In this document: positions 1-33,033 of the stretch, piece by piece | Position numbering within the stretch: position 1 is the first letter of the stretch | Layout: each line of letters begins with the position of its first letter | From: Moorena sp. SIO4E2 | GTDB lineage: Bacteria > Cyanobacteriota > Cyanobacteriia > Cyanobacteriales > Coleofasciculaceae | Assembly: GCF_010671945.1 (NCBI RefSeq) | Contig: NZ_JAAHIE010000031.1 | Coordinates: 1 to 33,033 of the forward strand | Length of the DNA: 33,033 bases | Reading direction: 5' to 3' | Translations under genes and position numbers: made by a program | Notes under the pieces: generated by a model | The model's database searches: none | What the model was told of the DNA's origin: nothing | The model's input: the letters and a program-made list of their open reading frames with translations, nothing else

Positions 1-1240
1 CACCTAATCCCCTAAATGTGGTTACACCAGTGGCGCTTTCGACTGCAGTTGGTACTACAGCTACCAGTCCTAGGAAAATTGCTCCTAATAAGGTCAGTCG
101 GTTCAAAACTCTCTCTATATATTCACTGGTAGCCCTTCCTGGTCGAATACCAGGGATACTCGCCCCCATTTTCTTCAAATTCTGGGACATATCTACTGGG
201 TTTATAATCAGGGAGGCGTAGAAGTAGCTAAAGAACAAAATCAAGACTAAATAGACAGCAACATAGACCCAAGGAGTTTGACCATTGGGGTTGAGATAAT
301 TGGCAATCTGAATTAGAACTTGATTGATTGGGGCTAACAATCCATTGCTATTATCGCCACTAGTTATCCCAGCTAGAGATGTGGGTAGGATTAAGACGGC
401 TGAAGCAAAGATAATTGGCATCACGCCACCTTGGTTTAGCCTTAGGGGCAAATAATTTTTCCGCTCCCGGTAAAGGCGCTTACCAACTTGACGTCTGGCA
501 GTAATAATCGGAATGCGTCGGCTGCCTTCTTGCACAAAGACAATACCGACAATCATGACTAGGAAAACTAACAGCAGCACAATTACCTTACCCACTGTTT
601 CTCGACCGCCGGTCTGAGCCAGTTCAATGGTTTGACCCAAGGTGCGGGGCAAAACAGCAACAATATTGACAAAAATCAACAGTGAAGCTCCGTTGCCAAT
701 GCCTCGTTCGGTAATTAACTCTGATAGCCACATCACGAACATAGAGCCAGCCGTGAGGGCAAGGACAGTTTCAAACACGAAGAATGCGCCTGGTTCAACA
801 GCAAAGCGCTGTGCCCACAACGATAAGCCAATACTTTGAATCACAGACCAGCCTAGGGCAACATAACGGGTAATCTGACCGATTTTTCGACGCCCTGCTT
901 CACCTTCGTTTTTCTGCAAATTTTCTAAAGCAGGAATTGCTGCCGTTAGCAGTTGTAGGATAATCGAAGCATTAATATAAGGCAAAATTCCCAAGGCAAA
1001 AATCCCTAGGGCGGAAAAACCACCACCAGAGAAAAAGTCCAAAAGACCTACAAACGGGCTATTCTGGAGTTCTGCTGAAAATCTGGCTCGATCAATTCCT
1101 GGTACAGGAAGAAAGACACCCAAGCGGGCTAAAATTAACAAACCAACGGTGACAAGCAGCCGACCTCTAAGGCCAGCCGCTTGAGCCATTTGCATAAACG
1201 TCTCTTGAGCAGTTGGGGCTTTGTCTCGACTGACAGTCAT
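1..1240 (-). CDS. secY: Preprotein translocase subunit SecY. Partial: ATG at 1240-1238, C-terminal ~25 aa fall before the window start.
   Basis: Minus-strand translation from 1240 reads MTVSRDKAPTAQETFMQMAQAAGLRGRLLVTVGLLILARLG..., the typical SecY N-terminus with multi-TM character. It runs uninterrupted to the window edge. Located downstream of rplO as in the canonical spc operon. Confidence 0.9.
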   Translation of the reverse strand, partial: MTVSRDKAPTAQETFMQMAQAAGLRGRLLVTVGLLILARLGVFLPVPGIDRARFSAELQNSPFVGLLDFFSGGGFSALGIFALGILPYINASIILQLLTAAIPALENLQKNEGEAGRRKIGQITRYVALGWSVIQSIGLSLWAQRFAVEPGAFFVFETVLALTAGSMFVMWLSELITERGIGNGASLLIFVNIVAVLPRTLGQTIELAQTGGRETVGKVIVLLLVFLVMIVGIVFVQEGSRRIPIITARRQVGKRLYRERKNYLPLRLNQGGVMPIIFASAVLILPTSLAGITSGDNSNGLLAPINQVLIQIANYLNPNGQTPWVYVAVYLVLILFFSYFYASLIINPVDMSQNLKKMGASIPGIRPGRATSEYIERVLNRLTLLGAIFLGLVAVVPTAVESATGVTTFRGLG

Positions 1241-1284
1241 TTAAGGTACCTCTTGAAGATACAGGAGCATAAGGGCTAAAGGGG

Positions 1285-1734
1285 TTACTTAGCTATAACT
1301 TCCCAGCTGCCACCAGCCGCCTCGATTTTTTGGCGGGCACCACTTGTAAAGGCAGCAGCTTTTATATTGAGTGGCACATTCAGCTCCCCATCACCGAGTA
1401 GTTTCAATGGACCATCATTGGTGGTGACCACACCTGTCTCCAACAATGATTCCAAAGTTACCTCAGTATTGGCGGGAAGTGAGGCCAACTTACCTACGTT
1501 GATTGTAGTGTAATGTTTGGGGTTAATGACCGTAAAGTGTTTTAACTTGGGGATACGGCGATATAAGGGCATCTGACCCCCTTCAAAACCAGGTCTTGTC
1601 CCTCGACCTGAACGGGATTTTTGACCACGCATTCCAAAACCGCAGCTAGCCCCTTGACCAGCGGCAATGCCACGACCTACACGGCGTCGGCGCTTTTTGG
1701 AGCCTTTTTTTGGGACTGCATCATTGATTCTCAT
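1285..1734 (-). CDS. rplO: 50S ribosomal protein L15
   Basis: 149 aa. The Gly/Arg-rich N-terminus [16 protein letters not shown]...[21 protein letters not shown] is diagnostic of L15. Sits between rpsE and secY. Confidence 0.93.
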
Positions 1735-1841
1735 CGATCGTTTTTTGTAAGGGTGAAAATGTTTTTTTTAAGATTGACGGCTGACGCTAAACCGTCAACC
1801 TTGAGCATATTACTTTTATTTCTAGCTACCTGGTTTTTAAT

Positions 1842-2363
1842 TTATGCATAGATTTGTTCAAGGGGAATGTCTCGTTCTTGAGCCACCTCTGAAAATGTGC
1901 GTAGGGAATCAAGAGAGTTGATTGCTGCTCTAGCATTATTGAGGGGGTTATTGGAACCAAGCTGTTTAGCTAAGACATTTTTAACTCCAGCTAACTCAAG
2001 TACTGTGCGCACAGCACCCCCAGCAATTACCCCAGTTCCGGGAGCAGCAGGTCGCATGATTACTTTGGCTCCCACCGCCCTACCTCTAGATGGGTGAGGA
2101 ATGGAATTAGTTTTGGTTAAGGGTACATCAATGAGTTGCTTTTTGGCATCAGCAACTCCTTTACGGACAGCACCAATTACATCACTGGCTTTGCCTACAC
2201 CAACCCCCACTTGACCTTTTTCATTACCTACAACTACGATGGCCCGGAAGCTCAACTTTTTGCCCCCTTTGACCACCTTACTAACGCGGCGGATTTGGAT
2301 AACCCGCTCTTGCCAATTACTTTCTTTTTCTTTAGAGCGGTTGTTTTTTCTACGATTTGCCAT
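1842..2363 (-). CDS. rpsE: 30S ribosomal protein S5
   Basis: 173 aa. The motifs [34 protein letters not shown] and [19 protein letters not shown] are S5 signatures. Confidence 0.94.
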
Positions 2364-2477
2364 AGTTCGCTAGAAATTAAATCATGATAGTAAGTATTCA
2401 AAGATTAGCTAATTTATAGTTGCTAATTTTTAACTGTTAATTTCAATTTTCAGTTGTTAATTGTCAATTAGCATTTA

Positions 2478-2840
2478 CTAAAAATCTAGCCCTGCTTCAC
2501 GAGCAGCTTCTGCTAAAGCTTTGACACGACCATGATATAGGTAGCCCCCACGGTCAAAGACCACTTTCTTGAGACCTTTTTCTAGTGCTCGTTGGGCAAC
2601 CAACTGACCCACTTTAGCTGAGGCTTCACAGGTGGCTCCAGATTTGATTTCAGATCTCAGAGCTGGTTCTAAAGTTGAAGCTGCCACTATGGTATGTTGC
2701 TGATTGTCATCGATAACTTGCACATAAATGTGCTCATTAGAGCGAAATACAGCTAATCTTGGGCGTTCAGCAGTACCACTGACTTTCCGGCGTACCCGCC
2801 TATGTCTGTGTCGTATAGATTCTTTTCGAGTAAGTTTCAT
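2478..2840 (-). CDS. rplR: 50S ribosomal protein L18
   Basis: 120 aa. [20 protein letters not shown]...[26 protein letters not shown] is the typical L18 sequence. Confidence 0.94.
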
Positions 2841-2843
2841 AGT

Positions 2844-3383
2844 TTACTTCTTACCTGCTTTACCAGCTTTACGTCTGACTATTTCACCGGCATATCGAAT
2901 GCCTTTACCTTTATAGACTTCTGGGGGTCGAACTGCACGAATTTTTGCAGCTGTGTTGCCTACAACTTCTTTGTTGATGCCACTGACAATCACGTTGGTG
3001 TTGTTTTCAACTTTGACTTGAATCCCCTCAGGAGGAACGATCTCCACTGGCTTGCTGTAACCAACGTTTAAAATCAGATTACGACCCTGCACTTGAGCTC
3101 GATAACCGACTCCCTGAATGTCCAAACGTTTTTCAAACCCTTTGGAGACTCCCTCAATCATGTTGGCAACCAAAGTGCGAGACAAACCATGACTTTCACG
3201 GGCGGTTCGGGTTTCTTCGCGCCGGGAAACCTGTACAGTTTCACCAACTTGCTCAGCTTTAATTGTATCTGGCAAAACCCAATCCAGTTCACCTTTGGAA
3301 CCTTTGACCTTCACCTGTTGACCGTCTATTGTTACAGTAACTTTACTGGGAATTGGTATAGGGCGCTTGCCAATACGTGACAT
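2844..3383 (-). CDS. rplF: 50S ribosomal protein L6
   Basis: 179 aa. [33 protein letters not shown] is the typical L6 N-terminus. Lies 3 nt from rplR. Confidence 0.94.
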
Positions 3384-3396
3384 AAAATTATCCTCC

Positions 3397-3650
3397 TAAC
3401 TAAAGAAGTATGAAATATAAAGTATGAAGTATGAAGTATGAAGTATGTCATGAATTGGTTAATCAGCTAATCCGATCAATCCTAGGTTGGCCCAAGGACC
3501 GTTTGGCATATACTGAGCTGATTATTGCTCGAACTGATGCTCTAATCTACAGGGGCTTCCAGCTGATAGCTGGCAAGCCTAGATTTTTAAGTAGCGAGTC
3601 AGCTGACGGCTCTTAGTAGATCCTTCATCCTTCATGCTTCATCCTTTACC
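3397..3650. repeat. STRR-type heptamer tandem repeats in the rpsH-rplF spacer
   Basis: (GTATGAA)x5 at 3397-3445 and CCTTCAT-type heptamers at 3615-3650. The spacer is unusually long (262 nt). Confidence 0.85.
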
Positions 3651-4047
3651 ATACGTAACACAGAACTTCACCACCAATTCCCCGACGCCTTGCTTCCCTG
3701 TCGGTCATGATGCCATTAGAAGTAGAGATAATAGCAATCCCAATCCCTCCCAAGACTCTTGGCAGTTCTTTACGGTTGGAGTAAACTCGCAATCCAGGTT
3801 TACTCACCCGCTTCAGGGCTCTGATAATTGGTTTGCGATTGTTGCCCTTGTATTTTAGGGAAACAACTAAGTATTTTTTGACCCCTTCGCCTGCTTCCTC
3901 AAAATCAGTAATAAAGCCTTCTTCTTTGAGTACTTGGGCAATCGCCCGGGTCATTTTAGTTGATTGTACATTTGTTGTTTGATGCCGAACCAAGCAGGCA
4001 TTTCTAATGCGGGTCAGCATATCTGCAATTGTGTCGTTTGCCGGCAT
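3646..4047 (-). CDS. rpsH: 30S ribosomal protein S8
   Basis: 133 aa. [17 protein letters not shown]...GGEVLCYVW matches S8. Confidence 0.94.
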
Positions 4048-4070
4048 TGTTCCTTCCTATGATTACAGGC

Positions 4071-4616
4071 TTATTTATCCCGGAAAGGCATTCCCATCTC
4101 TTTGAGTAAGGCGCGACCTTCTTCGTCAGTGTTGGCAGTGGTGACTATGGTAATATCCATACCACGAATCTGATCGATGCTGTCGTAGTCTACTTCTGGA
4201 AAAATGAGTTGCTCTCGCACCCCAAGAGTGTAGTTACCACGACCGTCAAAGCTTCTAGGGCTAAGACCCCGAAAGTCCCGAATTCTTGGTAGGGCTAAGT
4301 TAATTAGCCGCTCTAGAAAGGAGTACATACGCTCTGAACGGAGGGTAACCGTGACACCAACAGGCATCCCGGCACGGATTTTAAAACCCGCGATCGCTTG
4401 TTTTGCTCGTGTGACCACCGGTTTTTGACCGGTGATTATGGCAATTTCGTTTACCGATGATTCCAGAGCCTTGGCATTTTGAGATGCCTCTCCTAATCCT
4501 CGGTTAAGACTAACTTTGACTAATTTCGGTACTTGATGAATGTTTTTGTAACCGAATTGCTCTTTTAATTTGGGGACTATTGTTTCCTGGTATAGGATTT
4601 TTAACCCTTTTGTCAT
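4071..4616 (-). CDS. rplE: 50S ribosomal protein L5
   Basis: 181 aa, typical L5 sequence (...[40 protein letters not shown]...). Confidence 0.94.
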
Positions 4617-4654
4617 AGTTTTTTTCCTTTGATTTCCCTGGGCTTGGTCAGGGC

Positions 4655-4712
4655 AATTGTCATTAGTTATTAGTCATTGGTCATTGACCATTAGCCATTA
4701 GTAACTGAATAA
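4655..4712. repeat. STRR heptamer repeats (CATTAGT/CATTGGT/CATTGAC/CATTAGC) in the rplX-rplE spacer
   Basis: Direct reading of tandem heptamers with single-base variants. Confidence 0.85.
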
Positions 4713-5075
4713 TTAGTCAATAATCTCACCAGTTTTTTTGAGCATCCGCACCTTCCGACCATCGTCGGTAAAGGTATAGCAGATGCGGCTAGCAATTTTT
4801 TCTTTATTCGAGTAAAGCATAACGTTGGAGCTATGGATTGGAGCTTCAAACGTAGCAATTTGACCTTTCTCACCTTCTTGTTGAGGCTTGACATGCTTAG
4901 TTTTGACGTTAACTCCTTTGACTACTACCTTGCTAATTTTGGGTAGCGTCCGCAAAATTTCTCCAATTTTGCCTTTATCTCGACCGGCAATCACTTGTAC
5001 CGTGTCGCCCTTTTTAACGTGCATTTTGTAGCGTAATGGGGTATCAGTTTGTGCCTTCTGGTGTTTAATTGGCAT
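4713..5075 (-). CDS. rplX: 50S ribosomal protein L24
   Basis: 120 aa. [24 protein letters not shown] is the L24 KOW motif. The start overlaps the rplN stop. Confidence 0.9.
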
Positions 5076-5443
5076 CAGAGTACCTCCGGAGCAAGGGATA
5101 TAATTTTTGTGAAGTTTTTCTCTCGCAGTTCCCGCGCTACAGGGCCAAAAACGCGGGTCCCTCTGGGATTGCCATCTGGGTTTATGATTACTGCTGCGTT
5201 GTCATCAAAGCGAATACTCATACCGCTTTCCCGACGTAGCCCCTTGCGGGTGCGCACAATCACAGCCCTAACTACATCTGACTTTTTGACGCCCATATTT
5301 GGAATGGCATCTTTGACCACACCAATAATTACATCACCCACACCGCCGTAGCGCCGATTTCCTGCACCAATAACGCGGATGCACATTATTTTTCTGGCTC
5401 CACTGTTGTCAGCAACGTTTAGGTAGCTCTCTTGTTGAATCAT
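5075..5443 (-). CDS. rplN: 50S ribosomal protein L14
   Basis: 122 aa. [24 protein letters not shown] matches L14. Confidence 0.95.
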
Positions 5444-5594
5444 CAGTGTTCCTCCTCTAATAGAGTAATGAGTTATGAGTTAAACGAGTTATTAGTTAAA
5501 CATTGCTAAGTTTCCAATTCCGAAAGGATTTTCTTCCGAGATCTCACGCACATTGGTAGGTCGTGGAAAACCCACATCGACTAGGGTTAACTCG

Positions 5595-5843
5595 CTATTT
5601 TGAGGAACTACTGACGATTTCAGCAACCATCCAGCGTTTGGTACGACTCAGTGGTCGTGTTTCTCTAATCCGAACGCGATCGCCTTCTTTACATTTATTT
5701 TCCTCATCATGAGCTTTGTATCGCTTGGTACGCACAACAATTTTGCCGTACTTTGGGTGGGGAGACCTATTTTCAATAGCCACCACCACAGTTTTGTTCA
5801 TTTTGTCGCTGACCACCAGGCCAACTCTCTCTTTTGCTGCCAT
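5595..5843 (-). CDS. rpsQ: 30S ribosomal protein S17
   Basis: 82 aa. ...[31 protein letters not shown]... matches S17. Confidence 0.93.
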
Positions 5844-5851
5844 ACTATTCC

Positions 5852-6136
5852 TTATGCTTCTGATTCTGATTGTGGGGTATCACTTTGTTCTGATTGTGGG
5901 GTATCACTTTGTGAGGTATCTGTTGATTCTTTCTGTTTAGCGAGTTGGCGTTCTCGTTCTACTGTCATTAGCTGAGCGATTCGGTGCTTAAGATGCTTAA
6001 ACTGGTGAGGTTTTTCTAAGCGTTTGGTTGCCTTTTGCAGGCGCAAGTCAAACAACTGACGCTTAGCTGCTAAGATTTCCTGCTCTAGTTCGGCATCGCT
6101 CAGGCTTCTAGCATCTTCTATCTTGGGCAGAGCCAT
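5852..6136 (-). CDS. rpmC: 50S ribosomal protein L29, carrying a C-terminal Ser/Thr/Gln/Asp-rich repeat extension
   Basis: The N-terminal 65 aa ([55 protein letters not shown]) match L29. The tail [15 protein letters not shown] is encoded by a perfect 24-bp tandem duplication. Confidence 0.9.
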
Positions 6137-6139
6137 AGC

Positions 6140-6559
6140 TTATACCTGTTCCCCTTCACGAGAAATGAACTTCAATTTAATGGGAAATTTGTTCGCAGCC
6201 AGACGCATGGCTTCCCGAGCCACCTCTTCGCTTACCCCAGCGATTTCATAGATAATCCGACCGGGTTTAACTACTGCTACCCAAAACTCTGGGGAACCTT
6301 TTCCAGAACCCATACGAGTTTCTGCTGGACGCATGGTGACTGGTTTATCTGGGAAAATTCGAATCCAGATTTTGCCACCACGACGAACGTAGCGCGTCAT
6401 TGCCCGACGACCTGCTTCGATTTGGCGGGAGGTAATCCAAGCTGGTTCTGTGGCTTGCAGGGCATAATCACCAAAGTTAATGGTACTGCCACGAGTGGCC
6501 ATACCCTTCATTCGTCCCCGGTGCTGTTTGCGATATTTTGTTCTTTTTGGACTTAACAT
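6140..6559 (-). CDS. rplP: 50S ribosomal protein L16. Start taken at the internal ATG 6559-6557 giving [15 protein letters not shown].
   Basis: Typical L16 sequence. The ORF-track start at 6604 adds 15 non-conserved residues. Confidence 0.92.
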
Positions 6560-6644
6560 AATTTGTTCTTTGTTAATTGAAAATCGAAAATTGAAAACTG
6601 ACAATTAACAAGCAAGCAATTTTCAAAATACTAGTGAGTCATTA

Positions 6645-7370
6645 CTAGTCATTTGAGCGGTCTTCAAACTGCTGGCGGCGTTTTGGCTGACGGCGACGAG
6701 GTTGAGCTGTGTTAGGGGTAGGCTTTTCTTCTTGACCGGGAATCACTTCCCCTTTGAACACCCAAACTTTAATGCCCAAAATTCCATAAATGGTTTGGGC
6801 CGTTTTGTAGGAATAGTCAATATTTGCCCGGAGGGTATGGAGGGGCACTCGTCCTTCACGAGTCCACTCGGTTCGGGCAATTTCAGCTCCATTTAACCGA
6901 CCACCTACCTGAACTTTAATCCCTTGGACATCAGCCCGCTGAGCCCGCTGAATTGCTTGACGAACCACTCGTCTGAAGGAAACTCGGCGCTCTAGCTGTT
7001 GGGCAATGTACTCGGCAATTAGGGTAGCATCTGCATCCACCCGTGATACTTCCACGACATTGATACGAATCTGACGATTGTTGCCCAGGGATTTTTGCAG
7101 ACCGACACGCAAAGACTCAATACCACTGCCACCACGACCAACAACTACTCCAGGTCGAGCTGTATGAATTTCTAAATCAATCTGGTCAGCTTTGCGCTCA
7201 ATCCGGATGTCGGAAATTCCAGCATTATTGAGGTTTTTGTCAACATATTGTCTGATTTGATAATCTTCCTGCAACAGAAGCGGATAACGCTTTGAGTCGG
7301 CAAACCAGCGAGAGCGATGCTCTTGCGTGATACCTAGCCGAAAACCAATTGGATGTATTTTCTGTCCCAC
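6645..7370 (-). CDS. rpsC: 30S ribosomal protein S3, with a basic Pro/Arg/Gln-rich C-terminal tail
   Basis: 241 aa. [24 protein letters not shown]... with a KH-domain body. The tail reads ...[31 protein letters not shown]. Confidence 0.93.
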
Positions 7371-7446
7371 TGTTCTTTTCTTTCCCTATTATCTAGCCAT
7401 AGCGCTATTAGTGTTCACCCTTGGTAATGCTCAATCAACTCACTAA

Positions 7447-7806
7447 CTAATCATCTACTTCTGGAGAAACAGCCACCGTGATATGGCAGGTTGGCTTGCG
7501 AATCTGATAAGCACGACCTTGAGCTCTTGGTCGATACCGCTTCAAGCTTGGTCCCATATCCGCAAAAGCTTTAGTGATGTATAAGCTAGCTGGGTCAATC
7601 CCTGCATTGTGTTCAGCATTGGCAACAGCGGAGCGTAGTACTTTCAAGACTGGTTGACAAGCCCGGTAGGGCATAAATTCCAGAATGATCAGAGCTTCCC
7701 GATAGGAACGCCCCCGAATTTGGTCAAGTACTCGCCTCACTTTACTTGGAGACATCCGAATGTAGCGTGCGATCGCTTTAGTTTCTGCTGTAGTGTCTAT
7801 CGCCAT
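7447..7806 (-). CDS. rplV: 50S ribosomal protein L22
   Basis: 119 aa. ...[38 protein letters not shown]... matches L22. Confidence 0.93.
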
Positions 7807-7856
7807 CGTTCCATCATTTGCTTTCTTTATAGCTACTAACTACTGAACTAATCACT

Positions 7857-8132
7857 TTAACGACGGGCCTTACCATCCTTAACATGTCCCCGAAATGTTC
7901 GAGTCGGGGCAAATTCGCCCAGCTTATGACCTACCATCTGCTCATTGATAAAAACTGGTACATGTGTCCGCCCGTTATGAACGGCAATGGTGTGACCAAC
8001 CATCTGCGGCACAATGGTCGAGGCTCTTGACCAGGTTTTAATCACCTGTTTTTCACCTTTAGCATTCAAGGTTTCAATCTTAGTCAGAAGACTATCGGCT
8101 ATAAAAGGACCTTTTTTTAATGAACGACCCAT
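7857..8132 (-). CDS. rpsS: 30S ribosomal protein S19
   Basis: 91 aa. [20 protein letters not shown]...[11 protein letters not shown] matches S19. Confidence 0.94.
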
Positions 8133-8139
8133 AATTCAA

Positions 8140-8215
8140 CGCTCGTTAGTTTTTAGTTGTTAGTTGGTAGTTAATAGTTGCTAGTTGGTAGTGATTAGTT
8201 GCTATTTACAACGTT
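8140..8215. repeat. STRR heptamer repeats (TAGTTGG/TAGTTGC/TAGTTAA) in the rplB-rpsS spacer
   Basis: Direct reading. Confidence 0.85.
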
Positions 8216-8243
8216 TAACCTGCTAACTTTAACGTTCAACTCC

Positions 8244-9107
8244 TTAAGAATCGCGACCACCGCGCCCTCGCTTAGAGGATTTCCGCCTACGCCGGACAAT
8301 TAAAGAACTACTTTGCTTTTTGGCCTTACGAGTTTTGGCTCCCAAGGCTGGTTTCCCCCAGGGGGTCACTGGACCGCTTCTACCAATAGGAGCTCTACCC
8401 TCACCACCGCCATGGGGGTGATCTACCGGGTTCATTACACTGCCCCTTACTTGGGGACGACGGCCTCTATGTCGATTGCGACCAGCTTTACCTAAACTCA
8501 AGTTTCTGGCTTCAACATTACCGACCTGTCCAATAGTGGCGTAGCATTCTTTACGCAACATCCTGACTTCACTAGACGGCAGCTTTAGGGTGACATAGTC
8601 ACCTTCTTTAGCTTGCACTTGAGCAGTTGCTCCGGCTGCACGGACAATCTGTGCTCCTCGCCCTGGGATCAGTTCAACGTTATGCACGTTGGTGCCTAAG
8701 GGAATATCCTTTAGGGGCAAGGCATTGCCTATTTCGATGGGAGAGTCAGGCCCAGATATAATGGATGACCCCACTTCCAAACCCACAGGATGCAGGATAT
8801 ATCGCTTTTCACCATCTTGATAGTAGAGAAGCGCAATCCTAGCATTCCGATTGGGGTCATACTCAATTGCTGCCACTTTTGCCGGAATATTGTGCTTATC
8901 CCGGCGGAAGTCAATTACCCTGTATAGACGTTTATGTCCGCCACCGCGATGGCGACAGGTAATAACACCGCGATTATTGCGACCTTTTTTACGATGCTTA
9001 GACTTGGTTAGGGATTTTTCTGGCTCAGTCCGAGTAATCTCAGCGAAGTCTGAGACAGTACCCTGACGAGTGCCTGGGGTGTATGGTCTATAGCTACGGA
9101 TGCCCAT
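8244..9107 (-). CDS. rplB: 50S ribosomal protein L2
   Basis: 287 aa. [15 protein letters not shown]...HPHGGGEGR are the typical L2 N-terminus and C-terminal motif. Confidence 0.95.
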
Positions 9108-9109
9108 AA

Positions 9110-9230
9110 CAAGTATTTTTTACTTAGTTTGTCTTGACTAGTTTGTCTTGACTAGTTTGTCTTAACAATTGACAATCTACCAATTGGCAATTAACCAAAT
9201 TAATAATTAGCAATTAGCAATTAGCCAGTT
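9110..9230. repeat. Tandem 13-mer (TAGTTTGTCTTGAC x3) followed by STRR heptamers (CAATTGG/CAATTAG/CAATTAA) in the rplW-rplB spacer
   Basis: Direct reading. Confidence 0.85.
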
Positions 9231-9533
9231 TTATACGTCTGGGAATAGAGTAATCGAATCTCCTGGAGCTAGGGTAACAATCGCCCGTTTGTACTGGGTT
9301 TTGTAACCTACAAATTTTCCCACTCGACGCTTTTTCCGTGGCGGACGTAGGGTATTTACTGCCACCACTTTCACTTCAAAAAGACTTTCAATCGCGGCTC
9401 TAATTTGTGGCTTTGTCGCTTTGATAATCACATCAAAGACATACTTGTTCTGCTCCATCAGTAGGGTCGCCTTTTCAGTCACAATTGGGCGAATCACCAA
9501 ATCAGCAAGGTCACGGGGGTTATACTCAGTCAT
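9231..9533 (-). CDS. rplW: 50S ribosomal protein L23. Start at ATG 9533, preceded by AGGAGG 7 nt upstream.
   Basis: [35 protein letters not shown] matches L23. The ORF-track start at 9557 is less likely; a strong SD precedes the 9533 start. Confidence 0.9.
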
Positions 9534-10158
9534 TGTAAACCTCCTGAATTTTGGCAAGAGCCGTGTTAGTTGTCACGATTTTATCAGCGGCCAGGATATC
9601 ATAGGTATTCAAGTTGGTGGCATAAATCAACTTGACAGTTGCTAGGTTACGGACTGACAAATAAACCTTTTCTTCTGGCTGAGCTAGGATTAGGAGAACT
9701 TTTGACTCAGGCTCAATTCCCCAACGACCAATTGCTGCCACCAAATCCTTGGTCTTGGGTCGTGGTAGTTGCTCAGTAAATTCCTCTACCACAATCAAAT
9801 CCTCTGCTCGACTCATAAACGCTGTTCTCAGAGCCAAGCGACGCTCTTTGCGGTTCATTTTCTGGCTATAGTCTCTGGGTTTCGGACCAAAGATCACACC
9901 ACCACCACGCCATAGGGGTGAACGATTAGAACCAGCACGAGCACGACCGGTTCCCTTTTGTCGCCAAGGTTTGCGTCCTCCACCTCTAACTTCGGAACGA
10001 GTTTTTGTACAAGCATTGCCTTGACGAGCATTGGCCATTTGTCTCACCAGTGACCGGTGAACAATGTGGGCAGCGTTTTCTTCTTTGGCAACTCGCATCT
10101 GGAGTGTTGCCTGCCCTACTTCTTCCCCTTGCCAGTTTCGCACTGAACAATCTACCAT
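9526..10158 (-). CDS. rplD: 50S ribosomal protein L4. Start at ATG 10158, preceded by AAGGAGAGAACA.
   Basis: [27 protein letters not shown]... and [19 protein letters not shown] match L4. Confidence 0.92.
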
Positions 10159-10305
10159 TTGTTCTCTCCTTCTTAGCGAGCAAGCGTTTAGCAATTAGCT
10201 GTTAGCTTTTAAGCACTTAGGGGGTGCTAGTAGTAAAAATAAACAGTTACATATACATCAGGCTTACACCTAACGATGAGGGAGCTAATTGCTTTTTCGT
10301 TCTGA

Positions 10306-10941
10306 CTAACGTCCGACTTTATTAGTGGGTGCAATGCTCAAGAGTGTCCCTGGTTTACCGGGAACTGCACCTTTAATCGCTAGCAAATTGCGCTCTTGAT
10401 CTATCTTGACTAGTTCAAGTTTGCGAATTGTCACCTTGGTACCGCCGTAACGACCAGCCATTTTCTTACCTGGATAGGTACGACCAGGGGTTGTCCCTGC
10501 TCCAGTGGAACCTGGAAGGCGGTGGTTTTTGGAACCATGAGCCATCGGTCCTCGCCTGAAGTTGTGACGTTTCTGATAACCCGCGAAGCCACGACCAATG
10601 CTTTTACCGCTGACATCGACAATTTGACCAATACTGAACATATCGGTATTGACTGGCTGACCCAGTTCAAAATTACTGGTATCATCCACGCGGTACTCAC
10701 GTAGGTGGCGTAAGGGTGGGGCGCTGGACTTAGCCAAGTGTCCGATTTCAGGCTTATTAATTGCCTTAGGCTTGACTTGGTCATAACCAATTTGAATGGC
10801 ATTGTAGCCATCTGTCTGGTTAGTTTTTATTTGGGTCACAGTACATGGCCCTGCTTGGACGATGGTTACAGGAATCGCTCTTCCTTCTTCATCGAACACT
10901 TGGGTCATACCGAGTTTGGTACCGAGGATACCGACAGACAC
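10306..10941 (-). CDS. rplC: 50S ribosomal protein L3. GTG start at 10941, preceded by AAAGGAG.
   Basis: (V)[32 protein letters not shown]... matches L3. The ORF-track start at 11076 is a GTG with a 45-aa non-conserved leader. Confidence 0.9.
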
Positions 10942-11080
10942 GGGTTTCTCCTTTCTAGACATTGCAGCAGTATGGCAGTAGGGATATTCACGAACCTGAA
11001 TTCCCTTTGTGCCACAAACCTGTTCACTATTTATAGTGGATAAACCTCTCCTCAAAAAAATAAGCAGAGAGCCCACTTTT

Positions 11081-11110
11081 ATCTAGCTCGGCATGACGGT
11101 CGAGCTAGAT
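11081..11110 (-). promoter_or_regulatory. Perfect 10-bp-stem hairpin (ATCTAGCTCG-GCATGACGGT-CGAGCTAGAT) in the long 5' leader of the rplC operon
   Basis: Perfect inverted repeat. On the minus-strand transcript a U7 run (TTTTTTT, complement of 11054-11060) follows 20 nt downstream of it. It is ~140 nt upstream of the rplC start and ~470 nt downstream of the antiporter stop. Confidence 0.35.
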
Positions 11111-11582
11111 TCTCGTTCAATTGCGTTGACTGGTCAGAAAAGGCTATTCAACTTGCCTGACTTCGCTGGGACTTAAGTTGTTAATAACTCAGTATCCCTT
11201 GATCCACGAAATTGTAAGCAATTATTGACCTAAAGCAGACCCAAGAACTGATGGGACTTGTTTATACCTAACTGTCTTTGATCTACTTTAGCCCTGATGC
11301 CAAACAAACGCCTGGTATGCTGTCTATATTGTCTTGCCTCGAACCTACTTCTCAGCCCACAGCACACCCAGATCATCAGTTGCTGAGGAAGCAACTGTCA
11401 TAATGTCACTATTATATAGTATATAGTATTTTGCTAAGGGTGTCTAGTTAGTTTGAGAATTAGTTTGAGAAAAATTTGCTTGCTGTATGGATTTATGTGA
11501 AATCGGGGGATTCGGAGCTCGAAGGATGCGTTCGCGTAGCGTAGCCCTTCGGGCTAATCGCATAGTCTTGAAACCAAATTAT

Positions 11583-13784
11583 TCAGTCCTCATCCCATTC
11601 CCCAGACAACAACACACAATCCCCCACCTGCAATACTCCAGCTTCATCCACCGGATTATATAGTTTCCCTTGTCTACGCAACGCCTGAACCATCACATTG
11701 TATTGATGCTGGAGATCAATTGGCTTCATACCGACCAAACTTGAATTCTCTACCAAAGTTACCCAATGCTTAGATCCCTCACTAAGGAAACTGCGACTTT
11801 CGATCCAGTCTCTAAACGCTGCTAATTCTTCCGGTTCCCCAACAACTAGCAATCGATCCCCTGAACGCAACGTCATCTTACCTTGTGGGTAGTGGACGAT
11901 ATCATTACCTTGTTGAATTGTCAAAACTGTTACCCCAGTCACGTTACGGATATCTGCTGCTGCCAGAGTTACCCAATCTAGACGGGAAGTTTGACTCAAG
12001 GTCACCCACTCACTGTGGAGTTCTTCAGCAACATCAGTGATGTCTTGCTGCTTTGAATAGGTAGCTTGTTCAGGTCGTACACTCAAATAGCGGTCTTGGT
12101 GAATCCGATTGATCACAGACTGAATCATACCTTGGGATTCTCCCAGTGCTACTAGCACATGGGCTCCCATTTCCAATGCTGCCTCAAATTCTGGTTGCAC
12201 TACTTCCCGCGCCCCTAACTGGGTGAGTAGGTCAATTTCGCTATTTTTGTGAGAACGAGCCACAATATCCAGTCCTGGGGCAAACTTGAGGGCACGTTTG
12301 AGCAACAAGCGGGTACTGCCAGGATCGGGTAGGGCAATGGCTAGGGCTTTAGCTTTTTCTAGATGGGCTTTTTCTAACACCAGTTCCGAGTGAGCATCCC
12401 CAAACATATAAGGAATTTTTTCATGTCTTAATCGTTGAATAGCAGCTTCGCTATTTTCAATCACTAGTACCTCATGCCCTTGATTGCGCAGGATGTTGAC
12501 CAGTACTCGCCCCACTCGTCCATAGCCAGCCACTACCACATGATTACAAATCGTTTCTGGAATTGACAAAGCTTTAGTGCCCCGAAACTGACGCAGGTAG
12601 TTTTTCAGAAACGGCAGATTTACCAGGTGGTCTGCTATTCGGGGAGACCATCTCAGCGACATTGGTGTCAGGACTAGGGTAATTGCTGTGGTTCCCACCA
12701 GGAGTAGATACTGATCCCTAGTGATAAATCCTAACTCAAAGCCAACCACCGCTAATACAAAGGAAAATTCTCCAATTTGATTGAGACCAAAACTAGCAAT
12801 AAAAGCAGTTTTAAAGGAATAGCCAAATTTCAGCACAATCGGTAGGATAATGGCTGCTTTTCCACCCATTACTAACATCACTAAACCGATAATTATGCCG
12901 AAGTTATCGAGCAGCACTTCTGGCTCAATGAGCATTCCTATGGATGCAAAAAATAGACATACAAACGTGTCTTTAAGGGGAATTATTTTGGCAACTGCTT
13001 GGTCAGCATAATCAATTTCAGCCATCATTAATCCTGCCACAAATGCTCCCATTTCAACGGATAGACCAAGTCCAGCAGTAATCAAAGCAATCCCTAAACA
13101 CAGGGCAATTACTGTGATGAGAAATAACTCACTGTTTTCAGTGCGGGCAATATATTTAATGAGATGGGGAACTATCCAGCGACCGGCGGCTAGAGCAGCA
13201 GCTAGAAACACCAACGCTTTGAGTAAAGCAACAACTAAAGCTGAGCCAATATCTGAGGGCTGCTGAAGGGCGGGTATGACGGCTAACATCAGACCTAAAC
13301 TAAGGTCTTGAGCAATCAAAATTGCCAGCATCACTTGACCATGAAGGGTATTGGTTTCTCCTCTCTCCATCAGGGTTTTAAGAACTACTGAGGTAGAGGA
13401 AAGGGAGATGATGAATCCGAGCATTATTCCCGGAGTAAATCCGTCAACCCAACCAAGTCCATTGGCTAAAACTGCAACTAGGGTAATAGTGAGACTAATT
13501 TGCAGTAAACTCCCTTTCAGGACAATATCTTTAAATCGTTTAAGCTGGGATAGAGAAAATTCTACCCCATAGGTGAATAACAAAAAAACAATCCCAATTT
13601 CAGCAAGGGATTTGACTTGTTCTAATTCGCCTACGAGTTTAAGACCAAACGGACCAACCAATAAACCACTGGCTAAATAGCCTAAAAGTACAGGTTGACG
13701 TAGCCGATTGGCAAGGTAGCCTCCCAGAGCAGAAGCCCCTAGAACTGTGGTTAGATCCAGAATTAAATTGTGTCCTGAGGCCAT
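11583..13784 (-). CDS. CPA2-family monovalent cation:proton antiporter (Kef-type K+ efflux/Na+-H+ exchanger) with TrkA-N NAD-binding and C-terminal TrkA-C domains
   Basis: 733 aa. About 12 predicted TM helices in the N-terminal 400 aa. A Rossmann motif (VVVAGYGRVGRVLVNILRNQGHEVLVIE) follows the membrane domain. The C-terminal region is TrkA-C-like. Confidence 0.85.
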   Translation of the reverse strand: MASGHNLILDLTTVLGASALGGYLANRLRQPVLLGYLASGLLVGPFGLKLVGELEQVKSLAEIGIVFLLFTYGVEFSLSQLKRFKDIVLKGSLLQISLTITLVAVLANGLGWVDGFTPGIMLGFIISLSSTSVVLKTLMERGETNTLHGQVMLAILIAQDLSLGLMLAVIPALQQPSDIGSALVVALLKALVFLAAALAAGRWIVPHLIKYIARTENSELFLITVIALCLGIALITAGLGLSVEMGAFVAGLMMAEIDYADQAVAKIIPLKDTFVCLFFASIGMLIEPEVLLDNFGIIIGLVMLVMGGKAAIILPIVLKFGYSFKTAFIASFGLNQIGEFSFVLAVVGFELGFITRDQYLLLVGTTAITLVLTPMSLRWSPRIADHLVNLPFLKNYLRQFRGTKALSIPETICNHVVVAGYGRVGRVLVNILRNQGHEVLVIENSEAAIQRLRHEKIPYMFGDAHSELVLEKAHLEKAKALAIALPDPGSTRLLLKRALKFAPGLDIVARSHKNSEIDLLTQLGAREVVQPEFEAALEMGAHVLVALGESQGMIQSVINRIHQDRYLSVRPEQATYSKQQDITDVAEELHSEWVTLSQTSRLDWVTLAAADIRNVTGVTVLTIQQGNDIVHYPQGKMTLRSGDRLLVVGEPEELAAFRDWIESRSFLSEGSKHWVTLVENSSLVGMKPIDLQHQYNVMVQALRRQGKLYNPVDEAGVLQVGDCVLLSGEWDED

Positions 13785-13980
13785 GATTAGGAATGGGTAA
13801 TCGGTAATTGGTCACAGGCTTCATACCTGGGGGTTTGCCCTTGTGCCCTGATTTTTTTGTAACCTACCCACTTGAACTAAGCAACTTGGGCATCAAGGAG
13901 TTGGTAAGGAAGGCTCAAAGTACTCTACCCACCTGATAATTTTTTCAGTTATCTTATGACGGTAGAGATTTCCAAGAACT

Positions 13981-14202
13981 ATGGCTTTAGAACAGTGTAA
14001 CGTTTGTGGGTCTTTAACCAGCACCAACGATGAAATTTGCCTCAGTTGTGGTTATCCAGCTAAAGGTCGGCCAAAGTTAGTTTTTTTCAAGTGGACTGCT
14101 ATCGGTGTTGCTGTAGTATTTGCTCTGTTTCTCGTACTAGGGGTCATTAACAGAGTTGAGCAACACCTCAACTCTCAACCTTCGACACATATAGACCGGT
14201 AA
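13981..14202 (+). CDS. Small zinc-ribbon membrane protein (CxxC...CxxC followed by one TM helix)
   Basis: 73 aa. CNVCGS...CLSCG zinc ribbon followed by a hydrophobic helix IGVAVVFALFLVLGVI. Confidence 0.55.
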   Translation: MALEQCNVCGSLTSTNDEICLSCGYPAKGRPKLVFFKWTAIGVAVVFALFLVLGVINRVEQHLNSQPSTHIDR

Positions 14203-14289
14203 GATAGACCGGTAAGATAGCGTTGGGTTATCAGTCTATCTGTGTCTGCTGCGCGCTGTGTCTGCTGCGCGCAGCAGATACACATGTAC

Positions 14290-14535
14290 TTAGTTAGAAG
14301 TTGGCGGACTAATCAGACCATTAGCTGCACCAAATAGATTGATGGGATTTTTGCCATCGGTAATCAAAACACTCTGGATACCAAGTGCTTCTAGAAGTCT
14401 TGCCTGCATTTCCGGACCTGCTTGTGCGATCGCTTGAATGGTTTGAGGACCAATTGCTTCTACTTTCTGTCGGTATTCTTCACTCTTAATGTGAGCCTCG
14501 CAGTCAAGTCCCGAAAAATTAGGACAAAACTGTAT
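14290..14535 (-). pseudogene. 3' fragment of a major vault protein (MVP) homolog: cap-helix end plus cap-ring. No start codon; separated from its 5' part by the tnpB element.
   Basis: Minus-strand translation reads ...[69 protein letters not shown]. Metazoan MVP has ...[50 protein letters not shown].... The frame is closed by a stop at 14536-14538. Confidence 0.8.
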
Positions 14536-14555
14536 TTAATAGTGCGAACTGGACA

Positions 14556-14584
14556 TTGACAATTTTATAGCGCTAGACTATAAT
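14556..14584 (+). promoter_or_regulatory. Consensus sigma-70-type promoter (TTGACA-17 nt-TATAAT) upstream of tnpB
   Basis: TTGACA at 14556-14561, a 17-nt spacer, TATAAT at 14579-14584. It lies about 30 nt upstream of the tnpB start. Confidence 0.6.
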
Positions 14585-14614
14585 GGCAGTATATAGCAAA
14601 AGCTGTACACACCG

Positions 14615-16102
14615 TTGATGATGCAAAAGAAAGTAGGCGCAGTAAAGAAGATATCGACTCAGGTCGTCCCAGTTGTAGGGATAGCTAAGTCGGTTGAGCT
14701 TGAGCTGTTGTCTACGATGAAAAAACTAGGCGTCGTCAGGTCTGAGTCTTACAACAAGCTGGGTAGTATAAGTCATTGGGGACTTGACTGGAAAAAAGCC
14801 TACCCAGAAGTCAGGGACTTCAGGAAGCCTGAGTCCCTGGGCTTGCCTTCCAAGTTAATGGAATGGACTGTCAGTGATGTAGCTAAAACTATCACAGCTC
14901 AACAAGCGGCTTCCATTGAGGCAGTCATAAAAAAGATCTATAAGAGGTTTCCTGGAAAGGAAAACCAGAAGATCAGAAAGGATATCTCTAAGCAACTCAA
15001 AACTTCAGCTTTTCTGGATAATCCACTATTGCACAGACTTGTAAGGAAAGAGTTTCAGAGAGGACATTCTTGGGTCAAGAATCAAGTTGTATACCAACAA
15101 GGAGGATACTCGTGTAAACGATTGTCTCGTTATACTTATCAATTGGAATTAGCTGGAATCAGAAGAGGAAAAAGAAACAAACTAATAGTTAGGTCTAATC
15201 GAAATATTAAAGGACAGATTAGACTAATATACAACTCTCTACTGGCAAGATTTGAGATTCATTTTTTGGTTAATCACGGGACAGCTGAGATTCCTCCTGA
15301 ACGTCGAGCGATAGGAGTAGACAAGGGATACACCGAGGCTTTTTATGATTCAGATGGTCAGGCACACGGGAAGAACCTGGGCAAAATAGCAACCATAAAA
15401 TCCGTTCGCGTAGCGTGGCCTTTTGGCCATCGAATATGCGCCAAAAATCGGAACAGAGGAAAACTCTGGGCAATACATAGGAAGCTAGAAAAAATAGATC
15501 CAGCTAAATCAGCTCGGATACTGAAAAATAATCTGAGTCGAAAAACAGAAAACAGTCGTTACAGAAGAGATCAATCAGAGTTGAGGGCGATTATAGGGGC
15601 TGCTTCTAAATCCCTCTTCAAAGGAGAATCTCTAAGAATTTTTGCTGAGGATTTAACGCAACCAATCAAAAATAAACGCCAGTCAAAGGCTATGTCTCGC
15701 AAGTTGAATAGCTGGATGAAAGGAGAAATGCGGTACTCCTTGCAGAAATGGGCTAATTGGACTGGTTCGGTTGTGACAGAAGTCCAGCCAAGCTACACGT
15801 CGCAAATTGACTCCTTTTCTGGCACCTTATTGGGAGCAAGGATTGGGGACAGTTTTATCAGATTTAATGGGGTCGTGTTGCAGGCTGATCACAATGCTGC
15901 GAAGAATATCCTTGCTCGTGGTACAGATCAAGGAATCTCCCGGTTTATGACTAGGGTTGAAGTGCAGGCAGTATTGTTGCGTCGTACTGCGCGTTTCTTA
16001 GAAGGTATGGATTTGACTTTAGCTGACGCGGTTAAGCTAGGATGGCTTGACCGCAAGCATGCCAAAACTCAAGCTTTTAAGGAACTCCTCACCGGGATGT
16101 GA
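14615..16102 (+). CDS. tnpB: IS200/IS605-family TnpB-like RuvC nuclease (OrfB). Divergent variant lacking the zinc-finger cysteines. First ATG at 14618.
   Basis: RuvC-I is GVDKGYTEAFYDSDG, RuvC-II is LRIFAEDL...SVVTEVQPSYTSQID, RuvC-III is LQADHNAAKNI. The four expected ZnF Cys positions read SFSG...RFNG instead. The N-terminal 230 aa have a WED/REC-like layout. Confidence 0.8.
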   Translation: MMMQKKVGAVKKISTQVVPVVGIAKSVELELLSTMKKLGVVRSESYNKLGSISHWGLDWKKAYPEVRDFRKPESLGLPSKLMEWTVSDVAKTITAQQAASIEAVIKKIYKRFPGKENQKIRKDISKQLKTSAFLDNPLLHRLVRKEFQRGHSWVKNQVVYQQGGYSCKRLSRYTYQLELAGIRRGKRNKLIVRSNRNIKGQIRLIYNSLLARFEIHFLVNHGTAEIPPERRAIGVDKGYTEAFYDSDGQAHGKNLGKIATIKSVRVAWPFGHRICAKNRNRGKLWAIHRKLEKIDPAKSARILKNNLSRKTENSRYRRDQSELRAIIGAASKSLFKGESLRIFAEDLTQPIKNKRQSKAMSRKLNSWMKGEMRYSLQKWANWTGSVVTEVQPSYTSQIDSFSGTLLGARIGDSFIRFNGVVLQADHNAAKNILARGTDQGISRFMTRVEVQAVLLRRTARFLEGMDLTLADAVKLGWLDRKHAKTQAFKELLTGM

Positions 16103-16223
16103 GGAACGTCTAGATAGATGAGCGGGAGGCTTGACTCCAATTGCTACTTGACCGCTCCTCACTCAGACATCAATAAAATGCACCTTGGCCGTTTTATTCG
16201 GTTTTATCCCGATTGATGACGGT

Positions 16224-16697
16224 TTAAGAGTATTCCTTAGCTCTTGCTTCTGCTGTTGCCTGACCTGTAGACTCAATGGCTATATTTTCTGCCTTTGACA
16301 CTCCCCGTCCTAGAAGAACGGGGAGTGTCAAATCCCCTACCAGTTTCTCGTTTGGATAAAGGGGAAACGGATCTTGCGCGAAACGAATTTCCAGATCACC
16401 GTAGCGCAGTCGAATTTGACCATGCTGATCAGCAATGGGTTGACCGTCTTCATCCCGGAGTAATGGATTAGCCACCACACAATAATATCGAGGCGGCACA
16501 ATAATCATCGGTTCAGGTTTTAAGATCAGCCGCTCGTGATCCCGAAGGGTAATGGTTTGAGGACCAACCTCCAGTCGCGTAACACCAGTATTGTTGTCTA
16601 GCACATGAATAAACTGTTGGGGCTTGATGCGAATCACTTCACTAGTTGTTCTAGGCACTTCCATTTTCTTCTCTGTTTTACGCTCAGTTGTAGTCAT
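16224..16697 (-). CDS. Major vault protein homolog, 5' portion: MVP repeats 1-2 plus a short shoulder/cap-helix-like tail. The gene is truncated/disrupted by the tnpB element.
   Basis: 157 aa. [29 protein letters not shown]...[14 protein letters not shown]...[37 protein letters not shown] compares with metazoan MVP [29 protein letters not shown]...VTVPPRHYCTVANP...[37 protein letters not shown]. The tail [17 protein letters not shown] resembles MVP AVESTGTAKAEAESRAE. Confidence 0.8.
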   Translation of the reverse strand: [157 protein letters not shown]

Positions 16698-17348
16698 AGT
16701 CTCGGTCTAATCGAACTAGATTACTAAGTTGCCTTCATCGGTCGTAAGTAGTCATACACAATGAAAGTTGACTGATCAGATAAGGGAATAGGGAACGGCG
16801 AACCGAGAACATAAAGGGGTTGAACAACGTTAAGGGTTTCAACACAGTTAACAGCATTTATGTTCAGGTATTTAGATACAGTATTGTGCCTATATAAATC
16901 CCAAGTCAGTTGTGAGCAAAATTGTTTTACCAAGGGAGCTTCGGATCAGGAAATATCAGGATTCATGTAGGATTGCTATAGTTCATGGTTTATCCCTAAA
17001 GCCTAATCAACAATCAACTATTTTGTAACCTGACAGCAAAGGAACTCGCTATAAAACTAAAGTAACCTTTCTTTTTCTGTTCTGCCAAAATAACCCAAAC
17101 TCGTTATGACTACGTTGAGTTTATGGAGTTGGGAGCAATTTCATCAAACCCCTGGGATAGGAGATGTGATTGCTGATCGGAACATTAACGATGAGGTATG
17201 AGGCCACCTTATATTAGGCTTGATAGCATTAAGTACTAACAACTATTAACCATTAATCATTAACCCAACCTCTAAAAATACTAATATTTTTTTTTAGGAT
17301 ATAATCAGGATGATTACTATCTAATATTAAACAAATAAGGGGCATACT

Positions 17349-18218
17349 ATGAATCGTGATGACTTCCTAAAACGCTACGAAGCCGGTGAAAGAGATTTTT
17401 CTGGTATTAATTTGAAAAAGGCTAACTTAAAAAGTACTAATTTCAAGGGTGTTTGTCTAAAAAATGCGGACTTGAGTAATGCTGATTTAGAGGAAGCTAC
17501 TTGGGATGATGTAGATCTAAGTCATGCTAACTTGAGGAATGCTTACCTATACGAAACCACTATCGAAAATTCTAACCTTACTAAGGCTAACTTGAGTCAT
17601 ATAGTAGCCTCTGAATCAACCTTGGAAAACTGTGATTTTAGTGGTACTGATCTGAGTTATGCGGATTTATCTGTAATCTATATAGCTACTAGTAAGCTCA
17701 GGGATGCCAATTTTAGTTATGCTACCTTATGTGAGGTTTACGTAGGTGATTCTGACCTGAGCAATGCTAACCTCAGTTATGCCCGTATGCTAGGGGTTGA
17801 TGGCTGGAAAAAAGCTGACCTGAGTAGTATAAATTTTACCAAAGCTATCTATACGTCATACACTGAGTTTCCGACTGGATTTAACCCATCAAAAGCCGGA
17901 GCAATCTTTATTTGTGCCGAGGCTGACTTAAGCGGTTTAGACTTGAAAAATGTCAACCTAGGTTATGAAGAACTGTGTGGCGCTAACCTTAGTCATGCTA
18001 ATTTGAGTGGTGCAAGACTGTATAATACTGACTTGAGAGCCGCCAACCTAAGTTATGCCAATTTAGAAGGTGTTGACTTTCATGATGCTGATTTGAGTGA
18101 GGCTAATTTCAGCCATGCTAATCTTAAAAAGGCTAAATTAGCTAAGGCTGACTTAAATGATGCTATTTTCTGTAACACTATTATGCCTAATGGCAGGATT
18201 AAAAATAATAATTGTTAG
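17349..18218 (+). CDS. Pentapeptide-repeat protein
   Basis: 289 aa, dominated by A(N/D)L(S/K)xA(N/D)L pentapeptide repeats (ANLKSTNFKGVCLKNADLSNADLEEA...). AAGGGG SD-like sequence upstream. Confidence 0.85.
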   Translation: MNRDDFLKRYEAGERDFSGINLKKANLKSTNFKGVCLKNADLSNADLEEATWDDVDLSHANLRNAYLYETTIENSNLTKANLSHIVASESTLENCDFSGTDLSYADLSVIYIATSKLRDANFSYATLCEVYVGDSDLSNANLSYARMLGVDGWKKADLSSINFTKAIYTSYTEFPTGFNPSKAGAIFICAEADLSGLDLKNVNLGYEELCGANLSHANLSGARLYNTDLRAANLSYANLEGVDFHDADLSEANFSHANLKKAKLAKADLNDAIFCNTIMPNGRIKNNNC

Positions 18219-18409
18219 CTAGATCAATCCAGCTCAGTGAGAAGATAATTATTGGTAATGGGTAATGGCTAATTTTGATTACTCCCGTACCATTGGCTTT
18301 CCTTATCAAAGCAGTGATTTTCTTTTCCTTAGACCATTCTTTGAGGCGTTGCTTAATAATGGAATGATTTGAATAGTTTTGTGGAATGGGCATCTTGCCC
18401 GTTCCTGAC

Positions 18410-18454
18410 GGTGCGACCCGTGGCGAATTTAATTCTTAATGGGTCAAGCGCACC
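18410..18454. repeat. Miniature palindromic dispersed repeat with GGTGCGAC...GCGCACC termini (family copy 1)
   Basis: GGTGCGACCCGTGGCGAATTTAATTCTTAATGGGTCAAGCGCACC. The same 32-nt core occurs inverted at 22471-22507. A related copy is at 32786-32831. Confidence 0.75.
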
Positions 18455-18561
18455 GGATCTTTTTGGGCAGGCAGGATGTCCACCCCACTCATATTCATTG
18501 ATTGATTCAGCAACGCCACATTTTTAGCCAATCATACCTTAATTCAGCAACGCCAAATTTC

Positions 18562-21462
18562 TCAATTGCGCAGAATCAACCGTTGCCGATGAACATGCAA
18601 CAAACGAAACTCCCGCTGCGCCACCTGCTCCAACATATAAATAATGTGCTCTGGTCGCAACATCGTGCCATCATTCAAACAACTCCCCACATACCGCAAA
18701 ACCACCCCAGACTCCGCAACCTCCTCTTCACCATCTTTGGATTTTTGGGGTTCGATCACCTCGAAGTCAAATAAGCGATCGCATAAATTCACCCACTGCT
18801 TCTTCCCCGACTTCGTAAACCGCTCCCACCAAATTTCCTTACTACCTTTGATTGCTTCAATCCAACCCTGCCACTCTTCCCAAGACGCTTCTGATATTAC
18901 CTCAACTCGAATCAAATACTCAGCTCTCTCCAACAGCTGAGTTCCCGCAGGTTCCTTCAAATCCACTGCTTCAACCCCATACACCGGAATCTCTTCAGGC
19001 AACTGAGACACCAGCCTTTCCCTAAACTCCTCAACTGGCATTTTCTCAGTTAACTCAAACTCCACAATCTCCCCACTGCTAGACGCTCCCAAGGGCAACG
19101 CATTAGCAATCATAATCCGAGCATTAGCCCGAAACCCCCCACTATATCGAATTGGCAGTGACGCCCGTCTTACTGCTCTCTCAAACAGACTTGCCAAATC
19201 CAGATGACCCAACAAGGTCATATCCCCCAACTTTCCAAACCAAACCCGCAGCCGCTGATCCTTATTAGTATTGGGTTTAAAGTGACCAGCAAATTGCGGA
19301 ATCTGTGGCGGGTCAATCACCACATTATGACCAAAATCAATCCCACACACACCACAGTGAGAACACCCATCAAAGGAACAATCCGGTACCGTTGCTGCAT
19401 CTAACGCCCGTTGTAAATCTTCCTTGAGCCAATTCTTATCAATTCCCGTATCAATATGATCCCAAGGCAAGGGAGCATCAAGGGCGTTAAGGGTTGACGG
19501 TTGAAGGTTAGCTGGTTGAAGGTTAGCTGGTTGAAGGTTAGAAGGTTGAAGGTTAGAAGGTTGAAGGTTAGAAGGTTGAAGGTTAGAAGGTTGAAGGTTA
19601 GTTGGTTGAAGGTTAGTTGGTTGAAGGTTAGCTGGTTGAAGGTTAGTTGGTTGTCGGTTAGTTGGTTGTCGGTTAGTTGGTTGTAGGTTAGCTGGTTGTA
19701 GGTTAGCTGGTTGCTCTGAACTTTCAACCTTGGCCTTTTGGCCACGCTTCGCGAACAACCTTCCAACTTGCAACTCTTCTACACCCGCCATCACGTTCCA
19801 TTCGCCATTTTCTACTTGGCGATATTTCCAGGTCAGACCTGATGAAGCGATCGCATTTTCCCAAGCAGCAAATGCCCGATCCAAGCTTTCCATCCAGGAG
19901 TCCATCCCTGCCCCCAATTCCCAAGCACGGCGCACCACCGCACTTAAGCGTCTGTCACCCCGTCCCACGAAATCTTCCATGGCCGAAATCCGAACATCGG
20001 TGTAATTAACCTTCACCCCCCTGATCTGACCAAATACTTGTTTGAGTAATTCCTGCTTGCGTTCAAACTCCGAAGTCGATACGGAATGCCACTGGAATGG
20101 GGTGTGAGGTTTTGGGGTAAAATTAGAAACAGTTATGTTAAACTTAATGGTTTTTCTGCCTTTAGCACGGCACTCCTGCTGCAACCAACGCACCGTTTCC
20201 GCAATCCCCAACACATCCATATCCGTTTCACCGGGCAAACCAATCATAAAATAGAGCTTGACTTTCTCCCAGCCTTGCTCAAATGCCGTCTTTACTCCCC
20301 TGAGCAGTTCTTCATTAGTCAGTCCCTTATTAACAATATCCCGCATCCGCTGAGTTCCTGCTTCTGGGGCAAAGGTCAAGCCACTCTGCCGATTGCCCCC
20401 TAGGATATTGGCAATATTCTCATCAAAGCGGTCTACCCGCTGACTCGGTAGGGACAAGGAAATATTCTGATCCTTAAGACGATTTTTGATTTCCATCCCC
20501 ACCGCTGGTAGAGCCAGGTAATCCGAACAACTCAGGGATAGAAGGGAAAACTCGTTATACCCTGTAGCACGCATCCCTTGTTCAATAGCTTCCACCACTT
20601 TTTCTGGTTCCACATCCCGCGCTGGTCGAGTCAGCATCCCAGGTTGGCAGAAGCGACAACCCCGAGTACAGCCCCGTCGCACTTCGATCTTGAGTCGGTC
20701 ATGAACCGTTTGGATATAGGGTACTAGTCCAATAGCATAGGCAGGCATCGGTGTAGCCACACGCCGCAAAATCCGCTTCGGCACATCAGGGCGGTTGGGT
20801 TTAACTGAGCCATCCTCAGTCATATCATAGAATTGGGGGACATACACCCCTGGTATCTGAGCCAAATCCAGGAGTAACGCTTCTCGACTTAAGCCAGCTG
20901 CTTTGCCTTCTTCGATTACTAAGCCAATCTCTGGCAACAATTCTTCCCCATCGCCAAGATCAACAAAATCTAAGAAATCAGCATAGGGTTCAGGATTCGA
21001 TGTCGCCGTTTGTCCACCTGCAAAAATTAGGGGTATTTCCGATATATCAAACTGAGCACGGTCTTTCCAGGTCAGGGGAATTCCTCCCAAATCCAACATT
21101 TCCAAGATGTTGGTTGCCCCTAATTCATAGCTAAGGCTAAAGCCAATAATATCAAAATCTTTCAGAGGTCGCCGATTCTCGACAGCAAACAGAGGGGTTT
21201 GAGTGGAACGTAATTTAGCTGCCAAGTCTGGGGCAGGTAGATAGGCGCGATCGCATAATTGCCTAGGTTGATAATTCAATATATTGTAGAGGATGATATG
21301 GCCTAAGTTAGAAGCCCCCACTTCATAGATTTCTGGATAAGTCAATACCCAGCGTACCTCAGCTTCTTCCCAAGGTTTATGGACTGCTCCCAACTCGTTA
21401 CCTAAGTAACGGGCTGGTCTGTTGATGTCTGGTGTTAATATTTCCTCTACAGTGATTGCCAT
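18562..21462 (-). CDS. B12-binding-type radical SAM protein (TIGR03960-like) fused to a DUF2344/TIGR03936-like C-terminal domain, with a 15-copy pentapeptide linker
   Basis: 966 aa. The N-terminus MAITVEEILTPDINRPARYLGNELGAVHKPWEEAEVRWVLTYPEIYEVGASNLGHIILYN is typical of this radical-SAM family, and CTRGCRFC is the SAM cluster motif. The C-terminal 270 aa (RLRVWFGKLGDMTLLGHLDL...) are the usually separate DUF2344 partner. Confidence 0.8.
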   Translation of the reverse strand: MAITVEEILTPDINRPARYLGNELGAVHKPWEEAEVRWVLTYPEIYEVGASNLGHIILYNILNYQPRQLCDRAYLPAPDLAAKLRSTQTPLFAVENRRPLKDFDIIGFSLSYELGATNILEMLDLGGIPLTWKDRAQFDISEIPLIFAGGQTATSNPEPYADFLDFVDLGDGEELLPEIGLVIEEGKAAGLSREALLLDLAQIPGVYVPQFYDMTEDGSVKPNRPDVPKRILRRVATPMPAYAIGLVPYIQTVHDRLKIEVRRGCTRGCRFCQPGMLTRPARDVEPEKVVEAIEQGMRATGYNEFSLLSLSCSDYLALPAVGMEIKNRLKDQNISLSLPSQRVDRFDENIANILGGNRQSGLTFAPEAGTQRMRDIVNKGLTNEELLRGVKTAFEQGWEKVKLYFMIGLPGETDMDVLGIAETVRWLQQECRAKGRKTIKFNITVSNFTPKPHTPFQWHSVSTSEFERKQELLKQVFGQIRGVKVNYTDVRISAMEDFVGRGDRRLSAVVRRAWELGAGMDSWMESLDRAFAAWENAIASSGLTWKYRQVENGEWNVMAGVEELQVGRLFAKRGQKAKVESSEQPANLQPANLQPTNRQPTNRQPTNLQPANLQPTNLQPTNLQPSNLQPSNLQPSNLQPSNLQPANLQPANLQPSTLNALDAPLPWDHIDTGIDKNWLKEDLQRALDAATVPDCSFDGCSHCGVCGIDFGHNVVIDPPQIPQFAGHFKPNTNKDQRLRVWFGKLGDMTLLGHLDLASLFERAVRRASLPIRYSGGFRANARIMIANALPLGASSSGEIVEFELTEKMPVEEFRERLVSQLPEEIPVYGVEAVDLKEPAGTQLLERAEYLIRVEVISEASWEEWQGWIEAIKGSKEIWWERFTKSGKKQWVNLCDRLFDFEVIEPQKSKDGEEEVAESGVVLRYVGSCLNDGTMLRPEHIIYMLEQVAQREFRLLHVHRQRLILRN
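19493..19712. repeat. 15-bp tandem repeat array, about 14.7 copies (GGTTGAAGGTTAGCT and variants), in-frame inside the radical-SAM gene
   Basis: Visible direct repeats. The coding frame reads QPANL QPANL QPTNR QPTNR QPTNL QPANL QPTNL QPTNL QPSNL x4 QPANL x2 QPSTL. The other two frames give the artifactual repeat ORFs 19401-19766 and 19501-19686. Confidence 0.9.
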
Positions 21463-21708
21463 AGAAACTTTATTACTGCTTTCAATGCAGTTAACCCTGA
21501 TCCACCTTTGATTTTATCAGTACTCAGGCTAGAGATAAGGGGGTGAAGGTGGATGAAGTGAGGGAGATAATAACCACCATACTTCTTAACTGGTATTTCC
21601 CTATCTCCTCCCATCATCATCGCTGTAAGCACTTAATCTTCCCAAGATTTCCTATGATTTTGCTGCACTCAGAGCCATTGAGTTAGCTTCCCAACCTACT
21701 CCAACCCC

Positions 21709-22056
21709 CTAGAGGGCTGTAGCAAAAGCCTCATGGCTGTCAAAAATCTCAAACACCCCATCTAATTTAGTTAGCTCCAGCATAATTCGAATTGAAGGAG
21801 CTACGGAGCAAAGACCAAAGCGCCTCTCTAGACTTCTTGCTAGCTTCAGACCATGAATTAAGGCCATTAAGCCAGCACTGTCGAGAGACTCTAACTGATG
21901 CATATCAACCAACAAAGCCGAATCCTCAGCAGCCACCACAGCTTCTGTCAACTGACTTTTAAACTCAATTGCATTAGAAGCGTTAATATGACCGGAAGGT
22001 TGAATAATTCTTAATTTTGCACTCAGGGTCGCCTGTGTCATGAGTAGACTCCTCAC
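21709..22056 (-). CDS. STAS-domain anti-sigma-factor antagonist (SpoIIAA-like)
   Basis: 115 aa. ...IIQPSGHINASNAIEFKSQLTEAV...LLVDMHQLESLDSAGLMALIHGLKLARSL... shows the typical STAS layout. Confidence 0.8.
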   Translation of the reverse strand: MRSLLMTQATLSAKLRIIQPSGHINASNAIEFKSQLTEAVVAAEDSALLVDMHQLESLDSAGLMALIHGLKLARSLERRFGLCSVAPSIRIMLELTKLDGVFEIFDSHEAFATAL

Positions 22057-22469
22057 TTGGTCAAATCCAATAAAATTTTATAGAGAATATATTGAAGATA
22101 GTATGGAATTTCGCTAATTCCATACCACTTCTGATAGACTTTGCCGAATCTTTACAGATTGCTAATGGTTTTTGAAATCTTCATTAAACTTACCATCAAA
22201 ATGTATCATATATTACTTTTTTTCAAGTTAAGTAATTTATTTTTCATTTCCGATGGTCTAAGTTGCTAAGAGCATGGCTCAGTTGATGCCTATAAGTAGG
22301 GATTAAATTTTAATAATTTTTGTTACGTTAACTAAATAGAGCTGCCCTGACATAGAAATATAATACTTTTTGTTATAGGCTTGAGCCAAATGTTTAGCCT
22401 TAGATAAGTATAACGTTAACTAGGGTGTAGAGGCAAGTAGTACTAAGCAGTATGTCCTTATAACTGCCT

Positions 22470-22592
22470 TAGGTGCGCTTGACCCATTAAGAATTAAATT
22501 CGCACCTATTGGTGCGCGCCTCCAAGGGCGAATAAATCGCCCTTGGGTCGCACCTATTGGCTTTGCCAACGCTACGCGAACGGGTCGCACCT
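22470..22592. repeat. Nest of three or four small palindromic dispersed repeats. All carry AGGTGCG(C/A)...GTCGCACCT-type termini.
   Basis: AGGTGCGCTTGACCCATTAAGAATTAAATTCGCACCT, then GGTGCGCGCCTCCAAGGGCGAATAAATCGCCCTTGGGTCGCACCT, then GCTTTGCCAACGCTACGCGAACGGGTCGCACCT. Confidence 0.75.
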
Positions 22593-22817
22593 AAACTTCA
22601 ATACCTCTAACCCTTGAAACGGCATAGCTTCTTCCGTTCAGGTTAAGCTTTCTGAGTTAAGTCCAAAAGGCATATAATATATATGTAATATATATGTCAG
22701 AGAGTACCAATCCACCTCATCAGTGATTTAGATCACATACCAATAAGATAAAGATCACTATAGTGGCTAGTAATTTCAGAAGACAATAAAGTTATATGGA
22801 ATTGTGGGTAAGTAATT

Positions 22818-23012
22818 GTGAAAACTACATTTGTTATTCGTCAACTAGTAGAAAAAGCCCTCTATATTAGGAAATTGACTCCTGATATAGAAAATGCAAT
22901 TAACTACGAACTAACTCAAACTGGTTACATCTCTGATGTGGATTACGAAGCACTGGAATTATTAATGTCTGAGATGGATGCTGGTCGTGTACAGCTAGTT
23001 CCGAGTCACTAG
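22818..23012 (+). CDS. Hypothetical small acidic protein (GTG start)
   Basis: 64-aa ORF in an otherwise non-coding AT-rich region. No recognizable domain. Confidence 0.3.
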   Translation: MKTTFVIRQLVEKALYIRKLTPDIENAINYELTQTGYISDVDYEALELLMSEMDAGRVQLVPSH

Positions 23013-23252
23013 AAAAAGTGGTTATAAACTAAGGCTAGACCAGCTCGGAGGCTTGGTAACTACTCCATGACTTTTAGCCATGACTTTTAGCCATGACTTT
23101 CAGGGTTGGGGCAAGCTCTGACAGCTACATGTGGCAAAACCCCTACAACTTTAGTTTACTCTCCTAAGGGGTCTGACTTGCTACTGCTTGAGTCGTGATC
23201 AGATCACCATTGAGTTGGCAAAGTCCTATTACCGATTAACCATTAAAAAAAC

Positions 23253-23648
23253 TTAAAACTTTTCAGGATAAGCTTGCCAAACTGCACAGATAAAATAACT
23301 TAGTTGCTGGCGAGCATCAGGGTCACTTTCTACATTGACATCAGGGTCATCTAACCGAACCAAGAGGGGAATTACTTCAGTGTCTAAGGCTAGTCGTAAT
23401 AAACTCGCTGGCCAAAGTAAATCCGGTCCAGAGCGTAGGTCGTAAAGAGTAAGCTGTTCAGGGAGTTCCACTGGCACAGGCTCTTGACTATGCAAGGTGA
23501 CCAATATCATAGAACGCACCCAACACATTTGTCGCGATGACACAAATTCGATCACTTCAGCGTATAAACGAGTATTGTCATGCTCTAAACAAATAATCTG
23601 ATGAGGCTGGAACTCGTAAACCAAACTCCTTGATAGGTCTTTATTCAC
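23253..23648 (-). CDS. Hypothetical protein
   Basis: 131-aa ORF with coding-like composition. No recognizable motif. Confidence 0.45.
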   Translation of the reverse strand: MNKDLSRSLVYEFQPHQIICLEHDNTRLYAEVIEFVSSRQMCWVRSMILVTLHSQEPVPVELPEQLTLYDLRSGPDLLWPASLLRLALDTEVIPLLVRLDDPDVNVESDPDARQQLSYFICAVWQAYPEKF

Positions 23649-23833
23649 CAGGCATCAATTCCTAAATTGAGTCATTGCGATACAATATAATGTTCATATT
23701 ACCAGTTTGGTTAACGGGGGTATTAGACCCAGATTTGCCATGACTGGAAGTCAGAGGCTGTCTCACTGCTCATCTTTGCTATGATGTATTAATTCAACTT
23801 AGTCTCAATAGATTTAATACCATAGCATAGATT

Positions 23834-24178
23834 ATGAAAGTCCAAGTTTCAGTCGTGTTTAGCAATCCCGTGGATTTCGTTAATTTTTCTCATCAGGCAC
23901 TGCCTCGATTTTGCGTCGATCTGCCTTTTAAACCTCGCGCTATCCCAGTTGAAGAACTGTTGCCCAACGTCCCTATGATTGATAGCAATTCAGACGATTG
24001 GACAACAGACCTGCCCTTCGAGCAAATAGAATACAAGGAAGAAGGAGCAGAGGAATATGCCAAAATGGTAGTAGTAGTGGAAATCCCACAGGATGATATG
24101 CCCTTGTTTGAAGATGTAGTTAAGTCGTTTGGGGGAAAGATTATGCCATCAGAGGGGTTGGATGTAATGGACATGTAG
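23834..24178 (+). CDS. Hypothetical acidic protein
   Basis: 114-aa ORF, same strand and 140 nt upstream of the 24321 ORF. Its end overlaps a tandem duplication GGACATGTAGTG/GGACATGTAGTT. Confidence 0.45.
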   Translation: MKVQVSVVFSNPVDFVNFSHQALPRFCVDLPFKPRAIPVEELLPNVPMIDSNSDDWTTDLPFEQIEYKEEGAEEYAKMVVVVEIPQDDMPLFEDVVKSFGGKIMPSEGLDVMDM

Positions 24179-24320
24179 TGGACATGTAGTTTACACCCCA
24201 TATCTTACCCATAACCTGGCTTGTAGATCATAGAAATTCCTTGTTAATCTTGATCGAAAATTCAAGACTATCACAAAATATGTTTGAAGGAAAAATAGTC
24301 TGGAATACACAAGGAATGAA

Positions 24321-25514
24321 ATGACCTCTAAGCAGGATAAACCTGAGGTGGCTAAAATCCTCGAACCATTCAAACTCGCATTGGCTGAGCATCTGAGTAA
24401 CCCTGATGTTGTCTTAGACGAGGTACTGGCATGGACTGGCTCTCAGCCTTTTTTGACCCAGAAGCTTTGTCAAGTTATCCTTGACTCTAAATCTCCCATC
24501 CCTGTTGGTGAGGAAGCTCTCAAAGTCGAAGAACTAGTCAAAACTCACTTCGTTGAAAATTGGGAAACTCAGGAAGCCGCTGAACTTCTGCAAGATATTC
24601 GTAGTTTCTTGCTCGAAGAACAATTCCTGCGGCTATATCAGAAAATTTTGCAGGGAGTCATGATGGCAAATGACAGTTGGGAACAAAAAGTGTTGCTCAA
24701 CTCCGGTGTGGTGATTAACCAGGGGGGAAATTTAAAAGTTTCTAACCGTATTTATGAGGTTGTTTTTAATCACAGCTGGGTAGCTCAAGAGTTAGCACAG
24801 TTGACCAGTACAGACTATTGGTTGGCATCTGAGCTGACGACAGATGCTACTGATCAAGCCATCGCCATTGCTTTTCCTAACCTACCAATCACCCCAGTTA
24901 CTCAAGACCAAGATCTCACAACTGACCAGCCTAAACACTCAGAGCTGACAACTGATGAACCCAAACACCCAGATCTAACAACTGACGAGCCCAACCAATC
25001 AACTGTAGTACCTTTAGAGCCAGACCAAGCCACAACCTTGGCTACCTCATCAGCTAGCAGAATCCCATCACCCATTAGTTTTTGGGGTGGCTTGATCGCC
25101 TTGTTTCTAGTCATTACCTTTGGTGTATTTCAGTGTACTAGTGCTAGAAGAGCAGACGATCAACTAAAAAACCTTGCTTCTGAGGACATATGCAGACGCC
25201 AATTTACTACCAGAAAAGAACAAATAGAGCAACTTAGAAAGATAAAGAGTCAAAATAGTGCTTTTCCCAAGCTATGTCAGTCAATGTTAGATCAATTGCA
25301 GTTTTCCTATGCTATAGAAGAGCTCGCTAGTCAAGGTGAATTCAAGCAAGCTACTATAAATCTTTGTCAAGTATCAGAGCGTTACTACCAGTTTAAACAA
25401 AAATCTCTTCCACGTTTTTTCCGTCGATGGGATAGGAATAATGAGAATTATGCTAATTGGTTGAGAAACTATCTAATAAAATTAGATTGTCCAGCTGCTA
25501 AATATTTGGGGTAA
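24321..25514 (+). CDS. Hypothetical single-TM protein with three tandem LTTD(Q/E)PKH(S/P)(E/D) decapeptide repeats. The N-terminal region resembles the C-terminal helical segment of cyanobacterial AAA-like (PF14516-type) ATPase domains.
   Basis: 397 aa. AAGGAA SD-like sequence 8 nt upstream. The WTGSQPFLTQKLCQVIL motif is recognized from memory of AAA-like domain proteins. Imperfect 30-bp DNA repeats at ~24900-24990. One hydrophobic helix (WGGLIALFLVITFGVF). Confidence 0.6.
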   Translation: MTSKQDKPEVAKILEPFKLALAEHLSNPDVVLDEVLAWTGSQPFLTQKLCQVILDSKSPIPVGEEALKVEELVKTHFVENWETQEAAELLQDIRSFLLEEQFLRLYQKILQGVMMANDSWEQKVLLNSGVVINQGGNLKVSNRIYEVVFNHSWVAQELAQLTSTDYWLASELTTDATDQAIAIAFPNLPITPVTQDQDLTTDQPKHSELTTDEPKHPDLTTDEPNQSTVVPLEPDQATTLATSSASRIPSPISFWGGLIALFLVITFGVFQCTSARRADDQLKNLASEDICRRQFTTRKEQIEQLRKIKSQNSAFPKLCQSMLDQLQFSYAIEELASQGEFKQATINLCQVSERYYQFKQKSLPRFFRRWDRNNENYANWLRNYLIKLDCPAAKYLG

Positions 25515-25741
25515 TCAATTGTTAAATTGTTAAATTGTTAAATTAAATTGTTAAATCAGTAGTTGTGGCAACAGGGAACAGGGAATAGGAAATTCATGCA
25601 TGGATTTTTAGCAAACAGTTAACTAAATAACTAATTAATTTAACTAATTAATCTAACTTAATAGACTGGTTTTAGTCAATAAAAATTTATTTTATTGCCT
25701 ACTTTTAAAGACTTAGCTATTTACTGATAAGCCAGATTCTT

Positions 25742-27316
25742 CTAAGGATTATAAAAAACTCCATCGCTACCACTGATTTCTTCTTCCAAAGATACCCTAA
25801 TTCCTCGACGAGCAATTTCAAAAATAGTTAAGATAAATTCTCCCAATTGAAAATATTGGGTTTGACGTAATTGTTTCCTATGGCGTTGTTTGCCGCTAAT
25901 CCGCTCATTGATATGGCTTGCATAATATAAAATTAGGCTAACTAATAGCCAACCTAATAAACTCAATAGAGCTGTTACAATGATAATAATCAGCCAGCCT
26001 AAGAACTGACACAACACTTGTAATAATGGATCGTCATATACATCAAGTTCCGAGTACAACAGAGAACTATTGCTACTAAAGATTCCTAAGGCAATCGTTC
26101 CCCAAAATCCACAGAAAAGGTGAACAGGAATCGAACCTACGGGGTCGTCAATTTTCCAAACTTGTAGAAAATATTCGCCTAAAAGGACAAAAATACCGCT
26201 GATAGAGCCAATTATAAATGCACTTTTGATATCTACAAAAGCAGCTGAGGCTGTAATTCCCACCAACCCACCTAAAATGCCATTGATAATTGAGGCTAGA
26301 CTGGGTTTTCCCAGGATAATTGGACTAAAAAATACGCTGGATATTCCACCAGCTGCTGCTGCCATCATGGTAGTTGTGATGGTATTAGCTACATAATCGA
26401 GATCCTTTGCTGAGCCACCATTAAAACCAAACCAGCCCAGCCAAAGAATTAAGCAGCCTAAGGTGGCTAAACCCAGATTATCGGCAGAGAACTTTTCAGT
26501 TTCGAGACCTTCATATCTATCTGTTCTTAAATTGTAGCCAAAACGACCTTGTCGTGGCTTTAGTAGCCAAGCCCCTACCAAGCCAGCCATACCACCAACA
26601 CTATGGACTACAGTTGAACCCGCAAAATCATGAAATTTTAGCGCCTTGGCTAGCCAACCATAGTGTCCCCAAACCCAGTGACCGGTTACGGGATAGATAA
26701 AACCAACCAGGAAAAAACTAAATAGGAGAAATGCCCAGAATTTTACCCGTTCAGCAACAGCTCCTGAAACAATAGTGGCTGCAGTTCCAGCAAAGACTAA
26801 CTGAAATAAAAATAGAGCCGCAAAGGAGCGATTAGACCAATCTTGATTGAGACAATTAAATCCTGATTCTGGAAAACCAAGATTTCCAAATTGGGGAAAG
26901 GGAAGATTAAAAAACAACCCCTTTTGACCCACTAAACTTAAACTATTATTTTCTCCTGGAACACAACTGTAAGTGATGCCATCACCAAACATTAAGCCAA
27001 AGCCAACTAGCCAAAAGGCTAAGGCTGATATACAGAAAACTATCAAATTTTTAGCCAAGACATTAGTCGCATTTCTCCGTCTACATAACCCGGCTTCTAA
27101 CATGGCAAAGCCAGCATTCATAAAAAAGACTAGAAAAGATGAAACTAACAACCAGATAGTAGACAGGTTAGTGAAATTATTCGTGTTACTATCTTGTGCT
27201 ACTGCTACACCAAGCCATCCCAGCAGGATGGTAATAGCCAAAGATAGGCAGAAGTACCAACGGCTCGGTACCCGGATGATTTGGTGTTTTAATCTCTTGT
27301 ACTTATGTCGAGACAT
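25742..27316 (-). CDS. amt: Ammonium transporter (Amt/MEP family). Start taken at ATG 27316 (MSRHKYKRL...).
   Basis: 11-12 TM helices. Characteristic segments GAVAERVKFWAFLLFSFFLVGFIYPVTGHWVWG and HSVGGMAGLVGAWLLKPRQGRF. A C-terminal cytoplasmic extension of ~60 aa. The longer ORF-track start at 27376 would overlap the tnpB remnant. Confidence 0.85.
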   Translation of the reverse strand: MSRHKYKRLKHQIIRVPSRWYFCLSLAITILLGWLGVAVAQDSNTNNFTNLSTIWLLVSSFLVFFMNAGFAMLEAGLCRRRNATNVLAKNLIVFCISALAFWLVGFGLMFGDGITYSCVPGENNSLSLVGQKGLFFNLPFPQFGNLGFPESGFNCLNQDWSNRSFAALFLFQLVFAGTAATIVSGAVAERVKFWAFLLFSFFLVGFIYPVTGHWVWGHYGWLAKALKFHDFAGSTVVHSVGGMAGLVGAWLLKPRQGRFGYNLRTDRYEGLETEKFSADNLGLATLGCLILWLGWFGFNGGSAKDLDYVANTITTTMMAAAAGGISSVFFSPIILGKPSLASIINGILGGLVGITASAAFVDIKSAFIIGSISGIFVLLGEYFLQVWKIDDPVGSIPVHLFCGFWGTIALGIFSSNSSLLYSELDVYDDPLLQVLCQFLGWLIIIIVTALLSLLGWLLVSLILYYASHINERISGKQRHRKQLRQTQYFQLGEFILTIFEIARRGIRVSLEEEISGSDGVFYNP

Positions 27317-27329
27317 CAAAGCAAGCTTT

Positions 27330-28676
27330 CTAGTTTTTTGACACTCCCCGGTCGCGCATACGCGGGGATTCTTCATTCAACGAGCCAGCTTGCTGAACCT
27401 GGCCGGAACCAAGAACAGTAGAGGCCGATTCTCCTGAAGCGTTTAGATCTTTTAAGATCCAGGTTCCGGTGTGCCCCACCGTACCCAAGGCTTTCTTAAG
27501 GATGTTTATTGCGGCGTTGTGGTCTCTATCTAACTGACAACCACACTTGCACGTATGAGTCCTAGTTGATAGGGACTTTTTAACTTCTTCGCCACAATTG
27601 GAACAGTTTTGGCTGGTATATGCAGGATTTACTGCAACTGTTACCTTTCCGAACTTGGTGCCAAAGTGCTCCATCCATTTCCTAAACTGATACCAACCTG
27701 CATCATTAATAGACTTAGCGAGGCAGTGATTTTTTACTAGGTTCTTGGCTCTTAAGTCGACCTAGGCGACCAGATCGTTAGAACAGATTACGCAGCGCGC
27801 CGGAGACGAAACCTTAGAATAAAGAAGCCTTAATAACAAAGATTTAACCCTTTTATGCATAGCCGACTAACCATAAAGGCTTCTTTATTCTAACGGTAAC
27901 TTCGTTCCCAGTCTCTTGGCGTTCTCTTCACGTTGCCTACTTATCTTAAGGTGCTGTCTGCCTAGTCTATTAACTGCTTTATTTCGATTGGATGAGCCTT
28001 TCTTCTTGCGAGAAACTCGACGCTGGTAGAACTTAAGGCGTTTTTCTACCGTTCTGTAAAAGCAGGGATTTGGTTCAGTTTTTCCAGCGGAATCAGTGTA
28101 AAAATATTTTAGTCCAACATCCAAGCCGATAGCTGTCCCACTTGGCTCTAGTTCCTCTTTGATATCAACTGAAACACAAAACTGGACATAATAACCATCA
28201 GCCCGGCGAACTATACGGACTCGCTTTATTTCCTTTTTATCCAAGCGCCACAAGTCCCATGTACCTTTAAGCTTAAGCTTCCCAATACCCTTTTTATCAC
28301 TAAAGGTGATTGACTTCTTGTCAGGGGATAACTTCCATCCAGACTGTTTATACTCCACTGAGCGGCAGTTTTTCTGGAACTTAGGAAAACCTTTCTTTCC
28401 AGGTACTTTTTTCTTGCAGTTATCAAAGAATCGAACAATTGATGACCATGCTCTTTCAGCACTAGACTGACGAGCAGTAGAGTTTAATTCATTAGCAAAA
28501 GGAAAGTTTTTAGCAAGGACTGCACTGTACTTATTAAGGTCAAATTTGTTGACCCCTTTATTTTCCATCCAATACCTGAGGCAGCTATTACGGATGAACT
28601 GGACTGTCCGGATAGCCTCGTTGATCCCAGAGTATTGATGTTTTTTTCCTTTCGCCTTGAACTCTAAAATGATCAT
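27330..28676 (-). pseudogene. tnpB: Degraded classical IS200/IS605-family tnpB (OrfB). N-terminal and C-terminal parts are separated by a palindromic insertion, an in-frame TAG and a frameshift; the RuvC-II region is partly missing.
   Basis: The N-part (real start MIILEFKAKGKKHQYSGINEAIRTVQFIRNSCLRYW...AIGLDVGLKYFYTDSAG...RRVSRKKKGSSNRNKAVNRLGRQH) is the typical TnpB WED/REC/RuvC-I region. The C-part reads VDLRAKNLVKNHCLAKSINDAGWYQFRKWMEHFGTKFGKVTVAVNPAYTSQNCSNCG...CKCGCQLDRDHNAAINI (ZnF plus RuvC-III) and can only be read across one stop and one frameshift. Confidence 0.75.
27803..27912. mobile_element. PATE-like palindromic element (copy A) inserted inside the degraded tnpB
   Basis: Long imperfect palindrome: CCTTAGAATAAAGAAGCC-TTAATAACAAAGATTTAACCCTTTTATGCATAGCCGACTAACCATAAA-GGCTTCTTTATTCTAACGG. 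It interrupts the TnpB reading frame. Confidence 0.55.
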
Positions 28677-28689
28677 CAGCTTCTTAAAG

Positions 28690-28790
28690 TTACCGTAAGA
28701 ATAGGGTCGCCTTATAACAACAGTTTTAACCCTTTTTCCATAGCCGACAAACCATAAAGGCGACCCTATTCTAAGGTTTCGTCTGGGACC
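28690..28790. mobile_element. PATE-like palindromic element (copy B), or the IS left-end hairpin, immediately upstream of the degraded tnpB start
   Basis: Same loop sequence as copy A (TTATAACAACAGTTTTAACCCTTTTTCCATAGCCGACAAACCATAAA). It differs in the stem, which is fully compensated: GGGTCGCC/GGCGACCC here versus AAGAAGCC/GGCTTCTT in copy A. Confidence 0.55.
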
Positions 28791-28946
28791 TAAACTGTTC
28801 ACTCCCTTATTTTACAACATCCAGACTAAAATTCCGGATTTTCCTGAAATATTTTTCTAGGCGCGTCAAGCCGCTGTGAGCCTTCATCCCCGGTCATTAG
28901 ACACGGGGTTTTCGGCTTTGGGGGATTTTTATAAAAGGACAGAGAT

Positions 28947-31004
28947 TTACGCGAATCTGTTCACAGCAGAAGCTGAGCCATCTTCTAGCTTTGAGTTAAA
29001 AGGAAGCTGAGCCTCTGAGTTCGCTAGTTCTTGAAAATGAATAACTTCTTTACGGGGATCAGCATGACTGACTTTGACGTGTAAGCGATCGCCTAATTGA
29101 ACCGAACGCTGGAAACGCATGGGCAATTCTAGACCTAACTCTTCTAGGAGAATGTTGCCCTTATTCTCGTTTTCTCGCCACCAACTGAGTACTAATACTT
29201 GCCAAACCTGATTCGGGTTACGCCGCAAATATTCCAATCCCCAATATTTGTTGGTATCACGTTCTACTTCACTAGCATCCTTAGCTGTTCTGGTTACACT
29301 CTGCATCGTTTCGAGCAAATCTTCAGCTTCAAAGGGTAGGGGGTCACCCCGTAGATGAGCTTTCAGCTGGAAATGAGTCATTAAGTCAGTGTAGCGGCGG
29401 ATCGGAGAGGTTACCTGGGTGTAAGTTTCCAAAGCCAAACTAGCGTGGCGTGTTGGGGTAATGCTCATTTCGCTTCTAGGCATACACCGACGCATGGCAC
29501 AGAACCGCACTGGACCGGCTGGCAATAGCAGCAGTTCTTCTTGGGATGGAAGTTCTGGCTGGGGTTGTCCTCGGAATGGTAGTGGAATTTGGTGCGCTTG
29601 ACCATAGCGTCCAGCCACTTCACCTGCCAGAATCATCATTTCTGCCACCATTTGCCGTGATGGTGAATCTTCTAACACCTCAATGGTAATTTGGTCATCA
29701 TTTCCCACCTTGATTACCGACTCTGGCATATGGATGCTAATCGCCCCCTGAGACTTGCGCCACTTTTGCCGACGCACAGCCAAGTTAGCGATCGCAAACA
29801 GTTCTGTTTCTGCCTGTACCCCTAACTGCAACATTTCATCTACATCTTCATAAGTCAGGCGATAGGTGGGTTTAATCAGGCTGGGGTGAATCTGATAGTC
29901 ATAGATGGCACCATCTTGATCCAAGATCACGCCAAAACTGAGTGCGCCACAGACTTGACCTTGAACCAAACTCATTGGACCAGTTGCCAGTTCCGATGGG
30001 AACATGGGAATCATGCCCGTGGGTAGATATATGGTGGTACTACGCCGTCGTGCTTCTAGGTCAAGATTATCCCCTGGCATTACCAAGCGGGTTGGGTCAG
30101 CGATGTGAATCCACAGACGCTGAGTGCCATCCTCTAGATCTTCTATACTCAAACCATCATCTATTTCTTGGGTACTTTCATCATCTATGGTGTAGAGTTT
30201 CAGATGAGTTAAATCCAAGCGATCTGAATCTGGGTCAGTAGGAGGATTTGCCAGGTATTGCTGGGTCAATTCGAGTACCTCACGACGAAATTGAGTTGGG
30301 ATTTTATGACGCAGCAAGTACTTCTGGTGAGGACGCCACAAACCCAAATTTATCAATAAATCGAAGGCATTTTCTGGGTTTTGAGGGCGTTTTAGTGCTT
30401 CCAGAGTTTCCTGAACTGCACGAGATGGTTTATCTGGTTCACTAACGAACCGTTCTAGAGCATCAAAGCGAGTGCGATCGCTATCAACCCACTCTACTTG
30501 CTCACCCCCTAACTTTTGCTGTACTCGCTTCAAAAATTCTTCTTGTTCCTGGTGCTTTGATTGAGCCGCTGCCAGTTGATGCTTGATTTCAGCCACCATG
30601 CTAGCGGAGCGGGGTTCATAGGTTTGTGCTTTTTGTTTAAAATAGATTTTGTCTTCAAACAGAATACAGTGTGCCGCATAGCACTGGGGTGGACTTTGCT
30701 CAGAAAATAATAACTGTGCCATGTCAGCACAGGTAACCGCCTCTCCTTCTTCCACCAGTAATTCCCAAGCTAATTCTAAGCTATCTGGGTCTAGATAGGG
30801 TTGTACTCGAGCAATAAACTCTGGTATTTGTGATGGCTCATAAGTAGAATCTGCCACTGTGTAGGTGACTTGTCGAGGATGGAGCTTGTGCAGTTTCCCC
30901 CGTTGATCCAAAGCAATCAAGTGGTTCTTGCCCTCTGGACGATCGACAACAGCGAGATGGCGTTCTCCTTGTAAGCGAAATTCGATTAGTGTTCCCTTTT
31001 CCAC
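28947..31004 (-). CDS. rnb: RNase II/RNase R-family 3'-5' exoribonuclease (RNB domain)
   Basis: 685 aa. The RNB catalytic motif LYTIDDESTQEIDDGLSIEDL is present, with cold-shock/S1-like termini. Located downstream of rpsR as in many cyanobacteria. Confidence 0.85.
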   Translation of the reverse strand: MEKGTLIEFRLQGERHLAVVDRPEGKNHLIALDQRGKLHKLHPRQVTYTVADSTYEPSQIPEFIARVQPYLDPDSLELAWELLVEEGEAVTCADMAQLLFSEQSPPQCYAAHCILFEDKIYFKQKAQTYEPRSASMVAEIKHQLAAAQSKHQEQEEFLKRVQQKLGGEQVEWVDSDRTRFDALERFVSEPDKPSRAVQETLEALKRPQNPENAFDLLINLGLWRPHQKYLLRHKIPTQFRREVLELTQQYLANPPTDPDSDRLDLTHLKLYTIDDESTQEIDDGLSIEDLEDGTQRLWIHIADPTRLVMPGDNLDLEARRRSTTIYLPTGMIPMFPSELATGPMSLVQGQVCGALSFGVILDQDGAIYDYQIHPSLIKPTYRLTYEDVDEMLQLGVQAETELFAIANLAVRRQKWRKSQGAISIHMPESVIKVGNDDQITIEVLEDSPSRQMVAEMMILAGEVAGRYGQAHQIPLPFRGQPQPELPSQEELLLLPAGPVRFCAMRRCMPRSEMSITPTRHASLALETYTQVTSPIRRYTDLMTHFQLKAHLRGDPLPFEAEDLLETMQSVTRTAKDASEVERDTNKYWGLEYLRRNPNQVWQVLVLSWWRENENKGNILLEELGLELPMRFQRSVQLGDRLHVKVSHADPRKEVIHFQELANSEAQLPFNSKLEDGSASAVNRFA

Positions 31005-31347
31005 CAGTTCTGATAACCCGGGTAGCGTTTACCAAATCCACCTCCCCCCAGTCTATCCTGTGTTGTTGAGATACCCAACTCGGCAGACGGGGTCAAGTCT
31101 AAAGTCTGAAGTCTGAAGTCTGAAGTTGTCAGTGGTCAGTGTAACTCCTGGTTGGGTCGCAAGTTTTTAGTTAACCATGTCTTGATGCAGAGCGCGAGTG
31201 GGGGAATTCCCCGTGAGGCCACTGCATCGCGCGCCTCAGCCATCGATCACCCCATTTCATCCTTCATCCTTCATCCTTCATCCTTCTTATTTGATATTTC
31301 ATTCTTCACACGGGAAATATCCCAGAGGAAGACCGTGATTGTTCACC

Positions 31348-31563
31348 TTAACCTTCTTTATTAATATAGGGTAGCAAAGCCAAGAACCTTGCTCGCTTAA
31401 TGGCTGTGGTTAGCTTTCGTTGTTGTTGAGTCGTTAGATTAGTAATGCGGCGGGGTAGGATTTTTCCCCGTTCAGTGATAAACTTGCGCAGCAACTCAAC
31501 ATCTTTATAGTCGATCGGTTCATCGGGTTTGATCGGAGAGAGACGTTTACGAAAGTAAGTCAT
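31348..31563 (-). CDS. rpsR: 30S ribosomal protein S18
   Basis: 71 aa. ...[50 protein letters not shown] matches S18. Confidence 0.92.
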
Positions 31564-31735
31564 GATTGGTTGTGATTGGTGATTGGTTATTTAGGTTACT
31601 GGTTACTGATTATAGTCATTTGTTCTTTGGTAAGTATTCAGCTATCAGCTATCAGCTATCAGCTATCAGTTATCAGTTATCAGCTTATGGGCTATCAGTT
31701 ATCAGCTTATGAGCTATTAGCACGCTACTTAAGCT
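31560..31735. repeat. STRR heptamer arrays (GATTGGT, CAGCTAT x4, CAGTTAT) in the rpmG-rpsR spacer
   Basis: Direct reading. Spurious ORF 31576-31767 is generated by the repeats. Confidence 0.85.
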
Positions 31736-32016
31736 GCTTAGGTTTCTTTTATTCTGACGGCACCTGAAGTAGAGTGAGCCATTCGCGTAGCGTGACTCAA
31801 AGGCCAATGTTCACGGCTGACCACTGAATGCTTACAATAAAACAGGTAAGCATTGGTTTAAGCTGAGTTACTTGAGCTGACCGCTGATAGCTGACCGCTG
31901 AACGCGCACGCGTGTGCGTAGCACATAAGCTGAATACTTGTTCTTTGTTGCTTGTTCTTTGTCAATAGTCCATTTTCAATTAACAAATTCAATTCACAAA
32001 TGACCAAGGACCAAAT

Positions 32017-32211
32017 CTATTTGATTTCTTTGTGAATCATGTGCTTGTTGCAATGGGTGCAAAATTTCTTCAGTTCCAGACGTGATGATGTGTTACGGCG
32101 ATTCTTCCTAGTGGTATAGCGGGAAACACCAGCCGAGCGCTTATTGGAGTAACTGCGACATTCAGTACATTCTAGAGTAATAACGATTCGGACACCTTTC
32201 TTACTTGCCAT
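32017..32211 (-). CDS. rpmG: 50S ribosomal protein L33
   Basis: 64 aa. [57 protein letters not shown] shows the Cys4 L33 pattern. Confidence 0.9.
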
Positions 32212-32785
32212 AGTTTTTTTTCTAAGAACTCAAATATTACAATTAAACACAATTTACTATTATCTCATGGGATGCCCCAGTCTATCAAGTAGATGCAAAA
32301 TTGCTCAAGTCTCGGGAAAAACCTCACGCCTTGTTGGCACCATCATCGTGCAGGGCAATCTGGTCACTGACAAGGGCAGCCCACAGTAGTATCCTTGAAA
32401 TGCGATTAGCTAGACCAATCAAGCCAATCATCATCGCGCTTTAGTGCAGCGAAGCCAACTATGCTCTCCAGTTTAGTTAGAGTCAGTAACCGGTGCAAGG
32501 GTAACGAATCTAACCTCAAGAATCAAGATAACCGAAAGCCCACTACCCTAAACTCTGAGCCGGATTGGTGTATAATAGCACGACTCCCGTAACTAGCCAG
32601 ACCAACTCGAAGATCAGCATCTGCAACATATAAAAGCCAAGAGTATTTTTGATCAGGAGTGAGCTGACCAGCCATACTCCTACAAAATCGATATCGAAAG
32701 CAGCAGCCCGCCACTCTATTGCTATAGCAGTCGCCAGGGCAGTTAGGACATGACAAAAGTCTCACACCCTTTGTAAGCGATGCAG

Positions 32786-32831
32786 AGGTGCGACCCGTGG
32801 CGAATTTAATTCGCCAACGGAAAGCGCACCT
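32786..32831. repeat. Miniature palindromic dispersed repeat (family copy 3)
   Basis: AGGTGCGACCCGTGGCGAATTTAATTCGCCAACGGAAAGCGCACCT. Shares its first 26 nt with the copy at 18410. Confidence 0.75.
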
Positions 32832-33033
32832 AAGCGGTCTTGGGGGTTTCCCCCATGAGCGACTGCATCAAGAAGCGCAAGAGTTTGACTTCTGACAAAT
32901 GACTTGGGTGTGGCTCTTTTGGAAAGACGTTTGGTCAGGTTTAGAGAGGTATCGGAAGAGTAGGAGGAGCAGTAATAGAGCAACGAGCTTGAATTAGTCG
33001 TTTCATCAAAGGAAGGCCATCTTTGTACAAAGA

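Follow-up and report, generated by a model that had tools for sequence, protein, structure and literature searches.

The window analyzed here, a stretch of 33,033 nucleotides from Moorena sp. SIO4E2, order Coleofasciculales (contig NZ_JAAHIE010000031.1), carries five copies of a short structured repeat, which are very probably tiny non-coding, non-autonomous insertion elements of the small dispersed repeat (SDR) type, most similar to SDR5. One unit consists of TT followed by two mini-hairpins, CGC-GNA-GCG and T-stem-loop-stem, amounting to 21–26 nt, and only the first of these hairpins has a fixed sequence. Precise gains or losses of 24 nt were detected at G|A, in either orientation, and the units are distributed in genes, spacers, and other repeats; where they are in frame in genes, the copies persist in protein linkers that tolerate them, and units have been amplified together with tandem repeats. 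The family is not confined to Nostocaceae.

The window represents an entire contig and is almost identical to contig JAAHFZ010000014.1 of Moorena sp. SIO1G6. In its five copies (Table 1), the core (G)TTCGCG(T/A)AGCGT is followed by a small hairpin. Exact matches with GTTCGCGTAGCGT are located at 11530(+), 15404(+), and 22569–22581(−), and matches with one mismatch at 31781(+) and 19744–19756(−). Chance matches with up to two mismatches averaged 0.20, and none of 100 dinucleotide-preserving shuffles of the window reached five. A covariance model of the element retrieved precisely these five copies from the window, with E-values ranging from 3e-10 to 9e-4, the best score (38.8 bits) being that of copy 4; a divergent sequence sharing the MITE with copy 5 matches the model weakly (14.4 bits, E 0.009) and may be a sixth relative. 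An earlier sequence-only reading of the window had described four copies of a 13-nt core with an adjacent hairpin that changes in sequence and keeps its pairing. This observation is confirmed: all four copies are present, the sequences quoted are correct (the copy given as 31779 begins one base later), and the contexts are as described, namely the Na/H-exchanger-rplC interval in the case of copy 1, a TnpB-like ORF in that of copy 2, a group of repeats in that of copy 4, and the rpmG-rpsR spacer in that of copy 5. The copy in tnpB is indeed in frame and encodes KSVRVAWPFG. The copy inside the radical-SAM gene had been overlooked, and the pairing is kept only in copies 1–4, the stems of which are perfect (T-AGCCC/GGGCT-A, T-GGCC/GGCC-A in two copies, and T-TGGC/GCCA-A), the stem of the 31779 copy being decayed and unpaired.

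Table 1. Repeat copies and associated features of the window (positions in the 33,033-nt stretch).
Feature	Positions	Strand	Description
Copy 1	11531–11556	+	26 nt, TTCGCGTAGCG-T-AGCCC-TTC-GGGCT-A
Copy 2	15405–15428	+	Exact 24-nt insert TTCGCGTAGCGTGGCCTTTTGGCC in TnpB-like ORF 14615–16102
Copy 3	19732–19755	−	Exact 24-nt insert TTCGCGAAGCGTGGCCAAAAGGCC in TIGR03960 radical-SAM gene 18562–21462
Copy 4	22557–22580	−	TTCGCGTAGCG-T-TGGC-AAA-GCCA-A, intergenic
Copy 5	31782–31806	+	Core intact, preceding base A not G; second hairpin decayed; rpmG-rpsR spacer
Possible sixth, divergent relative	31903–31927	+	CGC-GCAC-GCG then TGTGC-GTA-GCACA
15-nt tandem array	19444–19728	−	Encodes (QPxNL)n; adjoins copy 3
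MITE	31630–31937		~308 nt, carries copy 5; boundaries approximate

Copy 1 lies about 25 nt downstream of the stop codon of the Na/H exchanger (TrkA) and upstream of rplC, antisense to both genes, inside a perfect octamer (GCG 11528–11530, ATCGC 11557–11561) of the highly iterated palindrome of cyanobacteria, HIP1 (GCGATCGC). A public gene call at 11342–11563 (L121 5222–5443) is a 73-codon ORF spanning this copy and is probably spurious. Copy 3 lies in the linker joining the radical-SAM and DUF2344 domains, where it encodes FAKRGQKA. Copy 4 has AATAGGTGCGACC repeat units on both sides and the immediate flanks CCCG|AT; these units (22500–22600) are related to another dispersed repeat, GGTGCGACCCGTGGCGAATTTAATTC, two identical copies of which are located at 18410–18435 and 32787–32812. 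In the ribosomal-protein operon, many spacers are full of heptamer tandem repeats (TCAGCTA, TTCATCC, TAGTTGT, and others; 31638–31708, 31256–31303, 8147–8202, 9109–9225). A full 879-residue homolog of the major vault protein, the gene of which is unusual in itself in a cyanobacterium, is encoded upstream of the Na/H exchanger in other Moorena strains (L123, L124, and L126, 1–1995); since the window (14498–16234, 16224–16697) carries only a 157-residue Vault_2 fragment adjoining the TnpB insertion sequence, the vault gene appears to have been disrupted or rearranged. A second TnpB gene (27330–28802; OrfB_IS605 and TNB domains) is split into two ORFs and shows 61-nt direct repeats at 27833–27893 and 28714–28774.

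One genome per species was scanned with CGTTCGCGTAGCGT, which yielded at least 120 loci. About three quarters of the loci listed belong to filamentous cyanobacteria, and the remainder are scattered single matches in other phyla, which served as a natural control. Among the matches listed, the core with its hairpin was identified in Nostoc, Calothrix, Nodularia, Anabaena, Tolypothrix, Moorena, Okeania, Chamaesiphon, Leptolyngbyaceae, Phormidium, Microcoleus, Egbenema, Spirulina, and Pleurocapsa. A perfect hairpin directly follows the exact 14-mer in 83 of the 101 cyanobacterial occurrences among these matches versus 1 of the 30 non-cyanobacterial ones, and 48 different stem-loops were found after the 14-mer in the cyanobacterial occurrences listed. 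Extra copies (up to two mismatches, with a hairpin) amounted to 26 in the listed cyanobacterial loci and to none in the control loci. Beyond the window, the core does not occur at chance frequency and, among the matches listed, it is strongly enriched in filamentous cyanobacteria. In 109 kb of Moorena DNA, which was partly selected for the core, 36 copies were counted, including five tandem copies of one insert. A full-text literature search for the core sequence returned only an unrelated primer.

Various arrangements of the units were encountered in the loci examined. In a Tolypothrix locus (L007 1127–1260), six tandem repeats of the core with the left half-stem (17 nt) precede a GGAGAA array. 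In Moorena SIO3H5 (L122 318–440), three units organized as GCGATCGC-GTAGCGT-hairpin-ATCGC show a 46–47-nt spacing, with an intact HIP1 at each left junction. In loci of Calothrix, Scytonematopsis, and Pleurocapsa (L067, L046, L016, and L103), some units precisely occupy the loop of a longer, perfect 7–13-bp palindrome, as if they had been inserted into another hairpin element or a terminator. The idea that the element always lies in the loop of a larger palindrome was rejected, since, despite the striking cases of L067 and L046, this arrangement amounts to only 5% versus 1.2% in the controls.

DNA folding of copies 1–4 gave two adjacent hairpins, CGC-GTA-GCG and then the variable one. The 13-nt core is conserved, as had been claimed, and is itself a CGC-GNA-GCG mini-hairpin rather than an unstructured sequence. 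In 94 copies, no core position varies more than the middle N of its loop (T69 C13 A8 G4), and G6 and A8 are near-invariant; at the outer stem pair, positions 3–11, 73 copies have CG and 7, which read TTGGCGNAGCC, have GC. The conserved core contains exactly GCGNAGC, all four N being observed. This heptamer is the "mini-hairpin DNA" motif, which has a Tm of 70–76 C and is formed by GNA loops only (PMC13037366), and GNA loops rely on closure by a C-G pair (PMC3201870). The loop of the second hairpin is closed by C-G in 107 of 117 non-redundant copies, and triloops dominate (GNA in 64 of 95). A T...A closing pair, formed by the final T of the core and an A beyond the stem, is present in 82 of 105 copies.

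The sequence-only reading had attributed the changes in the hairpin to compensation rather than neutral decay, and the covariation analysis bears this out. In 41 copies having one geometry, all five stem pairs change on both sides, and the covariation score is 0.757 versus 0.137 in shuffles and 0.065–0.133 with slid partner columns; the hairpin covaries across more than 100 copies. As the 41 copies were preselected for the hairpin, the percentage paired in the covariation table is circular, and the comparison with the control loci (83/101 vs 1/30) is the unbiased figure. The element strand shows GNA loops and the complement would show TNC loops, which points to one strand folding as single-stranded DNA; very few G-T or A-C stem mismatches, which can indicate the folding strand, were present among the copies. 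The loops of Nostoc-type copies are almost all GNA. In copies with a palindromic GGCC stem, both loop orientations with respect to the core are found (TTTT/AAAA, GTA/TAC, GAAA/TTTC), as if the loop could be flipped (window 15417–15428 vs 19732–19743; L044, L054, and L129).

Empty and filled versions of the same site were found in the case of copies 2 and 3. Among the cluster representatives of the TnpB family, which is multicopy in Moorena, 109 of 120 read KKS-DRIC and 11 read KKS-VRVAWPFG-HRIC: the insert of copy 2, which separates TCCG from ATCGA, contributes the residues VRVAWPFG and turns D into H. The empty site, in the DNA of a paralog (L122), is AAGTCCG|ATCGAATATG, and the filled site of the window is AAATCCG[TTCGCGTAGCGTGGCCTTTTGGCC]ATCGAATATG, which gives a 24-nt insert with a single possible parse and without duplication. 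In the radical-SAM gene, site A is filled in the window and in L128 (AGGTTG[TTCGCGAAGCGTGGCCAAAAGGCC]AAGGTT) and empty in three Moorena strains (AGGTTG|AAGGTT, with AAT in one), the sequences being AGGTTGAAGGTT in M. producens JHB (L127) and L129, and AGGTTGAATGTT in L130. Further 24-nt inserts are present elsewhere in the radical-SAM linker of L128, L129, and L130, in the opposite orientation and in differing sequence variants. In L128 (Moorena SIO4A1), a reversed 24-nt unit inside the 15-nt repeat has been amplified five times as a 39-nt tandem unit, and this array, located in the radical-SAM gene at about L128 2100–2290, encodes QPS(N/T)LGQKATLRE; in L129, the reversed unit has a different loop, and in L130, the unit lies in the last repeat unit, in a different reading frame. 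On the element's strand, all the radical-SAM inserts are at GTTG|AAGG, a recurrent target which is contained in the unit of the 15-nt array when read on the other strand. The length of the (QPxNL)n array varies among Moorena strains (L127–L130) from 51 to 106 residues between conserved anchors, and the array is absent or different in other genera.

The MITE carrying copy 5 has the ends GTATTCAGC and GCTGAATAC and the duplicated flank CAAAGAACAA; JHB (L137) has it in the rpmG-rpsR spacer, but the same spacer lacks it in M. bouillonii PNG (L139) and Moorena SIOASIH (L133). No empty site was found for copy 1, an identical copy being present at the orthologous site of the other Moorena examined (L123, L125, and L126); since copy 1 is fixed in all the Moorena strains examined, not all copies are recent. 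For copy 4, a look-up by way of the STAS protein returned no record showing an empty site. Every insert lies between G and A, none of them shows a target duplication, and the filled and empty patterns fit insertion, precise excision, and transfer by recombination between strains alike. A duplication of ATCGC at the target was ruled out, since the TnpB and radical-SAM junctions permit one parse only. The encoded peptides all differ (VRVAWPFG, FAKRGQKA, and GQKATLRE/WPKGHATR) and the orientations relative to the genes are mixed, which counts against a peptide or RNA role. The sequence-only reading is partly supported as regards interpretation: the structure is selected, as it had proposed, and the insertion nature revealed by the empty sites of copies 2 and 3 had not been recognized. 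Since the copies are insertions, copy 5 being carried inside a MITE, the structure would be selected for the element's own propagation rather than for a function at each locus.

Two recurrent kinds of target were distinguished, HIP1-like (G/C)CG|ATCG(C/A) and the tandem-repeat target GTTG|AAGG, and the only feature common to all the targets is G|A. Copy 1, in ATGCG[26 nt]ATCGCAT, interrupts a perfect HIP1 octamer behind the third base, and the arrangement GCG|ATCGC is also found in about 10 other Moorena copies; copy 2 is located in the HIP1-like CCG|ATCGA, the empty site of which was seen, and copies 3–5 are at other sites. Altogether, HIP1 is the target of about one third of the Moorena copies. 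At the left junction with HIP1, a HIP1-like octamer is recreated, GCGTTCGC, or GCGATCGC in some copies. An integron attC-like crossover at G|TT was considered and rejected by inspection, since the core TTCGCG is unlike TTRRRY and the right junction differs. The TnpB insertion sequence was likewise rejected as the parent of the repeat: its ends, mapped by comparison with a strain without it, show no similarity.

Regarding the mechanism, we favor, with somewhat less than even confidence and within the broader SDR-type assignment, the idea that the element may be recognized on one strand, as a folded single-stranded DNA twin mini-hairpin, by a trans-acting, chromosomally encoded candidate enzyme conserved across filamentous cyanobacteria. 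This putative enzyme would nick and join the DNA both at G|T and at the hairpin's 3' foot, in a way resembling the HUH (Y1) handling of IS200/IS605 ends and REPs, and the copies with intact hairpins would go on propagating, which would give rise to the compensatory pattern. Single-stranded DNA recognition is suggested by the C-G-closed GNA triloops, which are the signature of DNA mini-hairpins, and by the presence of two GNA mini-hairpins on one strand. The A of the target closes the T-A pair of the second hairpin. Two results count against this explanation: the TnpB element hosting copy 2 is without SDR-like ends, and a regex motif search for ORFs with HUH and Y motifs around the copies, covering about 0.7 Mb of cyanobacterial sequence, found none. 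More tentatively, the SDR-type units may be the smallest known site-specific mobile DNA, a candidate enzyme conserved across filamentous cyanobacteria moving a 24-nt pair of single-stranded DNA mini-hairpins into G|A sites by cut-and-paste or by copying; we regard this as possible rather than probable. If it were true, the preference of the enzyme for GCG|ATCGC would be the first mechanistic partner for HIP1.

The main rival to an enzyme mechanism is spread without any dedicated enzyme, which we consider unlikely: replication template switching or short-patch gene conversion would copy the units between sites with matching short flanks, either HIP1 halves or the AAGGTTG units of tandem repeats, and the stable mini-hairpins would stall the fork and promote the switch. 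The fact that the two classes of targets share only G|A is odd for a sequence-specific enzyme and also fits templated copying between the same short flanks. The recipient sites do share their immediate flanks within each sub-type, GCG...ATCGC in about 10 Moorena copies and GTTG...AAGGTT at four radical-SAM sites and at the unrelated locus L120; likewise, there is no target duplication, the unit of L128 has been co-amplified with the 15-nt repeat into the 39-nt tandem array, and the occurrence of GGCC-stem loops in both orientations, TTTT/AAAA and GTA/TAC, resembles intrastrand switching. At the TnpB site, however, the flank identity is only 2–5 nt (CG and ATCG), and template switching leaves unexplained why a 12-nt core is identical across cyanobacterial orders while the second stem drifts, and it does not account for the invariable junctions, G|TT and stem|A.

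The repeat might also be a strict REP element, that is, the cognate repeat of a host RAYT/TnpA_REP gene, although this seems improbable to us. The resemblance with the REP/REPIN and RAYT (TnpA_REP) systems lies in the short, dispersed, non-autonomous hairpins, the numerous copies, the GTAG within a motif 5' of the hairpin, and the presumed handling of single-stranded DNA by a single-copy enzyme resident in the host, and subclasses of cyanobacterial TnpA_REP have REPs with a 5' GT[AG]G (PMC6006769). REPs are nonetheless extragenic and longer (a palindrome of about 20–40 nt), are often paired as REPINs, and flank RAYT, none of which was seen in the loci sampled here. Copies 2 and 3 lie inside coding sequences; instead of a free 5' GT[AG]G tetranucleotide next to a long imperfect palindrome, GTAG belongs to the first mini-hairpin, as its loop and 3' arm, and the stems measure 4–6 bp; REPIN-like inverted doublets are absent as a rule, and the regex search showed no Y1 gene near any sampled copy. 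Least probable of all, and very unlikely, is a functional RNA or transcribed regulatory motif (a protein-binding stem-loop, a processing site, or a terminator) selected at each locus. In its favor, the structure is kept through compensatory changes, and copy 1, which is situated just past a stop codon and upstream of the rplC operon, is shared by the other strains examined. Against it, no Rfam family matched the whole window at the gathering score and only a chance-level match was obtained near copy 1 at an E-value threshold; copy 1 has no terminator-like site and no T run; some genes carry the copies in sense and others in antisense, and one gene holds them in both orientations; the presence of copies varies by strain at one site, coding sequence included; and C(GNA)G triloops are typical of DNA hairpins and not of RNA (PMC3201870).

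If the copies are SDR-type insertion elements, as we think very probable, what is new is their presence in a lineage reported to be without such repeats, the SDR kind itself having been described in 2008. The natural experiments reported here provide an exact 24-nt unit, its junctions G|TT...stem|A, and two recurrent targets, along with repeated independent insertions in one protein linker among close Moorena strains. In PMC4390886, PMC5861425, and a preprint (bioRxiv 10.64898/2026.06.24.733823), the function of SDRs is still called unknown, and no mobilizing activity is known for them. With the unit, the junctions, the targets, and the structural reading in hand, the question as to what moves SDRs, and why at HIP1, becomes testable. 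In terms of genome annotation, the units give rise to spurious small ORFs and to in-frame insertions of 8 residues.

Several known systems can be compared with this repeat. The mini-hairpin d(GCGNAGC) (Hirao and co-workers, PMC13037366) is the same heptamer as that in the core, and the second loop is mostly C(GNA)G; d(GCGNAGC) is, however, a motif of physical chemistry that has also been reported at sites of single-strand priming, rather than a repeat family or a mobile element. HIP1 spreads by substitution, without indels, whereas the present element is an insertion. IS200/IS605 elements and their miniature derivatives also have a specific short adjacent target, no target duplication, and DNA hairpins rather than inverted terminal repeats, but they carry two different subterminal hairpins, are at least 100 nt long, and encode or borrow TnpA. 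The unit has neither the terminal inverted repeats nor the target-site duplication of classical MITEs.

The closest resemblance is that with the SDRs, which are presented by Elhai et al. (2008, Genome Res 18:1484) as small dispersed repeats of Nostocaceae. The hallmark of SDR5, as cited from that study in Elhai (2015; PMC4390886), is precise insertion between nucleotides 3 and 4 of HIP1, and SDR5 is a 21-nt sequence of unknown function (2026 preprint, bioRxiv 10.64898/2026.06.24.733823). The copies were classified as SDR5-type because of the split HIP1 and the 21-nt Nostoc units, the match with SDR5 being based on published descriptions and not on a consensus sequence: in two Nostoc loci, a 21-nt unit, TTGGCGTAGCCCGTCGTAGAC, having the same twin-hairpin architecture was found inside HIP1. 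SDR hairpins reportedly vary in sequence with their pairing kept, and SDRs are said to be embedded in tandem heptamer-type repeats and MITEs. The hairpins of the present family vary and keep their pairing in the same way, and the units are likewise nested, copy 3 and the L128–L130 inserts being in or beside the 15-nt array, copy 5 in a MITE, and the L083 and L089 copies in heptamer arrays. As in SDRs, the units are non-coding and dispersed, with a size in the range of about 21–27 nt (24 nt in the inserts and 26 nt in the HIP1 unit), and they show presence and absence at orthologous or paralogous sites without target duplication; the HIP1 position is that of SDR5 in part of the family only, namely copy 1 and about 10 other Moorena copies, along with copy 2 at its HIP1-like site. 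In the summary given by Xu et al. (2018; PMC5861425), SDRs had been found in Nostocaceae only, and this restriction does not hold here, the hosts being Moorena and other non-Nostocaceae genera; it is a distributional and not a structural criterion. The repeat therefore resembles SDR5 in its size of 21–27 nt, the insertion point in HIP1, the compensatory hairpin, and the nesting in tandem repeats and a MITE, and differs from it in the Moorena host, the 24–26-nt units with a GGCC-type stem and 3–4-nt loops, and the second recurrent target, GTTG|AAGG.

Follow-up and report, generated by a model that had tools for sequence, protein, structure and literature searches.

Remains of a major vault protein gene around a TnpB element

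We analyzed a stretch of 33,033 nucleotides from the cyanobacterium Moorena sp. SIO4E2 (contig NZ_JAAHIE010000031.1, positions 1 to 33,033; hereafter the window), in which pieces of a gene for the major vault protein (MVP) lie on both sides of a TnpB element. The features are listed below in window coordinates, with their basis in brackets.

11583..13784, minus strand: 733-aa cation/proton antiporter with TrkA domains, the downstream syntenic anchor (synteny)
14290..14497, minus strand: MVP codons 812-879 and stop codon, the last stretch of the cap helix plus the cap ring (blastn; tblastn, 98.5%)
14498..16234, plus strand: complete TnpB-only insertion element, 1737 bp, each end placed to within 2-3 nt (blastn, ends of paralogues)
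14556-14584, inside the TnpB element: left-end consensus promoter (score 12/12)
14621..16102, plus strand: tnpB ORF, 493 aa (guided_TnpB, Pfam TNB)
16103..~16236, in the TnpB element: conserved 3' untranslated right end (paralogue comparison)
16235..16292, minus strand: cap-helix island of 58 bp, codons ~735-753 (blastn, tblastn)
16293..16331, no strand assigned: 39-bp perfect palindrome TTTGACACTCCCCGT-CCTAGAAGA-ACGGGGAGTGTCAAA, the junction of the first deletion, read as 13 codons
16332..16697, minus strand: MVP codons 1-122, repeats 1-2 (R1-R2), surviving as the unbroken 5' end of the former gene (Vault_2)
16768..16914, no strand assigned: insertion of 147 bp that lies 70 bp before the MVP start codon (gap in blastn against the loci L001 and L002)
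17349..18218, plus strand: pentapeptide-repeat protein gene, the upstream syntenic anchor (Pfam Pentapeptide, E=2e-58)

The 157-aa ORF at 16224..16697 (minus strand) begins with an ATG. Its residues 64-122 match Pfam Vault_2 (E=1e-26), and residues 17-125 align with residues 3-112 of MVPs of solved structure (E=7e-37 to 1e-33); 56 of the 103 residues aligned with mammalian MVP are identical. Frame 1 of the minus-strand segment 14290..14535 lacks a start codon, and its residues 14-76 align with MVP residues 788-850 of the solved structures (E=1e-17 to 6e-16), with 34 of 63 residues identical to mammalian MVP. These results bear out the original prediction, which had been made from the letters alone, that both segments are MVP (E of about 1e-36 and 1e-17 against solved structures), that about half of the residues are identical (~54% against mammalian MVP), that the N-terminal fragment covers repeats 1-2 (the Vault_2 match and the alignment to MVP 3-112), and that this fragment has a start codon while the C-terminal one has none. 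The extent of the C-terminal fragment needed correction: the MVP-derived part of what had been given as 14290-14535 is 14290..14497, and 14498..14535 is sequence of the inserted element. Without a start codon, 14290..14497 is untranslatable as part of MVP.

A tblastn search resolved three MVP pieces in the window, covering amino acids 1-124, 734-753 and 812-879. No further MVP piece was found anywhere in the window, amino acids 125-733 being without a match, and a relocation of the missing 1.8 kb within the window was thereby ruled out. The nine-repeat stack (Vault, Vault_3, Vault_4) is incomplete, with a repeat region of amino acids 1-124, and the profile comparison that had been proposed as a check found Vault_2 in the N-terminal fragment and no match to MVP_shoulder (PF11978) in the window fragments. 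Nor are the long cap helix and the cap ring joined to the repeats: the ORF carries amino acids 734-753 alone, and residues 812-879 lie on a separate, start-less piece beyond the insertion element. The 157-aa ORF consists of R1-R2, 13 residues encoded by the palindromic hairpin, 19-20 residues of the cap helix, and three residues and a stop codon (EYS*) supplied by the right end of the TnpB element. The cap-helix stub itself gives only a weak, sub-threshold match to rat MVP 711-729. No NCBIfam model matches the 157-aa fragment or an intact 879-aa MVP. Compared with eukaryotic MVP (rat and human; PDB 4V60, 4HL8, 7PKZ), the window fragments are ~54% identical over R1-R2 and the cap ring, but they come from a bacterial host and from a copy without the parts needed for assembly.

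An intact orthologue and the 1836-bp deletion

An uninterrupted orthologue in a related cyanobacterium, which the original prediction had proposed to search for, was found in Moorena sp. SIO3I8 (locus L001), where an intact 879-aa MVP, at 10001-12640, lies in the same gene neighbourhood. The gene order there, pentapeptide gene, MVP and antiporter, is that of the window; for an identical copy of the antiporter gene, Pfam Na_H_Exchanger, TrkA_N and TrkA_C are listed. The SIO3I8 protein carries the same Pfam domains as eukaryotic MVP (four Vault, Vault_2, Vault_3, Vault_4 and MVP_shoulder, the last with E=7e-54), and its residues 17-873 align with residues 3-849 of animal MVP (E of about 1e-297 to 1e-299), colinear from end to end. 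Full length is the norm among the bacterial MVP loci yielded by one genome scan, because 25 of the 32 are complete ORFs of 852-897 aa and one further locus is open for 813 codons up to the end of its contig. The intact syntenic orthologue and these complete loci indicate that the ancestral gene was a full-length MVP of ~879 aa, not a mini-MVP.

The presence of MVP in these bacteria is not new, contrary to the original prediction, which had held the protein to be essentially absent from bacteria: besides the 32 loci found here, homologues have been published since 2013. The MVP of Lyngbya majuscula 3L/Moorea producens (F4Y3B4, 879 aa) has been reported (Daly et al. 2013, PMC3762200; Sokolskyi 2019, bioRxiv 10.1101/872010), as have the homologues of Oscillatoria acuminata (K9TKX8) and Microcoleus sp. 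PCC 7113 (K9WB38) and those of myxobacteria and Bacteroidetes (PMC3762200; bioRxiv 10.1101/872010). The window thus concerns the same genus and gene, and the SIO3I8 orthologue has the published length of 879 aa, but the window copy is a TnpB-interrupted remnant, not a working gene. Which way the gene passed between eukaryotes and bacteria is openly disputed, transfer from a eukaryote being one published option (PMC3762200; 10.1101/872010; 10.1101/2023.11.10.566534). The papers cited here on bacterial MVP show no bacterial vault particle. Around the 25 intact bacterial MVP genes no partner gene recurs beyond close relatives, and the genomic context therefore gives no functional hint.

Alignment with the SIO3I8 locus by blastn placed the breakpoints at single-base resolution. 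Window positions 16767..16332 correspond to 9931..10366 of the SIO3I8 locus (95.9% identity), 16292..16235 to 12203..12260 (96.6%; tblastn places this block at amino acids 734-753), and 14497..11016 to 12433..15913 (96.2%); the retained coding pieces are 98-99% identical to the SIO3I8 protein. The two fragments are therefore colinear with a single gene and keep its order and orientation, as had been predicted, and the window copy lacks codons 123-734 and ~754-811. The first of these losses removed 1836 bp, in place of which stands the 39-bp perfect palindrome, in frame; the net change of -1797 bp is exactly in frame. This deletion took away repeats 3-9 together with the shoulder and the beginning of the cap helix. 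The N-terminal fragment does pass from repeat 2 directly to cap-helix sequence, as had been noticed: the 58-bp block behind the palindrome is 97% identical to SIO3I8 codons 735-753.

The arms of the palindrome match exactly, and its fold energy is -27.1 kcal/mol. It has no counterpart at the same position in the SIO3I8 locus or in L002. The same palindrome occurs as a stand-alone unit at five unrelated metagenome loci, all with different flanks, and the cyanobacterial HIP1 octamer is abundant in four of these five contigs. Moreover, TnpB elements at window position 27338, at position 11681 of L002 and at position 8229 of the locus L027 end in this hairpin together with GTGTCAA, so that the palindrome equals the hairpin at the end of a second type of TnpB element, the classical one. 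On these sequence matches, the palindrome is one copy of a solo hairpin mini-element, akin to the hairpin in which IS605-type TnpB elements end. We take it to belong to the PATE-/REP-like hairpins, mini-elements which it resembles in standing solo at unrelated loci and in being related to the end of an insertion sequence. The comparison of a filled with an empty site is limited to the window and SIO3I8 and is confounded by the 1836-bp deletion. An origin of the arms from flanking MVP sequence by fold-back repair was rejected, as neither SIO3I8 breakpoint has matching sequence and the same palindrome is found elsewhere. Solo hairpins of 37-39 bp derived from IS605-type right ends may themselves be mobile, remodelling genes in frame.

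The TnpB element and the second deletion

The TnpB element lies antisense to MVP, inside the cap-helix region. Its product matches Pfam Cas12f1-like_TNB (E=2e-6) and NCBIfam guided_TnpB (E=9e-19), the latter with 68 bits, below the curated cut-off of 100 bits, which agrees with the earlier placing of a TnpB element between the fragments. The C-terminal region also gives a weak match to solved chains of the Cas12f/TnpB type. The RuvC D-E-D motifs are conserved (GVDKG, AEDL and ADHNAAKN); among six paralogues, which were collected through a protein search, both aspartates are invariant and the glutamate is present in five, the exception being a serine in P0052. Zinc-ribbon cysteines (CxxC...CxxC) of the TNB domain were found neither in the window copy nor in five paralogues. 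Read from its first ATG, the protein is 494 aa long; in the recorded gene the start lies one codon downstream.

Both ends of the element are conserved with three paralogous copies and are non-inverted. The left flanks end in (A/C)GCC in all four copies, a small sample; the left ends of L044-L048 are too divergent or truncated for the pattern. Of the non-coding parts of the element, the 130-bp 3' region is conserved best; in TnpB elements the 3' non-coding region normally holds the scaffold of the guide RNA. Scanned in full against Rfam at gathering thresholds, the window gave no match, either in this region or in the hairpin. The element contains no tnpA, and besides tnpB it holds only short antisense ORFs of 40-67 aa; it would thus rely on a transposase supplied in trans. 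Its family comprises more than 100 clusters of TnpB paralogues at 69-84% identity, nearly all in Moorena, and in the compared sequences further copies of the 1737-bp element itself occur only at the same locus in L033-L035.

We take the element to be a TnpB-only (IS1341-type) member of the IS200/IS605 family. It is like such elements in its single TnpB ORF with a RuvC triad, in its asymmetric ends without terminal inverted repeats, in adjoining a short conserved flank motif, in its many copies and in its conserved 3' non-coding region; unlike them, its family falls below the NCBIfam cut-off and lacks the zinc-ribbon cysteines.

Where the window has the TnpB element, SIO3I8 carries ~172 bp of MVP sequence. 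The original prediction that the gene was split by an insertion thus holds as to the position of the element inside the gene, but the event was more than a split, for ~172 bp of coding sequence were lost there as well. A precise IS605-type insertion does not cause loss of target sequence, and the window site differs in this respect. No target duplication was seen at the junctions of the window element. The present left flank ends in GAGCC, and the SIO3I8 sequence just before the right-flank junction is CAGCC.

Two lesions have therefore struck the gene in a Moorena lineage: an in-frame loss of 1836 bp, and the TnpB insertion with its loss of ~172 bp. Both deletions may be by-products of mobile-element activity. 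They could have arisen when two neighbouring copies of one element recombined, or by microhomology-mediated loss beside a single insertion; either route would fit the junctions. The order of the lesions and the origin of each deletion are matters that we infer.

A probable pseudogene, and the loss of MVP in cyanobacteria

Taken together, these data suggest, with a probability of about 90%, that this locus holds a pseudogene, what is left of a full-length (~879 aa) cyanobacterial MVP gene. Because the shoulder and the cap helix, which hold the shell together, are missing, no vault-like particle should be built from this locus, to judge from the published structure. The mobile elements are likely the only parts still active: tnpB keeps an unbroken ORF with the D-E-D triad of RuvC and has a consensus promoter, and the ends of the element are conserved.

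Codons 1-122 differ from those of SIO3I8 by 10 synonymous and one non-synonymous change, and the seven changes found in the window alone, which were not polarised, are all synonymous. No neutral decay is thus visible in the remaining coding sequence, which fits a very recent inactivation. The same excess of synonymous changes would also agree with selection still acting on the 157-aa ORF, and we consider it unlikely, though the best of the alternatives, that this ORF is a surviving, expressed mini-protein of R1-R2 and a short helical tail with a function other than in vaults. Equally unlikely is the view of its making that goes with it, namely that an in-frame deletion mediated by the hairpin element created a stand-alone R1-R2 protein in this Moorena lineage. 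The ORF keeps its ATG and is intact in three assemblies, the seven window-only changes spare the protein, the first deletion preserved the reading frame, for which the chance is one in three if selection played no part, and short N-terminal MVP ORFs occur on long contigs elsewhere in cyanobacteria (P0009, P0019, P0047). However, the three assemblies are near-identical and so uninformative on any selection after the deletion. An inactivation that is recent relative to the divergence would equally lead one to expect the synonymous excess; from SIO3I8 the window differs by ~4% of nucleotides (pS ~0.1). The 35 C-terminal residues are accidental, being read-through of the hairpin, a helix stub of 19-20 residues and a stop derived from the insertion sequence, and the other short N-terminal ORFs that were examined are plainly deletion remnants. 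The start is also preceded by the 147-bp insertion, which is shared with L033-L035, absent from the intact loci and without another copy in the compared sequences, and the upstream region shows no consensus promoter.

Much less probable is the original prediction that the gene before the TnpB insertion was a functional mini-MVP of ~250-350 aa, with R1-R2 fused to the cap helix and cap ring. If the first deletion preceded the insertion, it would have left an in-frame product of 280 aa. Against this, the closest syntenic orthologue, that of SIO3I8, is an intact 879-aa MVP, and the complete loci of the genome scan are likewise full length; the point of fusion is no protein linker but a putatively mobile palindrome that fills the 1836-bp deletion; an allele with the first deletion alone was not seen, all three carriers having the TnpB insertion as well; and neither the shoulder nor ~85 residues of the cap helix would be present in the product. 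Such a 280-aa derivative could have been only transient.

Moorena genomes are rich in repeats and the MVP gene of M. bouillonii contains an assembly gap, but a chimeric join or collapsed repeat is hardly credible here, because the degraded arrangement recurs with the same junctions in two other, independently assembled genomes (GCA_010672795.1 and GCA_010692525.1; the element is 99.9% identical), and because both junctions are clean at the base level, with intact element ends.

The pseudogene reading places the window in a wider pattern. MVP remnants with internal deletions were found in two other cyanobacteria (L031 and L032), and the MVP gene of M. bouillonii is broken by a classical TnpB element at a position other than that in the window. 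The loss of MVP in cyanobacteria is therefore recurrent, with three independently wrecked genes (the window, L031 and L032) and the interrupted, gapped copy of M. bouillonii.

Bacterial MVP genes bear on the origin of vaults, the cyanobacterial copies being ~54% identical to animal MVP. On that point the window locus has little to contribute, since it holds a copy, recently broken, of a gene that had already been described from the genus. It is genuine but unremarkable, and the vault-protein genes of these cyanobacteria are already published. The value of the locus is that of a base-resolved case of gene erosion associated with mobile elements, in which the intact and the decayed allele are both at hand, and public entries for 157-aa "hypothetical proteins" of this kind are to be read as pseudogene fragments. 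For the organism, the three independent wrecks and the M. bouillonii copy indicate that MVP is dispensable in Moorena.

Fragments of major vault protein and their full-length ancestor

The window carries two minus-strand fragments of major vault protein (MVP) on either side of a plus-strand TnpB element, and we compared it with the intact locus of Moorena sp. SIO3I8 (L001).

Features of the window
14290..14535, minus strand: C-terminal MVP fragment, frame 1, without start codon
14621-16102, plus strand: tnpB ORF of 493-495 aa between the MVP fragments (Pfam, NCBIfam)
16224..16697, minus strand: N-terminal MVP fragment, 157-aa ORF from ATG
16768-16914: insertion (147 bp) 70 bp ahead of the MVP start codon (blastn against L001)
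27330..27674, minus strand: TNB zinc-finger ORF, 114 aa
27885..28802, minus strand: OrfB_IS605 ORF, 305 aa

Pfam finds a Vault_2 repeat domain in the 157-aa ORF (residues 64-122, E=1e-26), and in a search of solved structures residues 17-125 of the ORF matched rat, mouse and human MVP over residues 3-112 (E=7e-37 to 1e-33). Residues 14-76 of the C-terminal fragment matched MVP 788-850 (E about 1e-17). The original prediction that both are about half identical to eukaryotic MVP holds, with 56 of 103 aligned positions identical to mammalian MVP in the first and 34 of 63 in the second, and the ORF map, Pfam and the structure matches bear out the positions and orientation it gave. The MVP homologue is real and was correctly spotted. 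The 157-aa protein shares 99% identity with a Moorena sp. SIO1G6 entry annotated 'hypothetical protein'.

A mini-MVP had been proposed as the ancestral state, and this is refuted. Gene order in L001 is that of the window, with the MVP gene (879 aa, intact) lying between one for a pentapeptide-repeat protein and one for an antiporter of 733 aa. Pfam assigns the L001 protein the MVP shoulder domain and, besides Vault_2, Vault_3 and Vault_4, four Vault repeats; its residues 17-873 match animal MVP 3-849 (E about 1e-297 to 1e-299). One genome scan with the N-terminal fragment as the query returned 32 bacterial loci, 25 of which hold a complete ORF of 852-897 aa, while 1 more is open to the contig end. 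The window gene descends from an MVP of normal, full length.

These loci are mostly from filamentous cyanobacteria, but also from Anaerolineales, Chloroflexaceae and Candidatus Parabeggiatoa. Complete non-cyanobacterial ORFs (852-871 aa) were seen in an Anaerolineales MAG (L026), Candidatus Parabeggiatoa sp. HSG14 (L028) and a Chloroflexaceae MAG (L029); their N-termini share 62-71% identity with the Moorena protein. No neighbour within 7 kb on either side of the 25 intact genes (L001-L028) recurs beyond close relatives, so that genomic context says nothing about what the intact protein does; bacterial MVP behaves as a stand-alone gene.

Moorena is a marine filamentous cyanobacterium earlier named Moorea and Lyngbya majuscula. 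Bacteria can no longer be said to be essentially free of MVP, given the 32 loci and the published cyanobacterial homologues. Daly et al. (2013) listed the 879-aa Lyngbya majuscula F4Y3B4 with Oscillatoria and Microcoleus homologues and suggested a eukaryote as the source of transfer (PMC3762200), Sokolskyi (2019) analysed Moorea producens F4Y3B4 and argued for the opposite direction (bioRxiv 10.1101/872010), and a 2023 preprint described the direction as unsettled (10.1101/2023.11.10.566534). The claim of horizontal transfer for cyanobacterial MVP is not new, and its direction remains disputed.

Anatomy of the disrupted gene

Breakpoints of the window against L001 (blastn)
window 16767..16332, L001 9931..10366: MVP codons 1-122
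window 16331..16293: 39 bp without counterpart, replacing L001 10367..12202 (1836 bp, codons 123-734)
window 16292..16235, L001 12203..12260: MVP codons about 735-753
window 16234..14498: 1737 bp of foreign DNA, replacing L001 12261..12432 (172 bp)
window 14497..11016, L001 12433..15913: MVP codons 812-879 and all downstream sequence

The first lesion removes a net 1797 bp, or 599 codons, and the reading frame is therefore kept through the 39-bp filler into the cap-helix stretch. The filler is read as 13 residues, 19 cap-helix residues follow, and three codons further on the inserted element's end contributes the stop. This confirms that the N-terminal ORF passes from repeat 2 straight into cap-helix-like sequence. 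A tblastn search with the intact protein found no further MVP pieces in the 33-kb window. The 147-bp upstream insertion is missing from L001 and from L002 (Moorena bouillonii PNG) and found in two other degraded assemblies, and has no second copy among the sequences compared.

Right after the MVP stop, window 14233-14290 holds an inverted repeat with imperfect 24-nt arms (83% complementarity) that may be a former terminator and is partly inverted relative to L001 (window 14269..14238 matching L001 12676..12645). A 15-bp tandem repeat (about 13 or more copies, 19444-19728) lies within a 966-aa ORF (18562..21462, minus strand). The syntenic gene in two further copies of the degraded locus (L033, L034) encodes a radical-SAM/DUF2344 protein of 971 or 966 aa, suggesting that the repeat copy number is strain-variable.

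Mobile elements at the lesions

The tnpB product has a Cas12f1-like TNB domain (Pfam) and a sub-threshold NCBIfam guided_TnpB match (68 vs 100 bits). More than 100 paralogue clusters (69-84% identity) were found, nearly all in Moorena, with several per complete genome. Between the window copy and three paralogous loci, conservation begins at TCGCAGTCAAGTCCC and stops at CGGTTTAAGAGTATYCC, and the window element is complete at both ends. Its left end carries a perfect TTGACA-17-TATAAT promoter. The RuvC motifs GVDKG, AEDL and ADHNAAKN are retained, the D-E-D triad is kept in the Moorena-expanded family (window 14621-16102 and paralogues P0052-P0070, with Ser for Glu in P0052), and no zinc-finger cysteines occur at aligned positions in the window copy and paralogues. 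An in-frame 8-codon insert, VRVAWPFG (15400-15426), is a short dispersed repeat with the core CGTTCGCGTAGCGTGGCC, present also in P0052 and P0057 and missing from other paralogues. The same repeat occurs between genes at 11526-11552 and as a threefold tandem array in the sister genome (L001 7216-7319).

In all 4 element copies compared, the left flank closes with (A/C)GCC. The intact gene has CAGCC immediately before the site of the window's right-flank junction, and GAGCC is where the left flank now stops, which places the element between two AGCC motifs with a spacing of about 174 bp in the intact gene. The lesion could have arisen by two insertions at AGCC motifs and later recombination of the two copies, or by a single insertion followed by microhomology-mediated deletion.

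The 39-bp filler (16293-16331) is perfectly palindromic, with arms of 15 bp, a 9-nt loop and a fold energy of -27 kcal/mol. An origin from MVP sequence was ruled out by the lack of a match at either breakpoint of the intact gene. An exact-pattern scan of contigs located the unit, as TTGACACTCCCCG, a loop of 10-11 nt and CGGGGAGTGTCAA, at five unrelated metagenome loci whose flanks all differ; on four of the five contigs the cyanobacterial HIP1 octamer is frequent. Classical IS605-type TnpB elements have the half-site TCCCCG-loop-CGGGGAGTGTCAA at their very 3' end: one at window 27338-27375, where a broken TnpB gene ends, one in Limnofasciculus (L027), and one within the MVP gene of M. bouillonii PNG, at a position unlike the window's lesions. 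From these occurrences, the filler is a copy of a small hairpin element derived from an IS end, and its scattered distribution suggests that the hairpin element is itself mobile. The hairpin and the 1836-bp deletion could likewise reflect a recombined double insertion, or insertion plus microhomology deletion. The elements that broke the MVP gene belong to two mobile-element families, both abundant.

The second, classical TnpB element of the window (27330-28810, minus strand) ends 3' in the hairpin TCCCCG..CGGGGAGTGTCAA, which matches the palindrome of the MVP remnant. An insert of about 200 bp parts its OrfB_IS605 and TNB ORFs, with inverted repeats at 27814-27834 and 27873-27893.

Age of the disruption and its meaning

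Codons 1-122 differ between the window and L001 by 10 synonymous changes and 1 non-synonymous change, and the 7 changes unique to the window are all synonymous. Purifying selection thus acted on the gene over most of the period after the two lineages split. The adjacent antiporter gene has pS 0.067 and pN 0.006. These substitutions fit a recent inactivation of the MVP gene and a continuing constraint on the N-terminal ORF equally. We weight recent inactivation heavily, because the tail of the ORF is accidental sequence, the region upstream is disrupted, and other MVP genes are wrecked: remnants with internal deletions exist in two more cyanobacteria, and the M. bouillonii PNG copy (L002 11419-12121) is interrupted too and reads as two ORFs, one of 485 aa and one of 213 aa. 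What interrupts it includes a fragment of a classical TnpB element (its right-end portion, antisense) beside an assembly gap, at a site that differs from the window's. Misassembly is unlikely, since two other assemblies (GCA_010672795.1 and GCA_010692525.1) have the identical degraded arrangement, with the element 99.9% identical.

In Floridaenema evergladense (L031 10001-11400), MVP aa 1-71 are joined to 373-764, and an uncultured cyanobacterium (L032 10001-10731) has five short MVP pieces in 730 bp. Loss of MVP appears to be recurrent in cyanobacteria.

In the published vault structure, the half-shell is held together by the shoulder and the cap-helix bundle. Of nine repeats the window gene keeps two, and of the helix about 20 residues, and the shoulder is gone, from which we infer that the locus cannot make a vault shell. 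It is a recently eroded copy of an MVP gene already described in the same genus, and its biology is ordinary. The window adds nothing to the question of real interest, namely whether intact cyanobacterial MVPs assemble into vaults.

Follow-up and report, generated by a model that had tools for sequence, protein, structure and literature searches.

A 1739-bp insertion sequence in the 33,033-nucleotide stretch of Moorena sp. SIO4E2 DNA analysed here (the window) is probably a tnpA-less copy of a multicopy Moorena IS607 element, which codes for a TnpB without zinc-finger cysteines and carries a putative omega-RNA scaffold at its right end; the TnpB would act as an RNA-guided homing nuclease. We regard this as the best overall explanation of the features listed in Table 1.

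Table 1. Features of the insertion sequence and its flanks, in window positions.
Feature	Position	Strand	Basis or remark
Host flank: MVP-like gene, C-terminal 68 codons and stop codon	14291..14497	-	Protein and DNA alignment
Left flank GAG + CC: target/TAM-like motif and crossover dinucleotide	14493..14497	+	Flank consensus
Whole insertion sequence, 1739 bp, tnpA-less IS607-family	14498..16236	+	Similarity limits against copies
Left end, common to tnpA-bearing copies	14498..14555	+	Alignment
Element-internal sigma-70-type promoter TTGACA-17-TATAAT	14556..14584	+	12/12 match
tnpB CDS	14621..16102	+	493 aa from ATG 14621; ORF opens at TTG 14615
In-frame dispersed-repeat insertion TTCGCGTAGCGTGGCCTTTTGGCC, 24 nt	15405..15428	+	Adds VRVAWPFG, which most paralogs lack
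Cysteine-free TNB ('zinc-ribbon') segment, residues 396-423	15800..15883	+	Cas12f and family alignments
Structured RNA, putative omega-RNA/reRNA scaffold	16086..16236	+	Covariation; spans stop codon and right end
Predicted guide region TTAGCTCTTGCTTCTGCTGT (right flank)	16237..16256	+	Inferred from TnpB/IS607 model
Host flank: major-vault-protein-like gene, N-terminal fragment	16237..16697	-	Pfam Vault_2; MVP fragment alignments

The protein carries the motifs GVDKG (D236), FAEDL (E345), PSYTSQID and ADHNAAKNI (D425), all of them named in an initial sequence-only reading of this DNA. In HMMER alignments the catalytic residues of OsCas12f and AsCas12f fall opposite D236, E345 and D425, in agreement with that reading's proposal of a TnpB-like RuvC nuclease with an intact D-E-D triad. 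Its length is 495 aa when counted from the TTG (14615..16102, + strand), while the identical NCBI protein has 493 aa and thus matches a start at the ATG. The AF2 model (pLDDT 90.2, pTM 0.82) displays a WED-REC-RuvC fold with a TNB insert; its best Foldseek matches are AsCas12f (3e-10), Fanzor2, ISFba1 TnpB and ISDra2 TnpB, and all 50 of the PDB matches listed are Cas12, TnpB, Fanzor or TranC. The N-terminal 230 aa, earlier described as non-canonical, are indeed divergent in sequence, but their predicted fold is a canonical WED/REC arrangement. The profile Pfam PF07282 (Cas12f1-like_TNB) matches above threshold (score 28.3, cut-off 26.3), and NCBIfam guided_TnpB NF040570 gives a score of 68 against a curated cut-off of 100, with E=9e-19 across 382 residues. 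Among TnpBs, the protein falls into the 'derived' (xADxN) type. Public records carry it as a transposase or as TnpB.

Similarity with more than 30 Moorena/Symploca copies begins at 14498 and ends at 16236, correcting the limits of 14500..16223 given before. In six related loci (L016, L022, L030, L034, L024 and L023) the left terminus is the same as far as GGACA, past which they continue with the ATG of tnpA and the Moorena copy here with its promoter. At least 20 related loci have a serine-recombinase tnpA directly upstream of tnpB, matching the IS607 transposase profile NF033518 (175.6 bits, cut-off 110) as well as Pfam Resolvase and HTH_17, in keeping with an IS607 TnpA, a serine recombinase whose N-terminus bears a MerR-like HTH. 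Over 79 related loci, the only protein-coding gene that recurs next to tnpB is that of the serine recombinase, and a Y1 transposase occurs in none. Since related copies with a serine-recombinase tnpA have the same left end, the element is, as judged from these alignments, a tnpA-less IS607 derivative. The window holds no tnpA, as previously stated; most Moorena copies likewise lack it and have their own consensus promoter.

The junctions point in the same direction. Among the left flanks of 31 copies, 30 carry G at position -1 and 21 carry A at -2 (consensus TTAG-YC), and the last two nucleotides of the right end (YC) equal the left-flank dinucleotide in 22 of the 24 copies having both ends, as predicted by the published dinucleotide-crossover mechanism of IS607 (PMC10711439). 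The label 'IS1341-like' is refuted by the IS607 tnpA behind the same left end and by the dinucleotide shared at the junctions. An IS200/IS605 origin, including the IS1341 type, would bring a Y1 partner and a fixed tetra- or pentanucleotide, and was rejected on that shared dinucleotide and on the serine recombinase as recurrent partner. No terminal inverted repeats were found, nor did the element contain any convincing inverted pairing of its left with its right end, and the 33-kb window contains no further left-end or right-end copies. A look-up of the identical protein returned only the window's own contig, and there is thus no evidence that precisely this copy was duplicated very recently.

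The perfect TTGACA-17-TATAAT promoter reported earlier is confirmed at all 12 positions, and its spacer holds the palindrome TAGCGCTA. A promoter-like pair with 17-nt spacing lies in the same place in 25 of the 31 copies and is perfect in 10, the window's copy belonging to both groups.

A stabilising role is generally ascribed to the zinc fingers of Cas12f and TnpB. In the Moorena TnpB, D399/S402 and R416/N418 occupy the CxxC...CxxC positions of AsCas12f and OsCas12f (HMMER alignments), so the claim that all zinc-finger cysteines have been lost holds. The entire protein has two cysteines, C167 and C275, both far from the TNB segment in sequence, and a search of residues 396-423 found neither Cys nor His, which answers negatively the question of whether the cysteines are merely shifted. 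Structure prediction, proposed in the sequence-only reading for this region, retains a small beta-ribbon without cysteines, made of three short strands and with mean pLDDT of 94-97 in 10-residue blocks over the segment.

The loss extends well beyond the present copy. The PxYTS motif was located in 117 Moorena/Symploca paralogs, and all of them lack CxxC at the zinc-finger positions. Of 85 full-length proteins representing 50% clusters, 42 carry no more than one Cys there and 41 carry four or more; the cysteine-poor ones are essentially one clade, with D-E-D kept in 35 of 42, and more distant relatives retain CxxC...CxxC in the family alignment. From this distribution, cysteine loss is best described as a derived trait of the clade and not as the fault of a single copy. 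The word 'unusual' was an overstatement, the loss being common to the whole clade. A survey published in 2023 describes the C4 zinc finger as typical of TnpB and lost in some branches, and terms its role 'unclear'. We assume that TnpB is active without it.

Across 111 homologs there is no exception at D236 or D425 and hardly any at E345, and dN/dS between the Moorena TnpB and 36 paralogs has a median of 0.086 (range 0.07-0.11), values that indicate strong purifying selection. RNA-guided homing-nuclease activity without structural zinc would be the most likely function.

At the right end, the covariance modelling suggested earlier was run and revealed a covarying structure of 37 pairs, with 97.3% of cells paired compared with 35-46% when the partners are slid. 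Fourteen pairs changed on both sides, and 0 of 500 shuffles attained the observed value; G-U pairs, readable on the + strand only, are frequent (columns 102-119, GU:20; columns 163-201, GU:27). The model also locates this structure immediately downstream of tnpB in cyanobacterial loci that are only distantly related. The omega-RNA had been proposed to derive from the tnpB 3' end and right end at 16000-16223; a structured RNA is indeed present there, but its range is 16086..16236, ending in the crossover dinucleotide CC (16235-16236). This RNA is probably the omega-RNA scaffold, and it would presumably undergo processing. An Rfam scan of 14300..16500 (E<=1) gave only chance miRNA-like matches, with no RAGATH-18 or known TnpB RNA. 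The right-end sequence GGGTTTATCCC is the reverse complement of the left-end sequence GGGATAAA, and it may be a TnpA binding site instead of an RNA element.

The flanks of the element have a more complex history. The empty site in a related strain, contig L081, was reached through the ortholog protein P0378; the left-flank protein is 93% identical to the C-terminus of P0378 and its DNA 95.6% identical to L081. In L081 the left junction reads GTGAG-CC, in agreement with the left-flank consensus, TTAGCTCTTGCTTCTGCTGT follows directly after TTCAG-CC, and AGCC is present at both relevant positions. The Moorena element sits between two AGCC sites with the intervening 174 bp missing, and for this reason the comparison indicates that its left and right flanks were not originally adjacent. 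Hence the present guide/TAM pair would not be that of a simple insertion. The same history explains why the presumed empty site, sought by exact matching in metagenome contigs, gave no hit, the two flanks never having been adjacent. The earlier view of a guide reading into the flanking MVP gene stands in that the adjoining flank would serve as guide, but the MVP gene is a rearranged remnant. In the ORF called at 16224..16697, the final four codons and the stop codon come from the insertion sequence. A joined 222-aa ORF, taken as an intact gene restored by removal of the element, was rejected as a fusion of distant MVP fragments. As candidate TAM of this TnpB we infer the left-flank motif (T)TAG-YC; published IS607 TnpBs have AG-rich TAMs adjoining the left end (PMC11061315).

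Finally, the coding sequence does contain a copy of a dispersed repeat motif, with limits 15405..15428 (24 nt) in place of the 15403-15428 first given. The insertion lies within a low-confidence segment of the AF2 model (residues 265-271, pLDDT <50) and is found at this position, site A, in 9 of 120 listed 90%-clusters, among them that of the query, with full-length ORFs of 447-506 aa. Other copies reveal a second hot spot, where the repeat replaces the catalytic Glu codon and AEDL becomes A..SDL or LDL. The eight added residues could impair this TnpB copy, although they are probably tolerated. More speculatively, the recurrence of the repeat at the same two tnpB codon positions might represent a switch with which host or element disarms copies.

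Several alternatives to an active, RNA-guided and zinc-free nuclease were weighed. The family could be functional and the copy studied here a crippled relic or passenger disabled by the 24-nt repeat, a reading favoured by the absence of the insertion from most paralogs and by the inactivation of some copies through the repeat at the Glu codon. We consider it unlikely, as the frame is unbroken across 493 aa, the insertion falls in a predicted disordered linker between two helices and away from D236, E345 and D425, insertion-bearing ORFs remain full-length in all nine 90%-clusters, the query's among them, and dN/dS against the paralogs is low (0.07-0.11). Rather improbable is also that the conserved right-end structure would be a DNA recombination site for the serine recombinase and not an RNA scaffold. 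Serine recombinases bind double-stranded sites at both ends, and the right end holds TTTATCCC, the inverse of left-end GGGATAAA; however, long-range helices with compensatory changes are unexpected for protein-binding sites, several pairs are mainly G-U, which works only in + strand RNA, and helix 1 crosses the stop codon within the coding region. Moreover, the two roles can coexist.

The remaining alternatives concern the protein itself. There is very little reason to expect a nuclease-dead or exapted RNA-guided DNA binder, a regulator of the TldR kind: zinc-finger loss is a major alteration of the RuvC insert and the conserved promoter palindrome suggests regulation, but D-E-D is conserved, tnpB is part of a mobile element whose ends are defined and which occurs many times per genome, and insertion sites vary without a conserved host neighbour. 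Among known systems, TldR and inactivated TnpB regulators were accordingly excluded by the intact D-E-D, the multicopy gene and the variable flanks. Least credible is the persistence of a metal site through other ligands (Asp/His) or shifted cysteines. D399 and D412 are nearly invariant within the ribbon, but the segment offers no Cys or His, C167 and C275 are distant in sequence, and R409 and D412 also occur in relatives keeping the cysteines, for which reason they are not replacement ligands.

Compared with IS607 TnpBs of known reRNA, ISXfa1 (PMC10711439) and ISFba1 (PDB 8iaz, PMC11061315), the Moorena element shares the serine-recombinase partner (in its sister copies), the absence of terminal inverted repeats, the crossover dinucleotide at left flank and right end, a structured RNA over the 3' part of tnpB and the element's right end, and a motif containing AG beside the left end; the fold agrees with that of ISFba1 TnpB (8iaz, Foldseek E=2.8e-07). 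It differs from both in a TnpB about 100 aa longer and without C4 zinc finger, in a crossover dinucleotide that is CC or TC on the tnpB strand, in a right-end RNA that is not RAGATH-18 (no Rfam match), and in that most copies are tnpA-less with their own consensus promoter. In ISXfa1 the scaffold takes in the flanking nucleotide.

Cas12f (AsCas12f 8j12/7wju, OsCas12f 9nzq) is the best structural and sequence match, with the same WED-REC-RuvC-TNB order and RuvC motifs aligning residue for residue, but its zinc ribbon contains CxxC...CxxC and it is accompanied by a CRISPR array, while the Moorena TnpB lacks these cysteines, has no array and is transposon-borne. ISDra2 TnpB (8exa/8h1j), the IS200/IS605 paradigm, has a similar RNA-guided homing-nuclease architecture, an omega-RNA overlapping the gene 3' end and a guide from the right flank; unlike the Moorena protein, it has a Y1 transposase partner, a DRDXN-type RuvC-III, a C4 zinc finger and 408 aa. 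The RIIIr-4 clade (PMC10691335) is a large TnpB clade also reported without C4 zinc finger, yet with its RuvC-III Asp changed to His and linkage to MazE-like genes; by this definition the Moorena TnpB, which keeps D425 in QADHNAA, is excluded from it. The cyanobacterial 'pro-Fanzor' TnpBs (PMC10711439) are IS607-associated and mainly cyanobacterial, as is the Moorena element, but have a DPG RuvC-I and a relocated Glu, and the D-K-G RuvC-I and canonical AEDL Glu rule out this identity.

Mechanistically, the Moorena element is a single copy of a multicopy IS607-family insertion sequence, which would have to be mobilised in trans by full-length family copies having the same ends. The strong internal promoter would drive tnpB transcription, and the 3' end of the tnpB mRNA together with the right end would form the scaffold of the omega-RNA, with the guide coming from the adjoining flank. 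In this clade the cysteines of the C4 zinc ribbon were replaced (D/S...R/N), with the beta-ribbon, D-E-D and remaining fold kept, and TnpB would cut empty sites of the form (T)TAG-YC plus guide match without structural zinc.

The element is a real, fairly ordinary member of a type of TnpB branch already in the literature. That this widespread IS607 TnpB clade consists of RNA-guided nucleases with a metal-free ribbon replacing the C4 zinc finger is a tentative proposal, one we hold as possible rather than probable; beyond that, the element represents a further IS family of a cyanobacterium rich in transposons. If the proposal is true, zinc would be dispensable for TnpB/Cas12f-type cleavage. Because its ends are well defined and it has both a candidate TAM and a strong promoter of its own, the family would lend itself readily to a biochemical test, and the clade offers a natural test of the need for zinc, its four cysteines being gone while it keeps the triad and a conserved RNA scaffold and displays strong purifying selection and signs of recent mobility.

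The window tnpB gene encodes 495 aa if read from a TTG start, and an identical public-database protein of 493 aa (Moorena sp. SIO1G6, annotated as 'transposase' or 'zinc ribbon domain-containing protein') places the start at an ATG. The sequence-only reading had described a TnpB-like RuvC nuclease that retains its catalytic D-E-D but has lost its zinc-finger cysteines; the description proves accurate, and so does the greater part of its interpretation. In HMMER alignments to AsCas12f and OsCas12f, GVDKG, AEDL and ADHN fall on the three RuvC motifs, and D399/S402 and R416/N418 occupy the CxxC...CxxC positions. The only cysteines, C167 and C275, both lie away from the ribbon segment (residues 396-423). 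The protein passes the Pfam Cas12f1-like_TNB threshold (28.3 bits against 26.3), while residues 54-435 match NCBIfam guided_TnpB (E=9e-19) but, at 68 bits, do not reach its curated cut-off (100).

Coordinates of features in the window and in related loci
Feature	Position (strand)	Remarks
Whole element	14498 (TCGCAGTCAAG...) to 16236 (...GGTTTAAGAGTATTCC)	1739 bp; BLAST/alignment against related loci
Promoter TTGACA-17-TATAAT	14556..14584	12/12 match
Palindrome TAGCGCTA	14567-14574	-35/-10 spacer
tnpB ORF	14615..16102 (+)	ATG at 14621
24-nt repeat in tnpB	15405..15428
24-nt repeat, site B		L011, L014, L017, L020, L026, L027, L035
Helical tail of TnpB	15932-16099	residues 440-495
Right-end RNA	16086..16236 (+)
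Predicted guide	from 16237
'MVP' ORF	16224..16697 (-)
MVP remnant	14291-14497 + 16237-16697 (-)
Inverted repeat (TTTGACACTCCCCGTCCT-aga-AGAACGGGGAGTGTCAAA)	16293-16333	perfect, 18 bp
Further GTTCGCGWAGCGTGGCC copies	11530-11546; 19740-19756 (-); 22565-22581 (-); 31781-31797	short GGCC-type hairpin after each
966-aa ORF	18562..21462	contains the GTTCGCGWAGCGTGGCC copy at 19740
L034 (M. bouillonii), split right-end RNA region	4649-4757 and 6869-6962	~2.1 kb inserted DNA
L020, extra partial scaffold	4462-4547	upstream of complete copy
L033, extra partial scaffold	4545-4631	upstream of complete copy
L023 (Moorena), IS607 tnpA	1618-2217	two ORFs

A protein search of 5.8 billion sequences returned 611 matches. 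Those listed, 120 in number, all belong to Moorena or Symploca and show 69-100% identity to the window TnpB. The PxYTS motif was located in 117 of these, and in every one of the 117 the ribbon reads DSxxGTLLGxRxGDxF(T/I)xFxGVVLQAD, without CxxC. The family is small and divergent: when 1.84 billion cluster representatives were searched exhaustively with HMMER, no more than 636 related 50%-clusters emerged. When full-length representatives are aligned, the closer relatives lack ribbon cysteines and the distant ones (~32% identity or less) carry the canonical CxxC...CxxC; among representatives covering the segment, 42 carry one ribbon cysteine or none and 41 carry at least four. A rough neighbour-joining tree groups the cysteine-poor representatives into what is essentially a single clade, and D-E-D is retained in 35 of the 42.

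Across an alignment of 111 homologs drawn from cyanobacteria, purple sulfur bacteria and actinomycetes, D236 and D425 never vary and E345 hardly does. Comparing the window gene pairwise with 36 paralogous copies gives a median dN/dS of 0.086, dS being saturated. The low dN/dS and the conserved D236, E345 and D425 therefore indicate a protein kept by selection. Judging from these comparisons, the missing cysteines characterise a whole clade under selection and are no lesion of the window copy.

The AlphaFold2 model built on the 111-sequence alignment (mean pLDDT 90.2, pTM 0.82) has the canonical domain order: a WED strand, a helical REC insertion (25-146), a WED barrel (157-224) and then RuvC, within which lies a small three-stranded ribbon (residues 406-423; mean pLDDT of 94-97 in the 10-residue blocks over it). 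The ribbon fold is predicted to persist without its cysteines. A conserved C-terminal helical tail (447-494) completes the model, and only the N-terminus, 265-271 (in an 8-aa insertion) and 354-363 are of low confidence. The 50 listed Foldseek PDB matches are all Cas12/TnpB relatives, including AsCas12f (3e-10), Fanzor2, ISFba1 TnpB and ISDra2 TnpB. The N-terminal 230 aa, earlier called non-canonical, are divergent in sequence, but AlphaFold2 and Foldseek give them a canonical WED/REC fold. The tail extends ~55 aa beyond RuvC-III, is predicted with high confidence and conserves V450, L454, R457 and T458 across the clade; the DNA coding for it adjoins the start of the right-end RNA scaffold. 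ISDra2 TnpB (408 aa) has room for a much shorter tail only.

The dispersed-motif copy reported inside the tnpB coding sequence is indeed there, as a 24-nt in-frame insertion relative to most paralogs that adds VRVAWPFG to a predicted disordered linker. The repeat has the form TTCGCG[T/A]AGCGTGGCC-nnnn-GGCC and is found, in frame, in 23 of the 120 listed paralog clusters, at only two fixed positions; P0002, P0004 and P0058 are among the other related proteins listed with it. At the second position the repeat falls on the codon of the RuvC-II catalytic Glu and turns AEDL into AVREAWPTASDL or ...ALDL (A-VREAWPT-ASDL or ALDL in the protein). Two related loci, L021 and L035, are identical in two aligned stretches around both positions save for the repeat insertion. 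The window copy carries the first-position insertion only, with E345 intact. The GTTCGCGWAGCGTGGCC motif has five matches in the 33 kb, where chance would give 0.04.

At the tnpB 3' end, where an omega-RNA had been proposed, lies a covarying structure whose omega-RNA role is putative. It spans the final 17 nt of the tnpB coding sequence plus 134 nt of non-coding right end, and its fold is conserved: across 31 Moorena/Symploca copies, the 37 pairs are 97.3% paired, versus 35-46% with slid partners. Two-sided changes occur in 14 pairs (94 cells), and none of 500 shuffles reaches the observed values. Several pairs are predominantly G-U, pairing being possible only in the + strand RNA, which favours an RNA in the sense orientation of tnpB over a DNA hairpin. 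A covariance model from the Moorena/Symploca copies has one match in the window; its matches in Scytonema, Iningainema, Stigonema, Iphinoe, Xenococcaceae and Crocosphaera loci lie directly 3' of tnpB, in each case in the orientation of the gene. On the covariance-model alignment, itself fitted to the model, 29 of the 37 pairs show compensatory changes. A comparison with Rfam gave no match. The structure looks like a TnpB omega-RNA/reRNA scaffold, presumably expressed and processed, and the flank beyond it would be the guide.

The element ends were set by BLAST and alignment against 79 related loci, and a search for terminal inverted repeats between them found none. Of 24 two-ended copies, 22 close their right end with the dinucleotide (CC or TC) that also stands immediately outside the left end; one exception comes from an alignment shifted by 1 nt. 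In the left flank, position -1 is G in 30 of 31 copies and position -2 is A in 21 of 31 (consensus TTAG|YC). Such a dinucleotide match between the two junctions is a published hallmark of IS607 transposition (PMC10711439). Only one protein-coding neighbour of tnpB recurs in the related loci, a ~200-aa ORF directly upstream in at least 20 of them, among them Moorena L016, L022, L023 and L034 and Symploca L024 and L030, as well as other cyanobacteria and proteobacterial and actinobacterial members. It encodes an IS607-family serine recombinase (NF033518, 175.6 bits, cut-off 110; Pfam Resolvase and MerR-type HTH). The tnpA-bearing copies and the short form share the same left terminus and diverge precisely at the tnpA start in the former and the promoter start in the latter. 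The common left end and the matching dinucleotide thus identify the window element as a tnpA-less IS607 derivative; they and the serine-recombinase neighbour rule out an IS605/IS1341 assignment, and the label 'IS1341-like' is changed to IS607. In L023 tnpA is broken by a frameshift or stop codon, so some tnpA-bearing copies are decaying.

The consensus promoter reported upstream of tnpB is a perfect match, and it recurs with the same position and 17-nt spacing in 25 of the 31 copies, which marks it as a family feature. The palindrome in its spacer (often CTAGCGCTAG) is conserved at the same position in other copies and might serve a dimeric repressor as its operator.

The flanking gene had been read as MVP. 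It is a remnant of a major-vault-protein-like gene that lacks ~600 codons of normal MVP and whose ORF end (the last four codons and the stop codon) is supplied by the IS. Contig L081 of a related strain (ENA ERZ505127), which encodes the MVP ortholog, is 95.6% identical to the window left flank and lacks the element. Its unoccupied site reads ...AATGTGAG|CC|ATAC..., followed by 174 bp and then ...TTCAG|CC|TTAGCTCTTGC..., both AGCC positions matching the target consensus. In the window the first AG|CC borders the element on one side and the sequence after the second AG|CC borders it on the other, and the 174 bp are gone; the present predicted guide region matches what follows TTCAG|CC in the unoccupied allele. 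On the simplest reading of these junctions, the element would have inserted at one AGCC site and a recombinase-type deletion to the other would have come next, or two insertions would have recombined.

MVP ortholog identity ends again at 16292, beside a perfect hairpin. This inverted repeat lies at the very point where identity to the intact MVP ortholog stops, marks the junction of the ~600-codon deletion and is read through in frame in a 157-aa ORF. The remnant comprises 123 N-terminal residues, ~20 shoulder residues, the IS and 68 C-terminal residues, and its pieces happen to remain in frame upon removal of the IS.

Among known systems, the RIIIr-4 TnpB clade also lacks the zinc finger, with the RuvC-III Asp changed to His (PMC10691335); the Moorena clade keeps Asp in an xADxN motif of the 'derived TnpB' type, which excludes membership. 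Pro-Fanzor identity is likewise excluded, since pro-Fanzors have a DPG RuvC-I whereas this clade has D-K-G and a Glu at the canonical position. The IS607 TnpBs ISXfa1 and ISFba1 have AG- or G-rich TAMs adjoining the left end, and their reRNAs lie at the right one (PMC10711439, PMC11061315), and the Moorena element would resemble them in both its AG-type left-end motif and its right-end reRNA. A literature search found no publications on the Moorena TnpB. The cysteine loss put forward as unusual is real, but it is a conserved clade trait, and earlier publications have noted losses of this kind; the window TnpB itself is new and uncharacterised. The finding would be no surprise to a specialist, though it would be useful as a natural test of the need of TnpB for zinc.

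Follow-up and report, generated by a model that had tools for sequence, protein, structure and literature searches.

A frame-preserving 15-nt tandem array in a loop of a Moorena radical-SAM gene, probably the expanded arm of a STRR-like palindromic element

The host gene and its repeat array

The window, i.e. the whole 33,033-nt (33-kb) stretch of Moorena DNA analysed here, carries on the minus strand (18562–21462) a gene for a 966-aa protein in which a TIGR03960 B12-binding radical-SAM protein is fused to a TIGR03936/DUF2344 radical-SAM-associated domain. Its Pfam content is PF19864, PF04055 (radical SAM) and PF10105 (DUF2344), and in NCBIfam it passes the cut-offs of both TIGR03960 (597.6 vs 462.3 bits) and TIGR03936 (186.4 vs 71.9 bits). 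An annotated Moorena protein (P0001) is 100% identical to it. An initial reading of the window from its letters (the sequence-only reading) had called this a conserved housekeeping enzyme, which is an assumption: the family is uncharacterised, the TIGR03960 model is graded as a hypothetical equivalog, and our literature search found no function for DUF2344 or TIGR03960.

The N-terminal TIGR03960 match in NCBIfam covers aa 8–552 (profile positions 3–551; 19807–21441, minus strand) and includes the CX3CX2C radical-SAM motif, CTRGCRFC, at aa 265–272 (20647–20670). Homology to TIGR03960 resumes on the C-terminal side of the array (19345–19470, minus strand), where profile positions 558–600 correspond to host aa 665–708. 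Profile and ortholog columns place an LPWDHID anchor (19450–19470) and a CX4CX2CX2C motif (C695, C700, C703 and C706; 19345–19380) in this part, and the four Cys columns are invariant across 97 cyanobacterial orthologues. The DUF2344/TIGR03936 domain identified by Pfam and NCBIfam begins only at aa 737 and extends to aa 962 (18577–19254, minus strand). Thus, the array does not lie exactly between the two halves of the protein, as had been described, but interrupts the C-terminal part of TIGR03960. Judged from the profile, its site is a loop about 35 residues upstream of the C-terminal 4-Cys motif. A full-length AF2 model based on the 97 cyanobacterial orthologues had a mean pLDDT of 54.7, with DUF2344 as the sole well-predicted part. 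The model is poor because the alignment is shallow (≥75% identity), and at this quality the three-dimensional location of the loop is beyond its reach.

TRF detected a period-15 tandem array at 19499–19713 with 14.3 copies, 95% matches, no indels and a score of 297. Its consensus is GGTTGAAGGTTAGCT. When up to two mismatches were allowed, this 15-mer gave 12 matches, all within 19499–19708, where shuffled sequences lead us to expect 0.06. From TRF, the pattern search and the codon listing together, we place the array at 19489–19713 on the minus strand. The reading frame runs straight through it, and the codons give exactly 15 pentapeptides QP[ATS][NT][LR] (aa 584–658), each encoded by a unit of the form CAACC-NN-CTAAC-CTT on the coding strand. 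The order is QPANL x2, QPTNR x2, QPTNL, QPANL, QPTNL x2, QPSNL x4, QPANL x2 and QPSTL. An in-frame array within a radical-SAM gene, 15 encoded pentapeptides and unit variants arranged in runs are what the sequence-only reading had described, and its coordinates for the array (19493–19712) are only a few bases off those of TRF. No match to the 15-mer at ≤2 mismatches was found in the window beyond the array, nor is GAAGGTT enriched outside the gene. For lack of such a match we rejected the neighbouring pentapeptide-repeat gene (17349–18218) as the source of the array.

The encoded peptide could also be taken for a pentapeptide-repeat domain: 15 [AST]NLQP units fit the A(D/N)LXX pattern and would insert about 3.75 coils of an Rfr beta-helix. 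We weighed this seriously because of PDB matches obtained with phmmer in the A-N-L register, namely the designed protein beta1 (4yc5, E 1.5e-23), Np275/276 (2j8k), Rfr (2o6w) and Alr5209 (6omx). The host protein also shows weak NCBIfam matches to the HetL and Alr5209 models. These reach ∼31 bits, however, against cut-offs of 260 and 125, PF13599 scores 20.6 vs 38 bits, and PF00805 gives no match even at E ≤ 10, while the true pentapeptide-repeat gene next door scores 194 bits in the PF00805 comparison. E-values of this kind are inflated by a perfectly periodic query. Furthermore, the core Leu is replaced by Arg in two units of the window and by Gln in most units of L002, L006 and P0009–13. Proline at i+2 removes a backbone NH and fits the turn position poorly, and every unit of the array has Pro there. 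The number of units ranges from 2 to 16, regardless of four-repeat coils. For the QPxNL stretch AF2 predicts neither strands nor any other secondary structure (pTM 0.13 alone, pLDDT ∼25 in the full-length model), which, coming from low-quality models, is weak evidence. On the cut-offs, core substitutions, Pro content and AF2 results we rejected the beta-helix, which is very improbable.

Length variation among Moorena alleles and in distant homologues

The number of units is not fixed among Moorena orthologues. There are 15 units in the window and in L084–86, 16 in L081, 13 in JHB and L082 and 2 in PAL and L083; L001, L002 and L003 are mosaic alleles in which 15-nt units are mixed with 39-nt or other units. 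A length polymorphism at the strain level, as had been proposed from the window, was thus found in the ortholog comparison. A single copy number shared by all orthologues, which that reading had named as evidence against it, is not what these alleles show. The frame is kept in all seven Moorena alleles that were read as DNA (linkers of 69–336 nt, all multiples of 3). The array is in this sense a coding VNTR, an in-frame tandem repeat whose copy number differs between strains (2, 13, 15, 16 and mosaics). With a unit of 15 nt, divisible by three, and seven of seven alleles in frame, we rejected a phase-variable on/off contingency locus.

One comparison bears on how the array changes. L081 differs from the window at 1 position in 2,580 flanking nt, yet its array has another order of units and one unit more, which corresponds to about three unit gains or losses. 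This is consistent with the stepwise slippage suggested earlier from the runs of variants. The array is not extremely unstable, as it is unchanged across several near-identical assemblies: between L084 and L085 the gene has 5 nt differences, and the array is identical.

As the window is a 33-kb contig of a MAG-type assembly and 225-nt arrays are near read length, the length or order of the units might have been produced by short-read mis-assembly. The array is, however, nucleotide-identical in three other assemblies (L084, L085 and L086), the same 966-aa protein with the identical 15-unit segment lies on an 8.17-Mb contig, and at this site 13 units are found in JHB and 2 in PAL, both on chromosome-scale contigs (9.65 and 9.67 Mb, respectively). 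The interspersed unit variants anchor the assembly path, because identical units run uninterrupted for 60 nt at most. Short-read MAG assemblies could mis-size such arrays, but this one is unlikely to be an artefact, and we give that explanation next to no weight.

The segment matching Y547–P666 of the window, where it has 118 aa, is 12–13 aa long in 124 of 138 distant homologues. Its maximum among these is 19 aa, save for one outlier of 44 aa (P0141) that may be a fragment, as its cyanobacterial-type sequence suggests. The distant homologues are mostly fused proteins too, and because the site lies inside the TIGR03960 region and the connection is fixed in them, we rejected a reading of the array as the joint at which two ancestral genes were fused. 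The stretch that follows GEW spans 15–115 aa (median 30.5) in 110 cyanobacterial orthologues, with unrelated sequences in different lineages. At a lenient TRF score cut-off, tandem repeats were seen in the loop segment or within 30 nt of it at 35 of 81 loci, several of them low-scoring matches located in the conserved flank. Those that are clear consist of different heptamers or octamers, such as ACCACCT x6.4 and GGAGATGG x4.6. By these alignments, the loop upstream of the 4-Cys motif is permissive to insertion.

An adaptive tether would be a different reading of the same variation, i.e. a selected proline-rich spacer whose length tunes the reach of the radical-SAM core to the Cys motif and DUF2344, so that copy-number differences are adaptive tuning. 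Pro at each fifth residue and a lack of bulky core residues, both present here, are reminiscent of known extended linkers. The frame is kept in every case, and all cyanobacterial orthologues seen have an expanded loop. Against such tuning stand the range of 15–115 aa with unrelated sequences between lineages, the 2 or 16 units held by close Moorena relatives, the fixed 12–13 aa that suffice for distant homologues, and the occurrence of the repeat within unrelated enzymes, in which no tether is required (see below). We consider a selected tether quite unlikely.

Heptamer origin, palindrome and dispersal of the repeat

The sequence-only reading had set the period of 15 apart from heptameric STRRs. 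The period stands but the contrast misleads, as the 15-mer is, by its sequence, a 7+8 composite of the heptamer AACCTTC. The array's autocorrelation reaches 0.95 at a shift of 15 and 0.54 at shifts of 7 and 8, TRF scores the PAL allele as CAACCTT x3.7, and metagenomic copies contain pure AACCTTC heptamers mixed with 15-mers.

Upstream of the array, which forms the right arm of a palindromic element, a left arm of GAAGGTT type is visible in the window peptide as ELQVGRL..KVESS. Its proximal part, AAGGTTGAAAGTTCAGAG (19714–19731, minus strand; KVESSE), is reverse-complementary in type to the array units. The distal part, GAGTTGCAAGTTGGAAGGTTG (19756–19776, minus strand; ELQVGRL), is their inverted-repeat partner, and an inverted-repeat search paired the 19 nt of 19756–19774 with several array units at 84% complementarity. 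In L087/L088 the linkers are near-perfect inverted repeats, read as (LKVE)2 and then (NLQPx)3–4. Idealised arms of GAAGGTT alone, (GAAGGTT)n, meet a TGA stop in each frame, whereas the 15-nt form is open in one, so the coding element is read as ..LKVE..(NLQPx)n.

The two parts of the left arm are separated by an inserted 24-nt hairpin mini-element, GGCCTTTTGGCCACGCTTCGCGAA (19732–19755, plus strand), which reads in frame as FAKRGQKA (aa 570–577) and has a GGCC-N4-GGCC stem-loop. GGCCnnnnGGCCACGCTnCGCGAA occurs in 4 copies in the 33-kb window (0 expected), with unrelated flanks. At the left-arm site the mini-element is present in the window, L081 and L003 and absent from JHB, L001 and L002, and in L001 and L003 it makes up a 39-nt unit together with one 15-mer.

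A palindrome of this kind might act at the nucleic acid level, with the peptide as a by-product: the hairpin could serve as a site of pausing, attenuation or RNase action that decouples expression of the two halves, or as a recombination or replication signal. The RNA fold of 19470–19800 on the coding strand is indeed better than those of 100 of 100 shuffles (z = −3.57), the palindrome is well kept in L087/L088, and the many non-coding copies with an upstream stretch of inverted-arm type (see below) could form a hairpin. In the window, however, the left arm is short, imperfectly complementary and split by the 24-nt insertion, against 15 units in the right arm, so that the stem is arbitrary and leaves most of the array unpaired. 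Hardly anything of the palindrome is left in the PAL allele, and an Rfam scan of 19200–20000 at E ≤ 1 matched no family. Such a function appears unlikely.

Searching for an exact two-unit pattern yielded 27 metagenomic loci, none of which is the radical-SAM gene (0/27, tblastn). The cyanobacterial HIP1 motif GCGATCGC is abundant on most of their contigs, and these copies probably stem from other filamentous cyanobacteria and not from a Moorena genome. Most of them are in short open stretches, mostly non-coding, and many have a GTTGA/GTTGG-rich stretch of the inverted-arm type within 150 nt upstream. Seven of the 27 lie in frame inside long ORFs, at about six distinct sites. By Pfam, five of these ORFs contain DHO_dh, AnmK, HMGL-like/LeuA_dimer, the HATPase_c of a histidine kinase and the GAF of another histidine kinase. 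The hosts are thus PyrD, AnmK, a LeuA-like protein and histidine kinases, and the repeat always reads LKVE...NLQPx, with 10 QPxNL units in the AnmK copy. In each of the five proteins the domain match is lengthened or split by it.

Identical repeats in unrelated flanks suggest that the element is, or has been, mobile. Since this dispersal is seen in metagenomes and the 33-kb window shows no enrichment, the element may be ancient and purely local in Moorena. No description of the heptamer AACCTTC/GAAGGTT, of the palindromic element or of its peptide was found in the searchable literature. The array is not a tether invented locally: it is one arm of an inverted-repeat element, and its sequence also occurs at other loci and in other genes.

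Interpretation and comparison with known systems

Taken together, we think it probable that the array is slippage-prone repeat DNA tolerated in a permissive loop, and that it represents the expanded right arm of a STRR-like palindromic element. It is probably not a purpose-built linker, because it looks like the arm of a palindromic element that is also found inside other cyanobacterial genes. In the mechanism we propose, an element with a left GAAGGTT-type arm and a right AACCTTC-type arm became seated in frame in the TIGR03960 loop, and within coding DNA the repeat would survive only in its 7+8 = 15-nt form. Its copy number would then drift in frame-neutral steps of 15 nt, by replication slippage or unequal recombination among near-identical units, yielding the Moorena alleles of 2–16 units. 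Insertion of the 24-nt hairpin element in either orientation and its co-amplification as a 39-nt unit would remodel the alleles further. The Q/P/N/L-rich stretch would be translated and is most likely an unstructured protrusion at the protein surface, stiffened by proline and no more than tolerated by the enzyme. For disorder, the low AF2 confidence in this stretch counts as weak evidence, as the full-length model is poor overall. That length and sequence appear free of constraint points to neutrality.

A broader hypothesis, which we put forward tentatively and at somewhat less than even confidence, is that the genomes of filamentous cyanobacteria contain a heptamer-derived palindromic element, (GAAGGTT)n...(AACCTTC)n, which is dispersed, colonises genes in frame in the manner of Rickettsia palindromic elements (RPEs) and, unlike these, goes on expanding and contracting by slippage once inserted, the TIGR03960 loop being a phylum-wide trap for micro-repeats. 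In genes it would always be translated as (LKVE)n(NLQPx)n, no other frame being free of stops. The loop would then record the micro-repeat families, heptamers and 24-nt hairpins, that were active in each lineage.

The locus shows how cyanobacterial short repeats, which are usually deemed intergenic, enter and persist in coding DNA, apparently restricted to permissive loops and to the frame-compatible 15-nt form. The extra 75–110 residues are not a domain, and the pentapeptide-repeat matches are a trap for automatic annotation. As the loop of this widespread radical-SAM family tolerates 12–118 residues, it is presumably a surface site, which could be useful for tagging or engineering. Pending direct sizing, the array is also a possible strain-typing marker for Moorena.

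An expandable in-frame repeat insert in a loop is a known kind of feature. The spa Xr region is a bacterial coding VNTR used for typing. Like coding VNTRs, the array has a unit that is a multiple of three, copy-number polymorphism between strains, variants in runs and probable slippage. Coding VNTRs usually lie in surface or secreted proteins under diversifying selection, whereas the present host, a radical-SAM enzyme, is cytoplasmic and its repeat appears to be one of a dispersed family. With pentapeptide-repeat proteins (Rfr fold, PF00805) the array shares the five-residue period and the match of [AST]-N-L to A(D/N)L, but its scores stay below the cut-offs, position i+2 is Pro, the core position can be Arg or Gln, and beta structure is not predicted.

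The 24-nt element can be compared with small dispersed repeats (SDRs), which are reportedly stem-loop repeats of 21–27 nt that are nested in tandem repeats. It falls in this size range, has a stem-loop, is dispersed, is nested in tandem repeats and is polymorphic for insertion. This likeness is by description only, and the 24-nt element sits in Moorena whereas SDRs are repeats of Nostocaceae (Elhai et al., 2008, as cited in PMC5861425). In HIP1-rich genomes outside this family, no SDR or SDR-like repeats were found according to the citing paper (PMC5861425).

Heptameric SSRs are strongly over-represented in the intergenic regions of Nostoc species (PMC4692102). Like the short tandemly repeated repetitive sequences (STRRs) of filamentous cyanobacteria, the repeat appears to consist of heptamer-based tandem units (AACCTTC/GAAGGTT) in variable copy number, and in metagenomes it is dispersed over many, mostly non-coding loci, frequently in inverted tandem arrangement. 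There is also precedent for residence in a variable region of a functional gene, as STRRs occur inside the gene for RNase P RNA (Vioque, 1997, as cited in PMC7593598). Unlike STRRs, the Moorena array lies in a protein-coding gene, where its 15-nt (7+8) period keeps the frame and avoids the TGA of the pure heptamer; and the host, Moorena, forms no heterocysts.

RPEs are palindromic repeats that lie in frame within unrelated protein-coding genes (reviewed in PMC10969869). The heptamer-derived element resembles them in being palindromic, with inverted arms and in-frame copies in the five domain contexts named above, in lying in unrelated conserved proteins with a conserved peptide (LKVE..NLQPx), and in interrupting domains at apparently permissive places. 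Whereas RPEs are MITE-like elements of ∼150 bp and fixed length, it consists of short tandem units, and its arms grow and shrink one unit at a time. It is presumably not homologous to RPEs, and the likeness is meant as one of working and not of descent. Should it turn out to be mobile and to colonise many genes in frame, it would add a second case of RPE-like “selfish DNA in proteins”, with a different mechanism.

Array, host gene and encoded peptide

The minus strand carries at 19489–19713 a clean tandem array of 15 pentapeptides (aa 584–658), in frame within a 966-aa ORF (18562..21462). TRF detected a period of 15 nt at 19499–19713, with 14.3 copies, 95% matches, no indels and the consensus GGTTGAAGGTTAGCT. 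At up to two mismatches this 15-mer matches the window 12 times, each time inside the array, compared with 0.06 matches expected by chance. The units are ordered QPANL x2, QPTNR x2, QPTNL, QPANL, QPTNL x2, QPSNL x4, QPANL x2, QPSTL, and the junction peptides are KVESSEQPANL and QPSTLNALDAPLPW. Q (20%), P (20%), N (19%) and L (17%) dominate the peptide, from which K and R are almost missing. TRF, the 15-mer search and the ORF reading thus confirm the in-frame array of 15 pentapeptides described in the sequence-only reading.

The host protein contains PF19864 and PF04055 followed by PF10105, scores above the curated cut-offs of both TIGR03960 and TIGR03936, and has a 100% identical counterpart annotated from Moorena. 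Our literature search gave nothing on what the family does. The array had been placed exactly between the two halves of the enzyme, which is not so. The TIGR03960 match (aa 8–552) resumes past the array, where profile positions 558–600 correspond to aa 665–708, and the DUF2344 domain does not begin before aa 737. Also downstream of the array are the LPWDHID motif and C695, C700, C703 and C706, four cysteines conserved without exception in 97 cyanobacterial orthologues.

The [AST]NLQP pentapeptide fits A(D/N)LXX, and phmmer matched the array in register to the solved pentapeptide-repeat proteins 4yc5 (E 1.5e-23), 2j8k, 2o6w and 6omx. This would speak for a pentapeptide beta-helix, but the scores stay below the family cut-offs: PF00805 gave no match in the array at E ≤ 10, PF13599 scored 20.6 against a cut-off of 38, and the NCBIfam pentapeptide-repeat models about 31 bits against 125–260. 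Two window units have Arg in place of the core Leu, and in other Moorena alleles most units have Gln there. The Pro at i+2 of each unit sits poorly in that turn position of the fold, and the copy number takes no account of the four-repeat coil. AF2 predicted no strands in the array, either in context (pLDDT about 25) or alone (pTM 0.13), both models being weak evidence. On these grounds we reject membership of the pentapeptide-repeat family, and we regard a beta-helix as highly improbable. Most likely, the peptide forms a proline-stiffened excursion that is unstructured.

The gene at 17349–18218 (+), convergent with and just downstream of the radical-SAM gene, encodes a canonical pentapeptide-repeat protein (PF00805, E 1.8e-58, 194 bits); this gene and the array have no DNA in common. 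The 157-aa ORF at 16224–16697 (-) contains a Major Vault Protein repeat domain (PF17794, E 1e-26), which is unusual for a cyanobacterium.

Heptamer composition and strain variation

The heptamer AACCTTC appears to underlie the 15-mer, as a 7+8 composite. The array's autocorrelation is 0.54 at shift 7, 0.54 at shift 8 and 0.95 at shift 15, and TRF scored the short PAL allele as CAACCTT x3.7. The array also seems to be one of the two arms of an inverted repeat: directly upstream, the coding sequence ELQVGRL...KVESS (GAGTTGCAAGTTGGAAGGTTG...AAGGTTGAAAGT) has the reverse-complementary GAAGGTT form, and the arm at 19756–19774 is 84% complementary to several array units. In L087 and L088, orthologues of other lineages with 72–74% protein identity, the linker forms an almost perfect palindrome over its whole length, with (E)LKVEKLKVE preceding SSNLQPANLQPSNLQP. 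The whole element would have the form (AACCTTC/CTAACCTTCAACCNN)n plus a GAAGGTT arm in inverted orientation. The predicted RNA fold is better than those of 100/100 shuffles (z = -3.57); that the repeat serves as an RNA or DNA hairpin is nevertheless improbable in our view.

In a pure (GAAGGTT)n arm none of the three frames is free of TGA, and the 15-nt (7+8) version is open solely as KLKVE. Inside a gene, only 15-periodic copies in the KLKVE frame can therefore survive. Intergenic heptamer tandem repeats are numerous in the window (for example at 3405–3447, 8145–8204, 9162–9225, 31095–31126, 31256–31308 and 31638–31721). They are typical STRR-like arrays of GAAGTAT, GTTAGTT, TTAGCAA, AAGTCTG, TTCATCC and TCAGCTA, and the AACCTTC/GAAGGTT heptamer is not among them.

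The number of units varies between strains: 15 in the window and in three further Moorena alleles (L084, L085 and L086), 16 in Moorea sp. SIO1G6 (L081), 13 in M. producens JHB (CP017708.2, a 9.65-Mb contig) and 2 in M. producens PAL-8-15-08-1 (CP017599.1, a 9.67-Mb contig). Four alleles (L003, L001 of M. bouillonii, L002 and L006) are mosaics of 15-nt units with 39-nt or QQP-type units. The suspected strain-level length polymorphism is thus borne out; the stepwise slippage proposed to cause it is suggested by runs of identical units and by differences of ±1 unit between near-identical strains. The SIO1G6 allele differs from the window at 1 of 2,580 flanking coding nt, and its array has one QPSNL unit more and a shifted CTA/CGA/CTT unit pattern, corresponding to about three events. 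L084 and L085 differ by 5 nt in the gene and have nucleotide-identical arrays. Per site, the array therefore changes faster than its flanks, yet without extreme instability. Every linker has a length divisible by three, and the 15-nt unit has no capacity as a frameshift switch.

An array made by misassembly is extremely unlikely, as the identical array occurs in three other assemblies, the same protein (P0002) is encoded on an 8.17-Mb contig and runs of identical units are no longer than 60 nt.

A permissive loop and a second repeat

We aligned the window protein with 138 homologues of 35–45% identity from a representative search. The segment equivalent to Y547–P666, which spans 118 residues in the window, has 12–13 in 124 of them (consensus, for example, FYTYRERAENEIL) and at most 19 in the others, except for P0141 (44 aa), an outlier that is probably a fragment, judging by its cyanobacterial-type sequence. 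Among 110 cyanobacterial orthologues the variable part past GEW has 15–115 aa (median 30.5) of unrelated low-complexity sequence. Tandem repeats lie within the segment or ≤30 nt away at 35 of 81 cyanobacterial loci by TRF with a lenient score cut-off, several low-scoring matches falling outside the linker, in the conserved flank. The clear loop repeats have heptamer or octamer units, for example ACCACCT x6.4 (Symploca MAG) and GGAGATGG x4.6. Thus, in cyanobacteria the tight connection of the wider family has turned into an expandable, permissive loop, which takes up whichever short repeats a lineage carries. At L004 4735–5001, ACCACCT x6.4 is read as TTYHLPP in the same loop of an orthologous protein. 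Other repeat-derived peptides in this loop come from GGAGATGG x4.6 (MGRWGDGEMGR; L058/L059 linkers), from 21-nt units (AAGSRQK..; P0034) and as VGAGLADNV..QNPP (P0019/P0026).

A 24-nt hairpin element, GGCCnnnnGGCCACGCTaCGCGAA, also remodels the loop. It has four copies with unrelated flanks in the 33-kb window, at 11531–11554 (-), 15405–15428 (-), 19732–19755 (+) and 31782–31805 (-), where none is expected by chance. The copy at 19732–19755 is an exact 24-nt in-frame insertion (FAKRGQKA) that splits the left arm of the inverted repeat; it is missing from this site in the JHB, L001 and L002 alleles. In L003 and L001 the element, in opposite orientation, forms with one 15-mer the 39-nt unit, itself amplified (GQKATLREQPSNL x3-5), and L002 and L006 use a different frame of it, giving WPKGHATG. 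One copy lies inside the open frame of a 495-aa ORF with a Cas12f1-like TNB domain (TnpB-like; PF07282, 28.3 bits) at 14615–16102 (+), read ..VRVAWPFGH... The element resembles the small dispersed repeats of Elhai as these are reportedly described. Such repeats are said not to occur outside Nostocaceae (PMC5861425); the element here is from Moorena.

The following course of events is, as a whole, probable. A palindromic heptamer-type repeat element would have lodged in the permissive enzyme loop, where, given the stop codons of the other forms, only the frame-compatible 15-nt form could persist. Its right arm would then have grown, and would still be changing, in frame-neutral 15-nt steps by slippage or unequal recombination, as the identical-unit runs and ±1-unit differences suggest. 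The peptide is presumably translated, and tolerated rather than used, since it is without length or sequence constraint and distant homologues manage with 12–13 aa; that it is an adaptive tether is accordingly quite improbable.

Dispersal and relation to known repeats

A search of metagenome contigs for the exact two-unit pattern CTAACCTTCAACCNNCTAACCTTCAACC returned 27 loci, none of which encodes the radical-SAM host protein (tblastn). The cyanobacterial HIP1 motif GCGATCGC is abundant on most of the contigs. Short open stretches hold most of the repeat copies, many of which are preceded within 150 nt by a GTTGA/GTTGG-rich sequence of inverted-arm type. Seven of the 27 are in frame within long ORFs, at about six distinct sites, as L093 and L102 are the same site. 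A Pfam scan covering five of these identified the hosts of the in-frame (LKVE)n(NLQPx)n insert as a dihydroorotate dehydrogenase (L102/L093), an AnmK kinase with ten QPxNL units (L108), an HMGL-like/LeuA-type synthase (L097) and two histidine kinases, one with a HATPase_c domain (L105) and one with a GAF domain (L096). L111 is a sixth ORF with such an insert. All in-frame cases read ...LKV[EG][RK]L[KN]VE[GS]S...(NLQPx)n...QPSTF/L, a common frame explained by TGA in the other forms and frames, and their hosts are uncultured cyanobacteria. The AACCTTC/CTAACCTTCAACC repeat also occurs on contigs of higher G+C (L089, 0.65; L098, 0.57; L106, 0.56), the other repeat-bearing metagenomic contigs being well below these at 0.42–0.52.

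The heptamer derivation, the inverted arm and this dispersal together point away from a locally evolved linker. We found no description of the repeat motif itself in the searchable literature. The feature is real and best filed as an STRR-derived coding VNTR in a permissive loop; the metagenomic loci raise the possibility of an RPE-like, slippage-active element family that may be colonising cyanobacterial ORFs.

In its behaviour the element is like a coding VNTR and also like the STRRs of cyanobacteria. Nostoc species are reported to have an excess of heptameric repeats, most of them intergenic (PMC4692102), and the RNase P RNA gene has been reported to contain STRRs (Vioque 1997, as cited in PMC7593598). 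With the Rickettsia palindromic elements (PMC10969869) it shares the in-frame position in unrelated genes, but it is presumably not homologous to them, and the architecture differs because its arms are expandable.
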